Shown here: one piece after another, positions 1-64,000 of the stretch
Layout of the letters: each line of letters opens with the position of its first letter
How positions within the stretch are numbered: position 1 is the stretch's first letter
Source of the DNA: the human T2T-CHM13v2.0 reference genome, Homo sapiens
Strand: one strand, 5' to 3'
Assembly: GCF_009914755.1 (NCBI RefSeq)
Contig: NC_060930.1
DNA: 64,000 nt
Notes under the pieces: model-generated
Database searches by the model: none
What the model saw: the letters and a program-made list of their open reading frames with translations, nothing else
What the model was told of the DNA's origin: nothing
Position numbers and translations under genes: made by a program

Positions 1-1279
1 TTGGGGTATAGTGGAATTAAATTAGAAAACCTATTTATCAACAAAAAGACATAGACTTAGTCATGCCTTACATATTTTTCAAATTACCCAGTTTTAGAAT
101 TAGTCATTCTTAATAATTTTTTTTTTGCGATTTCAAGATGTTATAAAGTAGAAGAGTTCGTACCTTCCCATCTCAAAATTTGAATAATAACTGTTGAATG
201 AAAAAAAATCTGATGGTGATGTCTGAGGAGAGAAAAAGGATTCATCATCAAGGAATAGTGTGGTATTCTATGAAAAGCATGTCAAGACGGGGGTAATTAG
301 AACTTCTAACTACTCAGGTTTTTGCCATTGGATTATACTTTTATTGTTATTACTGTTAGTAATCCACACTGAATACAGTGTAATTATAACACTATTGCTT
401 TATAAAGTGAGAGTTAAACAGCCTAGACTCCTTACCTTACCTCTTACTAACTTTCTGCATTTCAATCTTGTCAAAAGACACCAGAAAGCAAACTTATCAA
501 GCATTCTGTAACTTCCTATTTTTACCACTATCACTTTGTCATCACCTCTGACTACAAATTGGTTTGTATCAGAGAAGGTTTAGATAATGAGTCTAGATTA
601 CAATAAACAGTCTGGTTCTTTGAATTATAACTGTTGATAAGGCAATCATAATCATTATTTTCTTACAAAAAGAAAACTATAAGATAGACATACAGAGGGC
701 AAAGCAAATAAAACCATTTTCTTTATATTGCACATGCGTGTAGTAAATAAAAAATAATATGAAAAAATTCGTAGTGAAACAACACATTTATAAAATGTGA
801 GAGGTTAACATGTTTTCTTGCTAAAATAGCTCAACAGCATATCTCTTAGAAGGAAATGTGTAGTGTCACCTCAAGAGATATTTTGGTCAAAGTAGCTAAT
901 GAATCATGAATACAGGCAAAGAGAAAAATAAACTATGAGCTGATCTCCACCACTGTATTTTCTCAGAGGCTTTTCAAACATTCTTTATAACAGCACACAA
1001 TGAAACACTTCTCAAGAAGCATGAGACAATTTTCTGAGATATATAAAGATCCTTCCCTTAAAAAAGTGATGAAGTAGGGGGATTTGGCTTTTGGCTTTTG
1101 CCCTTTTACTATAGATTTTTTATGTCCTCCAGTCACTCCTTTTTAGTGTTCATCTTGAGGAAACATGAACCCAGGGCTTGTTGCCTCCAGTGATTGTGGT
1201 TTGTCATCTGATCTCTCATTGATGAGAGATGTGTCTGAGTGTGGTGACCAGTATCACACCCCAGCACTAAAAGGAAGCA

Positions 1280-1465
1280 AACTGTATGATTGACTAAGTA
1301 TCTTAATCTTCATGTGCCTTTCTGAATCTGTAAAAATTGGTTAATAAGAGAATTCTCAATTTATAAATACTTAATGGCATTAAATAAAATCATATTTACT
1401 AAGCATTTAGAGCAGTACCCACAAAATTTTGCTCTATGCAACACTATACATAAAAAATATTATTA
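1280..1465 (+). mobile_element. MIR SINE remnant
   Basis: Degenerate MIR core: ctaagtatcttaatcttcatgtgcct...tctgtaaaaattggttaataa...aagcatttagagcagtacc. Confidence 0.6.
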
Positions 1466-2075
1466 TGCTCATGGTGAGTCAGAAAGCTTTCAAGGCCCCT
1501 TTTAAAATTCAGATCTTACCTTTTAGATAATTGGCCTGGAATTATATTGCATCTGCTCCTTTAGATAGTATAATAAAGAGAAGCATATATCGATGGCAAG
1601 GATAAAAGTTTCTAAAATTAGCAAAATGAGTAAGAGAATAAAGTGTTGAATACTATAGTCTTTCATAAAAGTCAAAACTAGTGAGCATTATCATCCAATA
1701 AATCTTGCCTATACTGAGTTTGATCATAGCTTATGATAGTGAAGATTGTCTTTGAGATAAATTGCTTTTTGTTTTTGTCTATCAGGAAAAGCAAACAACT
1801 TAATTTTAGTTGTTATAGATGAGAGTCCTTGTAGTCAGGTCATAAATTCACTTTGTGAAAGAGATGAAAAGTCAAAGAATCCAGAGACACTGAAAGACAT
1901 GACCACGTTTTATTTGTAAGGGGCACAGATGCTCCATGGGGAGAAAAATAATCTACTGATAGGGTTCTCAATTCCACACTCCAGAGTGGACACATAAGTG
2001 TGTTTCTTCAAAATGGGCAATAGAAAGCATCATTTATGGTATTCTGATTATATATTTTCTACTGTTTACCTACTC

Positions 2076-2344
2076 CACCTGGCCCAGCCCTAAATCTTCA
2101 TTGTGTTCTCCAAATATATAAATCAAGGATTTGTGAGTGAGGTAGAGTAGAAAATGATGGCATCTATTGCCTTATAATATGGTTTAGATCTGTGTCCCTG
2201 TCCAGATCTCACCTGGCCCAGCTTAAATCCTCACTGTGTTCCCAAAATATATAAATCAAGGATTTGTGAGTGAGGTGGAGTAGAAAATGACTGACTCTAT
2301 TGCCATATAATATGGTTTGGATTTGTGTCCCTGTCCAAATCTCA
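2076..2344 (+). repeat. ~134-bp tandem duplication (2 diverged copies)
   Basis: cacctggcccag...aaatcaaggatttgtgagtgagg...tgtgtccctgtcca.atctca starts at 2076 and again at 2210. Confidence 0.95.
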
Positions 2345-2716
2345 TGTCAAATTGTAATCCCCACTTTTGGGGACTGGTGGGCGGTAACTGATCATGGAGG
2401 TGTTTCTCATGTATGGTTTAGCACCATTCCCTTGGTGCTGTTCTTGTGATAGTGAGTTCTCATGAGATCTGGTTGTTTAAAAGTGTGTAACACCTTCCGC
2501 CTTGCTCTCTTTCTGCTCCTGCTCCCACCATGTGAGACCCCCTGACTTCCCCTTTGCCTTCTGCAATGATTGGAAGCTTCCTGAGGCCTCCCCAGCAGCA
2601 GAAGCCACAATGCTTCTTGAACAACCTGCAGAACTGTGAGTCAATTAAACCTCTTTTCTTTATAAATTACCCAGTCTCAGGTATTTCTTTATAGCAATGA
2701 AGAACAGACTAATACA
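2308..2716 (+). mobile_element. MaLR solo LTR, MST family (MSTA/MSTB-like)
   Basis: Starts t(a)atatggtttggatttgtgtccc, ends aattaaacctcttttctttataaattacccagtctcaggtatttctttatagcaatg...ctaataca. Confidence 0.9.
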
Positions 2717-3182
2717 TATACTACACTCATAACATAGGTTCAGAGATTATTAGACTTTCTCAAGTATCTCATGTGACTTAAGAGGCCCACCATGTGGGCT
2801 TAGCTTGTCCAGAGATTACTGTATAGGTGTGCAATAATGGCTCTGATGATGGTAGCACATCATTGCTGCTTGAGAGCTCAAGAGCGATAATATCTACAGT
2901 CATCTGGTTAAATAATGGCATTAATAGATCACATTCTTAGGGGTATCACGTGGCAATTTAGATAAGAGTTTGAACATTCATAGGCATTCTACATCTCTAC
3001 TAGTGCTCAACAAACACTGCTGGTTGTTAGCAATGACCAACAACATTGTTCACAATATTATGCATCAGAATATTAGACAGAAGTTTAACTAAGATGTTTG
3101 GAAAAACTTAAGATCCTAAACCAAGTAGATAAAAGGTAACATCACTTATACTCAAAAACTTATTACATTTTGTTTTGGAGAG

Positions 3183-3475
3183 TGTGAAAGACAAAATTCA
3201 CAAATGGCCCTAAGATCACCACCAAATCTGGTTCCCTTAAACAAGGGTTGGCCCTAAGATCACCACCAAATCTGGTTCCCTTAAACAAGGGTATCACTGT
3301 AAAAATGATACAATTCATTCCAGTGATTAGGTTATGTTACATTATAAAGATGCAGTTTTGCAGATATAGTTAATATCCCAAATCAGCTGACTTTGAGTTC
3401 ATCGAAAGGATGATTATCCTGGACCTCTCTTAATTAGGTGAACCCTTAAAAGGGACTCAGATCTTCCTGAAGGTA
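3183..3475 (+). mobile_element. MaLR MLT1 (MLT1E-like) LTR 5' part
   Basis: tgtg...aaatggccc start; gattaggttatg...ttttgcagat...cccaaatcagctgactttgagtt...gattatcctgg...aggtgaacccttaaaag. Confidence 0.65.
3205..3292 (+). repeat. Perfect 44-bp tandem duplication
   Basis: tggccctaagatcaccaccaaatctggttcccttaaacaagggt at 3205-3248 and 3249-3292. Confidence 0.97.
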
Positions 3476-3549
3476 GCCTAATCAAGTGGCTTGAACAAAG
3501 GATAAAAAAATGCTGATATGTCTCAAAACATATCCAAGATAAAACTAGT

Positions 3550-4087
3550 TCTCAGCACCTCCACAGCCACAACCAGTTCAACTTATCATCATCTCTGGCC
3601 TAAATTACCACAACAGTTTTCCAACTGGACATCTAGAACTTCTCTTTCTTGTAGTGTATTTTAATGAAGTAGTTAACTTGATCTTATTAAAATAGAAGGT
3701 ATATTATATTAATCCTGCACTCAAAATCCTCCAATGACTTCTAATCTCTCTCAAATAAAGCTAAAGATTATAACACCCTGAATGTCTAACTTCATCTCCT
3801 ACTTGGTAGTCTCCCACTCACTCACTGGAATACTCCTTTGCACACCTCTAGTTCCCTTTTCTATTTTATTTTCAACCAGATAACTTTTCAGCATTTAAAA
3901 TACCAAAAATTTATTATCATTATTATTTGTGATTTCTGTCTGTCTCCTTATCTTGCTGCACCCATGACCCACTGAAAAGCAAACACCATGTGACCAATGA
4001 AGTTAGTCTGTTTTGTTCACTAATAAATCTTAAAGTGCCAAGAACAGTCTGGGTGACAGAGTTAGCACTTACTCAATATTTGTTGAG
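3550..4087 (+). mobile_element. L2 LINE 3' remnant
   Basis: catcatctctggcctaaattacc...caaaatcctccaatgacttc...tctgttttgttcacta...gtgccaagaacagtctgg...ctcaatatttgttga. Confidence 0.7.
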
Positions 4088-4814
4088 AAAAGGAATTAAA
4101 ATATTCATTTCCCAGGAAATATTCCAATAAAAAGGAGATGAGACAGTACTTTTTGAAATGAGTATATTCTGCTTAGAGAAGACATTCTTACATGGATATT
4201 TTTCATATACAAATTGTCTATCTTTTCCTCTAAATGTTTAGAATGGCATGTTTGAGTCCCCAGTATAACAGTGAAGAGATGTCTCAGGAAGATTAAAAAT
4301 AGATGAATAGTTCCCCTGCAGTTATTTTGATGTAACTTTGTTCTCTACTCCTATACTCACAGGAGGCACTCATAAGCTAATTTCAGAATATGATTCTGAC
4401 CTGGATTTGAGGCAGTAGCTGACCCTATCATTCCCACTAATTTGCTAATCATTTGAGGAAGGAATGTATCTCATGATCATAGTGAACAATAACAAGTATC
4501 TAGGGGCTATCTTGAGTGATCATTTTCCTCATTTCTGCATTATATCTAGAAATGAACTAAAGAGAGAAACCGATATAATTACAACAATTAAGGACTATAT
4601 ATGCAATGTGTCAATTTACATTCAGGCTGCCACCTTCGTATTTTTCATGTTATGCCAGTGGCAGACCATAAACAATTGTTCGGCAATACCAAAGAAAGAG
4701 CAGAGCTGGACAAAGGTTGAGAATAGGCCAAGGCAAGCAAAATGCTGCAATGTGCAGAGTCCCTATTGTAGCAAATATATCTTATTTTTTTAATATAATA
4801 GTTTAAGGAAGAAA

Positions 4815-5830
4815 CATGAGCAAGATGTTAGAATAGGAGGTCCTAGTTTTTGGCCTCCTCAGAAACACCAATTTAACAATCATTCATGGATAAAAATACC
4901 ATAGTGAGGATTTCAGAATCCAGTTGAGATGTTTTCAGGATACCAGTAGAGCACAACATATGAGAATAGTCACATTGAAAAGGAAAGAAAGAACTCTTTC
5001 ACTTTACCCAGGTCTCCTCTTCCTCAGGCAAGCACTAATCAGTGCTGAGATAGGCCTTCTTGGCCTGAGATTTTGCCTACAGGATAAACAAAGAGTTAAG
5101 TGATCATCCAACTTTGCCAGCCTTTTGGGACATTGGCTGAGAGGTTCATTTCTGCTTACCTTACCAAGAACACTGAGGAAACTGGCATAGCTAGATCACC
5201 TGGGTGCAATGAATTTGTGGGAGCTAACAACACCTGGTGCCTGGCTTTCAACAACCTGTCTGCTAACCCTGTCAACCAGCCAGGCTGACCAAGAACCATC
5301 AGCCAAGCAGCCAAACTGTGGACCTCAACAGCTGGCCCATGCAAACTTCTACTGCCAGCACCCACAGCTGGAACCCTATGCAGCCCCATAGTCAGTGCCC
5401 CATGCTCACCAGCAATGAATGCTTTCTGGGCACCCACCTGTGAGTGCACGCCCCCACAGACAGTACGCATGTGCCCACACAGACAGCATATATATCTCAG
5501 CAGCCAATGTAGACATCAGCAGCTGGCTCGACTGCAGGATTGGGAGAAGGTGCACAACTCTGAGACTGCACCTTCAAGAGGGAGAAGGAAAAGTGGAGAT
5601 TGCAGCAATCATTGCTATACCTCAGTGCACTGTCCTAGGCAAAAGGGGAGAGCAATTCTCAGCACAAGATACAGATCTGTGGGACAGGTAGAAGGCACAC
5701 AATCCCAAGATGTCTCCTTTAGGAGGGAGAAAGAAAAGAGGAGCTTGCACCTAACACCATTTCAGCAAAATGCACTAGAGAAAATCTCATTCACCTGGAG
5801 ATGGGAAGTTTGGCTTTACCTAACAGGAAG
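4815..5830 (+). mobile_element. Old L1M 5'UTR fragment
   Basis: gagcaagatg...aataggagg...aatttaacaatcattcatggataaaaatacc...cagaatccagttgaga resembles L1M 5' ends; CpG-depleted GC-richer block follows. Confidence 0.55.
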
Positions 5831-5901
5831 GTTTCTTCAAGACACTCCTAGGAGGGAATTCTGCACCTATTTTCAATTGGCCTATGTTAGAGTTATGACA
5901 C

Positions 5902-6288
5902 TGTCTTAGTGTCTTGTCCATTCATGCTGCTATAAAAAAATACCTTAGATTGGGTAATTTATAAATAATAGAAAGTTATTTCTCACATTTTTGGAGGCCG
6001 AAAAGTCCAAGATTAAGGTGCCAGCAGATTTGGTGTCTGGTGAGGTCTTGCTTTCTGTTTCATAGATGGTGCCTCTTACTGCATCCTCCTTTTGCAGAAG
6101 GACAAAAAGGACAAAAGGGTAGAACTCATTCCCTCCAGCTCTTTTGTAAGGGCACTAATCCAATCTATGAGGGTGGAGCCTTCAAAGCCTAGTCACCTCC
6201 CAAAGACCTCACCTCTTAATACCACCATCTTGAAGTTTAGGTTCCAACCTATGAATTTTGGGAGGACGCATTCATTCAAACTGTAGCA
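5902..6288 (-). mobile_element. MaLR solo LTR, MLT1A-like
   Basis: tgtcttagt...gctgctataa...aagtccaagattaaggtgccagcagatttggtgtctggtgagg...gggcactaatcc...atgaattttgggagga...ttcaaactgtagca; near-TSD gacac/gagac. Confidence 0.88.
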
Positions 6289-9200
6289 GAGACGTGGATT
6301 TTAGAGTTTGAATCAGAGTTTTACTGAGTAAAGTCCTTAATCACATATTCAGTGAAAACAATGCAGCTGTTTAAAACTGATGATAAGACGGGAAGTCCTG
6401 TGCGTAAATCACATTTGGTGTTGATTTTGTATGATTTCCTACACATATATATACAACACACGATATGTATTCTGGTTTAAATGAAACATTTTACAAGTAT
6501 GCCTAATGGAATCTAACAAATCTAGGAACTGAATGCAAGAATGTATTCTAAATAGTTTCTTACACCTAGAGAATATTCTATAGAAATTGAAACTATTTTG
6601 CATGATTTTAAAAAGTACATTATGATGAAAATGGAAAATTAATTACAAAATTTTCTATCTTTTTCTCACTTTAGGACATGCCACTTATAAACTCCTAATT
6701 ACCCGAACTAGAAAAGATGAACATTCGTTTTAAAATTTGCAGCATCTTCTTTCCATACTCTCTAAATGTTTTTGGAATTACACCTTTACAGGAACTGTTT
6801 CACAAATTTCAAAGCAGTATAATTATTCCTGTGGTAGAAGGGATACTACGCTGAAATGCAACATTCTGCTTATAGTCCTCTTATGAAACGTAAATAAAAT
6901 TAACACGAAACAACAATGTTACCATTTAGTATACCTTTTTTTTGCCGTTGTTAATTGAGACATAGAGTAAACTAAAATTCTTTCAAAGTAGCAGTAACTA
7001 AAAACATACACATAATCACACTTCCTCATTTCAGAATGTTAGACTGCTGGAATTTAAAAGCAACCTTTTTTACACTTTTGATTGAGTAATCTGAGTGTTC
7101 ATTGAGTACTTATAAAAGATTAATGACAAGCCAGCATGTGAACACCTGAACTAACCTTTCACTAATTAGTTTTCCTGATCTCCATGACATCCCCAAAGAG
7201 AATAAAAGCAAAGAAATATAATGGCAAATACCTTCTTTTTCAATGGGTAAAACTTGAACTACATATTTTACTTTGAACTATCTTAGAGCCTTGTAAAATT
7301 CATCATCATAAAGAACAATTTGCAATTATACAATGTAGTCATAAGTCATGCTTACTAGGTCTAAAATAGGCAAAGTCCTATGTTTATTTCAAAAACTATA
7401 CTAAAAATTCTATGTTATAGTAACTTTCAATTACAAAGTAAACTAAAGTATGACCTGAAACCTATATCAGGTAGGAAGAATTTGAGTGTGATTTATAAAA
7501 GTGTGATGTATTTACCCAGAGATATCTATGACTTATTTATGACCATTATGGACAAATGTAAAAGTATTGCTTTTTAAAGTTTATGTTTTTAGACCACTAA
7601 TAATTTTTGCGCTTTTCCCATATAGTTGATTCAAGTTTTCATACCATTTTGTAGTCATTATATATGCCTCTACATGCTTGTAGGTATGTATGTTCTATAT
7701 TACACACACAAATATATATATGAGAAATATGTAAATAATACATGAATTCTATCCAAAAGCACAAAACTCAAGTAAAAACCAAGTAAGACCAAGTGAGATA
7801 ATTTTTAGCCTTTTAAGAGTGATTTCTTGCTTCATTTTCTAACTTTCTATTAGCTCCTTGTTGTGAATCCAAAATTATAAACACATCTATCCTAGTCTAA
7901 GAGAACTACCTAAACGATATCCTATTTTTTTCAAAAAAGTTTTATACAGCTGCTACTTTCATGTCTTCACTCAATCTTATGTATCTGTTTTACGTATCAA
8001 TCAACCTATCTTTCACTCATTCTTAATCTTATGTATCATGGCTTTATCATGATCGATTACTCTCTTCTAAATAAAATCTTAGCCCTTAAGGTCAGAGGGT
8101 TTGGTCACCCATAACTGGAATATCTCCAAGTTCAGTAACTTGTATCCAATACAAAAAACTTTTGCTGTGAATTTATCCTGAGCCACACAGATATTCAAAA
8201 TTGAATATATTATTCTTCTCCTAACTACATTTTTATACTCCACATTGAACTGTTGTAAATTCTGTATTTTTCAATCTCTTCTATTGGACTACAGTTTTCA
8301 CCAGATACTTGATAGTAAATATCCAGTTTCTGAAAAATACTATGAACTCAAGATTCTCCTAAAATCTTGACAATTACTATAGTTAATGTAGTTACTCAGT
8401 TTTTCCTAAATGCTCCTGTATGCTGTAGGCATCCTTTCCTTTAATACTCCAATAAAATTACTAGTTTCCACATTCCAGAACCTTTCTCCACTTACTGTTT
8501 CTTGTTAAATGCAGCATTGGGCTATTGGTGGAATGATGAGTGTTTACAAACATTGGCCTGGTCAATCAACACTTCACATTTCTGATATATCCTTGTTATT
8601 TCCTAATATATGCTTAATTCAATACCTGCCTTTGTGCCTTCACTTACCTAGTTGAAAAGAATGTAATTTTTTTGGAAGGCAACATAATTTTACTGAATGT
8701 TTGTAGATAATGAAGGATGACTAAAGCTCAGAACCAGTATAGAACTTAAAAGTCAGTATTAGACATCAGGGAATATACGTTCCTAAACTCTTTACTCCCC
8801 AGACAAATTTTCACTGGTAACATCCAAATTACAAGATTTTCTACCCCTATGAATATCCTCTTTTAACTTGTGGAAAAAAGCCAAAATTTCTGTTTGATAG
8901 ATTTTTTTTTCTTTGATCCCTCATCGTAGTTTCAAAAGTGCAATTAATTGATCTTCTAGAACAATTTTATCCTTAAGTGTAACCCAGCTGGCCATGTAGC
9001 AGAAACTCTAACCAGTATTCAAGCTAAGGCATGATGTTTTATTCCTTACATTTGACCCTCCTTGTTAATCTGAAGTCAAGCCATTAAAAGTTCAAGACTT
9101 TATAACCCTAGCATCAAATCAGTTTGACCAGGACTCTGTCTAAGTCATGCATTGTGTTTTGGAAGATTAAACTATATATAACACAAATACTTCTTATTCA

Positions 9201-9329
9201 TTTCCACATGAGGGCCTTCATTACTTAAGACAGTCTTTAACCAACTAATCCTAATTCAAAAGAGTGAAAATGCAATCTCTATTTCTCTGTTTTCCGTTCA
9301 TTCATTGAAAGGAATATTAACTGATAATT

Positions 9330-12290
9330 CTGAGAGGCAGAATTTGGACTAGCTTGAGAATTAAAAACTCTGGGGCAAGGGCCCAATCTTGGAATCCCCA
9401 CACTTACCTGCATTTTACCTCCAGGTTTCCCATCAGTTTCTCACTTTGAAGAGCAGAAGAGAATTCCCTCATGCTTCTGAATTGAGGTAGAGAACAAAGG
9501 GCCAACTCTAAAAGTAAACGACTAGAACTGTATCTGATCAGGGGAAAGATAATGGCTCAACTCCAGCTACTCTATCTTCCTCTTTCACTTACAGGGAGAA
9601 AAAAATGAAACACATTTCTAAAAGTCACATCCCAGGTATGCTTTTTCACCATGACATACAACAACAAAAATGGAAACTTAATCATCTATACAATTTATCA
9701 ATAATCATTTAAATATGAAAGGTCTAAATACTCTATTTAAAAAATAGAGAATAAGAGAGTGGATTTTAAAAATCCACGAAAATAAAAACAAAAAGATTCA
9801 ACTGTATGTTGTCTCCAAGAAACTCACAGTAAATATAAAATCACAGGTAGATTGAAAGTAAAGGGATAGGGAGAGGCATCCCTTTCTTTAATAAAAAGAA
9901 AGCTGGAGGAGCCATATTGATTGCAGCCAAAGCAGACTTCAGAGATAGAAAGTATTATCAGTAATAAAAGGCAAAGTGTCCAAGAAGACATACAGATTCT
10001 TAATGTGTATGTTCAAAAACTAGTGTCAAAATATGTGAAGCCAAAACTAGTAGAACTGCAAGTAGATAGGCATATTTACCATTAAAGTTGAAGACTTCTA
10101 ATGTCCTTCAATTAGTAATTGACAGATTCAGAAGCCAGAAAATCAGTAAAAATACAGTTATAATGAAGAACACAATAAGTCAACTAGGTCTGGCATCAGA
10201 ATATTTCATCCTGCACCAAGAAAATATATTATTCTCAAGCTATCAAGGTACATTAATCAAGACAGACCACATTCTGGGTCATTAAAAATAAACAGCAAAT
10301 TTAAACTAACAGAAAGCATACAAAGTATGCTCTCACATCATAATGAAATTAATTACAAAACAATAATGAAAAGAGATCTAAAATATCCCAAAATATTTTG
10401 ATTAGATTAAGCAGAGGCACTTCTAAATAACACCTAAGACAAAAAGAAGTGTCAAAAAAGTAAAAAAAATTTTTGAATTAAATAAAGATGAAAATAGAAA
10501 TAATCAAAATGTGTGGGTTATAGCAACAGCAATGTTTACAGGGAAATTTGTAGCATTGAATGCATATATTAGGAAAATGTCTAAAAGAAATAATTTCAGT
10601 TTACACCTCAGGAAGTGGGATAAAGAAGATAAAATTAAATCCAAAGTAAAGAGAAGAAAAGAAATAATGATTAGAACAAAAATTAATAAGAATTACACAA
10701 TAAAATCAATAAAAAATTAATAAAACCAAAAGTGAGTTCTTTAAAAGATTAATAAAATGGATAAACTTCTAGCCATGACAATTAAAAGGAAAAAAAGAGA
10801 GAACATTCAAGTTACTGATGTCAAAAATAAAATGTGGTCATCAATACAGATGCCATGGACATTGAAAAGATAATAAAGAAATACAGGAAACTATGTTCTC
10901 AAATTCAATAAATTAGTTAAATTACCCAACCTATTGAAAGACAAAATCCACCAAAACTCATTCAAAGAGAAATAAATTATCTAATTTTGTCTATATCTAT
11001 AAAAGATAGATATAGAGAAAAGGTAAACTACAGACCAAAATCTCTTACAAATGTAGATCCAAAAATTCTCACCAAGATTCTAGTAAATCAGATCCAGTGA
11101 TGTATAAAAATAAGTCTATACCATGATTAAGTGGGATTCATTAAAGATATGCAAGGAAGTTTCAACATTTATAAATCAATTAATGGAATCCATCATATCA
11201 TCAGACTGAAAAAGATAAATCACATTATCAGATAAACAGATGCAGGAAAAGCATTTGGCAAAATTTAGCATCCATTTTTCAACAAAACTCTCACCAAACT
11301 AGAAATATAGGAGGACTTCCTAAACCTGATTAAAAAGCATATACTATCAACCTTCAGCTAACAACATATTTAATGATTTAAAAAAACTAGGTTATTTCTC
11401 TCTAAAATGGATAAGGCAAGAATGTCTGCTCTCATTACTCTTATTCAATATCCCACTAGGAGTCCTAGCTAAAATAATAAAACAATAAAAAGAAATAAAA
11501 TATATAGATTGGAAAGGAAGAAATAAAACTCTCTTTGTTCATAGATGACATAATTACCTATGCCGCAAAGCCCAAAAAATAAACACAAAAATATTCTTGA
11601 ACAAAGTGAATACAACATGTTGCAAGGTGCAGGGTTTATATACAAAATTCAATTGCCTTACTTTATGCTACAAATGAACAGTCGGAAATTAAAAACAATA
11701 TTTGCATTAAAATAAAAATAAAATATTTATATGTAAGTATAAGAAAATGTGTACCAGATCTATGTGAGAAGATCTATAAAACAAACACTCATGAAAAGAA
11801 TAAAAGAATATCCAAATAAGTAGAGAGATATTTCATGTTCATGGAGAGTATTCCATGTTCATATTGAGGAGGACTCAATATTCTGACAATGCTAGTTCTT
11901 CCCGGATTAATCTATAGATTGATCACAATTTCAGTCAAAATCCCAGCATAACTTGGTTATGGTTATTGCCAAGCTGATTATAAAGTTTATAAGGAAAGCC
12001 AGAAGACTCAGAATAGCAGACACAATATTGAAAAACAACAAAGCTGGGACTGATATATGACTTCAAGACTTACTATAAAAGTACAATAATAAAGACAATA
12101 TGGTTGGTATTGGTGAAAGAATAGACAAATTAATGGAACAGAATGGAGAGCCAGAAATAGACCCACACAAATATAGTAAACTGATCTTTTAGAGCGGGGC
12201 AGAGATAATTAAGAGAAAGGATATTCATTTCAACTATCCAGTTGCTGGAGCAACTGCACATGCACATGAATAAAGTGATTCCAGACACAA
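9330..12290 (+). mobile_element. L1MC-type LINE fragment: 5' segment plus most of a degenerate ORF2
   Basis: ORF 10088 (..GTLIKTDHILGH) and ORF 10511 (..GKFVALNAYIRK) are L1 ORF2 endonuclease-region remnants; RT-region sequence follows to ~12290. Confidence 0.88.
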
Positions 12291-13589
12291 GTGGAAGCCA
12301 AAATCTATAAAATGTTTTTAAGAGCTATGGATCCATTAACTATATTAATTGCTTCTCCACACTGAAGTCACTAAATGATAAAAATACTATATTAAACAGT
12401 TTTGTGTAAGCCATTTTGATTTTTTTTAAAGTGGAAGAAGTTGAAGACTTGGAACTACAGAATCTACATTCATATTAAAACATTTTCAAAACTATCATGA
12501 TTAGCTTTTTGGATTAGCTTTTTTTATGACTGAATAAATTTTTCATAGTAAAAAATATATTATCTTTTTTCTTACCTTTTTTGTGAAATAAGCTCGTATG
12601 GAATGCAGAGTGCTGTTTAAGGTCCCATATAAAATTTGAGTCCATTTTGTTAAATCAAGGTCCATTTACTCAAGATTACTGTCTTTAGACTGGGGAATAT
12701 TACCATCCTGTCCTACTTTATCTTATAAAGGCAAGACACCTAGTAAAGTGAGTATAGTCCCTTTTACCAATAGATATTATGTAATGAAGTAAGAAAAAAT
12801 AAATGACACTGGCAAAAACAACTCAATTACAATGCATTTTTCAATTGAAAAGCTGTAGAACATTTATTACTTAATAGCATAGTACTGTACAGGCTTCTCT
12901 GAAAATAAATGATTGGCATATTACATGTATTAATGTTACCCAGCTATAAAGTTTAAAACCTTTTAAATAAAACTATGTATTTGTGGTGACGTTGCATCTC
13001 ATCTATAAATTCAACATTTAATTATGTGCCAGGAAATTTGTTGGGCCTGGTATAAGAAGATAAATAAAAATTTATTTGTCTTAGGTACTTGGCAATAATA
13101 GAGTGGAAACAAAAGAATCAAACACTACAATAATTTCAATAATATGCAAAATGTTACTAGTTTCCAATTTTATCTGAATGATAATTGGACTATCACCCTA
13201 TGAGCATATTATGAATAAAAAAAGAATGTTATTCCACAGAATTTGGAAACATTGCAAATATCTGGAAGCATGAAAGAGGTTGTGTTCAGTGTGGTTGGAT
13301 ACTAAGTTTAAGAGAACTGAAAGCAGTAGATTAATATGAAGGGATAAATTGAGTCCTCATTAGATGAGTATTTATATATGGCTACTTACCACTGAACCAT
13401 TCCTATATGACTCAGGATCCCAGTAAATGAACCATAAAATAAGAATATTGGGGCTGTGCATATATAGTCTCTGAAAATTCAATAATAAAATGTTTGAAGA
13501 AGATTCGAATGTGTTATCCAAGCAGGTAAACACACATAGCAGTATCTTTTTTGTATCAAAATAATAATACATTTCAAAAGAATCATACT

Positions 13590-13763
13590 TAGATACTCTG
13601 AGCAGGGAGGTGGGAGGAGATAGAAGAGCAAAAAAGATAACTATTGGATACTGAGCTTAATACCTGGGTGATGAAATAATATGTACCACAAACCCCTGTG
13701 CCACGTGTTTATCTATGTAACAAACCTTCACATGTACTCTAAACCTAAAATAAAAGTTAAAAA
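13590..13763 (+). mobile_element. L1PA (old, ~PA13-16) 3' end, heavily 5'-truncated
   Basis: ggagggtgggagg-like block, aactattggatactgagcttaatacctgggtgatgaaataat...acctaaaataaaagttaaaaa. Confidence 0.85.
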
Positions 13764-14147
13764 TTAATTTTAAAAAACGTTACTTTTTTTCAAATAATTT
13801 GAACTGTTCTCTAGTTTGTTTTTAGTAATATCTCCCAACTTTGTTAAGACATACTACTCGCCACCCTTGAATCTAATTGTCTGCTGCCTTCTTACAAAAA
13901 TGAAATCCATACTCCAACAATTAAAATATTGACTGTACTGAAGACATTTAAAACAGGATGCTGCTGTTTTTATACCTAGTTTTCAAAACAAATGAATTAG
14001 CAAACACTAGTCATTATCATTTTAGAAAGTATAAGATCTTTATCATTTCTGTATCAAAAGGCAGAGAACAAGTTACAACTTTTAACGACTGATTTGTGCG
14101 TTTAATATTGAAAATAAAACTATTTTTTTTTTGCCACACTCAAAGCT

Positions 14148-20045
<5,898 letters not shown>

Positions 20046-20428
20046 AGCCCAGTGTATTTTCGTTTTGTTTTTTAATTTATTATTTTTAGTCAGGCAAATA
20101 GTTCTTTAAATTTCATCTGCAGGATTTGTTATTTTACTTGTTGCTCAAGCGACTTATCAAATTCGAGGCTAGAGCAGTGTTTTTATGATATGGTTTTTGC
20201 AAAATAGAAACTCCTAAAATGGCCATGGTAATAACTACACAAAAGTAACATCATTACTATATGACATGCATCAAGAACCATATAAATATGTTCTCAGATA
20301 AGACATTATCTGGCAAACTTCGATGTTAAAATTTAAATTCTAGAAGTTAATATTAAGATGGGTTATGAAAGGAGATAATATAGATATAAAAATAAAGTAA
20401 ATGTATTAAAAATGTTAAATAAATTCTT

Positions 20429-20737
20429 CACTGTGCCTAGTGGCTCACACCTGCAATCCTAGCAATTTAGGAGGCCGAGGCAGGAGGATCGCTTGAGTTT
20501 GGGAGTTCAAGAATAGCCTGGGCAACACAAGGAGACAGTGCCTCTACAAACAAAATCCAAAAAATTAGCCCAACATGGTGGTGCACACCTGTAGTCCCGG
20601 CCACTCAGGAGGCTGAAGCAGGAGGATTACTTGAGCTCGGGAGATCAACGCTGCAGTGAACCGTGATCATGTTACTGCACTCCAGCCTGGGTGACCAAGT
20701 GAGACCCTGTCTCCAAAAACAAAAATAACAACAATAA
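20429..20737 (+). mobile_element. AluJ
   Basis: ggaggatcgcttgag and gagaccctgtctc J-type motifs; 12-bp TSD aaataaattctt at 20417-20428 and 20738-20749. Confidence 0.93.
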
Positions 20738-23689
20738 AAATAAATTCTTTACAGAATAAGGAGCTAATACTTATATTTTAGCTGAGTGATATAGAGAATA
20801 ATACAAAACACAATATGTAGAAAATGAATGAAAGTGAAAAGGGAATGAAAGAACATTAGGAAATGTTTTAATGTTTACTAGAAAGAAAAGCAAACATAAC
20901 TACAGATAAATTGTATGGGAAGATATTAAAAACGAATCCTCAGGACACTGCCTTTTTGGGCTTTCCTTCCCATTGCAGCAGATGCAGTTCCTGCCAGAGA
21001 CCTTTGATGTCACAATTAATAGAAGACTGAAATCAATTGGAAGCTTAATAGTCTTTTCTTAACCTATCAATTTCTCTTCTGTTAAATAAGAACATCAAAA
21101 CACAGGATTTCATTGCATGTCCTATGTGAAGAGTATAGAAATTAAAGCAAATTTTCTCTTTCTATTTTACAGCATGCAGAAAAAAATATGTGAGCTCTTC
21201 ATATAATTAAATTACTAGAAGTCAGTGTTCACTATTTGGTAAATTAGAGATGATGTATTTTGCAGATAAGCTGTAGATGTTGAATCACTAGAGTTTTTTC
21301 ATATCGTACCAAAATTATAGTTCTTTGTTCCTGGTAAAATATTTTTTAAAATATTTTTTCTTGCTATTTTTCTGATAAGCTATGAGAATAGACTTGAAGG
21401 CTTTTATTCATTTCAATTTAAAACAACCTATCAGAACATATATATTAATTCATCAAAGAAAATACTATTGGAGAATTGCTGAACTATTCTAATTATATAA
21501 AAATTATTAAACTACTACTCTTTATTTTCTAAAATTTCAGTTTATAAAGTACTTCAAATATTATAGTTAAATAAAATAAATTATTTAAACGTTAAACTAA
21601 CGATGATCTCTTTTGACTATAATGTATAAAATGTCAAACACTGTGCTTAAAAATAAAATGAATTTTTTAATAACATGAAAAAATTAAACACTTCTGTTTT
21701 TACTGTTGTGATGATAAACAGAGGGAAGATACATTATTCTTTTGATTTGATTTACAGCCTCAGATATACGTAGAAATGGAGTCCATATGTGTCACCTAGA
21801 ACCACAGGGCAAGTAATAGGAATGCTATTTTAAAAATGAACAGATTGCTCCAACAGGCATTTATGCAGAAAGCCTTCTCTAACAGCTCTCAGATACATAC
21901 TCACACTTTACAGTTCAGTGAACTTAATTTGAACAATATATATACTATGACCTGAAGCTGAAAATACTGCAAGCCAAACAAATAATCTTAATAACACTTG
22001 CTTAAATTCAGTTTGATGAATGCTTATATGTCAAATAGGTTTGCATAAAATAAAACAAAGTTGTCAGCACATCAATTAAAATATTTATTAGTGATAAAGT
22101 GAATCTAAGATATATCCAAGATGCTTGATAGATAGTATTTGCTATAGAGGTTTTCCCCAGCATAAAAACAAACAAAAAAAAATTAGAGTTGAATCTCAGC
22201 ATGGAATTTATTGGATTTAGAGGTTTTCATTACATGAAATTTCTCAATGACTGAAGTTAAATATCTTTCAAAATTACTCAAATCCTAGCATTACACTTGG
22301 TATTTTGGTGGACCAAGGAGCCCTTAGTTAAGAATTTGTTGTTTCTTGGAAAGGTCAGAAGAAGCAGGAAGTGAGATATAACAAGGAGAACATAATGGTA
22401 AAATGTAGCTACACTTTCTTCTCTAGTATAGCTACAATACATTCTACCTAAAAATTATCTATATATGTATATCATATGTATCTCTCTATATATAGATACA
22501 TATGTATGCATACTCATATATTTAAGAAGTCAAATTTATCAGCAAAACTAGGTGGATTTATTTTCTACAACATTATAGGAAAGAAAACTGAAGACAATTT
22601 AATTTTACCAACTCCTTTTACATCATGCAACCTAAAATGATGTTCCTCTAATCAGTCATGGTCATTTCTAATACTCAAACTTCAAATCAATAGTGTCTAT
22701 AATTCTGTAGTTCTGTGTTATAATATACAGATAAAATTTAATAAAACACCTTGGTTCATATTTCTTGAATAATGTCTGGTAAGGGATTTTTTCTTAAAAT
22801 GGGAGATATCAGAAGATTCTGAAAAGATTTATATAAAAAGTCATAAAAGTTTTCCATTAGGACAGTATTTTGTGGGAGAAAAAAGTAAAAAAAGATTGTT
22901 CATATGTTCATCTATTTACTTTGAAATTTCATACTGCTGTTAGCTTACTTGTTATAATAAGGGAAAAGCCTAAAATAAAAAAAATTAAACTATTTCACAG
23001 TAACAGAAAACATGATTTAGGTTATATAATTTTACAAGCGTACAGATTTCTCAAAGGAAAATATACTCTTTAGTCTTTATTTTATAGTACGCTATGAATG
23101 TAAAAATATTCTATCATCTTTGTCTCTGAATGGACTTATTATTTGAAGTATTTTCTTAATTTCAGCAATGTATTTGACTTAAGTTTATAAAAGGAGCAAT
23201 GGCTGTCAAGTTTGTAGGATATACTATATAGATATATAGTATAGATATATTTACAGAAAAAAATGCTTACATTTTACAAACAATTAAGAATTTTATATAT
23301 CATGCTTCAAATATTTTTATCCAAAGATACCTTAGTAACTCTTATTTAATTATAAACAACACTTAAATGGGGACAAAAAGAAAATATATCAACTACATAA
23401 GTGTAGGGGTTATCTTCTTTAGGGCATTTTTTTAGCTTATATTTTAAAAACAGAATTTGTCTTATTTCATAATATTACTTAATGAAAAAAATTGTGTGCC
23501 TGACAATATAATATTTAAATTAGCTCCATATTTTAAATTCTATCTGTCACATTTTTCCTATTATCTACATCTGTAAAGTGCCATATGGCTTGTTTAATAT
23601 GCTTTTATCTATTGAAGCTTTAAAAATTTATTACTGATTATCAATTAAAATGATTATAAAATAAAACTCTTTACATTATAAAGCTTGAC

Positions 23690-24335
23690 TATTTCAATTT
23701 CTCCACCATGATCACCATCATCTTCCACCTAGACTACTGTATCATCCTCCAGACTAATCTGCTTATATCTATTCTTGTCTCATTGTGGTCAATTTTGAAT
23801 ATAGCCAGAATGATCTTTTAAAAGAATTTTCTCATATCACTTTCTCCATCCCATTTAGAATACAATAAATTGTCATGTTCCTGCTGAGTGAAGTTCCATC
23901 ACTCATTCAGTCCTTTCTAGATCTCTGGTATCTTCTCCCACTATGCTGTTCTCGGCTCTCTAGTTCACTGACCCTGACATCTCTGGCCTTCTTATTGTTT
24001 ATGACTGAATTACACCGAACTTGTTTCTGCTTCAGTACTTTGGCACTTGCTGTACCCTATCCTATAAGTATCTTTAGCACATTTCTTTGTATGGCCTGAG
24101 ATTTGCTCAAATTTGTCTCTCAGAGAGTTACTTTCTGACATTTTTTTGCTAAAATGCCACTCAGTACTTTTTATTATCCTATCATGATTTTTTCCCACCA
24201 TTAACAGTTATCATTACCTGAAACACACACACACACACACACACACACGGTTTATTATTTGTATTTCTCATTAACTATAATGTAAGCTCCATTGCCTAGA
24301 ATAATGTAGACATGGAGTAGACACTAATTAAACAG
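23690..24335 (+). mobile_element. L2 LINE 3' remnant containing a (CA)n
   Basis: caccatcatcttccacctagactactg...gccagaatgatcttttaaaa...tttggcacttgctgt...aatgtaagctccattgcctagaataatg. Confidence 0.72.
24223..24248. repeat. (AC)13 microsatellite
   Basis: Direct reading. Confidence 0.95.
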
Positions 24336-25394
24336 AAGTGAGCTAATGAATTATATCAAATAGACAAGAGGGAAAAGAGTTTGTAGTAGGGAATAGAAGC
24401 GATGTCATAAGTCTCAGATCAATTAAAATACAGAATACAGTAGTCATTCCCCTTAGAACTTCAGAGGACAATGATGACAAAAACAATAATATTGTCAGTA
24501 GATTCTTTTTCATGGAAGGTAAAATGCAATAAGACAAGCAATGAATGGAAAATAAGAAAATGAGGAGGATATGTGTGCCAATTATTGCTATTATTTGCTT
24601 AGTTAATTGGTTGTTTAAATTTGATAAATATTTTTTGAAGATGTCTTTATGTTGAGGAAATTGTTGATAGAAAGAGAAGGGTTGACTACAAGGGAGATGG
24701 AAAGGATGTTGCTGAGCTAAATATTTGAGGAAATGAGAAAGGAAACATGCATGCATGAAAACAATGGCTGTGAGAAGGAAGCAGATTTCATCCTCAGAGG
24801 CTACTTAAAAGCATAAAGGACGTGAAAAATGCAAAAGGATGAAATACTTCCCATAAAACTTCATGTTAACGTGTTGAATACTGGAGAGAAAATCTATGGA
24901 TTCTGGGAACTTTTAAAGTATTCTCTGTTGAAAAATATAGAAGGTGCTAATTAAGGATGAAGGATTGGTAAAAGTTATTTGGGCCTCAAACATTACATAT
25001 GAAGTTCATTATGATATGTCACTTACGATCCTGGTTCTGTAATTTTATTCTGTATAGAGATTAGCTCTCAATGCACAGAAAAGAGAAGGAGGATTGGGAG
25101 ATTGAGTCCTAGTTGATTCATATTTCCAAGGTAGAGGTTTGTAAAAAATTAACAGGGAGAAGGAGTTAAGCGTCCTGGTAAGAACTAAGTAGGAGTAAAA
25201 ATGAGGCTAGGATGGAGTCTAATATACTGCCTAAGTTTGCATGTGGCAGAATTACGTATTTTGTGAAGAATAGAATATGAGAAGGTAAACCCTTAGGGAT
25301 TAAATCTGCAATTATTAGTAATGCATTTTAATAACATTTTTAAATAGTTTTACATTTGCAGAGAAATTACAAGATAGAACAGAGAATCCCAATA

Positions 25395-25728
25395 TAGTCG
25401 TGTGTTGCTTAATGCAGGGGACACATTCTGAGAAATGCATCCTTAGGTGATTTCATCATTGTCCAAACATCATAGAGTGCACTTATACAGACCTATATGG
25501 TATAACCTACTACACAGCTAGGCTATATGATCTAGCCTATTGCTTCTAGGCTATAAACTTGTGCGGCATGTTACTGTACTAAATTTTGTAGGCAATTATA
25601 ATATAGTGGTATCTAAACATATAAAAGGTCCAGTAAAAATGTCATATTTTAACCTTACAGGATATTATGGGCACTGCCCTATAGGCAGTTTATCATTGGC
25701 TGAATCATTGTTTAAGGACACAGGACTG
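25395..25728 (+). mobile_element. Tigger3a (MER7-type) TcMar DNA transposon
   Basis: Termini (c)agtc.tg ... gactg with TA on both sides; internal ttctgagaaatgc...aacatcatagagtgcactta...catgttactgtact. Confidence 0.88.
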
Positions 25729-26257
25729 TATATCTCACACCCAGGTTTACCTATTATTATATCTTATATTACTATCATTCGTCATATAAAGTGCATGTAA
25801 TAGTAACATGGTTTATCTCTGTTTATGTTAAACTCGATCACTAGTTAAGGTAGTGTTGTTCAGGTGTCTTCATTGCGACATTACTCTTTTCCCCCTCTTT
25901 TTATACTTTAAAGAAGAAAGTGGCTATGTGCACCCCACATTTGAGTGGGTATTATGATCAACCTCCTTGAATTAGGAGAATAAATTATTTGGAATGATTT
26001 AGCATGGGAGATATGTCTATTTCTCCTCATTTTAAATGTAGTCAACCATCTGTTTATATCATTAAAGACTCATTGATATTTATATTATACACTGGGTTAT
26101 AATGCAATACACATTTATTTATTTTCATTAAAATTGTTATGGCTTTGGCCATTGGGAGTTTTTCAGTTGTATTCCATATCCTTTTGACTTGTGCCTATCA
26201 TTGAAGTGTTCTTTGTTTGTTTAGCAGTTTCATACTTTCTGGAACTACAAGATATGC

Positions 26258-26661
26258 TGTATTCGTTCATTCTTGTGTTGCTATAAAGGAATGCTTGAGA
26301 CTAGGTAATTTATAAAGAAAAGATACTTTATTTTGACTCAGGCTGTAAGGAAGCAGAATCTACTTCTGCTGAGGGCCTCCAGAAACTTACAGTCATGGTG
26401 AAAGGGGAAGGGGAGCCAGCCTGTGTCATGGCAAGAGGGAGAGCAAGAGAGAGAAGGGAGAAACACTACATTCTACTGAACATCGAGATCTCATGTGAAC
26501 TAACAGAGTGATATAACTCATTCGTCACCAAGAGGATCGTGCTAAGCCATTCATGAGGGATCCACCCCCATGATCCAATGCCTCCCACTAGGCCCCACTC
26601 CAACATTAGGAATTACATTTCAACATGAGATTTGGAGGAGACAAACATCCAAGCCATATCA
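26258..26661 (-). mobile_element. MaLR solo LTR, MSTB-like
   Basis: tgtatt...gctataaagg...gctaagccattcatgagggatccacccccatgatccaa...ttcaacatgagatttggagg...aaacatccaagccatatca. Confidence 0.9.
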
Positions 26662-27769
26662 TGTACCAAGCCACCTTGTCTATTTCCCCACTCCTAGAAT
26701 CAGAAATTTCTCTAAATATCCCTCATTCTTATATTGAAGAATGGTATTAAAAAAACAAGATATAGGCACAAGGTATGTATGCTCTTTGCTACTATAGTGT
26801 CATAGCTTCCAGAAACTTTCATCTGAAAGAGTATATAATATGTATCTATTATATACCTGCATTATATAGGTATATAATAGATGTACCTATCCATATGTGT
26901 TTTCTAAACTATGTATATAGAGGTATTTATATAATCTAGCCAAATATGAGTCTGTACTGGTGTCTCCAACTCAAATTTATGACCATCTGAATCATTCTAG
27001 TCTCTTCCCCTCACTTACCTGTATCCTCCCACTCCAACCATTGGATACTGATTTGCCACAATTTACCATCCATATACTGAATTATTCAAATGCAGTATAC
27101 ATGGATAGTGGCTTCAGAATTGTTTTCCAATACTCTGATGAGAAAAAACTTGTTAATTAGAGTTCAGTACCTATGCACAATTCTTTTTCTGGTTAGTCTC
27201 ACAGACTACACTAATTTCCAAAGTGACTCAGTTCAGCACTTTTCTTTCCACTCCCATCAATTAGATTTTTTCAAATATTTATGAAACATTCAGAATATTT
27301 TTTTACAGTTTCATATCCATTCTGAAATCCCTAGTATCCTCACTGATTTTTTAAAAATTTACATACTTTAAGGTTCACTCTGTGCTCTCTATGACACTAA
27401 GGGTTTGGGAAAATGTATGTCACATATCCACAATTCACCATGTAAAGAAATGTAGACAACATGAAAACATGAATTTTACATTTTACATTGTCATCTGTAT
27501 GTCATAAAGAATAGGTTCACTGCACCAATTTTTTTCTGTGCTTCACCTATTTGGTCCTCCTTTTACTCCAAACCCCTGATCTATTTATTTCCTGTCTCTA
27601 TAGTTTTGTCTCTTTCAGAACCTTATGTAAATGGTATCATATAGAATATAACCTCAAAAACTGACATTTTACTTAGAGATATGCATCCAAATTCAACCAA
27701 ACTTTTGTGTATATTGATAATTAATTTCTGTTCATCACTAAATAGCATTCCACTGTATGCATTAAAAGC

Positions 27770-27990
27770 AGTTTTGTGTTTATTTTATTATTATAGGTAC
27801 ATAATAGATGTACCTATTCATGGGGAACATACGATATTCTGATACAGACATACAATGTGTAGAAATCACATGAGGGTAACTGGGGTAACCATCACCTCAA
27901 GCATTTATCATTTCTTTGTGATAGGACCATTCCAATTCCACCAATATTTAAAAAGATACAATAAAAAATTGTTGATTATACTCACCGTTT
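27770..27990 (-). mobile_element. L1MA (young MA) 3' end nested in L1MC
   Basis: aggtacataatagatgtacctattcatgggg...catacaatgtgtagaaatcacatgagggtaactggggtaaccatcacctcaagcatttatc. Confidence 0.8.
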
Positions 27991-28294
27991 CCACAGAAGT
28001 TACTTTTTCACACATTTATCTACTGAAAAACATCTAAGTTGCTTTCAGTTTTTGGTGATTATGATAAAAGTTGCTATAAAAATTTGCATGCAGGTTTTAT
28101 GTAAACATAATTTTTTAAATTACTTGGGTAAATACCTAGGAATGTAATTGCTAGAGTGTATAGTAAGACTACATGAAGATTTATAAGAAACTGCCAAACT
28201 GTCTTCCAAAGTGTATCTGTCATTTTGCATTCTGAGCGGCAATTTATGAGCATTCCTCTTGTTCCACATCCCGTTGACTGTATTTGTGCATTTT

Positions 28295-28750
28295 TCCCCT
28301 GATAGGTAAGACAAGAGGCCTGGAGGGAACTGGAGTGGGACTAATCTCTTCCTCTAGCTATGATAAGGCTGTAGCAAAGTCTTTTCTCCTGAATAGGATG
28401 CTTGTGTTATATATATGATTCTAGATATTGATATCATTCACGTGATACTTTTCTTATTTCCCTGTCAGAGCCACAGGGCATATTTCTCAGATCTTCACTT
28501 GTATGAATTGCTACTTAAGTGTGCCTACCAGTTTATGGTTCCAGTCACTTCTGCTCCATGTAAGTAGATCTAAGCTGTGACTATCTGGACTTTCCTGCCT
28601 CTCAGATTTTGAGGTGGTTTTTTTCTTCTGTAACCTCAATTTTCTGATGACTCCAAGAAAAGTTCTTGGTTTTCAGTTGGTCTGAATTTTTTTATTGTAA
28701 GTTTGAAAGTGATGACTCCCAAGCTATTTACTTGTCAGAGATGAAACCAG
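28295..28750 (-). mobile_element. L1MC/L1MD-type 5'UTR
   Basis: Visibly similar to the 5' region of the L1MC at 19480-20045 (aggt.agaca..a.g.ctggag.g; gtga.gact.cca.gct..tta.a.g). Confidence 0.6.
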
Positions 28751-28847
28751 TTCTCTAATTGTTATTTTTATAGTCTTATTTCCATGTCATTTTTTGTAAT
28801 GCCTAATGATTCTTTTATTATTTTACCTACCTGTCTTCATACCCTAA

Positions 28848-28902
28848 CACACATACACCACACACACACACACACACTCTCTCTCTCTCTCTCTCTCTCT
28901 CT
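28848..28902. repeat. Compound (CA)n(CT)n microsatellite
   Basis: Direct reading. Confidence 0.95.
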
Positions 28903-30490
28903 GTAGTGGAAATTTAACAGTTTTATCAATGTTGTCCAGGCCCATATTATTTCCTCTACCTCAACTAAGGAAATACCATTCTGCTGAGCTCCCAGAATCC
29001 ACTCTGACTCTCCTTGTAATCAGTGTTCTATTCTGCAATCTGAAAAATTTAAATCAGATCACATTACGTCTCTTGCTTACCACTCTTCAAGGGCTTCCTA
29101 TTGTGTTCATTATAAGGATAAAACCCCATATCAAGCTTCTTCAAAGTCTCATATATTTTGGACCTAATATAATATGTTAAATATTTTGAATATAGGAGGT
29201 GAAAAGAAAAAATATTTGTTAAATTTAACAATAAGTTTTCAAGGATTCCAAAGAGTTTGTCTTTGAGATTCAAACAAAATATTTTGAATCACATCTCATT
29301 CATGGGGGAACATCCTTATCTTCATAATTCCCTAATCTCTCCAGAGATTGGAGGTAAATGGAAGATGTTCAAGGATGTTAGGCTTTTTGGTTGTGTATTT
29401 GTTTGGTGGTTCTATCTACAAAAGAACTTTCGACTTGAATGTAAATTTAGTTTTTGTATTATATATGACTCTGGAGCAGCACTTTCTCTTCCATGTAATG
29501 CTACATCAGAGATGAAACTATGGCCTTTCCTCCTTATTTTCTACCAAAAGCAAACAAACAAATTGAGACTGTGTTACAGGGCATGTAGCAGACTCTGTTG
29601 AGAGTTTAGAGCCACAGGAGAGATTTGGATTCAATCAACATGAACAACCAATACATAAATAAATAAATAACACATATTTCTCATAGTTTTTCTATCCCTC
29701 TCATCCTATTTCTCTACCCTTCTCTGACTCTCAGGATTTTCTTTTCCCTTTTATGGAGAGCATATCCTGGGCCTCTCCCTGATACTCTATTACCTGCCCT
29801 TTATAATTCAGAACAATTTATCTCAGCACACGCTCTTTAGTTCTTTACATAACAGGCATAAAGGCTCACTAAAATATGGATTATCATCTACTCTAGAAAT
29901 CCTTTTATTTTTTTTTTGAACTAGGACGTGGCAAATTTTCCATTGTTCCTATCTTCAACTCCTAGAAATCAGTGTGAGGCAGAGAAACCAGTTTAGAGAG
30001 TTAATTCCTGACCAGCAGAAATGAGGACTATTTAGTTAAGATAAAAATGGTCATAGACAGTTTGGTTCTCAAGTATGTTTATTCCCTCCTTCACTGATAT
30101 CAGATTGCATCATGATATATTTTTAAATACCATATATAAATATCTATAGCTATGCTGTAACTGCTTTAAAAATAACTTGCACATATACCATGTTGAAAAC
30201 TGTTTACCAAAACTGTATTAGGAGGTATAGGGAAAATAAAGATGTAGATTTTATGGATTTATGTATATAAAGCACTCAGCACAGTATTGGCTTATAGCAT
30301 AAGCTCACTAAAAGATAGCTGTTAAAATAGAAATGTAAAAGTCAAATATATTGATTCTATACCAATTTCACCAAGACATCTTCCAGCCTACACTGGAGCA
30401 CCTCATTGAGAGGATTAGCACATTGCAGTTTAATCTACCCAATTATGCTTACATCTTTTGGTAAAAAATTGTTAAAGGAAGAAAAATGAC

Positions 30491-30975
30491 ATATACGTGT
30501 GTGTGTGTATAAGTATGCATAATGAATTAAATTTGAATTAGTACATACAGTATATATACATACATGTGTATATTTATATATACACATATACATTTATTAT
30601 GTATATAATTATTTATATGTCTATATACAAATATGTATACGTATATATAATGTATATGTATGTAGTATGCATAATGAATTAGATTTGAGTTAGTGCATAC
30701 AGTATATATACATGTGTATATGTGTATGTATACACACATATGTATATTTGTATATACACACATATGTATATTTATATATACACACATATGTATATTTATA
30801 TATACAAATATACATTGTGTATATAATTATGTATATGTCTATATACAAATATGTATATATATATAATATATATGTATATATACACATATGTATATATGCT
30901 GTATCTGTATGTGTATATATACACATATGCATATATAGTGTATGCACTAATTCAAATTTAATACATTATGCATAC
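30491..30975. repeat. TA/CA-rich low-complexity tract with direct and inverted copies of a 44-bp motif
   Basis: Motif at 30513 and 30665 (direct) and 30932-30975 (inverted); ~24-bp internal unit repeated about 3 times. Confidence 0.92.
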
Positions 30976-31045
30976 CTACCATACCAAGCCCTGTGCTAGT
31001 CTCTGTGAATATTACATAAACAAGCTACGATATCCATTCTCAGGA
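30945..31045 (-). mobile_element. L2 3' terminus remnant
   Basis: cattatgcatacctaccataccaagccctgtgctag...gaatattacataaacaag...ccattctcaggag. Confidence 0.55.
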
Positions 31046-31493
31046 GTATATTACTACTCACCTTTAAACAGAAGCTCTAAAAGTACAAAAAAGAAATCTG
31101 GTTCTTGCCTTAGGCATTGATTAAATCAGAAACAACGACCAGGAAATAAAATAATGTAAGTGGGTTCTGCTGAACTTAAAACAAGAATCTTTAAAATATG
31201 TATACTCATGAACACAGTACATTTTTATCTTCAAATTACCTGCTGATGCATTTCAGACTAATACAATTTTACTGAAAATCTCCCCACTCTTCAAAAGAGT
31301 TTGAACCTGTATTTTGAGGGAAAATAGTTATTTATCATGATGGGGGCCCTATATTAAAAATATTAAAATTATCTCATATTAAAATATTTGTATGCTAACT
31401 AGCTTATAAATAACATATGAATCAAAATACAGAAAAAAGGGTCAAATATTAGACAAAAAGCTGAAACTATTTTTGAGACGATTGTAAAGACTC

Positions 31494-31893
31494 TGTATTA
31501 GATTGCTAGGATTGCCGTAAGAAAATATCACTGACTCGGTGGCATAAACAGCAGACATTTATTTTCTCACAGCTCTGGAGGTCAGAAATCTGAAATCCAG
31601 TTGTGGGCCAGTTTGAATTCTGCTGAAGCCTCTCTTCTTGGTTTGCAAATGACCTCCTCACTACATGTTCACCAGGATCTTCTGTGTGTGTGTGTGTGCT
31701 TGTCTGTTCTCTCTGTGTTTTAATATACTCTTCTTATAAGGACACCAGTCATATAGAGCCCACCCTTAGGACCCTATTTTGACTTAACTACTTCATTAAA
31801 TGCTCTGTCTCCAAACACAATCACATTCCGAGGTACAGAAAGTTAGGAATTCACCACATGAATTTGGAGGGAGATTTAATTTATTCCATAACA
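31494..31893 (-). mobile_element. MaLR solo LTR, MLT1B-like
   Basis: tgtattag.ttgctagg...atttattttctcacagctctggagg...tcttataaggacaccagtcata...tctccaaacacaatcacattccgaggtac...ccataaca. Confidence 0.87.
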
Positions 31894-34800
31894 GACCATC
31901 TCCCCAAGAAAGTTTTTCTTCTTTAAAAAAAATTCAGTAAGCTACCATAAATTATATATCTGTATAATTGTTCAACATTCAATAAATGTGTAGCCATATC
32001 AATATATATATTCATTGTCTCCCTGGCCTATATTATTCCCTTAACATTTCATGCCTCCCTGTTCAGTATAGCAGTTCCCACAGTCTGCATTATAATTCTC
32101 TGCCTGTCTTCCCCTCTAAATTTCCCACACCATAGCAACAAGCACGATGCCTTATTCATCTTTGGGTATCAGATCATATCACAGAGACTTCTTCATAGGA
32201 GGTTTTCAGTAACAGTGTAAATATGGTTTTAAATTTGAAGGCAACACAAAAGAATAAAGTAAAAATCATTTTTATATTACCACATGTCAACAGTATCTAG
32301 CACAGTGGTTAGCAAATGGTATATCTGATATATGTATATCTATGCATAGATATACACACATATACATATATACACATATATATTTCACTTTTTAAAAAAT
32401 ATACCTGCTTTGTATTCTAGTTGTTCACATTCCTGGGTTTCACAGCATTTAATACTAAAGGGATCTCCTATCTTCTATCTTGTAATGTTGACTTTATCTT
32501 GCAGATCTCCTATCTTGTAATGTTGACTTTAATATTTTGTGGCTTAGTTCTCTCTGCTCCTAGGAATGTTTGGGGTTTATATATCCCAAATGAACTTTGG
32601 TTTATTATTACAATCAATTACAGAAATGTGGCAATATTATTTTATAACCTTATAAATATTTTTAAGAAAAGCTATTGACAATACTAAATGTATAGGTCAA
32701 AGACTATAAAGAAATAAAAAGAAAGTTTTATTTGAACAAAGAGAATAACCCCTTCCCTTTTCTTTTCACACTATAGGTAACTATTAACTAGATTTCCCTA
32801 TACTCAATTTGTGCTTTTGGAGAATTTTTATTTTTTCATATGGAAGGCTGTACATGATGAAGTAGATTTGTTTTTCATGTGAAGTACTTCAATAAACACA
32901 GGAAAACACCTCATAATTAAATTGAATCTGACATTAAACTAATAAATTAGTATATCTCATTAAAAAGTTTTACATCTTTGACAACTTTCTTCAAGTTATT
33001 AGAAATTATTTTTCATCTAAGATTCTTAATCATAAAACAAAGCAGGACACTGAAGCATTTTTGATAAGGTGGGAAACTAAACCAAAAGATCAAGAGCCAC
33101 AACAAAAAGGAACACCAAGAGAAGATGAAAAGAGACAGTGTTGATAATGTAGGTTTAAAAGATTAAGAGCTGAATGGAATAGAATATTTAGATAAAAAGA
33201 AAACCACAAAGAGACATCAGGAATATGACAACAAAGATGCACAGGAAGGCATAGTCAAAAATTAAAAGGGAGTGAAGGTGAATGCATGCTTTACAAAAAT
33301 CCAAAAAAGAGAACAAAGAAAGAATGACAGTAAAGATAAGAGAGGGATCAAAGATAATCATGTTAGGTATACAAACACAAAGGAGAAAACTCAACTTAAT
33401 CCTGTCAAAATAAGGTTTTTGAATATCTTGAATACAGGTGAATATGTCAGATTACCTGTGAAGTTTTCAAAAAGGAACATATAATGATTCTTGAAAACAG
33501 ACTTTAAAAGACAAGCAGTGTTTTAGTGGAATATTAAAAATACCATTGAAACATATAAATAAAATTTAATAAATTGACTTGTTATTTAAAATCTACAGTG
33601 TTGGAGGACATATTTTATTTATGTACTTGACCATAAAAACATGTTTATAGAATATTTTACTGACAGTTTTAGCATAAAATATAGATTTAGAATTCTTTTC
33701 TATATGCATTTTTTATTTTCATGTGTATTCTACAAGGTTGAAATACAAATATGTATTTTTAATATTATCATTAAAAATAATTGCAAGTGTTTCTTCAGTT
33801 TTATATAATCCACGTGTCACTTTGCAGAATCACTTTGTTATCAAATTTCTTAATACTGGATTTTGCTATGAAAGGCAGGGTACACTCATGTAATATGTAT
33901 GATTTATAATACAGCTCACATAAGAATTATTATAGCAAAGGTGTAAAAGTAATACATCCTGCATAAATTTAAAAAAATTGCTTAAACGATCTGACCCAAT
34001 AAAACATTCATGAATGAAACTCAATTTTCTTATGACATCTTCAGCAACTGAGATATTTAGAAACATTTTAAGCTGAATTTGCATAAATTATTTAAGTCTT
34101 TATAATTTATACCTTAATTAGGTGTATATTATGTAAACATTTATTATTTTATTTCATCCTCCAAAAATATACTGATTAATTTTTTTTTGTTTTCTGTTTA
34201 CTTGTCTTACTTTTTGTAGAATAGCTCTTAATATCATATGAACTATTAGTTTCTAGTGAAAAATAGCTTGGGACATGCTATACTATAAGTTTCATGAGAA
34301 CCAGAACCTAGTCATCTATTGCTTGCTATTCTTTTGACATCCCTCAGTAAATAAGTGCAGAAATAAATAGAATAGAATATCAATGTCTACATGAATTCAG
34401 ACAAAGTGTATGCAATGTAAGAGGACAGAATCGTTCACAAACATCATGAAAATGATTTTACTGAATTATGTTTTAGCATATCATTTGCAAACATGGAGGA
34501 ATGTCTCAAACAATACTTCCATGAAATTGTTTTAGTACATATTGTTTATATTATTGAGAATACTGTTCTCTACATTGCACAATGTCTTCTTTATAATAAC
34601 CTGAGTGATAAATAGGCATCTTGCCATAGGACTAAAAAGTTTTTCTTCTTACAAAGAATTTTCTGTCCTCTTCTTTTTCCCTCCTCTTCCTCTTTTTCCC
34701 CGTCCTTTTCCTACTTCTTTAAAATTATGATTCATATAATTAGTTATGTCTTCATTAACGCCATTTATGTCTAGGATAACAAAAGCCAAACTTTTGATTC

Positions 34801-35764
34801 AACTGTAAGGCACAGGCATATCAGGAGATATAGTTTACATGTATTTTGCATACTACCTTTATTTAGATTTCATTTCACTTATAAATTCATTAAGAAATAT
34901 TTATTAAATAATTACTATGTTTTCAATAGTCTTCTAGGCATTGGGTATATAAAAGTAAGTAAAAAATACATAGCATGTCTTCAGTCGTGTGGGGAAGCCT
35001 CTAGTCTGAAAAATTGTATTTTCCAGAATTGTTTCAAATTCCTCTGTTTACATATTATTTTTCCCCAAGCTTCACTCACTTCAGCTAGAAAATTCCACTT
35101 GGCCTCTAGTAAAAGCTAAGTTTCTGAGAAATAACTCCACATAGAGATACAGGGATACCTCCCCGACTCCCACTTCTTTATATTTATTTTTTCTCTTGTC
35201 AAAAGATCTTCTATATTGCTGTAAACCTGAATGCCTGAGAGCTTGAAATTTTATTTTTTTGTTTTTGTTCTCAGAATTTTTGTTACCTTTCTTCATATCT
35301 TCAGAGTATCTTCCTCTCCCTAAAACCCTATAAAATCTCTTCTCTGGCTTAATCACTTTGAAGCAGTTTCTATGGAAGTTGTCTTCTCTGTTACACTTTA
35401 GCTAACAATGAGTGACTTTTCATCACTTCAGTTCTCCATGTTTATTTCAACAATCAATATTGGCCTTCCACATTACTCATTTATTACTTTCAAATACTAT
35501 TTTTCATTAACTCTAAGGTACCATAGATTGTAACATACATCTATTCCATGTACTGGTATAAAAGAAAGAATACTCTCAACTAAATTTTTCTTATAATTTA
35601 GAAGTTTTATCCTCATGGAAGAACTCAGACTTACACAGATATTTAAAAATAATATTAATTCCACACATGTATAAAATGAATAAGACAAACAAAATACATT
35701 TATTATAATATTCTTAATTATTTTTCACATTTGAGGTGTGACTCTTCTGGATCACTTTTTGACT

Positions 35765-36795
35765 TACAGCAGGGGCAGAAAATTCCTCTGCCTTCCTCTA
35801 AGAGTCCGAGATAGATCCAAGAATTAAATGGACATAAAGTATATTAACAAGAGAAAATCATAGAAATTTACCTAATGCAAGTTTTATGTGAGATAGAAAC
35901 TTTCATAAAGAAATGAAGACCCCAGAGAAGTCAGAGTCAGTTACTTATACAGGTATACTGAATTGAACAAACAGTGGTAAATTGTAAAGAAACAACTAAA
36001 TTACGTGAGGAGCTTAGAAGATGTGATGGTTAGTATTGAGTGTCAACTTGATTGGATTGAAGCATGCAAAGTATTGTTCGTGGGTGTGTCTGTGAGGATG
36101 TTGTCAAAGGAGATTAACATTTGAGTCAGTGGTCTAGGAGAGGCAGACCTACCCTCAATCTGGGTGGGCACAATCTAAGCAGCTGCCAGAGTGGCTAGAA
36201 TAAAAGCAGGCAGAAGAACATGGAGGGTTGAGACCGGCTCAATCTTTGGCCTGCATCTTTCTCCCGTGCTGGATGCTTCCTGCCCTCAAACATCAGACTC
36301 CAAGTTCTTCAGCTTTTGGACTCTTGGATCTATACCAGTGGGTTGCCAGGGGCTCTCTGGCCTTAGGCCACAGACTGCACTGTCGGCTTCCCTACTTTTG
36401 AGGTTTTGATTCGGACTGGCTTCCTTGCTCCTCAACTTGCAGACATCGTATTGTGGGATTTCACGTGGTGATCCTGGGAGTCAATACTCTTGAACAAATT
36501 CCCTTTCATATGTACATCTGTCCTATTAGTCCTTTCCCCCTAAAGAACCCTGAGTAATACAGAAGATAAGTGTTATTTTGACAAAGTCGGTATAGAATTC
36601 TTTGTTTTTATTTTCTGTCTTGAGAATAAGGATGTTGCCTTTCCTTCTAGTATAAGTGAGAGTGTCTTTCACAGGGAAATTTCATTTTCTGCCCTTAAAA
36701 AATAGCATGAAGGTCTAAGTAGTCTTTTTGCAGCTGTTGTTTTTCAAGTGTCTTTAAGTAGTCAATATGCTAGAATGACATCTTCTAACACCTTT
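35765..36795 (-). mobile_element. ERV1-class solo LTR (MER31/MER67 group, tentative), split by MLT2A
   Basis: attaacaagagaaaatcatagaaattta...aagttttatgtga...gaaatgaagacccagagaag; sequence resumes after the MLT2A TSD. Confidence 0.5.
36022..36561 (+). mobile_element. MLT2A (HERV-L) solo LTR
   Basis: tgtgatggttagtattgagtgtcaacttgattggattgaag...gaaccctgagtaataca; perfect 5-bp TSD gaaga at 36017-36021 and 36562-36566. Confidence 0.93.
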
Positions 36796-37928
36796 GTATA
36801 TGTATGCATATATGTGTGTATATATGTTTATGTATATGGTGTAATTCTCTATGTACCATTTGTAATGCTACATTTCTTATAATAGTGTTCTACTTGCCTC
36901 TCTTAAGATATTTTCCAAGACCCTGACAGCCTCTCTACATATTTGGGTGCTAAAACTTACTTAATTTTACTGGAAGGCTTAATGACAGGTATTTAGATAA
37001 CAACTAACATTTATATTCTTTCCTCTGAGTGCTTCTTTAATAATCTCTTGATTTTATAACAAGAAGTTGCAAATATATTGTTCACAGTAGGACAAAGAAA
37101 TCCATACATGAACAGGCAATAAAATTTTCGTGACTGCCATCCGATCAACAATGTTAAGATATCACTGATTGAATTATGTACCCTGACATTAGAGATGTTA
37201 AAAGTGAAAAAAATGCATTAGGGATTTTAGGATTTTCCACTCACTGTTGTTACTATTTTCCTTAGATATCTCACTTCTCATTAGGCTATATTGCCTTCAT
37301 TCAAAAACTACACTGAATTCCTTCAAGGCCAGAATTGAAGGTGATGGCAGTTTTGTATCTATGGTTCTGCTGCTATGTATTAAGTCTACTCTCTGCTATT
37401 AAGATTGTTTTGGGCTCTTTCTGATGATAATTTGATTCCTGTTGTTCAGCATGCATTTTGTGCAAATAGAGTAAGAATAATTGCTTTCCCCTCACAAATG
37501 ATTTCTACTAGAATCATACAAAGAAGTCAGTTCTGTTAGCACTGTTTGTCTCTATAGCTATCTCTCCAGATTTTGGTGCAGCTTTAGTGTAGGACTATGT
37601 GAAGTTTATTAATAATCACACTCAGAAATCAATTTGAATAGTGACTACTTCCTTAGTTGAAGTGTTTAAATTTTCTTCAGGTCAATTTCATGCTCAGAAG
37701 TTTTTGGTAATATTTTTCTCCCCCTTAAAAAAATATAATCTCTATTCTCAAAGAAACTGATAACTCCCAAAGTCATTTGTACTGCCTCTCTGAGAAAATT
37801 TAATATGGCCTCTGGCAAAGAAGTTGCAGCTTGACAGCTAAGAATTTCTTAAAGCCTCAAAGGGGTAATTATTTTCATCCCTCTTTATCTAGAGCCTCAT
37901 CGTATGCATACCAGATTTACACCATCTT

Positions 37929-38217
37929 GGCCGGGCGCAATGGCTCACGTCTGTAATCCCAGCACTTTGGGAGACAGAGGTGGGCAGATCACCTGAGGTC
38001 AGGAGTTCGAGACCAGCTGGTTAACATGGTGAAACCCTATCGCTACTAAAATTTCAAAAATTAGCTAGGTGTGGTAGCAGGCACTTGTAGTCCCAGCTAC
38101 TTGGGAGATTGAGGCAGGAAGATTGCTTCAACCTGGGAGGTGGAGGTTGAAGATCCTGCCACTGCACTCCAGCCTGGGTGACAAGAGCCAGACTCTGTGT
38201 CAAAAAAAAAAAAAAAA
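37929..38217 (+). mobile_element. AluS (Sq/Sx-like)
   Basis: gatcacctgaggtcaggagttcgagacc; gacaagagc; A16 tail; degenerate TSD agatttaca...tctt. Confidence 0.93.
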
Positions 38218-38365
38218 GATTTACAATTTCTTAGTGATACTTATTTTTCGGTCTTCTCTTTTTTGTATCCTTTGATGATATAGGATTCGTCTACCACAGA
38301 CAGTTACGATATTTGACTTTGTCTATGTAATAACTGTATTCAGGAAGAGGAAATAGTTTCTGCTA

Positions 38366-38755
38366 CTGTCTTGTACCAATGTAATGTTTCAGTCAATGAT
38401 GAACAACATATATGATGGTGGTCCCATAGGATTATAAAAGACCTGAAAAATTTATATCACCAAATAATGTCTCATAGTCATTGTAACATAGTAGTGCAAC
38501 ACTTTACCTTTTCCATGTTTAGATATGTTTATATAGACGAATATCATTGTGTTATAATTGCCTATCATATTCAGTACCATAATGTGTTATACAGGTTGGT
38601 AGCCTGGGAACAATATCATATAGCCTAGGTGTGTAGTAGGCTATATCATCTAGCTTTGTGCAAGTATACTCTATGCCATTCACACAATGACAATATTTCT
38701 TAACAACAGAGCATATCTCAGAACAATATACCTGCTGTTATGTTACAAATGGCTG
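38366..38755 (-). mobile_element. Tigger3-family DNA transposon (internally deleted)
   Basis: Reverse of the 25395 element: gatggtggtcccataggattataa...tagcctaggtgtgtagtaggctatatcatctag...tctcagaac. Confidence 0.85.
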
Positions 38756-40281
38756 AACTTAGTTTGCTCTTCAGAAAACACCAAACAAGCCTATCTTCTA
38801 GATTTATCTCTTTCATCTCTTTCTGCTGCTTTTCTCGCATGATTTTATGTTTTTCTTCTTCATTTTGCCCCAACACACCTGAATTTCTTTTCTTCATTTT
38901 TTGTCATTTTTTTCCATTCCTTCTTCTTGCTGCTCAATGTAATGCAATCTTTGGGGAGTTTTCATTATAAAACTTGACAGATTCAAAATGGAATCACTTG
39001 TGTCAAACTCTGGCAATTTGGAACCTGAGAAGATGTTGAAGAAAGGGCTCACATGTGTGATTTGCCTGATAACAGAAAGTATCACAATTTTTTTTTTCCA
39101 AACCATATCTATCAGCAAAAGGACAGCTAGTAGATTATACATGAACACTTGCCTGAAACAGTCTCTCAAGCCCAATCCAACAAAACAGTCTGCTATCACT
39201 TTAAGATTACAAATTTTACCTAGTCATTGCCACCACTTAAACCAAGAGGTTTTAAAACAACTTGTGTAAACACTTCTTTCTCCAGCAAAACCCTAACCAA
39301 AAAAGAAAAAAAAAAAATCTTTGTCCTCTGGGCATAGCAAAGGCCACCCATGTCTGTATGTGTGCTCTAAATTGCAAGTCTATTGTTTTTATATTCCTAA
39401 ATAAAACTTTTTGCTCTGAGGTTTGCCTCTCTCTTTTTTTTTTATGTTGACAGCCTCAATCTCACTTTTCTGTAACTCAAATTATAGATTGCAAGTTTAT
39501 AGGACCAACATTTACACTCGTCTACACTCCAAGATCACACTAAATTTGCCTTTAAAGAGGAGAAATTTACTGAGGAAAAAAGTTTATTGTCTGGTTTTGA
39601 CCATCAAGAAGGAAAATTATTTCAGGACGAAGTGAAGAAATGGCAAATGGCCTATACATGTAACACAGCCTTAGAAAAATGGATAAAACAAACTCAGCAG
39701 ATAATCAGACTTCATCCTAGGGAACAAATATAGGAAAAAAAGCATGCATTGATTCAAGATGTTAAGTACATTCCTACAGATAGAAGCAAACTAAAACACT
39801 AAAGAAATTCCGGCTTGTTTTCCCTGCCGAAAGTAATACTTTCTTACTGATATCGAGAAAGATATTTTGAGATTCTTTGATATATTTGAATTGATTTGTT
39901 CACAATTATTTGTCTATAATAAGACCTATAATATGCATTTATAATCTAAAGAGAACATTCTACACTGTGGCCATTGGAAACAAATAAAAATTAAAGTAGT
40001 TCTTGCGGATAATAAGCTCATTATTGTGGCATCATTATTACATTGTTCTAAAGCCCTAGGTAAGAGATTAATAAGACACAAAATACGCAGGTTATTTTAA
40101 ACAGAAATGTACATTCTCAACTTGGTATATTTCCCCTTCCAGAAACATGGATGCACCTACTATAGACTTTTTCTAATTCTCCAAACTGTTAAAGTCTACT
40201 TCCTCTTCTGTCTAATTAGTTTCATAGCAAGAGTATCTTATATTTTATTTAGCTCACTGTCTTAATACATTTGATCATTGA

Positions 40282-40635
<354 letters not shown>

Positions 40636-41303
40636 TATTATACCACTATTACACCTAATAGAAATTGTATTATGAATTACTCTAAAATAATTATGAAGTG
40701 AGTTAGTTAGCATTGAAATAGAATTTTCTTAGGTTTCTATACAAAACAAATCTTGAAGGTAAACCAATTTCATAATTAGTTGCAATATAAATCAAGGTCC
40801 AAATCTCTTGAGTTTTGCTTTTCAAGTCTCTCATAGATATACATCTATGATTTGTTTTATGGTTAATGGTGGTACTAACATAAGTACAAGTTTCGCTTTA
40901 ATATGATGAGATACAGATATAGTAATAGGTAAGCAATTTTAATATATATTTGGGTATATACACTATATTTTGAAATTCAAATATTATATGTGTATAAAAA
41001 TTTACACATGAAATAAAACTTTAGGCCTTGGGAGAACATTAAAGAATAGATATTTAGATCAATTATATATTTAACACGAAATGGTTATTGGGCTATATAT
41101 AATAGCAATAATAATGAATAGGCTTGAAAATGATGGCTATTTATATAAGGGATATTTCTTATTGAATTGACTATTATAAGTAATCAATCTAAAATGAAAT
41201 TTATGAAAAGTAATATTTACATATTCAAACAATTATTTTACCATGCTTGTTATTATACGGATATAAACTGAATAATAAAATAGTAATATATAAAAATAGT
41301 GGG

Positions 41304-41613
41304 TTTTTTTTGTGTGTGTGTGTGTTTTTCTGAGATGGTGTCTCACTCTTTTGCCCAGGCTGGAGTGCAGTGGCATGATCTTGGCTCACTGCAACCTCCG
41401 CCTCCCAAGTTTGTGCAATTCTCTTGCCTCAGCCTCCCGAGTAGCTAGGACTACAGGCATCTGCCACCACGCCCAGCTAATTTTTGTATTTTTAGTAGAG
41501 ATGGGGTTTCGCCAGGCTGGCCAGGCTGATCTTGAACTCCTGACCTCAGGTGATCTGCCCGTCTCAGCCTCCCAAAATGCTGGGAGTACAGCCGTGAGCC
41601 ACAGTGCCTGGCC
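41304..41613 (-). mobile_element. AluS (Sx-like) with (TG)n in tail
   Basis: gaactcctgacctcaggtgatctgccc; full dimer; ORF 41312 is Alu-derived. Confidence 0.93.
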
Positions 41614-42939
41614 TAAATGTAGTTTTAATGCTTCATTATTGTGTAAAATACGTTTTAAAAACACTAAAGGAGGAAAATTTAAAATAGAGCAGCTAATAAC
41701 TGGACAAAGCTTACTTTTTAAGGGAAGAATAATAATATTTCAATATTCTGATATAATATTCTAACATTACTGCCATTTTCAATCTGAGTACTTTAAATAT
41801 TTTTATACTTTTTATCTCCCATGTTTACAGATTTACCAGGAGGTTGTTGTTGGGAAGCAGAGGAGTAAAGAATTTTCTTAGTATTCATTAAAAATAAGTA
41901 TTGTGCATATTAGAAAAAACTTTAAAATATACAACACATTTATAAAAACATATTATTTATGCTCTATATTTATTTAATATAACTTACCCAGAAGATAAGA
42001 TTTCATGTTAGAAAAAATAAAATATATCTTCATTTAGTTCTGCACCTCTTCTACCTTTATCACAAATTTGATACCATGGTGACAGTCATTAGGGAAAGAA
42101 AAGTCATAATCTTTCAGAGGCAGAGGATTACAGTAGTCTTCAGGACACAGAAATTCATCTTTGCAAAGAATAATGTGCTTTTAATACCAGCATAGTCACA
42201 GATAGGCAATGAGAACTTTTTTTTTTTTTAAACAAAACTACTAGATAGACAGAGGGTTACAAACAGGTAAAAATCTATCTGAAAGAGTTTCTGCTGGAGA
42301 AAAACCTGTAAGAGAAAGTTACTCTTTACTAAGTGATGCCAAATAATATATCAGAGCTTACCCAAAATGTGTATTTAGTGCTATGAAGTAGGTTATGAAG
42401 CTGAAGCTATAGTTTTGTCCCAATTTTTTATAGTAGAATAGTTTCAGAGATATGGTAAAAGCATAACCAAGAGCTGGTTCTTTTAAATAGTCGTTTTCTT
42501 CAAATAATTACCATCAATCTTGCAACATCTTTTACTAGAAACGTGGCTCTCTTGTTGCTGTGTAGCTTTTGCTTTTTAACAATCAAGATGGGCCTTTAAT
42601 TTTCCACTTAGGGTATTTCATCTTATCTGATTAGATTTCTTAGGTAAAAATTTAGAATCTGAAGTTCAAATGTCTTTTTCATCAGGGAGTAAAGCTGAAC
42701 ATTTAATCTTTTATGATTTTTATTTGGTACAGAAATATGCTGAAAGAAATTAATTCAGTTACATAAAGAAATACAAGTTTCACATAAAATATTCTCTTTT
42801 CTATTATTTATTCTATTTCACTCTATAGTACTCTCTCTCTCGTGCACACACTCTCTTTCTCCCTGTTTCTCATGCTGATCAAAACCCACTAAAATGACTT
42901 TGTAGACATTCATTCACAGCCATAGTTTAAGAAAAATCA

Positions 42940-43225
42940 CATGGGTCAAAGGATACAAAGTAGGAGATACATAGGGCGAACAAATTTAAAGACCTAATGT
43001 ATAGCAAAAAGACTACAGTTAATAATCAGGTATTCAGGATTTTTGCTAATTAAATTTTTGCTCTTGCCAGAGGGCTTGGGAAATGGGTATCTATGTGAGA
43101 TGATGGATATGTTAATTTGTTTCACTAAAATAACTATTTTACTATATATATATATATATATATGTACCTCATAACATCATACTGTATACCTCAAAGATAC
43201 ACAATAAAATTTATTTTTAAAAAAC
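42940..43225 (+). mobile_element. L1MA (MA8-10-like) 3' end
   Basis: ggtcaaaggatacaaagt...gacctaatgtatagc...ctatgtgagatgatggatatgttaatt...catcatactgtatacctc...aataaa. Confidence 0.8.
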
Positions 43226-44214
43226 ACAAACATAAAAAGAGAAACAACATTAAAATATACTCTATTCATAATATAGTCACTGCGATTTGTGCTTAAGAAT
43301 CACAATGATATAGTTCATCATTAAACCAGTATGTAGTCAAGAATTTACCTATAATATTGAAATTGTAAGAATGGAGTTTATAAAACTGTTGAATTTCTAG
43401 CATTACTCCATTATCAGCTAATTCAGCTAACTGCAGTTTCATTTCAATTACATTAAGATCCTTTTTCCTTCATCACAGAATATACAAATAAATATATACA
43501 GCTTCTCTCAAAATTACATCTAATTAACTTTTTGTTACTAACATAAGAAAAGAGTAAGTCCAGCATTCTAGGCTACAAAGTTAGAAGTTTGCTAAGTAAG
43601 GTGCCTATTGTTTTAACAGTAATCTCCTTATGTCATTATTTTTTAGTAAAACAAGTACCCATACAATGACAAATTGTAAAATAATTCTCTAATTTATTTA
43701 AATGCCACTCATTTTGCTTTGAAAATGTGCAATTTATTTTCAGTTGAATATAGGAAATAAAATGTCGAATTAAATGGTAAAATTTTAATATATTTGATGT
43801 CAAATTATTATTGAACATTTTAGAGATATTGAAATAAAACAGGTTTTTTCATTCATTATGAGTAATATAGTCAAAACTAGCTAGTGTGAAGAAATATACA
43901 TATTAAAATGGAATCATTCTATGCATGAGCTAATCTGATAAATCTTAATGTATTATTTTATTTAAACATTATACCAATCATATAAGACGTTTTAAAAATG
44001 AAATTTTGGTGACCATGATTAAGTGACTTGCCCAGATAAGTAGCTTGTTGATATTTGGAATTAGGTCTGACTCCAGAAATCAATGTTTGTAAATTCTGCG
44101 GTAAAAGACAATACTTATGTACTTTATGAGATATCTTAACAGTATACTCACAAATATATTGTGAAAACTAAATAATTTGGTAACTGCAACAAGTTAAATT
44201 TTGGGGGTAGAAAC

Positions 44215-44479
44215 TGTCAAATAAAAACAAATATGTACTTAGATGAGGAGAGACTATTCAAAAAGTCTATTGCAATAGGGGAAGAGCTCTGATCTCAGAA
44301 AACTAAAAGCATCTCAAAATCAAACAGTGAAAGCCTTTTCTTTTATATGCAGGAATACGTAGACCTAGAAGAAAGGAAAGGTGGGCAAGCAAGAGGCAGT
44401 GAGCAAACAGTATGATTGATACGATTTGATAGGAAATATGATTGTGATCAGTTGATTCTTGGGATAAGCTGAGGGGTGT

Positions 44480-44527
<48 letters not shown>

Positions 44528-44690
44528 AAGATGGGGAAGATGTTCTGAATTTTAGAGCTTTCTCAGGCTAAGGGGCAGGCCAAAGTTCAGGGGCATGAAG
44601 GAGAAAGGGCTGAATAAAGTTTTGATAAGATGAAGCAGAAGATAAGAATAGCAATTTTGAAAACTTAGTTAAATCACAAATTAATATTTG
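44215..44690 (-). mobile_element. Possible old ERV solo LTR containing (TG)n(AG)n
   Basis: tgtcaaataaaaac...agactattcaaaaagtctattgcaatagggg resembles reverse LTR ends; family not identified. Confidence 0.35.
44476..44527. repeat. Compound (TG)n(AG)n microsatellite
   Basis: Direct reading. Confidence 0.95.
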
Positions 44691-44797
44691 GATTCAATGC
44701 TGTTAATAAAATTTCTTTGCCATCAATTTTCAGTATGTGGATGTTTATATATGCCAAATTCAATTGATTTTAAGGAAGACAAATTAGCAAAATTTTT

Positions 44798-44963
44798 AAA
44801 GGAATATAAATCATTCTATCATAAAGACACATGCATGTCTATGTTCATTGCAGCATCATTCATAATATCAAAGACATGGAATCAAATGTCCATCAATGAT
44901 AGATTGGATAAAGAACATGTGGCATGTATACACCATGGAATACTATGCAGCCATAAAAAGGAA
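44798..44963 (+). mobile_element. Isolated internal L1PA fragment (ORF2 C-terminus)
   Basis: Encodes KEYKSFYHKDTCMSMFIAA and WIKNMWHVYTMEYYAAIK. Confidence 0.88.
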
Positions 44964-45182
44964 GTTAGTAAATCTTAAGATACATATACTATGTTTATGG
45001 AAAGAAAAGGTTAATGACAGGCCTACAATCCATTCACTCTCTTTACAAAAGGGGTATACAAGTCGGAGTGAAAGGACAGTGACCTGATTGAATCACCTTG
45101 TAAACTTACCAAAGGTAGACCTAAAATGTAATAATAGTATTTGTTAGCAAAAATTATTTTGATTCTTGGTATCTTTGAATTT

Positions 45183-45233
45183 ATCATCATCAAACCTAGA
45201 ATCTGTGGGTAATTAATGGTTCTTGGAAAATAT
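45183..45233 (+). repeat. 51-bp dispersed duplicate, copy 1
   Basis: Identical to 47521-47571. Confidence 0.95.
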
Positions 45234-45811
45234 GCAAATGATGTAGCTATTGGAGTAAAAAGTATAAATATTTCATAAATGGTTCCCTTCCATGTAAATA
45301 CTTGTACTGTGATACATTAGATACCTCATGTGACAAATCCTGGATAGTGTGCATTCTGAATAGAAAGTGCAGAAAATCAGCTAGCTTGCCTCTTGCAATT
45401 ATGTGTACTTTCAAGATTAATTGTAAAGTTTAATAGTGTGTAGGTCTGCTAGTTTCCATACATCTCATTGGAAAACACACTTCTGTATGTTATTTTAGCT
45501 TAATTAATGTTTTCATTGCATAAAATTTTTGACTATTCAAATTAAATAGTTGAAACAAGAAATGTTATTCACTATCATGTCTTTGTTTCTCTGAAAAATA
45601 TGATTCAAAGTGAAGGGCAGCTAAAAATATTTTGAATATTTTGCTTAGAAGCACTGATGAATACATGCTAATGAAACAACTACATTACCATGGACATTCA
45701 GAGAGGTAGCAAAAAAGAAAAGTAAAGATAAATACAAATATGGATTAATGAATATGATCTCTTTGTTAAGAAGCAGAAATCACACTGTGAAGTATTAAAA
45801 AGTATGCTCTG

Positions 45812-46103
45812 GGCCAGGTGTGGTAGCTCACGCCTGTAATCCCAGCACTTTGGAAGGCCAAGCCAGGTGGATCACTTAAGCTCAGGAGTTTGAGACCAAC
45901 CCAAGAAACATGGTGAAACCCTGTCTCTACAAAAAATAGAAAAATTAGGCGCGGTGGCACGCTTCTGTAGTCCGAACTACTCGGTGGGACTGAGTCAGGA
46001 GGACCGCTTGATCGGAGATAGTGATTGCAGTGAACCGAGATCACACCACTGCACTCCACCCTGGATGACAGAGTGAGACCCTGTCTTAAAAAAAAAAAAA
46101 AAA
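45812..46103 (+). mobile_element. AluJ (Jb-like)
   Basis: ggatcacttaagctcaggag; ggaggaccgcttga; gagaccctgtct; TSD aaaaagtatgc. Confidence 0.92.
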
Positions 46104-46134
46104 GTATGCCGAGAATGCAAACGAGGTAGGAGTT

Positions 46135-46442
46135 GGGTTATTCTCAGCTTCTTGAGGCCACTTATGTTTCTTGGCTCCTGCCCATCTTTCTTCCATCTTA
46201 AAAGCCAGTGGTGGTAGGTTGAATCCTTCTCATGATTTGAAATTCTCTGATCTCCCCTCCTCTACTTACATCAGGGAAAAGTGTTCCTGCAGGTAGATTG
46301 GGACTACCTGGATAACTCCATGTCAAGGTCCATGACCTTATTCACATATGGAGTATTCGTTTTGCCATGTAAAGCAATATCTCCGTGGATTCCAAGGATT
46401 AGGGTATGAATTTCTTTGGGGGACCGTTTTCTATCCTCCACA
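46135..46442 (-). mobile_element. MLT1 (D/E-like) LTR fragment
   Basis: cagcttcttgaggccac...ttccatcttaaaagccag...tagattggg...cctggataa...ttttgccatgtaaag...ggattaggg...ctttggggg. Confidence 0.75.
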
Positions 46443-46449
46443 GTTTTCT

Positions 46450-46620
46450 AGAAAATTAATCATTTGGACTTTCTGTATTACAAGTTTTACAGATGTGAAA
46501 TGATAATGATATTAATGTTTTATCCATAAAATGTATTGGTGAGAGATAAAATGAGTTACCTGCACGTAATAGTCATAACAAAGTATGGCATATAGAAATA
46601 ATACCTGAAGATTCACTATT
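46450..46620 (+). mobile_element. MIR remnant
   Basis: aagttttacagatgtgaaatgataatgata...gtgagagataaaatgagtta...tggcatatagaaa. Confidence 0.5.
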
Positions 46621-47520
46621 ACTTTTAATATAAAGTCCAAATATTAAACTATCACGTTTTGTGCTTTTGTGAAAAAAATCATGTGATGAATAGCATGTAA
46701 TCAATGCTACTATTAATAATTTCTAATTTATGTAAAAAGGCTTTGTTATAGGCAGTTAGAATAAAAACAGTAGGATGGACGAACAAACAAATGATAGATG
46801 ATAAATAGGTACATAGATATTAGATGGATAAACTCAAGTAACCAAAATTACCTAAACATGCTTACAAGAAATATTCCAAGACTTTAACATTGTCTTCTAC
46901 TTGAAAAATTGATTTAATGTGATTTTCTTTTTCTTTACACAGTGTAATTATATCATTCTAGAATATATTGCTTTTATAATTAAAAAGAGAATTGAAATGA
47001 ATTGCCTACAATAGACATTTTCTCTCTTCTTTTACTTATATAAGATAAAATAAAAGATCTAATCTATTCCCACTGTGGATAATGATTTCTGATCATCTCT
47101 TTTCATTATATGGTGTCAGTGAATCACCACCATTTGATCTTAACTACTGAAGCCTCAGTAGGCATCATTCTTTTATTACACTTAGGTTACTTCTTAGCTG
47201 TTTTCATTCAGCAGAGCAATAGAAAGCAGATAGATATTCTTCAGTATAGTTATTTCTGTAAATTCATAATGTTTTCCTTTTTCCTGATTCTCTCATTTTT
47301 CCTTGGGCCTATGAGTTTTACCCTCCTTGTAAGTGTACGAAAGAGAAGAATAAATCAGTAAACACCAGCAAGTTTGGATTTTCTGCATACACTTGTAAAC
47401 AAATCAATTGATTCCCTGAAAATGGAAATTAGTTGATTTCATCTTTATTTTACTCTTTAAATATATGAAATAGTTTACATATATGACAAATGTTCAGAAG
47501 ATATCTAGTTACACCTTGCC

Positions 47521-47571
47521 ATCATCATCAAACCTAGAATCTGTGGGTAATTAATGGTTCTTGGAAAATAT
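47521..47571 (+). repeat. 51-bp dispersed duplicate, copy 2
   Basis: Identical to 45183-45233. Confidence 0.95.
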
Positions 47572-49015
47572 CCAATATTATAATCATTTCTCTGATATTT
47601 AGGTCAATACAAAATCAATGAACCAAACTACAAACAAGCTTTCTTATTCTCTGATTTGATAACATACCCAGCACCTGTCCTTCTATACTATTAATAAACC
47701 AAAATTGGTGATAACATCTCCTTAATTAATAAATGCAATTTTAGTTATGCATACTATTGTTTACAACAGTTTTCCACTATTTATAACAGTTTTTCACATA
47801 TTTATGACATTTTCCAATGCTATAAATAATTGTATATAAATGTTTTCAGAAAAACAAAACCCTGTTATTATACTGTGTTTGAAAATCAGCTGTTCTCAGG
47901 GTCACATATTTTATTTATCTGTCATAACAGTGGATCATAAATGTGATAAGTATATAGAAATGTGTGGTTGCTATTTTTGATGGTGATAGTAGAGGAAAAA
48001 TTGCTATTCTTAAGCAACAAAGAGTTTTTCTTAAACATCAGTTGTGCTCAGTGATGTCATTTATATAGTATATACATAAAATTTTTTGTCATTGAAATAT
48101 CTTCAAGGAAAATCTCTTGTTGTTACCACTGTAAAATATACAAGATTCTAAACATTTTTATATCACTAAATTAATAATTTTCTTACTATACTTTATAATG
48201 TGTTTTTAAAATGAATTTAGCATGATATAGTAGAAAAAAAATTCCACTCAGTTTTGTCCATCTGTATATTTTACTATTTCTTGTCTATCTTTTGAGAAAC
48301 CTGTTCAGTTTTAGAACATTAAACAATCTTCCACAACTGGGTTAACATTGTAACTGGAGTGACATTATAAGTTTTCAAGGATTCCTGGAAACTAGACACT
48401 TGCCAGAACCCTAACATATGACCAGTCCACTGATTCTGCCGCTGTCGTCTGCACATCCAGTTGTCTGTCTTTCTATTATATGTCCATTAACCTATAGTAA
48501 ATTACTCAGCCCTTTGCCATCACAATCCTGAGAAGATACTCGTATCTGAAACCTAAACCATTTAATCTTATTAAAACCACCACAGTCCCAGATCCTATTT
48601 TTTAAAATCCACATTAGTTATGTATAACATGGTGGATGAAGAAAGTGACAGCGTGAATGTAACAAAATCTTATAATATATATCATTCAATAAGATGTTTA
48701 TTTGAGAAGGCTATTTGTCTATAGCTATAATTGAAATATTTTATATTTTTTCATGGTGTTTAATATGTCAAATACATCACAGGATGATTATAGTTACAAA
48801 AACTATAGCATCTGAAGGATTTGATTCTAATATTTCTGAAGTGGCTTATGTATAGGTAGGAGTACATGAGATGATTGTTCTCTGCTTTTTATGATACGAA
48901 CATTTAAACAAAAGCAACAACAAAAACAACAAAAATCAGACAACAGAAAGCCAAAATAAATGTATGGGCCTATAAAATTTACTCACCTCAAATCTTCACT
49001 ATAAAAAAAATCATG

Positions 49016-49353
<338 letters not shown>

Positions 49354-49644
49354 TCAATAGTAGGTACATTTCATGTATTTTTAGAAATACTAAAATTAAA
49401 TATTCTAAATTAAAATATTTCCAAAAATTTCCTTGGATATTCATTTTCTCTGATAGGACCTAAAAGAAATAATTTTAATTAATGGAGTTTGCTAATTGAT
49501 ATTTTTATAAAAAATAAATTGTATGTTTTTACAAGAAAAATCTATGAAGCAAATAGATAAAATATATTCAAGTTATATTTACATGTTTATATATCAAAGC
49601 CATACTTATTCTGTCTATCTTTTTCATCTCTATAAAAGTAAGAA

Positions 49645-50569
49645 CCTATTTATTCATCAAATAGTACTATTATAAGCTTTAGAAATACAGTGAATAAAAC
49701 ATATTCATTTCCTCAATAAAGATAATTTTTATAAGAACATAGGAAGATACACAAACAAGTATTTAAGCATCATGAACCTGTAGGGTAAGATTTAACCTGT
49801 TACGAGGGAGAGAGGCCTATGAAGAGCTTTCAAACACAGAAATTAACAAGTAGACAAGGGGAAGGCACAGAAGAAAGGACATCTGTTATTTGAAATGACA
49901 GAAGGTAGAATTTGAGGACAGAATCAAAACATGAATTCATTTGAACAGAGAATACAGAGCTGATTATAAAGGACTTTATATGTCTTAAGTTTAAGTTAAG
50001 AAGCTTTTAGATTTTTCTTCCAGCATTGGAAATCTATCATTCAAAGGATAACATTGTAACAAATAAAGGATTGCAATTGCTAGTAGCAGTTTAGTAGTAT
50101 GGGGGACAATATTGACTACTAGAAAACAGGTTGATAATATTTGTATACAATTTGGGGAGCAGAAGATTATCATGGGGTTGGTAGTTTCTTTGAGGAGGGG
50201 AAAGGAATGTGAAGAAGTTTAGGGTGATGCTTATGTAATTGACTTGGAAAGAAACTAAAGTAGTAATAGCATTCTGTAAGTTTGGAAAGAGAAGAGAAGG
50301 AAGAGATTTAGGTGACATATACAATATTTGGGTATGAATACAGTCATTAGCAGCCTGTAGGACATCCACAAAGAACTGTCTAATAGGAAGTTTAATGGGT
50401 CATAAATTCCAGAAAAAAAATCAAGAATGGAATATTAGTTTGAAAGTCAATCAGAATATAGTGTGTTAACAAAGATAAAGCTATGAATGAGATGAACCTG
50501 TTTAGATTAATGAAAGATTACATTCGAGGGCAAATTAAGAGAAATTTCAAGAGACTAGGAAGTAGTGTT
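49645..50569 (-). mobile_element. L2 remnant, interrupted by the L1PB and resuming after ~56695
   Basis: ttattcatcaaatag...gaaatacagtgaataaaac; ggacatcca...tgtctaataggaag...ttgaaagtcaatcag...atgaatgagat. Confidence 0.55.
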
Positions 50570-51410
50570 CAAAAATTGAGAGGCAGAAGCACATGCGGCC
50601 AGTGGAACCTGGGATTGGTAGCTGCTGCTGAGGTGGCTATGTCGGCAGTCCAACACCGACTGCCCACAGCAGCTCTTCAAGGGTTCCCCAGAGAGGTACA
50701 AGAAGAGGCATTGGAAGTGTGGTGGTGGAAAACAGCCTCCCACAGTGACTAAAGAATCTGGAATGACTGCAAGAACAAATCAGGAATCCTGAGAGGACCC
50801 ACAGACCCTCTGAAAGAAGCAGACTGCTCCTGCAGCACCCGGAAGACACCCCAAATCCTCACAGCAGCAAGACCTGCCCAAGGAAAGTCTGAGCTCAGAC
50901 ATGCCTAGCCCTGCCCCCACCTGATGGTCCTTCCCTACCTCCCCTGGTAACTGAAGACAAAGGGCATGCACTCTTGGGAGTTCTAGGGTCCTGCCAACCA
51001 CCAGTTCCTCTTCATACTACCCCAGTTGATGTTCTCTGGAAAGTGCCACCTCCTAGCAGGAGGCCAACCGGCACAAAAATAGAACATTAAGCCACCAAAG
51101 CTAAGAACCCTCATAGAGTTCATTTTGCTCCCCTGCCATCTCCACCAGAACAAGTGCTGGTATCCTGAGAGCTGAGAGACCCATAGATGGTTCACATCAC
51201 AGGACTCTGTGCAGATAACCCCCAGTACCTTGTAGACTTGCTGGGTGGCTGGACCCAGAAGAGAGATAACAATCACTGCAGTTAAGATCTCAGGAAGCCA
51301 CATACATAGGAAAAGGGGGAGAGTACTACTTCAAGGGAACACCCGTGGGACAAAAGAATCTGAACAATAGCCTTGAGCCCTAGACCTTCCCTCTAACAGA
51401 GCCTACTCAA

Positions 51411-52424
51411 ATGAGAAGGAACCAGAAAATCAACTCTAGTAAAATGACAAAACAAGACTCTTTAACACCCCCAAAAATATCACTCTAGCTCACCAGCAAT
51501 GGATCCAAACCAAGAAGAAATCCCTGATTTACCTGAAAAAGAATTCAGGAAGTTAGTTATTAATCTAATCAGGGAGATACCAGAGAAAGGCAAAGCCCAA
51601 TACAAGGAAATCTAAAAAACAATACAAGAAGTGAAGGGAGAAATATTCAAGGAAATAGATAACATAAAGAAAAAAAAACAATCAAAACTTCAGGAAACAT
51701 TGGCATTTATAGAAATGCAAGATGCTCTGGAAAGTCTCAGCAATCGAATTGATCAAGTAGAAGAAAGAAATTCAGAGTTCAAAGACAAGGTCTTCGAATT
51801 AACCCAATCCAACAAACACAAAGAAAAAGAATAAGAAAACATGAATAAAACCTCCAAGAAGTCTGGGATTATGTTAAACCACCAAATCTAAGAATAATTG
51901 GTGTTCCTGTAAAAGAAGAGAAATCTAAAAGTTTGGAAAACGTATTTAGGGGAATAATTGAGGAAAGCTTCCCCCACCTTGCTAGAGACCTAGACATCCA
52001 AATACAAGAAACACAACATCTGCGAAATTTATCACGAAAAGACCATTGCCTAGGCACGTTGTCATCAGGCTATCTAAAGTTAAGATGAAGAAAAGAATCT
52101 TAAGAGCGTGAGACAAAAGCACCAGGTAACCTATAAAGGAAAACCTATCAGATTAATAGCAGTTTTCTCAGTAGAAACCCTAGAAGCTAAAGGGATTGGG
52201 GCCCTGTCTTCAGCCTCCTCAAATGAAACAATTATCAGCCAATAATTTTGCATACAGTGAAACTAAACATTATATATGAAGGAAAAATACAGTATTTTTC
52301 AGTTAAACAAATGCTGAGAGAATTCGCCACTACCAACCCACGACTACAAGAACTGCTAAAAGAAGCTGTAAATCTTAAAACAAATCCTGGAAATACATCA
52401 AAACAGAGCCTCTTTAAAACATAA
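51411..52424 (+). pseudogene. Disrupted L1 ORF1p
   Basis: ATG at 51411 (MRRNQK..); coiled-coil remnant ESLSNRIDQVEERNSEFKDKVFELTQ; multiple stops and frameshifts. Confidence 0.88.
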
Positions 52425-52630
52425 ATTTCACAGGACCTTTTATAGGTCCTGTATAATAAAATGTATACATTTATACAATTTATATTTTATAAATACAATA
52501 TAATATTTTGTATTATATTGTATAAATACAATATAATATTTTGTATTATATTGTATAAATACAATATAGAAAGCAGAAACAACAAAACAAAACAAACAAA
52601 CAAAAACAAGGTACACAGGCAACAAATAGC

Positions 52631-55600
52631 AAGATTAATTCTGTGCTACCTCACATCGCAATACTAACATTGAATGTAAATGGCCTAAATACTCCACTTA
52701 AAAGATACAGAATTCCAGAATGGATAAGAACTCTGCAACCATCTGCTACCTTCAGGGGACTCACCTAACACATAAGGACTAACATAAACTTAAAAGTAAA
52801 GGGATGGAAAAAGGCATTTCATGCAAATGGACACCAAAAGTGAGCAGGGATAGCTATTCTTATATCAGAGAAAACAAACTTTAAAGCAACAGCAGTTAAA
52901 AAAGACAAAGAGGTACATTATATAATGGTAAAAGTCTGACAGGAAAATATCATAATCTTAAACATATATGCACCTAACACAGTGGCTCCCAAATTTATAA
53001 AATAATTACTAATAGACCTAAGAAATGAGATAAACAGGAACACAGTAATAGTGGGGGACTTCATTACTCCACTGACAGCACAAGACAGGTTATCAAGACA
53101 GAAAGTCAACAAAGAAACAATGGATTTATACTATACCTTGGAACAAATGGACTTTACATGTATACACAGAACATTTCATCCAACAAACACTGAATTCACA
53201 TTCTATTCAACAGTGCCTGGAACTTTCTACAAGATAGACTATATGATGGTAGGCCACAAAATGAGCTGTAATAAATTTAAGAGAATTGAAATTATATAAA
53301 GCACTCTTTCAGACCACAGTGGAATAAAACTGGAAATCAACTCCAAAAGGAACCTTCAAAACCCTGCAAATACATGGTTTTGCATGTATTTATGCAAATT
53401 AAATAACCTGCTCCTGAATGAGCATTGGGTCAAAAACGAAATCAAGATGGAAATTTAAAAATTCTTCAAACTGAACCACGATAATAGCACAACCTGTCAA
53501 AACCTCGGGGATACAGCAAAGATAGTGCTAGGAGGAAAGTTTATAGCCCTAAATATCTACATCAAAAAGACTGAAATACCACAAACAGACAATCTAAGGT
53601 CACACCTCAAGGAACTAGAGAAACAAGAGCAAACCAAACCTAAACCCAGCAGAAGAAATAACCAATATCAGAGCAGAACTAAATGAAATTGAAACAAACA
53701 AAAAATACAAAAGATAAATGAAACATAAAGCTGGTTCTCTGAAAAGATAAAGAAAAAAAGATAGACCATTAGCAAAATTAACGAAGAAAAGAAGAGAGAA
53801 AACCCAAATAACCTCATTAAGACATGAAACAGGAGATATTACCACTCACACCACTGAAATACAAAAGATCATTCAAAGCTACTATGAACACCTTTACACA
53901 CATAAATTAGAAAACCTAGAAGACATGGATAAATTCCTGGAAAAATACAATCCTTCTAACTTAAAACAGGAAGAATTAGATACCCTGAACAGACCCATAA
54001 CAAGCAGTAAGATTTAAATGGTAATTTAAAAATTACCAAAAAAAAAATGTCCAGGACCAGATGTATTTACAGAAGAATTCTATCAGACATTTAAAGAAGA
54101 ATTGGTAGCAATACTTTTGACATTATTCCACAAGATAGAAAAAGAGGAAACCCTCCCTAAATCATTCTATGAAGCCAGTATCACCCTATTGCCAAAACCA
54201 GGAAAGGACCTAACCAAAATGAAAACTACAGACTGATATACCTGATGAACATAGATGCTAATACCTTTAACAAAATACTAGCTAACCGAATCCAACAACA
54301 TATAAAAAAGATAATCAACAATGATCAAGTGGGTTTCATACCAGGGATGCACAGATGGTTTAACATATGCAAGTCAATAAATGTGATACAACACATAAAC
54401 AGAATTAAAACCAAAAATCACATGATTATCTCAATAGATGCAGAAAAAGCATTCAACAAAATCCAGTATCCCTTTATGATTAAAACTCTCAGCAAAATCG
54501 GCATACACGGGACATACCTCAATGTAATAAAAGCCATCTATGACAAACCCACAGCCAACATAATACTGAATGGGGAAAAGTTGAAAGCATTCCCTCTGAG
54601 AACTGCAACAAGAAAAGGATGCCAGCTCTCACCACTCTTCAACATAGTACTGGAGGTCCTAGCCAGAGCAATCAGACAAGAGAAAGAAATAAAGGGCATC
54701 CAAATCAGTAAAGAGGAAGTCAAACTGTCACTGTTTGCTAACAATATAATCGTTTACCTAGAAAATCCTAAAGACTTCTCCAGAAAGCTCCTAGAACTGA
54801 TAAAAGAAGTCAGCAAAGTTTCCGGATAATAGAGTAATGCACACAAATCCGTAGCTCTTCTATACACCAACAGCAACCAAGTGGGGAATCAAATTAAGAA
54901 CTCAATCCTTTTTACAATAGGTGCAAAAAAAAAATACTTAGGAATATACCTAACCAAAGGGGCAAAAGACCTCTAAAGGAAAGCTACAAAACACTGCTGA
55001 AAGAAGTCATAGAAGGCATAAACAAATGAAAACACATTTTGTGCTCGTGGATGGGTAGAATCAATATGGTGAAAATGGCCATACTGCCAAAAGCAATCTA
55101 CAAATTCAATGCAATCCCTATCAAAATACCAGCATCATTCTTCACAGAATTAGAAAAAACAATTCTAAAATTCATATGGAACCAAAAAAGAACCTGCATA
55201 GCCAAAGAAAGACTAAACAAAAAGAACAAATCTGGAGGCATCACAGTACCTGATTTCAAAATATAAGGCCATAGTCACCAGAACAGCGTGGTACTGGTAT
55301 CAAAATAGTCACATAGACCAATGGAACAGAATAGAGAACCCAGAAATAAACCCAAATACTTACAGCCAACTGATCTTCGACAAAACAAACAAAAAAATAA
55401 AGTGGGGAAAGGACTACCTTTTCAACAAATTGTGCTGGGATAATGGGTTAGCCACATGTAGGAGAATGAAACTGGATCCTCTTCTCTCACCTTATACGAA
55501 AATTAACTCAAGATGGATTATGTATTTAAATCTAAGACATGAAACTATAAAAATTCTACAAGATAACATTGGAAAAACCCTTCTAGACATTGGCTCAGGC

Positions 55601-56443
55601 AAGGATTTCATGACCAAGAACCCATAAAGCAAATGCAATAAAAACAAAGATAAATAGCTCAGACTTAATTAAATTGAGGAGCTTTTGCATGGCAAAAATA
55701 ACTGTCAGCAGAGTAAACAGACAACCCACATAGTCGGAAAAAATTTTCACAATCTATACATCTGACAAAGGACTGATATCCAGAATCTACAATGATCAAG
55801 CGAATCAGTAAGAAAAAAACCCAACAATTCCATCAAAAAGTGGGCTAAGGACATGAATAGACCATTCTCAAAAGTATATATACAAATGGCCAACAAACAC
55901 ATGAAACAATGCTCAACATCACTAATGATCATGGAAATACAAATCAAAACCACAATGCAATACCACCTTACTCCTGCAAGAATGGCCATAATGAAAAAAT
56001 CAAAAAACAGTAGATATTGGTGTGGATATGGTGATCAAGGAACACTTCTACACTGTTGGTGGGAATGTAAACTAGTACAGTCGCTGTGGAAAACAGTGTG
56101 GAGATTCCTTAAACAACTAAAAGTAGAGCTACCATTTGATCCAGCAATCTCACTACTGAGTATCTACCCAGAGGAAAAGAAATCATTATACAAAAAAAGA
56201 TACTTGCACACACATTTTTACAGCAGCACAATTCACAATTGCGAAACCTTGAAGCCAACCCAAATGTCCATCAATCAACAAGTGGATAAAGAAACTGTGG
56301 TATATTTATACGATGGAATACTACTCAGCCATAAAAAGGAATGAATTAACAACATTCCCAGAGACCTGGATGAGGTTCTAAGTGAAGTAACTCAGGAATG
56401 GAAAATCAAATATCGTATTTTCTCACTGATATATGGGAGCTAA
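52631..56443 (+). pseudogene. Disrupted L1 ORF2p (endonuclease, reverse transcriptase, C-terminal domain)
   Basis: [37 protein letters not shown] (dead FADD motif), [12 protein letters not shown] fragments in several frames. Confidence 0.93.
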
Positions 56444-58195
56444 GCTACGAAGATGCAAAGGCATAACAATGACACAATGGACTTTGGGGAGTTGGGGGAA
56501 GGATGGGAGGGAGGCAAGGGTTAAAGACTACAAATAAGTTGAAGTATATACTGTTCAGGTTATGGGTGCACCACAATCTCACAAATCACCACCAAAGAAC
56601 TTACTCATGTAACCAAACATCACCTGTACCCCAATAACCTTTGAAAAAATTAAAGAAGAATTTGTATATGAAAAAAAAAAACAAATATTGAGAGCCAAAC
56701 CAAGTTCAAAAACAAACAGTAAATGTCCGATAGTGTCACTGGAGTTTAAATAACCTGGTAACAGATAAATGTTTATTGGATTTAGTCAAAAGAAAGGAAA
56801 CCGTCATGTTGGTCATAAAAATTTTCTTGGAAAGTATAAGGTTTACAGAAGTTTGCGGAAACAAATAATTATGGATATCAAAAATTAAAAGTTAAATCTT
56901 TCAGAAAGTTTTCTATGAATGTAAGAAAGAGGCAATGTAGTACAGCAGATGGTCAGGTAATCAAGTAAATTCTTCTGTGTTAGTGGGAGAAAATTAAGTT
57001 CATATAAATGAAAGAAGCTAGTGAATAAATTTTAAAAATAAATGAAATGGAATAATCAATTAATCATCGATCCAGAAAATGAAAGAGTATGAAGTATAAA
57101 TGGAATGAGTAGCTATAAGAACTAGGAAAATTTTCTATTTTGTTTTATTTTATCCATTATATCTCTTATTCCACAAGAAGAGATGTGGAAAGGATGAATT
57201 CAGGCCCTAAATTTTTAGGATTCATATCAAGATGTTAAGTCATTTTCCATCTGGTTGTGTCTATGTGCTGTATGTAAGGAGGTGAAATCTTTTCAAAATG
57301 AAGGTAACTTGGTATGCATAGGATTTAGATGATTTGAACAGTTTGAATAGCCACTTGTAAGACAGAGAGAGATGATATAGGAAAACAGAAGAATGGCTGC
57401 ATTGAGAATACAATGGGCATTAAAGCAATGTATGTCGACATTTGAAGTAATTTCGATTTTTCTAATAATGTCTAGCAAACTGAGTGCATGCACAGAGAAG
57501 TCCAAGGAGGGGTTAATTCTTGATTGGGTTGTAGTGGTTGGGTGTGATTAAAGCTTATTCTTAAACATACTTTTTTTGCACATATTAAAAGACACTAGCT
57601 CTATTTGCTGTACTCAGTCCAGTTCTAAGGAGATAGTGTCACATTTTCACTTATTGAGTGAGGGTCTCTCTGGACACGACTCAGTAAAATTTTTCTTAGC
57701 TTCAATGCTTTACTCAGAACAGTTGATCTATAGCAGAATAGCTTTTAAGGTTGTCTGGAGAAAAAAAAAATGTCTAAACAGGCTGAGATAATTAGCTGTG
57801 CCTGTCATATTCTCTGAACTCTGAAAGTCTGAATTGGTGATATGACATAAAGAACAGGAGCGAGCCAAATATATAAAGAAAAAGCACAAAAATACTTACC
57901 CAAGAGAATATGAGCTATAGGTGAGGTAAAAATAAAGATAGTTTGAAATAGAATCAAGTAATGATGAGTAATCAATAAAACACTGCTCCTGGGGTCCCAA
58001 AAGGATGACTTTCTTCCTAAAGCCACTTTAGATCATTAACAATATATGAAATCAACTAATGTAAGATGTATTCTCTTGGTGAGGCCTGGTTGTATACTCT
58101 GAATTCTGGCTAGGTGGCTGAGATTTCTGTTTGCTTTATGTCTGGGTCTTTATTACAAAATTCCATTACTAAGACAATCTGAATGAGCCCCTATT

Positions 58196-58335
58196 ATATT
58201 TCATTTTATTTTATTGTGGAGACAAATTCTCACTGTGTTGCCCAAGCTAGTCTTGAATCCCTAGGCTCAAGGGATCCTTCCACGTCAGCCTCCCAAAGTG
58301 CTGGGATTACAGCACATGAACCACTGTGCTAGGCC
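58196..58335 (-). mobile_element. FLAM (Alu left monomer)
   Basis: Single monomer ctcactgtgttgcccaagctagtcttgaa...ggctcaagggatcc...ggcc; near-TSD gcc(c/t)ctatt. Confidence 0.85.
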
Positions 58336-58621
58336 ATGCCTCTATTTTTAAAAAAAAAATAGTTTTTTCTTCCATTTCTCCTTTCCTCTTCAATTATTTG
58401 AATTTAAATAGCCATTAAGGTGCTTCCTATTTTCACTGGGTGGGAATTGGGGTGTGGATTATGAACAATGTTCATATTACTAGAAGAAAAGCTGGACAAG
58501 CAGAAAGTTTATGACTTTTATTGCTCCTATCAGAATATTGAAGCCATAGGTCAACTGACTGGTCAAAAAGTCAATGAGAGACAATCATCTGCAAGAAATG
58601 ACTATACATGAGGACTGGATT

Positions 58622-59311
58622 TGTTGGGAAAATGTAATTAAAGATAAAATCTCTTAAACCAGAAAATCTCGCCACACAAGTAAAATAGAAGGAAAACAAT
58701 TTTCTTATTGAATAAGCATTAGACTAGAATTAGTTATTAATCACAAGCAATCTGCCAAGAGGTTGCAAACACAGAAAAAATCTCAACTGTTTGTTAAATC
58801 AAGCAGATACAATCCATTATATATGTGTTCTCAAGACAAACAATAACTAATCCCCATGTAAGGGGACTTGACAGCACCATTTGTCAGATGTAGTCCATCC
58901 TAAATTCATTTTGCAGTTGAAGTGATGACCTGTGTTAGTTAATTAGCTTTACCGGAAAGAAAGAATAAACATTTCATATCTTTATGATGGCAGTGGTTTT
59001 GCAACTTGAGAGGGGCATGCTCTGAAGTTAGATTTTTCTCCTCCCACAGAAATTAGGGGAAAGGGACTTTATCTTCCTTGATAATTACATTTCAAAGAGA
59101 TGGTTCTCAGGTCCTTGAGAAAAACATTCCTGTGTCATTAAGCTGTCAAGAGGCTTATTGAACTTTTAAAAAGATTTATACACATTTCAAAAAGACACAG
59201 AGATAACTTAAAATTACAAGTTTTCTAAGGTAAATGCTCTAGGAAAATTAGAGGGAGGGTCTTTTGCCTTATTTTCAAGCTTCCTATTTTTAAATTGTAT
59301 TTGCCTTTACA
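58622..59311 (-). mobile_element. ERV1-class solo LTR, MER34-like
   Basis: tg...ca termini; minus strand starts tgtaaaggcaaatacaatttaaaaatagg; ccttgataattacatttcaaagagatggttctcaggtccttgag. Confidence 0.7.
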
Positions 59312-59319
59312 CTTTCCTG

Positions 59320-60855
59320 GGCAAGACACAGCTAAATTTAGCTAGAATGGTTTCTGAATTGGTGTAGGCCAAGAGTTTGCTGACAAGATTGGGTAAAGCC
59401 TCTAGGTTTCTCAGATATAGGGGGATTTTGTACCTCCTTGCAGGCTTTTTCTTTCCAAACCCCACTGGCCACTTATCACCTGGATGTGTTCTGAGAAAGT
59501 CTCCTTCATGGAACTGGCCATGGGGAGAGAAAAAGCAGGCACATCGGCAGGGGCACAAAACTCCCCTCAAATCCCCTCCCCTGTCGCTCTTGTAAAACTA
59601 AATTCTTAATCTGTGGAAGAATGGCAACAAGCATTGTTGGGTTTAGGACAATGCTGAAATTTATTGCAGATAGGGAAAAAAAAAATAAAGCATTAACTCT
59701 CTACCTCTGTGGAAGGAGCAAGAAAAGTACAGAGCTCAGAACATTAGCCAGGGGGAAAAATATTAAGAAGGCCATAATCCTGAGATCCAAGAACATGGTG
59801 CATGCTCAAGACTAAGGCTGAATGAGAATAACAGAGAATGCCCACCAATGCCATCTAAGAAGATTTCAAGTAATGTTCAGTGCTATAACCAGACCCTCTC
59901 AGAGTCTCAGCAAAATAGAAAGACCTAAAGCTGAGGGTAGAATATACAATGGAAAAGAAAACAACCTTCTGGTAAATCAGCCCCTATCATTAACACAAGA
60001 AATTACAACAGGAACTTAAACCTGGGGTGCACTGAGAATAACCATAACAATATCAAACTGCAAACCCAATCTAACTCCTAGTAAATTAACTCAGCCCCTG
60101 TCTTAAATCCAAGTGAAGAAAAGGCATACCTGTTTTAAGGCATAAAATATATTTATTGCGATCTCTATTGCCCTACACAAATGCTTGGCTTTCTATAAAG
60201 CATTCATACATATTAAAGGACAAACAAAAGGACACACTCCTAAGAGACAAAGAAATCATCAGAAGCAGACTCATGTTTGAAATAGATGTTGGAATTGTCA
60301 GACAGGTAATTTGAAATAACTATTATTTATATGTTAAAGTCTCTAATGGGAACGAAGGGGCATGTAGAAAATCAATTGGGTAATTTCAGGAGAGGTATGA
60401 AAACTATAATAAAAAATCAAATAGAAATGATAGAAATAAAAAATACTCAGTAACAGACAGGAAAAAATATATTCAAGGGGCTTATTAGTAGACTAGCACA
60501 GCTGAGCAAGAATTAGTGAGCATGGAGACAGGTCAATAGAATTTGACTGCATTGAAAACAAAGGGAAAATAGAGTGAAAAAAGATTAGAACATCCCAAAC
60601 CAGTAGAATTCGTCTGGCTTAAGTGTAAATTTCATCTCAGAAGGAAAAGAAAGAAAAAAATATAGTTGAAGAAGTATTTGAATCAAACAATGACTTAAAA
60701 TATTCCCAAATTACTGACAGTGGTCTTAAGAAGCTCAGAGAGCACTTAACAGAGCAAATGACAATTAAGCAATCAACCAGTCAATCAGATGCATGGATAG
60801 ATTAAATCCATACCTAAGTTTATCACATCCAAACTGCTAAAAACCAAACACAGAG
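59320..60855 (+). mobile_element. Old L1M (MC/MD/ME) 5'UTR and ORF1 remnant
   Basis: gatgttggaattgtcagacagg...aataactatt...atgttaaag...gggtaatttcagg...aaatcaaatagaaatg...aagaagctcagagag...caaactgctaaaaaccaaa. Confidence 0.72.
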
Positions 60856-61796
60856 TATAAGATTACTATTAAATTCTTTTCTCTGTTCATTTTTTTTTGA
60901 TTTTTAAAATTATACTTTCCTTTAGATCTGAAGGAAGCATTAGTGTTAAATACTGTGAAGAAATTTAGCTATGGGTGTTTTTTCTTGAGAATAATTGTGC
61001 TAAATTTGAATTTTGGAATTGCTTGCCTAATTATTTTTAACAGAGTTCCAAATAGTAGACTCCATATTTAGTTTTGAATGATGTAACGGTGTAAGTGGTT
61101 AGATAGCAGTGCAATAGGGGCACATACACAACTTTAGGAAAAATTATTACTAGGCTAGACCAATAGACAATTCTAAACTTAATTTTGGCTTCCTAGATGA
61201 GAATGATTTCTAGATTTGCATGTCTCTTCTCTATTCCACAAAGTAAACAGAGGAAACAATCTAGTGAGGATAAATATTCATGTGTTGTAATGAGGCCCAG
61301 AACTATTTTCCACTTAGATTAGACCATATGTATCTAAACTAGATTTGGTGGGATTAATTAATAATAATTGCTCTTTCTTGCTACTTTTTAATAATGCATG
61401 TCAGATCCTCCTTAGAAGCTAACTAGTATTCAAAATTATTTATAAAATGTTAGAAATTCAAATATAATCTATATTTCTTTTTGGAAGCCTTTATTAAAAT
61501 GATCACATGAGAAAATTCTTAGGCTCTTGTTAACAAATAGGGAAGATTTCTATCTGATAAAAATTCCACTACTATAAATATCAGATACTTGAGCAATTAT
61601 TTCAGGTGTGTGTACTATAATCATTAACTAATAGAACATAAGTATTTGTCACATTGTTACTGATGGAGAAATTGTTCACTTTGTAAGAGAAGAGAATCTA
61701 AATTAAAGATGTATTTTATGCTTACACAGCAACAATTGCTTATGTTTTATTGGAATTTAAAATTCAAGTAAGCAAAAGGAAATCACTGATTATCTA

Positions 61797-62348
61797 CAGT
61801 CATGCATCTCTAAAGAACTAAAATTCATTCTGAGAAATACATTGCCTATGTGATACGTGGGAACATCATACAGTGTACTTACATAACCTAGATGGTATAG
61901 CCTACAACAAGCAGGGTGTTCAATCTTCTGGCTTCCATGGGCTACATTAGAAGAGAAGTTGGGCCACACGTAAAATACACTAACACGAACCATAGCTAAT
62001 GAGCAAAAAAAAAAAAAAAAAAAAAGGTTTGTACAGAAATCTGATAGTGTTTTAAGAAAGATTACGAATTTACGAATTTGTGTTGGGCTGTATTCAAAGC
62101 TGTCCTGGGCTACGTGAAGCACGGGCCATGGGTTTGACAAGCTTGAATTGCTTATAGGGTACAAACCTGTACAGCATGTTACTGTACTAAATACTATAGG
62201 CAATTTGAACACAATGATAAGTATTTGTATATATAGACATATCTCAACATAGACAAAGCAGTAAAAATATGGTATTACAATCTCGTGGGATCACTATCAT
62301 ACATGTGGTCCATTGTTAGCCAAAACTTCTTTATGGGCCTCATGACTA
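61797..62348 (+). mobile_element. Tigger3a with nested MER30
   Basis: TA-cagtcatgc...catgact; aacatcatacagtgtactta...acaaacctgtacagcatgttactgtact. Confidence 0.88.
61912..62145 (+). mobile_element. MER30 hAT-Charlie MITE
   Basis: cagggtgttcaatcttctggcttcc...aaaatacactaacac...internal poly-A...gggtttgacaagcttg. Confidence 0.9.
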
Positions 62349-62367
62349 ATTATATGAGGATTCTTTA

Positions 62368-62718
62368 AAAAGTCATACTGAGGAAAAAAGAGTAGAATGA
62401 GGATTATCAGAGTCTAGTGGAGAGGTGGTAGGGCAGGGAAAGGAGAGACCAAAGTGTAGAAAGTTTCAGTTAGGCAGGAGGAATCAGTTCTGGTGATCTA
62501 TTGCACAGCATGGTCACCATAGTTAATAATAATGTATCATATATTTTGCAAGAACCAAAAGAGGATTTTAACAGTTCTTACTACAAAGAAATGATAAGTA
62601 TATGAGATGATGTATATATTAGTTAATTTGACTTGATCATTCTATGATATCCATAAGCAAGAAAATATCACATCATACTTCACAATGTATACAACTATTA
62701 TTTCTCAACTAAAAATAA
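62368..62718 (+). mobile_element. L1MA (MA8/9-like) 3' end
   Basis: gtttcagttaggcaggaggaa...gatctattgcacagcatggtcaccatagttaataataatg...aaagaaatgataagta. Confidence 0.85.
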
Positions 62719-62721
62719 GTA

Positions 62722-63010
62722 GAGAAGCAGAGAAATGGCACTTTGAAAATAACTTGACTTGCCATTCATAGATTTGAAGATAAGAGAGTCAGGGAATACA
62801 GACATTCCCTAGAAGCTAAAAAAGTCAAGAAAATATGTTTTTCCTTGGAAACCCCAGAAAGAAATGCAGTTCTTCTAACACCTTGATTTTAGCCCAGTGA
62901 GAGTTGCATGTCTAAATTCTGATTTATAGATCTGTAAGATAATACTTGCGATTGCTTTAAGCTATCTAATTTGTGGTAATTTGTAACAGCAGTCATAGGA
63001 AACTAATACA
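62722..63010 (+). mobile_element. MLT1D-like LTR 3' part
   Basis: ctagaagct...ccagaaagaaatgcag...caccttgattttagcccagtgaga...tttgtggtaatttgtaacagcag...ggaaactaataca. Confidence 0.85.
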
Positions 63011-63013
63011 TCA

Positions 63014-63091
63014 GTCAATACCTACGAGTGGGATTGCTGGGTCATGTGATAAGTGTGTGTTTAATTTTATAAGAAAAACTGCCAAACTGTT
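63014..63091 (-). mobile_element. Short L1M ORF2-end fragment
   Basis: atacctacgagtgggattgctgggtcatg...aactgccaaactgtt (minus ..HDPAIPLVGI). Confidence 0.7.
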
Positions 63092-63193
63092 AAAAATGAA
63101 ATAAGTAATTCCTTTGTTATACAGGTGAAGAAACAGACTAAGAGAGAAAAGGTATATGGTCAGGTTGGTAGTCAACGAATAGTAATGGTAAGG

Positions 63194-63194
<1 letters not shown>

Positions 63195-63225
<31 letters not shown>
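63195..63225. repeat. (TG)15 microsatellite
   Basis: Direct reading. Confidence 0.95.
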
Positions 63226-63228
<3 letters not shown>

Positions 63229-64000
63229 ACAAAACTATAATAAAAAAACAAACAATTTTTGAAGTTTATAGTTTATTAAGTTTGTAGTTTGTTTCTGTGT
63301 CTTGGGAATGTGAATTAAACTTTCTGTTCTTTGTTTTATTTGTATTTAGAAGTAAAACATAGGGTATTAGTAATATAGTGATGGAAATAAAAGCAGAGTG
63401 TGAAGTAGAAACAAAACCTGTATATTTTTAGCCTGATACATTCATGTGATACTGAAACTTGAAATATGCTACACAGTAAACCAAAATAATGAGTTCAAGT
63501 TTTTATTTTACTTTCAATGAGTAAACTTAGTATATTATTTAACAATGAGGTCAGTTAAGCTGTTTGTCTTTAAACTGCATGTTTATGTAAATTAGATAAA
63601 CAGAAAAACAGATAGTAAATTTCATCATTATAAAGGGCAGAAATCAGAATCACTTTTTGAAATGTTTATCACAATGTTATAGTACATAGCACTAAATATC
63701 TTTTGAAATAAAAATCATAATCCAAGCCAATATATTTTCATATATGAATTTGAATACAAGTTGCCTTGGATTTAAGTTCCATTCTCATAAACATGATGGC
63801 AGCAGCATTGTTAGAATTCAGGCACCAATGATCCAATCATGTTATTTGCTCGACTCCACTCAGTTGCGATAAGTTGTGTTATCAGTGCCATTCTTGAGAC
63901 TCTGTTTTCCCTTTCAGTGTATCGTCTTGTAAAAATTGAGAGACTTCTATGGAAGATAAACATGACCGAGTACTGGAGCATTTTGTTTATGTTAGTTTAC

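What the first reader, a model, noticed from the sequence alone, without database searches (positions are those of the whole stretch)
50755..50870. Two splice-like junctions in the L1PB 5'UTR (spliced retrotransposed element)
Seen: a ~98-nt L1 block (50762-50859) is followed directly by sequence from later in the 5'UTR (cagcaagacctgcccaagg), leaving only ~650 nt of L1 UTR before the ORF1 ATG. From my recollection of the L1PB consensus, the block starts just after ttttgctccAG and ends just before GTgagt, i.e. an acceptor and a donor. Inference: the block behaved as an exon, and the RNA was spliced twice before reverse transcription while retaining both ORFs. The copy would then lack the L1 promoter start. 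Spliced integrated L1s are known mainly from L1PA families.
Basis: partly seen in the sequence, partly recalled or inferred. Interest (0 to 1): 0.72.

Follow-up and report, generated by a model that had tools for sequence, protein, structure and literature searches.

The report
Spliced L1PB carrying PI4KB exons
This old, broken LINE-1 copy on chromosome 6 starts with two joined exons of the PI4KB gene and lacks a 660-base stretch that 21 other copies lack at GT-AG ends, so it likely came from a spliced LINE-1 RNA fused to a host mRNA during copying.

Summary
One insertion (50571-56697, target-site duplication 13/15) holds PI4KB exon 1 and 66 nt of a second exon, joined exactly across a 7,253-nt GT-AG intron, followed by an L1PB that begins at its base ~97.

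Junction 2 (50859/50860) removes a ~662-nt GT-AG segment. 21 other genomic copies share this deletion: 18 at the first AG, 3 at the next AG 3 nt on. More than 300 copies keep the segment. The spliced copies are not one clade (AU p=1e-4), so this is recurrent splicing, an L1PB counterpart of the SpIREs described for L1PA1-6. The chr6 junction itself carries about 3 changes.

Junction 1 (50761/50762) lies at an L1 AG, but PI4KB is cut mid-exon with no GT donor nearby. Splicing there is not shown; a template switch or RNA ligation is more likely.

Both ORFs are broken and no daughter copy was found. Both kinds of event are published. This locus and the L1PB intron were not found in my searches.

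The parts
50571..50585 (+). 5' target-site duplication
   Evidence: 13/15 identical to 56683-56697; only one other place in the 64-kb window reaches 13/15 (63931)
50586..50693 (+). Copy of PI4KB first exon (chr1:150451076-150450969, minus strand)
   Evidence: 81% over 108 nt, E 2e-19; host exon ends CAGAG|GTAAGC; CpG count 12 in host, 3 here; gene identified by PDB match of a downstream exon on the same strand
50694..50759 (+). First 66 nt of a second PI4KB exon (chr1:150443715-150443650), cut mid-exon
   Evidence: 59/66 identical; host acceptor TTTCAG|ACGTAC; 7,253-nt intron absent; no GT at the break. Exon status is inferred from the join and splice signals; I had no chr1 annotation
50760..50761 (+). 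Host-L1 joint (GG): 50761 can be the G of the L1 AG, 50760 is unassigned
50762..50859 (+). 98-nt L1PB 5'UTR block (about bases 97-194 of the element)
   Evidence: 77-89% to other copies; most copies carry ~95 nt more L1 upstream; the same block is labelled L1PB1 in PMC13174262
50860..51410 (+). Rest of the L1PB 5'UTR after removal of a ~662-nt GT-AG segment at 50859/50860
51411..52430 (+). ORF1 region, broken by stops and frameshifts
   Evidence: fragments of at most 79 aa; Pfam PF02994 and PF17490; start codon assignment recalled
52480..52568 (.). AT-rich 33-nt tandem repeat between the ORFs
   Evidence: 2.7 copies, 98% matches
52635..56345 (+). ORF2 region, broken (ends approximate)
   Evidence: longest open stretch 218 aa, RVT_1 E 1.5e-27
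56346..56682 (+). 3'UTR and decayed poly(A) tail
   Evidence: sequence read directly
56683..56697 (+). 3' target-site duplication

Best explanation
This is one dead retrotransposed insertion made of spliced PI4KB 5' exons fused to an L1PB whose 5'UTR likely lost a ~662-nt intron by splicing, with the host-L1 join likely made by a reverse-transcriptase template switch or RNA ligation rather than by the spliceosome. Shown: the anatomy, the duplication around both parts, the exact loss of PI4KB intron 1, and the recurrent GT-AG deletion in 21 other L1PB copies. Inferred: an L1PB RNA was spliced at its 5'UTR donor (TACT|GTGAGT) and acceptor (CACAG|CAG). ORF2p copied it from the poly(A) tail to about base 97, then went on along a spliced PI4KB mRNA from inside its second exon towards its 5' end. 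Later mutation blurred the L1 junction by about 3 changes.
For: TSD 13/15 abuts the PI4KB piece and the poly(A). The exon 1-exon 2 join is exact at GT/AG across 7,253 nt. 21 other copies carry the L1 deletion with no microhomology at the joint, 3 of them at the tandem AG. Three junction patterns found no copy outside that set. AG at the acceptor position in 27 of 29 unspliced copies; branch-like YTNAY at -30 in 20 of 28 (no shuffle control). One clade of spliced copies is rejected, p-AU 1.35e-4. No GT at the PI4KB break, and no L1 match in chr1:150.40-150.46 Mb. 5' truncation within the first 200 nt is common: 8 of 65 other copies, none at this AG. AG occurs 21 times in these 194 nt, so meeting an AG by chance is not rare.
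Against: Free breakpoints fit the chr6 L1 junction about 1-3 score points better than either exact splice join for all 29 templates, as expected with more freedom, but it leaves a deletion open; no other copy has this exact join. The donor count 28 of 29 is partly circular, because most of those copies were fetched with a pattern holding the donor; among 7 fetched without it, 4 keep GTGAGT. No non-human ortholog could be read.
Confidence: 0.55

Rival explanations
1. Junction 1 is spliceosomal: PI4KB exon 2 was spliced, in trans or from a since-lost intronic L1PB, onto the L1PB acceptor through a donor that has mutated away or a weak GC donor. The block would then be a true internal exon and the RNA spliced three times.
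For: The L1 part starts right after CCAG (42 of 50 copies). The CREM-L1PB1 chimera uses a host donor and the neighbouring acceptor. The host reads CTCTAG|GC four bases past the break.
Against: No GT within 21 nt upstream or 28 nt downstream of the break. The GC site would need a 2-nt deletion plus a substitution in chr6, and it has no consensus tail. No L1 found in today's PI4KB locus.
Confidence: 0.22
2. A spliced, 5'-truncated L1PB once inserted into PI4KB exon 2 on an allele that was later lost. It was transcribed from the PI4KB promoter and copied once to chr6 (5' transduction).
For: It explains a mid-exon join without a donor. The host reads CT/AAAGAATCT just before the break, a loose endonuclease site with a 9-nt would-be duplication. 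RAP1GDS1-L1PA2 is a published SpIRE driven by a host promoter.
Against: It needs two rare events; no trace at chr1; only one copy found; such A-rich sites are common.
Confidence: 0.1
3. The chr6 copy came from an unspliced L1PB and lost the 662 nt by slippage or recombination between the similar CACCCC stretches beside the donor and acceptor, mimicking the splice product.
For: The chr6 join TCCT|CACAGCAG resembles the intron end TCCCCCACAG|CAG. Free breakpoints score slightly better. The CAG-repeat region shows indels in other copies (L026, L058, L070).
Against: 0 of 21 other deletion copies have such a join, and all sit at GT-AG. The donor offset was 0 in 19 of 29 best free fits. The host part shows that the template was spliced RNA.
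Confidence: 0.1

Closest known systems
SpIRE97/622, 97/790 and 97/976 (Larson et al. 2018, PMC5860796; passages and section 8 read)
   Same: Integrated L1 copies lacking an intra-5'UTR GT-AG segment, with TSD and poly(A), as a few percent of copies: about 4% by pattern counts here (12-15 against 312; 14 against 326), 1.8% there.
   Different: Different subfamily and different donor and acceptor sequences (intron at about 195-856 of the L1PB 5'UTR). Larson's L1.3-derived probe found none in L1PB. Promoter loss was shown by reporter assay there and is untested here.
mRNA/LINE-1 5' chimeras (bioRxiv 10.1101/2025.02.02.635956 = PMC13174262; section 24, passages and all 17 rows of supplementary table mmc5 seen)
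   Same: First exons of a host mRNA, spliced, in sense orientation, fused to a near-full-length L1 inside one TSD, with no source L1 in the host gene. CREM-L1PB1 joins at almost the same L1PB position. CDC42 and CNOT1 rows also list no donor.
   Different: PI4KB is not among the 17, and the word occurs in none of 6 supplements searched (mmc7.pdf unreadable). The CREM copy keeps the L1PB intron; this one lacks it.
RAP1GDS1-L1PA2 (same paper, passages)
   Same: A spliced L1 5'UTR combined with host first exons.
   Different: There a source element lies in the host intron, the joins are at splice sites and at least two daughters are listed. Here no source, no donor and one copy were found.

Membership tests
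SpIRE | Internal deletion whose ends match a GT donor and AG acceptor of the unspliced family | tested here: met
   Family level: 17 exact, 1 with an extra C, 3 at the tandem AG, of 21
SpIRE | Exact join in this chr6 copy | tested here: inconclusive
   About 3 changes at the join; free breakpoints within a few nt fit slightly better
SpIRE | Insertion hallmarks: TSD, poly(A), endonuclease-like site | tested here: met
   TSD 13/15, decayed poly(A), TC/AAAA; checked for chr6 only, not for the other 21
SpIRE | Arises repeatedly from unspliced sources rather than as a lineage | tested here: met
   45 rows: 12 changes, 5 forced by starred branches, p-AU 1.35e-4; small sibling pairs not excluded
SpIRE | Splicing seen in RNA, and reduced promoter activity | not testable with these tools
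   Needs RT-PCR and reporter assays
mRNA/L1 5' chimera | Unique host exons, joined without intron, in sense before the L1 | tested here: met
mRNA/L1 5' chimera | One TSD encloses host part and L1 | tested here: met
mRNA/L1 5' chimera | Host part and L1 appear together in species alignments | not testable with these tools
   No other eukaryote genome is held
Spliced (cis or trans) host-L1 chimera | Host exon ends at a splice donor | tested here: not met
   Break is mid-exon; nearest GT 29 nt downstream in the human gene
Spliced (cis or trans) host-L1 chimera | L1 part begins at an acceptor AG | tested here: met
   CCAG precedes the block in 42 of 50 copies; weak evidence, 21 AG in 194 nt
5' transduction from a source L1 | Source L1 inside or next to the host gene | tested here: not met
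   No L1 match in chr1:150,400,001-150,460,000

The most novel reading that the evidence does not exclude
The L1PB 5'UTR carried its own cassette exon: an acceptor near base 96 that caught host first exons (CREM and PI4KB) and a donor at base 194 that removed 660 nt of its promoter region. An ancient L1 lineage with different splice sites thus converged on both SpIRE formation and host-promoter capture, and chr6 records a triply spliced PI4KB-L1PB RNA.
Probability: 0.22. Interest if true: 0.6.

Novelty: new variant of a known kind. Interest (0 to 1): 0.42.

Why it matters
It extends SpIRE formation to the older L1PB lineage, through different splice sites and at a similar rate of a few percent. 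That suggests intra-5'UTR splicing is a recurring cost of L1 5'UTRs, not a quirk of L1PA. It also adds a host-mRNA/L1 chimera missing from the published list of 17, one that combines both events. There is no sign of present function: the ORFs are broken, the host CpG island has decayed, and no gene is annotated in the window.

Tried and rejected
'The consensus lacks the segment': rejected, 312 and 326 unspliced matches. 'Spliced copies form a mobile lineage': rejected by the AU test; sharing of derived bases among spliced copies was not significant, permutation p 0.10. 'Other spliced copies also carry host exons': 19 of 21 keep the L1 5' end and 2 are truncated; the flanks of those 2 were not searched. 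'Daughter copies of the PI4KB chimera': only chr1 and the window matched, even at E 10 (3 candidates scored, lower bound). 'Source L1 in PI4KB': none found. A wider survey of L1PB 5' breakpoints reached only 9 of 70 further listed copies, so enrichment of breaks at the acceptor stays open. The first tree (50 rows) held long misaligned rows; five (L005, L027, L033, L074, L078) were dropped. L028, L030, L052, L056, L067, L068, L072, L075, L079 and L081 entered neither tree (short, truncated, interrupted or duplicate). Ten of the 40 matches were not fetched. No Dfam consensus was available. PMC3308168 (passages) concerns another PI4KB exon skip. The paper I wanted for L1PB ages was not held.

Full report
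Observation. A search of the window's genome with 50740-51000 scored 40 of 2,187 candidates; 30 were fetched. In unspliced copies the block is followed by GTGAGT and a segment of median 662 nt (25 of 29 between 632 and 679) ending in CACAG|CAG. The label L1PB rests on the matching block named L1PB1 in PMC13174262; no Dfam model was available.

Junction 2 is a recurrent splice. 21 copies other than chr6 lack the same segment. 17 read TACT|CAGC-type joins exactly, one has an extra C, and three join 3 nt further on at the tandem AG. There is no shared sequence on either side of the joint. Three junction patterns gave 12, 14 and 3 matches, all within these 21, against 312 and 326 for the unspliced ends. 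Reversed controls gave 0. The unspliced counts are undercounts, because each pattern spent a mismatch on a common variant, so the spliced share is about 4% or less. The acceptor AG stands in 27 of 29 unspliced copies, and a branch-like motif at -30 in 20 of 28 (no shuffle control). The donor count (28 of 29) is partly circular; 4 of 7 copies fetched without the donor pattern keep it.

Not a lineage. On 45 rows (20 spliced, 25 unspliced; dropped rows are listed under Tried and rejected) the label needs 12 changes, and one clade is rejected (p-AU 1.35e-4). Spliced copies occur on both 5'UTR haplotypes, 12 with TAGCTCCAG-like and 6 with TTGCTCCAG-like sequence. 19 of 21 keep the L1 5' end. The chr6 join has about three changes; free breakpoints a few bases away score about 1-3 points better, and no other copy shares its exact form. 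I put splicing for this copy at about 0.9, because all 21 others sit at GT-AG.

What lies upstream. 50586-50693 and 50694-50759 match two places on chr1 minus, 81% over 108 nt and 59 of 66 nt. The host reads CAGAG|GTAAGC and TTTCAG|ACGTAC, 7,253 nt apart, and the window joins them exactly. A downstream exon on the same strand matches PI4K beta in the PDB (E 1e-22), and an ATG-led reading frame starts at chr1:150440173. So these are PI4KB 5' exons; their annotation status I could not check. A 15-nt duplication (13/15) abuts the PI4KB piece and the poly(A) tail, with one chance match elsewhere in 64 kb. Host exons and L1 are therefore one insertion.

Junction 1. PI4KB is cut 66 nt into the exon, with the nearest GT 29 nt on, and one G is unassigned. 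No L1 matched in 60 kb around PI4KB. Truncation within the first 200 nt of L1PB is common (8 of 65 other copies, none at this AG, positions approximate), and AG occurs 21 times in these 194 nt. Against this, the published CREM-L1PB1 chimera joins a real donor to L1 sequence starting 6 nt upstream. I favour a template switch or RNA ligation; these two cannot be told apart here. Splicing through a lost donor (0.22) and a lost insertion in exon 2 (0.10) remain open.

State of the copy. ORF1 and ORF2 regions are recognisable (Pfam PF02994, PF17490, PF00078) but broken. The copy differs from the column majority at 6.3% of non-CpG sites, within the 4-12% of its relatives; an age of tens of millions of years for L1PB is recalled. 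The PI4KB exon 1 copy fell from 12 CpG to 3. No second copy was found.

Literature. Larson 2018 (PMC5860796; passages and section 8) defines SpIREs and found none in L1PB with an L1.3 probe. The chimera paper (10.1101/2025.02.02.635956, PMC13174262; section 24, passages, all 17 table rows) lists no PI4KB, and the word is absent from its six readable supplements; mmc7.pdf could not be read. Eight searches (listings and abstract starts seen) showed no report of an L1PB intra-5'UTR SpIRE or of this locus. Subscription journals, including the older chimera surveys, and repeat databases were not covered.

Verdict. A real, doubly processed fossil: a new variant of the SpIRE kind (an L1PB intron, 21 copies plus probably this one) and a new member of the mRNA/L1 chimera class. 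Interest 0.42.

Noticed in passing
G000 C13:94294561, C17:10867853, C7:110245516 (L013, L016, L015): Three spliced L1PB copies use the AG 3 nt downstream (tandem acceptor); they do not group in the tree.
   Followed up: yes
L005-L023, L025, L028: The set of 21 spliced L1PB copies; TSD and poly(A) were not checked for them.
   Followed up: partly
G000:C6:106410536: Unspliced L1PB hit, probably the published CREM chimera (inferred from position), about 2.3 Mb from this locus. The published sequence shares the CTGAAAGAAG variant with the chr6 copy.
   Followed up: no
window 52430-52570: AT-rich insert between the ORFs: a short inverted repeat (ACAGGACCT...AGGTCCTGT) followed by a 33-nt tandem repeat of 2.7 copies.
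   Followed up: partly
L003:1575-1885: An Alu-like element (recognised from recall) sits about 25 nt upstream of the PI4KB second-exon acceptor, flanked by an 11-nt direct repeat.
   Followed up: no
L053 and L081: Two L1PB copies on chr1 and chr16 with near-identical 5' flanks, probably a segmental duplication.
   Followed up: no

What the first reader, a model, noticed from the sequence alone, without database searches (positions are those of the whole stretch)
50583..50761. ~180-nt non-L1 leader inside the L1PB TSDs: candidate 5' transduction of a host first exon
Seen: the left TSD ends at 50582, but recognisable L1PB 5'UTR begins only at ~50762 (aatgactgcaagaacaaatcagg). The intervening 179 nt is far more GC-rich than the flanks, retains CpGs, begins with a G right after the TSD, and opens with gcacatgcg, one CpG-decay step from the NRF1-type gcgcatgcg. 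Knowledge: L1s transcribed from upstream host promoters can carry 5' transductions, and a 5' G can derive from the mRNA cap. Inference: this copy came from a host-promoter-driven chimeric RNA and could belong to an unannotated chimeric L1PB lineage.
Basis: partly seen in the sequence, partly recalled or inferred. Interest (0 to 1): 0.8.

Follow-up and report, generated by a model that had tools for sequence, protein, structure and literature searches.

The report
PI4KB exons fused to old L1

Summary
Window 50583-50761 is unique in the genome apart from two chr1 pieces 7.25 kb apart. Those pieces are bounded there by GT and AG, so the leader is an intron-less copy of exon 1 plus the first 66 nt of exon 2 of PI4KB, a CpG-island gene. 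One 13-nt target-site duplication (12 of 13) encloses the leader, an L1PB-type element and its poly(A), which points to a single L1-mediated insertion. The L1 lacks only about its first 94 nt. It starts 4-6 nt after the L1PB splice acceptor used by a published CREM-L1PB1 chimera and by an Alu-L1PB chimera found here. On the host side the join lies inside exon 2, with no GT in today's human sequence. How the two RNAs were joined therefore stays open: a fusion transcript from the PI4KB promoter (about 0.6), or template switching or RNA ligation (about 0.3). No L1 lies in the PI4KB locus now, and no sibling copy carries the leader, so there is no chimeric lineage. The NRF1 idea is not supported. 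This is a new member of a known, rare class (17 catalogued in 2026, PI4KB not among them).

The parts
50570..50582 (+). Left target-site duplication caaaaattgagag, preceded by tt (cleavage context TT/CAAA)
   Evidence: the 13-mer with up to 1 mismatch occurs only at 50570 and 56682 in the window.
50583..50583 (+). Extra 5' G not templated by chr1. Positions 50584-50585 (ca) align to chr1 only if a 2-nt gap is allowed.
   Evidence: Global alignment; chr1 sequence.
50584..50693 (+). Copy of PI4KB exon 1 (5'UTR). The ungapped match is 50586-50693 = C1:150451076-150450969, 87 of 108 identical. chr1 continues gtaagc after the last copied base.
50694..50759 (+). Copy of the first 66 nt of PI4KB exon 2 (C1:150443715-150443650). 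chr1 has tttcag just before the first copied base. After the last copied base chr1 continues ctaggcc, which is not a GT.
50760..50761 (+). Junction dinucleotide gg of ambiguous origin. The host reads ct here and L1 siblings read ag (one sibling, L008, reads gg).
   Evidence: Alignments A1 and A2
50762..51848 (+). L1PB-type 5'UTR starting about 95 nt into the element, just after ...TTTTAGCTCCAG in siblings. It is the short form: the roughly 630-nt segment seen in long-form copies is absent at 50859|50860.
51849..52424 (+). Decayed ORF1: Transposase_22 RBD-like domain at 51849-52088 and dsRBD-like domain at 52227-52424.
   Evidence: E 4.7e-10 and 2.7e-14
54173..54829 (+). Decayed ORF2 reverse-transcriptase domain (RVT_1)
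   Evidence: E 1.5e-27
56671..56681 (+). Poly(A) tail of 11 A
56682..56694 (+). Right target-site duplication caaatattgagag (12 of 13 identical to the left copy)

Best explanation
Window 50583-56681 is one L1-mediated (target-primed reverse transcription) insertion of a chimeric template. At the 5' end is the capped 5' end of a spliced PI4KB transcript: exon 1 plus the first 66 nt of exon 2, about 176 nt plus an untemplated G. This is joined in sense to an L1PB-type element that lacks only its first ~94 nt and kept ORF1, ORF2 and its poly(A).

Shown: the PI4KB origin, removal of the intron at GT...AG, a single TSD pair around the whole, and the L1 breakpoint next to the L1PB acceptor cluster TTTTAG|CTCCAG|.

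Inferred: the two parts were already one RNA, transcribed from the PI4KB CpG-island promoter, and the L1 proteins copied it in cis. There are two routes to such an RNA. In the first, PI4KB RNA was spliced (in cis or in trans) into the L1PB acceptor cluster, and the junction was later blurred or shortened. In the second, a nearly full-length L1PB had landed in PI4KB exon 2 on an allele that has since been lost.

The copy left no detectable progeny and has decayed. I hold the origin and the single-event structure at about 0.95. I hold the one-fusion-RNA reading at about 0.6, and that is the figure given as the confidence.
For: 1. The genome search with the 179 nt finds only the window itself and two chr1 minus-strand pieces: query 4-111 at 81% and query 110-177 at 90% (alignments).
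2. In chr1 the first piece ends cccccagag|gtaagc and the second starts tttcag|acgtacaag. A 7,253-nt GT-AG intron is therefore missing from the copy.
3. The next coding exon downstream matches PDB chains named phosphatidylinositol 4-kinase beta, E 7.8e-119.
4. The region around the inferred RNA 5' end is a CpG island, GC 0.60-0.64 and observed/expected 0.64-0.65.
5. Of 28 differences in 174 aligned nt, 12 are at CpG sites. The parent has 13 CpGs and the copy has 3.
6. The TSD and the poly(A) enclose leader plus L1. No PI4KB sequence follows the L1.
7. 27 of 27 other L1PB loci that hold the first 97 nt of the window's L1 part also carry the ~95-nt L1 5' terminus just upstream. Only the window copy and the CREM chimera lack it.
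8. The L1 start lies 6 nt after the start of the L1 part in the CREM-L1PB1 chimera (Law and Burns, PMC13174262, Table S5 read; checked in this genome). It lies the same 6 nt after the L1 start in an Alu-donor/L1PB chimera found here. In both of those a GT donor is joined to TTTTAG|.
9. The L1 keeps ORF1 and ORF2 remnants. Law and Burns report that mRNA/L1 chimeras are mostly nearly full length, unlike U6/L1 chimeras, as expected if the fusion RNA had to encode its own proteins.
10. The L1 5'UTR of this copy also lacks a segment that is bounded GTGAGT...CACAG in long-form copies.
Against: - The host side of the join is in the middle of exon 2. Human chr1 continues ctaggcc after ...aaagaatct, so there is no GT donor.
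- Two bases (gg, 50760-50761) are explained by neither partner. The most economical L1 start (50760 or 50761) is 1-2 nt before the AG| boundary, which splicing would not give.
- No L1 homology exists in C1:150383001-150452500, so no source element can be shown.
- About 10% of positions in this 5'UTR follow an AG, so lying 'next to an AG' is weak evidence on its own. Closeness to the proven acceptor would arise by chance about 1% of the time, by my estimate (13 positions out of about 1,180).
- Only one copy exists, so recurrent activity of a fusion source cannot be shown.
Confidence: 0.6

Rival explanations
1. Two separate RNAs were joined at or just before reverse transcription. One route is that the L1 reverse transcriptase, having copied an L1PB RNA almost to its 5' end, switched template to a PI4KB mRNA fragment and ran to its cap. 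This is the route proposed for U6/L1 and other chimeric retrogenes. The other route is that an RNA ligase joined a PI4KB 5' fragment to an L1 RNA.
For: - The host breakpoint is inside exon 2 with no GT.
- One or two unassigned G's sit at the junction, like the non-templated or cap-derived bases seen at template ends. The same kind of extra G sits at the very 5' end (50583).
- tc/ct microhomology is possible at 50757-50759.
- No L1 lies in the PI4KB locus, and there is a single copy only.
- Law and Burns list template switching and RNA ligation as accepted routes to sense-oriented chimeras.
Against: - A template switch can fall anywhere along the L1. U6/L1 chimeras are often truncated (figure legend), whereas this L1 lacks only ~94 nt and keeps both ORFs.
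- The L1 breakpoint falls within 6 nt of an acceptor used by two other chimeras with proper GT donors. I estimate that as about a 1% coincidence.
- The switch would need a PI4KB RNA 3' end, or an internal landing site, 66 nt into exon 2.
Confidence: 0.3
2. This is a classical read-through 5' transduction: a source L1PB still present in or beside PI4KB was transcribed from the upstream promoter together with contiguous genomic flank.
For: The leader starts at the 5' end of the gene's first exon, and the orientation is sense.
Against: - The leader is spliced, not contiguous genomic DNA.
- blastn of window 50400-56800 against C1:150383001-150452500 gives only the two exon hits, with no L1.
Confidence: 0.03
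3. The leader was already at this chr6 site, as a partial PI4KB retrocopy or a DNA-level duplication, and the L1 later landed next to it.
For: None directly. I could not examine the orthologous empty site, because no other primate genome is on hand.
Against: - The only TSD pair encloses both parts. No repeat of the bases just before 50762 is found after the poly(A).
- There is no poly(A) between the leader and the L1, and no PI4KB sequence after the L1.
- The leader holds only exon sequence, with no promoter or intron.
- A 176-nt 5' fragment of an mRNA with no tail is not what ordinary retrocopying gives.
Confidence: 0.03
4. The 179 nt are simply the normal 5' end of an L1PB subfamily.
For: None.
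Against: - 27 of 27 other loci carry a different, shared ~95-nt 5' terminus.
- The leader gives only chance matches to 29 x 1500 nt of sibling upstream sequence.
- It is single-copy in the genome apart from PI4KB.
Confidence: 0.01

Closest known systems
CREM-L1PB1 chimeric insertion, hg38 chr6:105234605-105241723 (Law and Burns, Cell Genomics 2026, PMC13174262, Table S5). I read main-text passages, the matching sections of the bioRxiv version and the supplement, and checked the locus here as L045.
   Same: - The first two exons of a host gene lie in sense in front of a nearly full-length L1PB-type element.
- One TSD pair encloses the whole, and extra G('s) sit at the 5' end.
- The L1 part begins in the same acceptor cluster: CREM at CTCCAG, this copy 6 nt later.
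- The first 99 nt of the two L1 parts are 91% identical.
   Different: - The CREM exon ends exactly at a GT donor and joins TTTTAG|CTCCAG cleanly. Here the host part stops inside exon 2 with no GT, and two G's are unassigned.
- The CREM L1 has the long 5'UTR form and this one has the short form.
RAP1GDS1-L1PA2 chimeras, described as promoter co-option by an intronic, splice-deleted L1 (Law and Burns; section read)
   Same: Host exons 1-2 from an active, broadly expressed promoter are fused to a 5'-compromised L1 that keeps both ORFs. That L1's 5'UTR also carries a splice-type internal deletion.
   Different: In that case the source L1 is still present in the gene's intron, the junction uses a donor and a cryptic acceptor, and several progeny exist. 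Here there is no source, no donor and no progeny.
U6/L1 and other template-switch or ligation chimeras (as summarised by Law and Burns; the earlier literature is recalled, not read)
   Same: A two-part, sense-oriented retrocopy with one TSD pair and a poly(A) only at the 3' end.
   Different: In those chimeras the 5' part is a small non-coding RNA and the L1 part is usually strongly truncated. Here the 5' part is the capped end of a spliced mRNA and the L1 is nearly complete.
Exon capture by SVA (MAST2 exon 1 in the SVA-F1 group).
   Same: The first exon of a CpG-island gene is placed in front of a retrotransposon through RNA.
   Different: That fusion is reported to have founded a spreading subfamily and to use a regular donor-acceptor pair. 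This one is a single dead copy.

Membership tests
mRNA/LINE-1 5' chimeric insertion ('5' transduction' class of Law and Burns 2026) | Unique non-L1 sequence lies directly 5' of an L1, in sense, and maps to exons of a gene elsewhere with introns removed | tested here: met
   PI4KB exon 1 plus 66 nt of exon 2, with the 7,253-nt GT-AG intron absent.
mRNA/LINE-1 5' chimeric insertion ('5' transduction' class of Law and Burns 2026) | One TSD pair flanks the composite, with a poly(A) at the L1 3' end and an endonuclease-like cleavage context | tested here: met
   13-nt TSD, 12 of 13 identical; 11 A; TT/CAAA. The same cleavage context is listed for the CNOT1 case in Table S5.
mRNA/LINE-1 5' chimeric insertion ('5' transduction' class of Law and Burns 2026) | The leader and the L1 arrive in the same branch of a multi-species alignment | not testable with these tools
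   No other primate genome is on hand.
Splice-mediated exon capture (cis or trans) | The host part ends exactly at a GT donor | tested here: not met
   chr1 continues ctaggcc. By consensus the likely exon 2 donor (aag|gtgatg) lies 59 nt further on.
Splice-mediated exon capture (cis or trans) | The L1 part begins exactly after an AG acceptor | tested here: inconclusive
   siblings read TTTTAG|CTCCAG|AAYG. The window L1 can be read as starting at 50762 (after the AG) or at 50760/50761 (inside it). The first AG is used by the CREM and Alu chimeras.
Classical read-through 5' transduction | The transduced DNA is contiguous with a source L1 at the parent locus | tested here: not met
   no L1 homology in 69.5 kb of the PI4KB locus. 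The leader is spliced.
Template-switch chimeric retrogene | Two-part sense structure, common TSD, and no internal poly(A) | tested here: met
   These features do not separate this family from a fusion RNA.
Template-switch chimeric retrogene | The join was made by the reverse transcriptase rather than at the RNA level | not testable with these tools
   The sequence of one old copy cannot tell. The junction gg and the microhomology are compatible with it.
L1PB-type LINE-1 | Homology to other L1PB-annotated 5'UTRs, plus ORF1 and ORF2 domains | tested here: met
   - 91% over 99 nt and 84% over 103 nt to the element that Law and Burns list as L1PB1.
- 2350 candidates, 40 scored, at 80-90% identity.
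- Pfam domains.
- The exact subfamily name was not tested, because no Dfam or RepeatMasker is available here.
   only the window copy; this junction is seen once.

The most novel reading that the evidence does not exclude
The L1PB 5'UTR carries a hot exon-capture site, the acceptor cluster TTTTAG|CTCCAG| at about nt 89-95. This site repeatedly spliced L1PB RNA onto upstream donors: CREM exon 2, an Alu donor, and, with a junction later blurred or shortened, PI4KB exon 2. On this reading the PI4KB copy is a preserved failed attempt at replacing the 5'UTR or promoter. Splice capture of first exons from CpG-island genes would then be a general route by which primate L1 lineages swapped their 5'UTRs.
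Probability: 0.3. Interest if true: 0.6.

Novelty: new member of a known kind. Interest (0 to 1): 0.45.

Why it matters
Host-exon/L1 chimeras are rare: the 2026 catalogue lists 17 in the human genome. They are the only direct traces of how L1 elements might pick up new promoters, an old open point in L1 evolution.

This copy adds an uncatalogued case with a housekeeping CpG-island gene, PI4KB. Together with the CREM case and the Alu case found here, it points to one short stretch of the L1PB 5'UTR as a repeated joining site.

It has no sign of present function. It lies in a gene desert, its ORFs are decayed, its CpGs are mostly lost and it has no progeny. Its value is as evidence about mechanism, not as a working element.

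Tried and rejected
- **The repeat finder.** It did not list the TSD among its 20 largest of 48 families. I read the TSD and tested it.
- **NRF1 site.** The parent reads gcgcaggcg, so I rejected this idea.
- **Cryptic donor at the host breakpoint.** No GT, GC or AT follows ...aatct in chr1. Shifting the alignment by a 2-3-nt deletion gives no donor either.
- **Source L1 in PI4KB.** None was found in 69.5 kb.
- **Sibling copies with the leader.** None were found.
- **Descent of the short 5'UTR form.** I built a tree of 30 copies over 1,399 columns to ask whether the window's short form descends from a short-form subfamily. The tree is star-like, with 4 starred branches out of 27. The window groups weakly (55/87) with 9 of 11 long-form rows and 3 short-form rows, so this is unresolved.
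- **False leads from the pattern scan.** L047 is a rearranged L1 5'UTR. L048 and L049 are chance 20-21-nt matches, and L050 is an L1 with internal deletions.
- **Literature searches for this chimera.**
  - (PI4KB + LINE-1 + chimeric): one unrelated review.
  - (at least 2 of PI4KB, PIK4CB, L1PB, retrocopy, chimeric retrogene): 38 papers. None of the 10 listed pairs the gene with L1.
  - no PI4KB, and no matching chr6 or chr1 coordinates, in the 4 supplementary files of PMC13174262.
- **Not run.** I ran no structure or complex prediction, because it would not bear on the finding.

Full report
**Observation.** The left target-site duplication (TSD), caaaaattgagag, occupies 50570-50582. The same 13-mer with one mismatch, caaatattgagag, lies at 56682-56694, directly after an 11-A tail at 56671-56681. 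With up to one mismatch this 13-mer occurs at only these two places in the 64-kb window. The bases before the left copy are tt, giving TT/CAAA. Between the left TSD and the first L1-like bases lie 179 nt with GC 0.559, against 0.338 and 0.288 in the 500-nt flanks. This is no richer than the L1 5'UTR that follows (0.528). The 179 nt hold 3 CpGs. The element behind them is an L1 on the + strand, with decayed ORF1 domains (Transposase_22 and Tnp_22_dsRBD) and an RVT_1 domain.

**What the leader is.** A search of the window's own genome with 50583-50761 returned three candidates, all of them scored. They were the window itself and two pieces on the minus strand of contig 1: C1:150450969-150451076 (query 4-111, 81%) and C1:150443650-150443717 (query 110-177, 90%) (alignments 87/108 and 61/68).
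- In chr1 the first piece is followed by gtaagc and the second is preceded by tttcag. The copy therefore lacks a 7,253-nt GT-AG intron, and the exon join falls at 50693|50694.
- About 3.4 kb further down the same strand lies a long open exon. Its translation matches PDB chains named phosphatidylinositol 4-kinase beta (4d0l, E 7.8e-119). The parent gene is PI4KB.
- The region around the inferred RNA 5' end is a CpG island, GC 0.60-0.64 and observed/expected 0.64-0.65.
- Of 28 differences in 174 ungapped positions, 12 lie at CpG sites. The parent has 13 CpGs and the copy has 3. The non-CpG distance is 0.117. This fits an old, unconstrained copy of a CpG-island exon.
- The first base, G at 50583, is not templated by chr1. 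Similar extra 5' bases are listed for several catalogued chimeras.

**What the L1 part is.** A search with 50762-51161 gave 2350 candidates. Of these, 40 were scored, at 80-90% identity, and 29 non-self loci were kept.
- 18 of the 29 align from query position 1-12 and share a further ~91-110 nt upstream that ends ...GAATTTTAGCTCCAG.
- With a probe from one sibling, 27 of 27 other loci that hold the first 97 nt of the window's L1 part carry this 5' terminus directly upstream. Only the window copy and the CREM chimera lack it. Two further loci held no such region and are not counted.
- The leader has no similarity to 29 x 1500 nt of sibling upstream sequence beyond 11-15-nt matches at E >= 0.87.
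- The L1 therefore lacks only about its first 94 nt, and the leader is not L1.

**Single event.** blastn of window 50400-56800 against C1:150383001-150452500 (69.5 kb) gives only the two exon hits. This shows four things: no promoter or intron DNA came along, no PI4KB sequence follows the L1, no L1 related to this one lies in the gene today, and the leader is RNA-derived. With one TSD pair around the leader, the L1 and the tail, and no internal tail, the simplest reading is one target-primed reverse-transcription event on a chimeric template.

**Known class.** Law and Burns describe 17 mRNA- or lncRNA-LINE-1 5' chimeras in hg38. For the bioRxiv version (10.1101/2025.02.02.635956) I read the outline and two sections and ran a term search. 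For the Cell Genomics 2026 version (PMC13174262) I read passages and all of Table S5.
- These chimeras are mostly first exons in sense orientation and mostly nearly full-length L1s.
- Six end at splice donors. In four the donor could not be judged because of untemplated bases. One has an acceptor without a donor.
- 15 of the 17 gene loci hold no intronic L1.
- The genes listed are ZNF681, ENSG00000291032, SATB1-AS1, FHIT, CDC42, MAP3K13, RAP1GDS1 (twice), RPL21, PALLD, CREM, FHIP1A, ENSG00000257948, ANKAR, ENSG00000233928, TPK1 and CNOT1. PI4KB is absent, and no chr6 102.8-103.1 Mb or chr1 151.2-151.3 Mb coordinates occur in the four supplementary files.
- Other searches found no report of this chimera.
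- Supplementary figures were not available to me.

**The junction.** The CREM-L1PB1 chimera in that table begins its L1 part at CTCCAGATTGACTG, directly after a GT-donor exon end. I located it in this genome and aligned it. Siblings read TTTTAG|CTCCAG|AAYGACTG. The CREM L1 starts after the first AG, and the window L1 starts 6 nt later, after the second.

I then scanned the genome with 14-15 free positions followed by the 20-mer at window 50765-50784, allowing up to 2 mismatches. One search gave 186 matches with the first 100 listed. One search gave 52 and one search gave 50, all listed. Among the listed rows, three have foreign sequence abutting this cluster:
- the window copy;
- the CREM chimera;
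- C4:24331896 (L046), where the first ~65 nt of an Alu end at ...CACCTGAG. In 3 of the 5 window Alus aligned, the bases at that point are GT (A4). The L1 there begins CTCTAGATCGACTG.

Two independent chimeras thus join a GT donor to the first AG, which marks it as a working acceptor.

The PI4KB join differs. The host part stops 66 nt into exon 2, and chr1 continues ctaggcc. The likely exon 2 donor, aag|gtgatg, is 59 nt further on; this is my reading from the consensus and is not an annotation. The two bases gg at 50760-50761 match neither partner, although sibling L008 reads gg there.

**Weighing the mechanisms.**
- About 10% of positions in this 5'UTR follow an AG. Falling within 6 nt of the proven acceptor is roughly a 1% coincidence under a random breakpoint, by my estimate.
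- A splice with no donor is about as unlikely, unless a regular splice from the exon 2 donor to the first AG was later shortened by a deletion of about 63 nt plus one transition. I also put that at about 1%.
- The near-complete L1 with both ORFs fits a fusion RNA that had to supply its own proteins. It fits a template switch less well, since a switch can fall anywhere.
- The same copy also lacks a ~630-nt 5'UTR segment that long-form copies bound with ACT|GTGAGT...CCCACAG|CAGCTG. This hints that the RNA passed through the spliceosome. However, the window's own internal join keeps cacag and is not the exact predicted exon join, and the tree could not tell whether this loss was independent.
- I put a PI4KB-promoter fusion RNA at about 0.6. 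That covers splicing into the cluster, or an L1 that had landed in exon 2 of a lost allele. I put template switching or RNA ligation at about 0.3, and other readings at about 0.1.

**Age and fate.** The window's end branch in the L1 tree is 0.081, equal to the median. The leader-to-parent non-CpG distance is 0.117 over both branches. With commonly used primate rates, which I recall rather than computed here, this means some tens of millions of years, in line with the 7-80 Mya that Law and Burns give for L1P families. No second copy carries the leader. The CCAAT-like ggccaatgg of the parent reads ggccagtgg in the copy, and the ORFs are broken. There is no sign of a chimeric lineage or of present function.

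**Verdict.** This is a real, well-supported host-exon/L1 chimera. It is a new member of a rare known class, and its joining mechanism is unresolved.

Noticed in passing
L046 (G000:C4:24331850-24332550, minus strand), junction at about C4:24331920: An Alu/L1PB chimera. The first ~65 nt of an Alu end at ...gatcacctgag, where 3 of the 5 window Alus aligned continue GT. They are joined to ctctagatcgactgcaag, the same L1PB acceptor (TTTTAG|) as in the CREM chimera. No chr4 24.31-24.36 Mb coordinates occur in the Law and Burns supplements, though the hg38 offset for chr4 is unknown to me.
   Followed up: partly
window 50859|50860; L045:754-1383; loci L005-L033: L1PB-type 5'UTRs come in a long and a short form. 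The long form (11 of 29 loci, plus L045) has an extra ~630-675 nt bounded ACT|GTGAGT ... CCCACAG|CAGCTG. The short form (18 of 29 loci, plus the window) therefore looks like a spliced, SpIRE-like product.

The join in L008 is the exact predicted exon join. In L018 it is shifted by 3 nt to the next AG. The window and L016 keep cacag. On a weakly resolved tree the short form is scattered (at least 6 changes), which hints at repeated independent splicing.

Larson et al. 2018 (PMC5860796, passages read) looked for L1PA-type SpIREs only and found none in L1PB. My sample is biased towards short forms, because the query itself was short-form.
   Followed up: partly
window 52480-52578: Three tandem copies of a 33-nt AT-rich unit (100%, 97% and 76%) lie inside the L1, just past the ORF1 remnants. 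They sit in the lowest-GC stretch of the element (GC 0.185).
   Followed up: no
L047 (G000:C6:8470850-8471650) and C6:8472451: A rearranged L1 5'UTR: a downstream 5'UTR segment is placed directly in front of gactgcaagaac. A second, canonical copy of the same 5'UTR region lies in the opposite orientation about 900 nt away.
   Followed up: partly
G000:C4:147231523, 147341807 and 147463108: Three identical L1 5'UTR rows share the same ~12-nt deletion of the acceptor cluster (…catgaacttt|gactgcagg). They lie 110-120 kb apart, so they are probably one element copied by segmental duplication.
   Followed up: no
L045:514-535 and L043:1501-1516: In this genome the upstream TSD of the CREM chimera reads cgaaagaactggagtg, whereas the downstream copy and the published table read agaaagaactggagtg. 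This is why the exact-pattern search found only one copy on chr6.
   Followed up: no
L003 (C1:150443716-150443830, minus strand): An Alu tail (…gcctgggcgacagagcgagactccgtctcaaaaag…) ends about 25 nt before the acceptor of PI4KB exon 2, so the polypyrimidine/acceptor region of this 5'UTR exon sits right beside a repeat.
   Followed up: no
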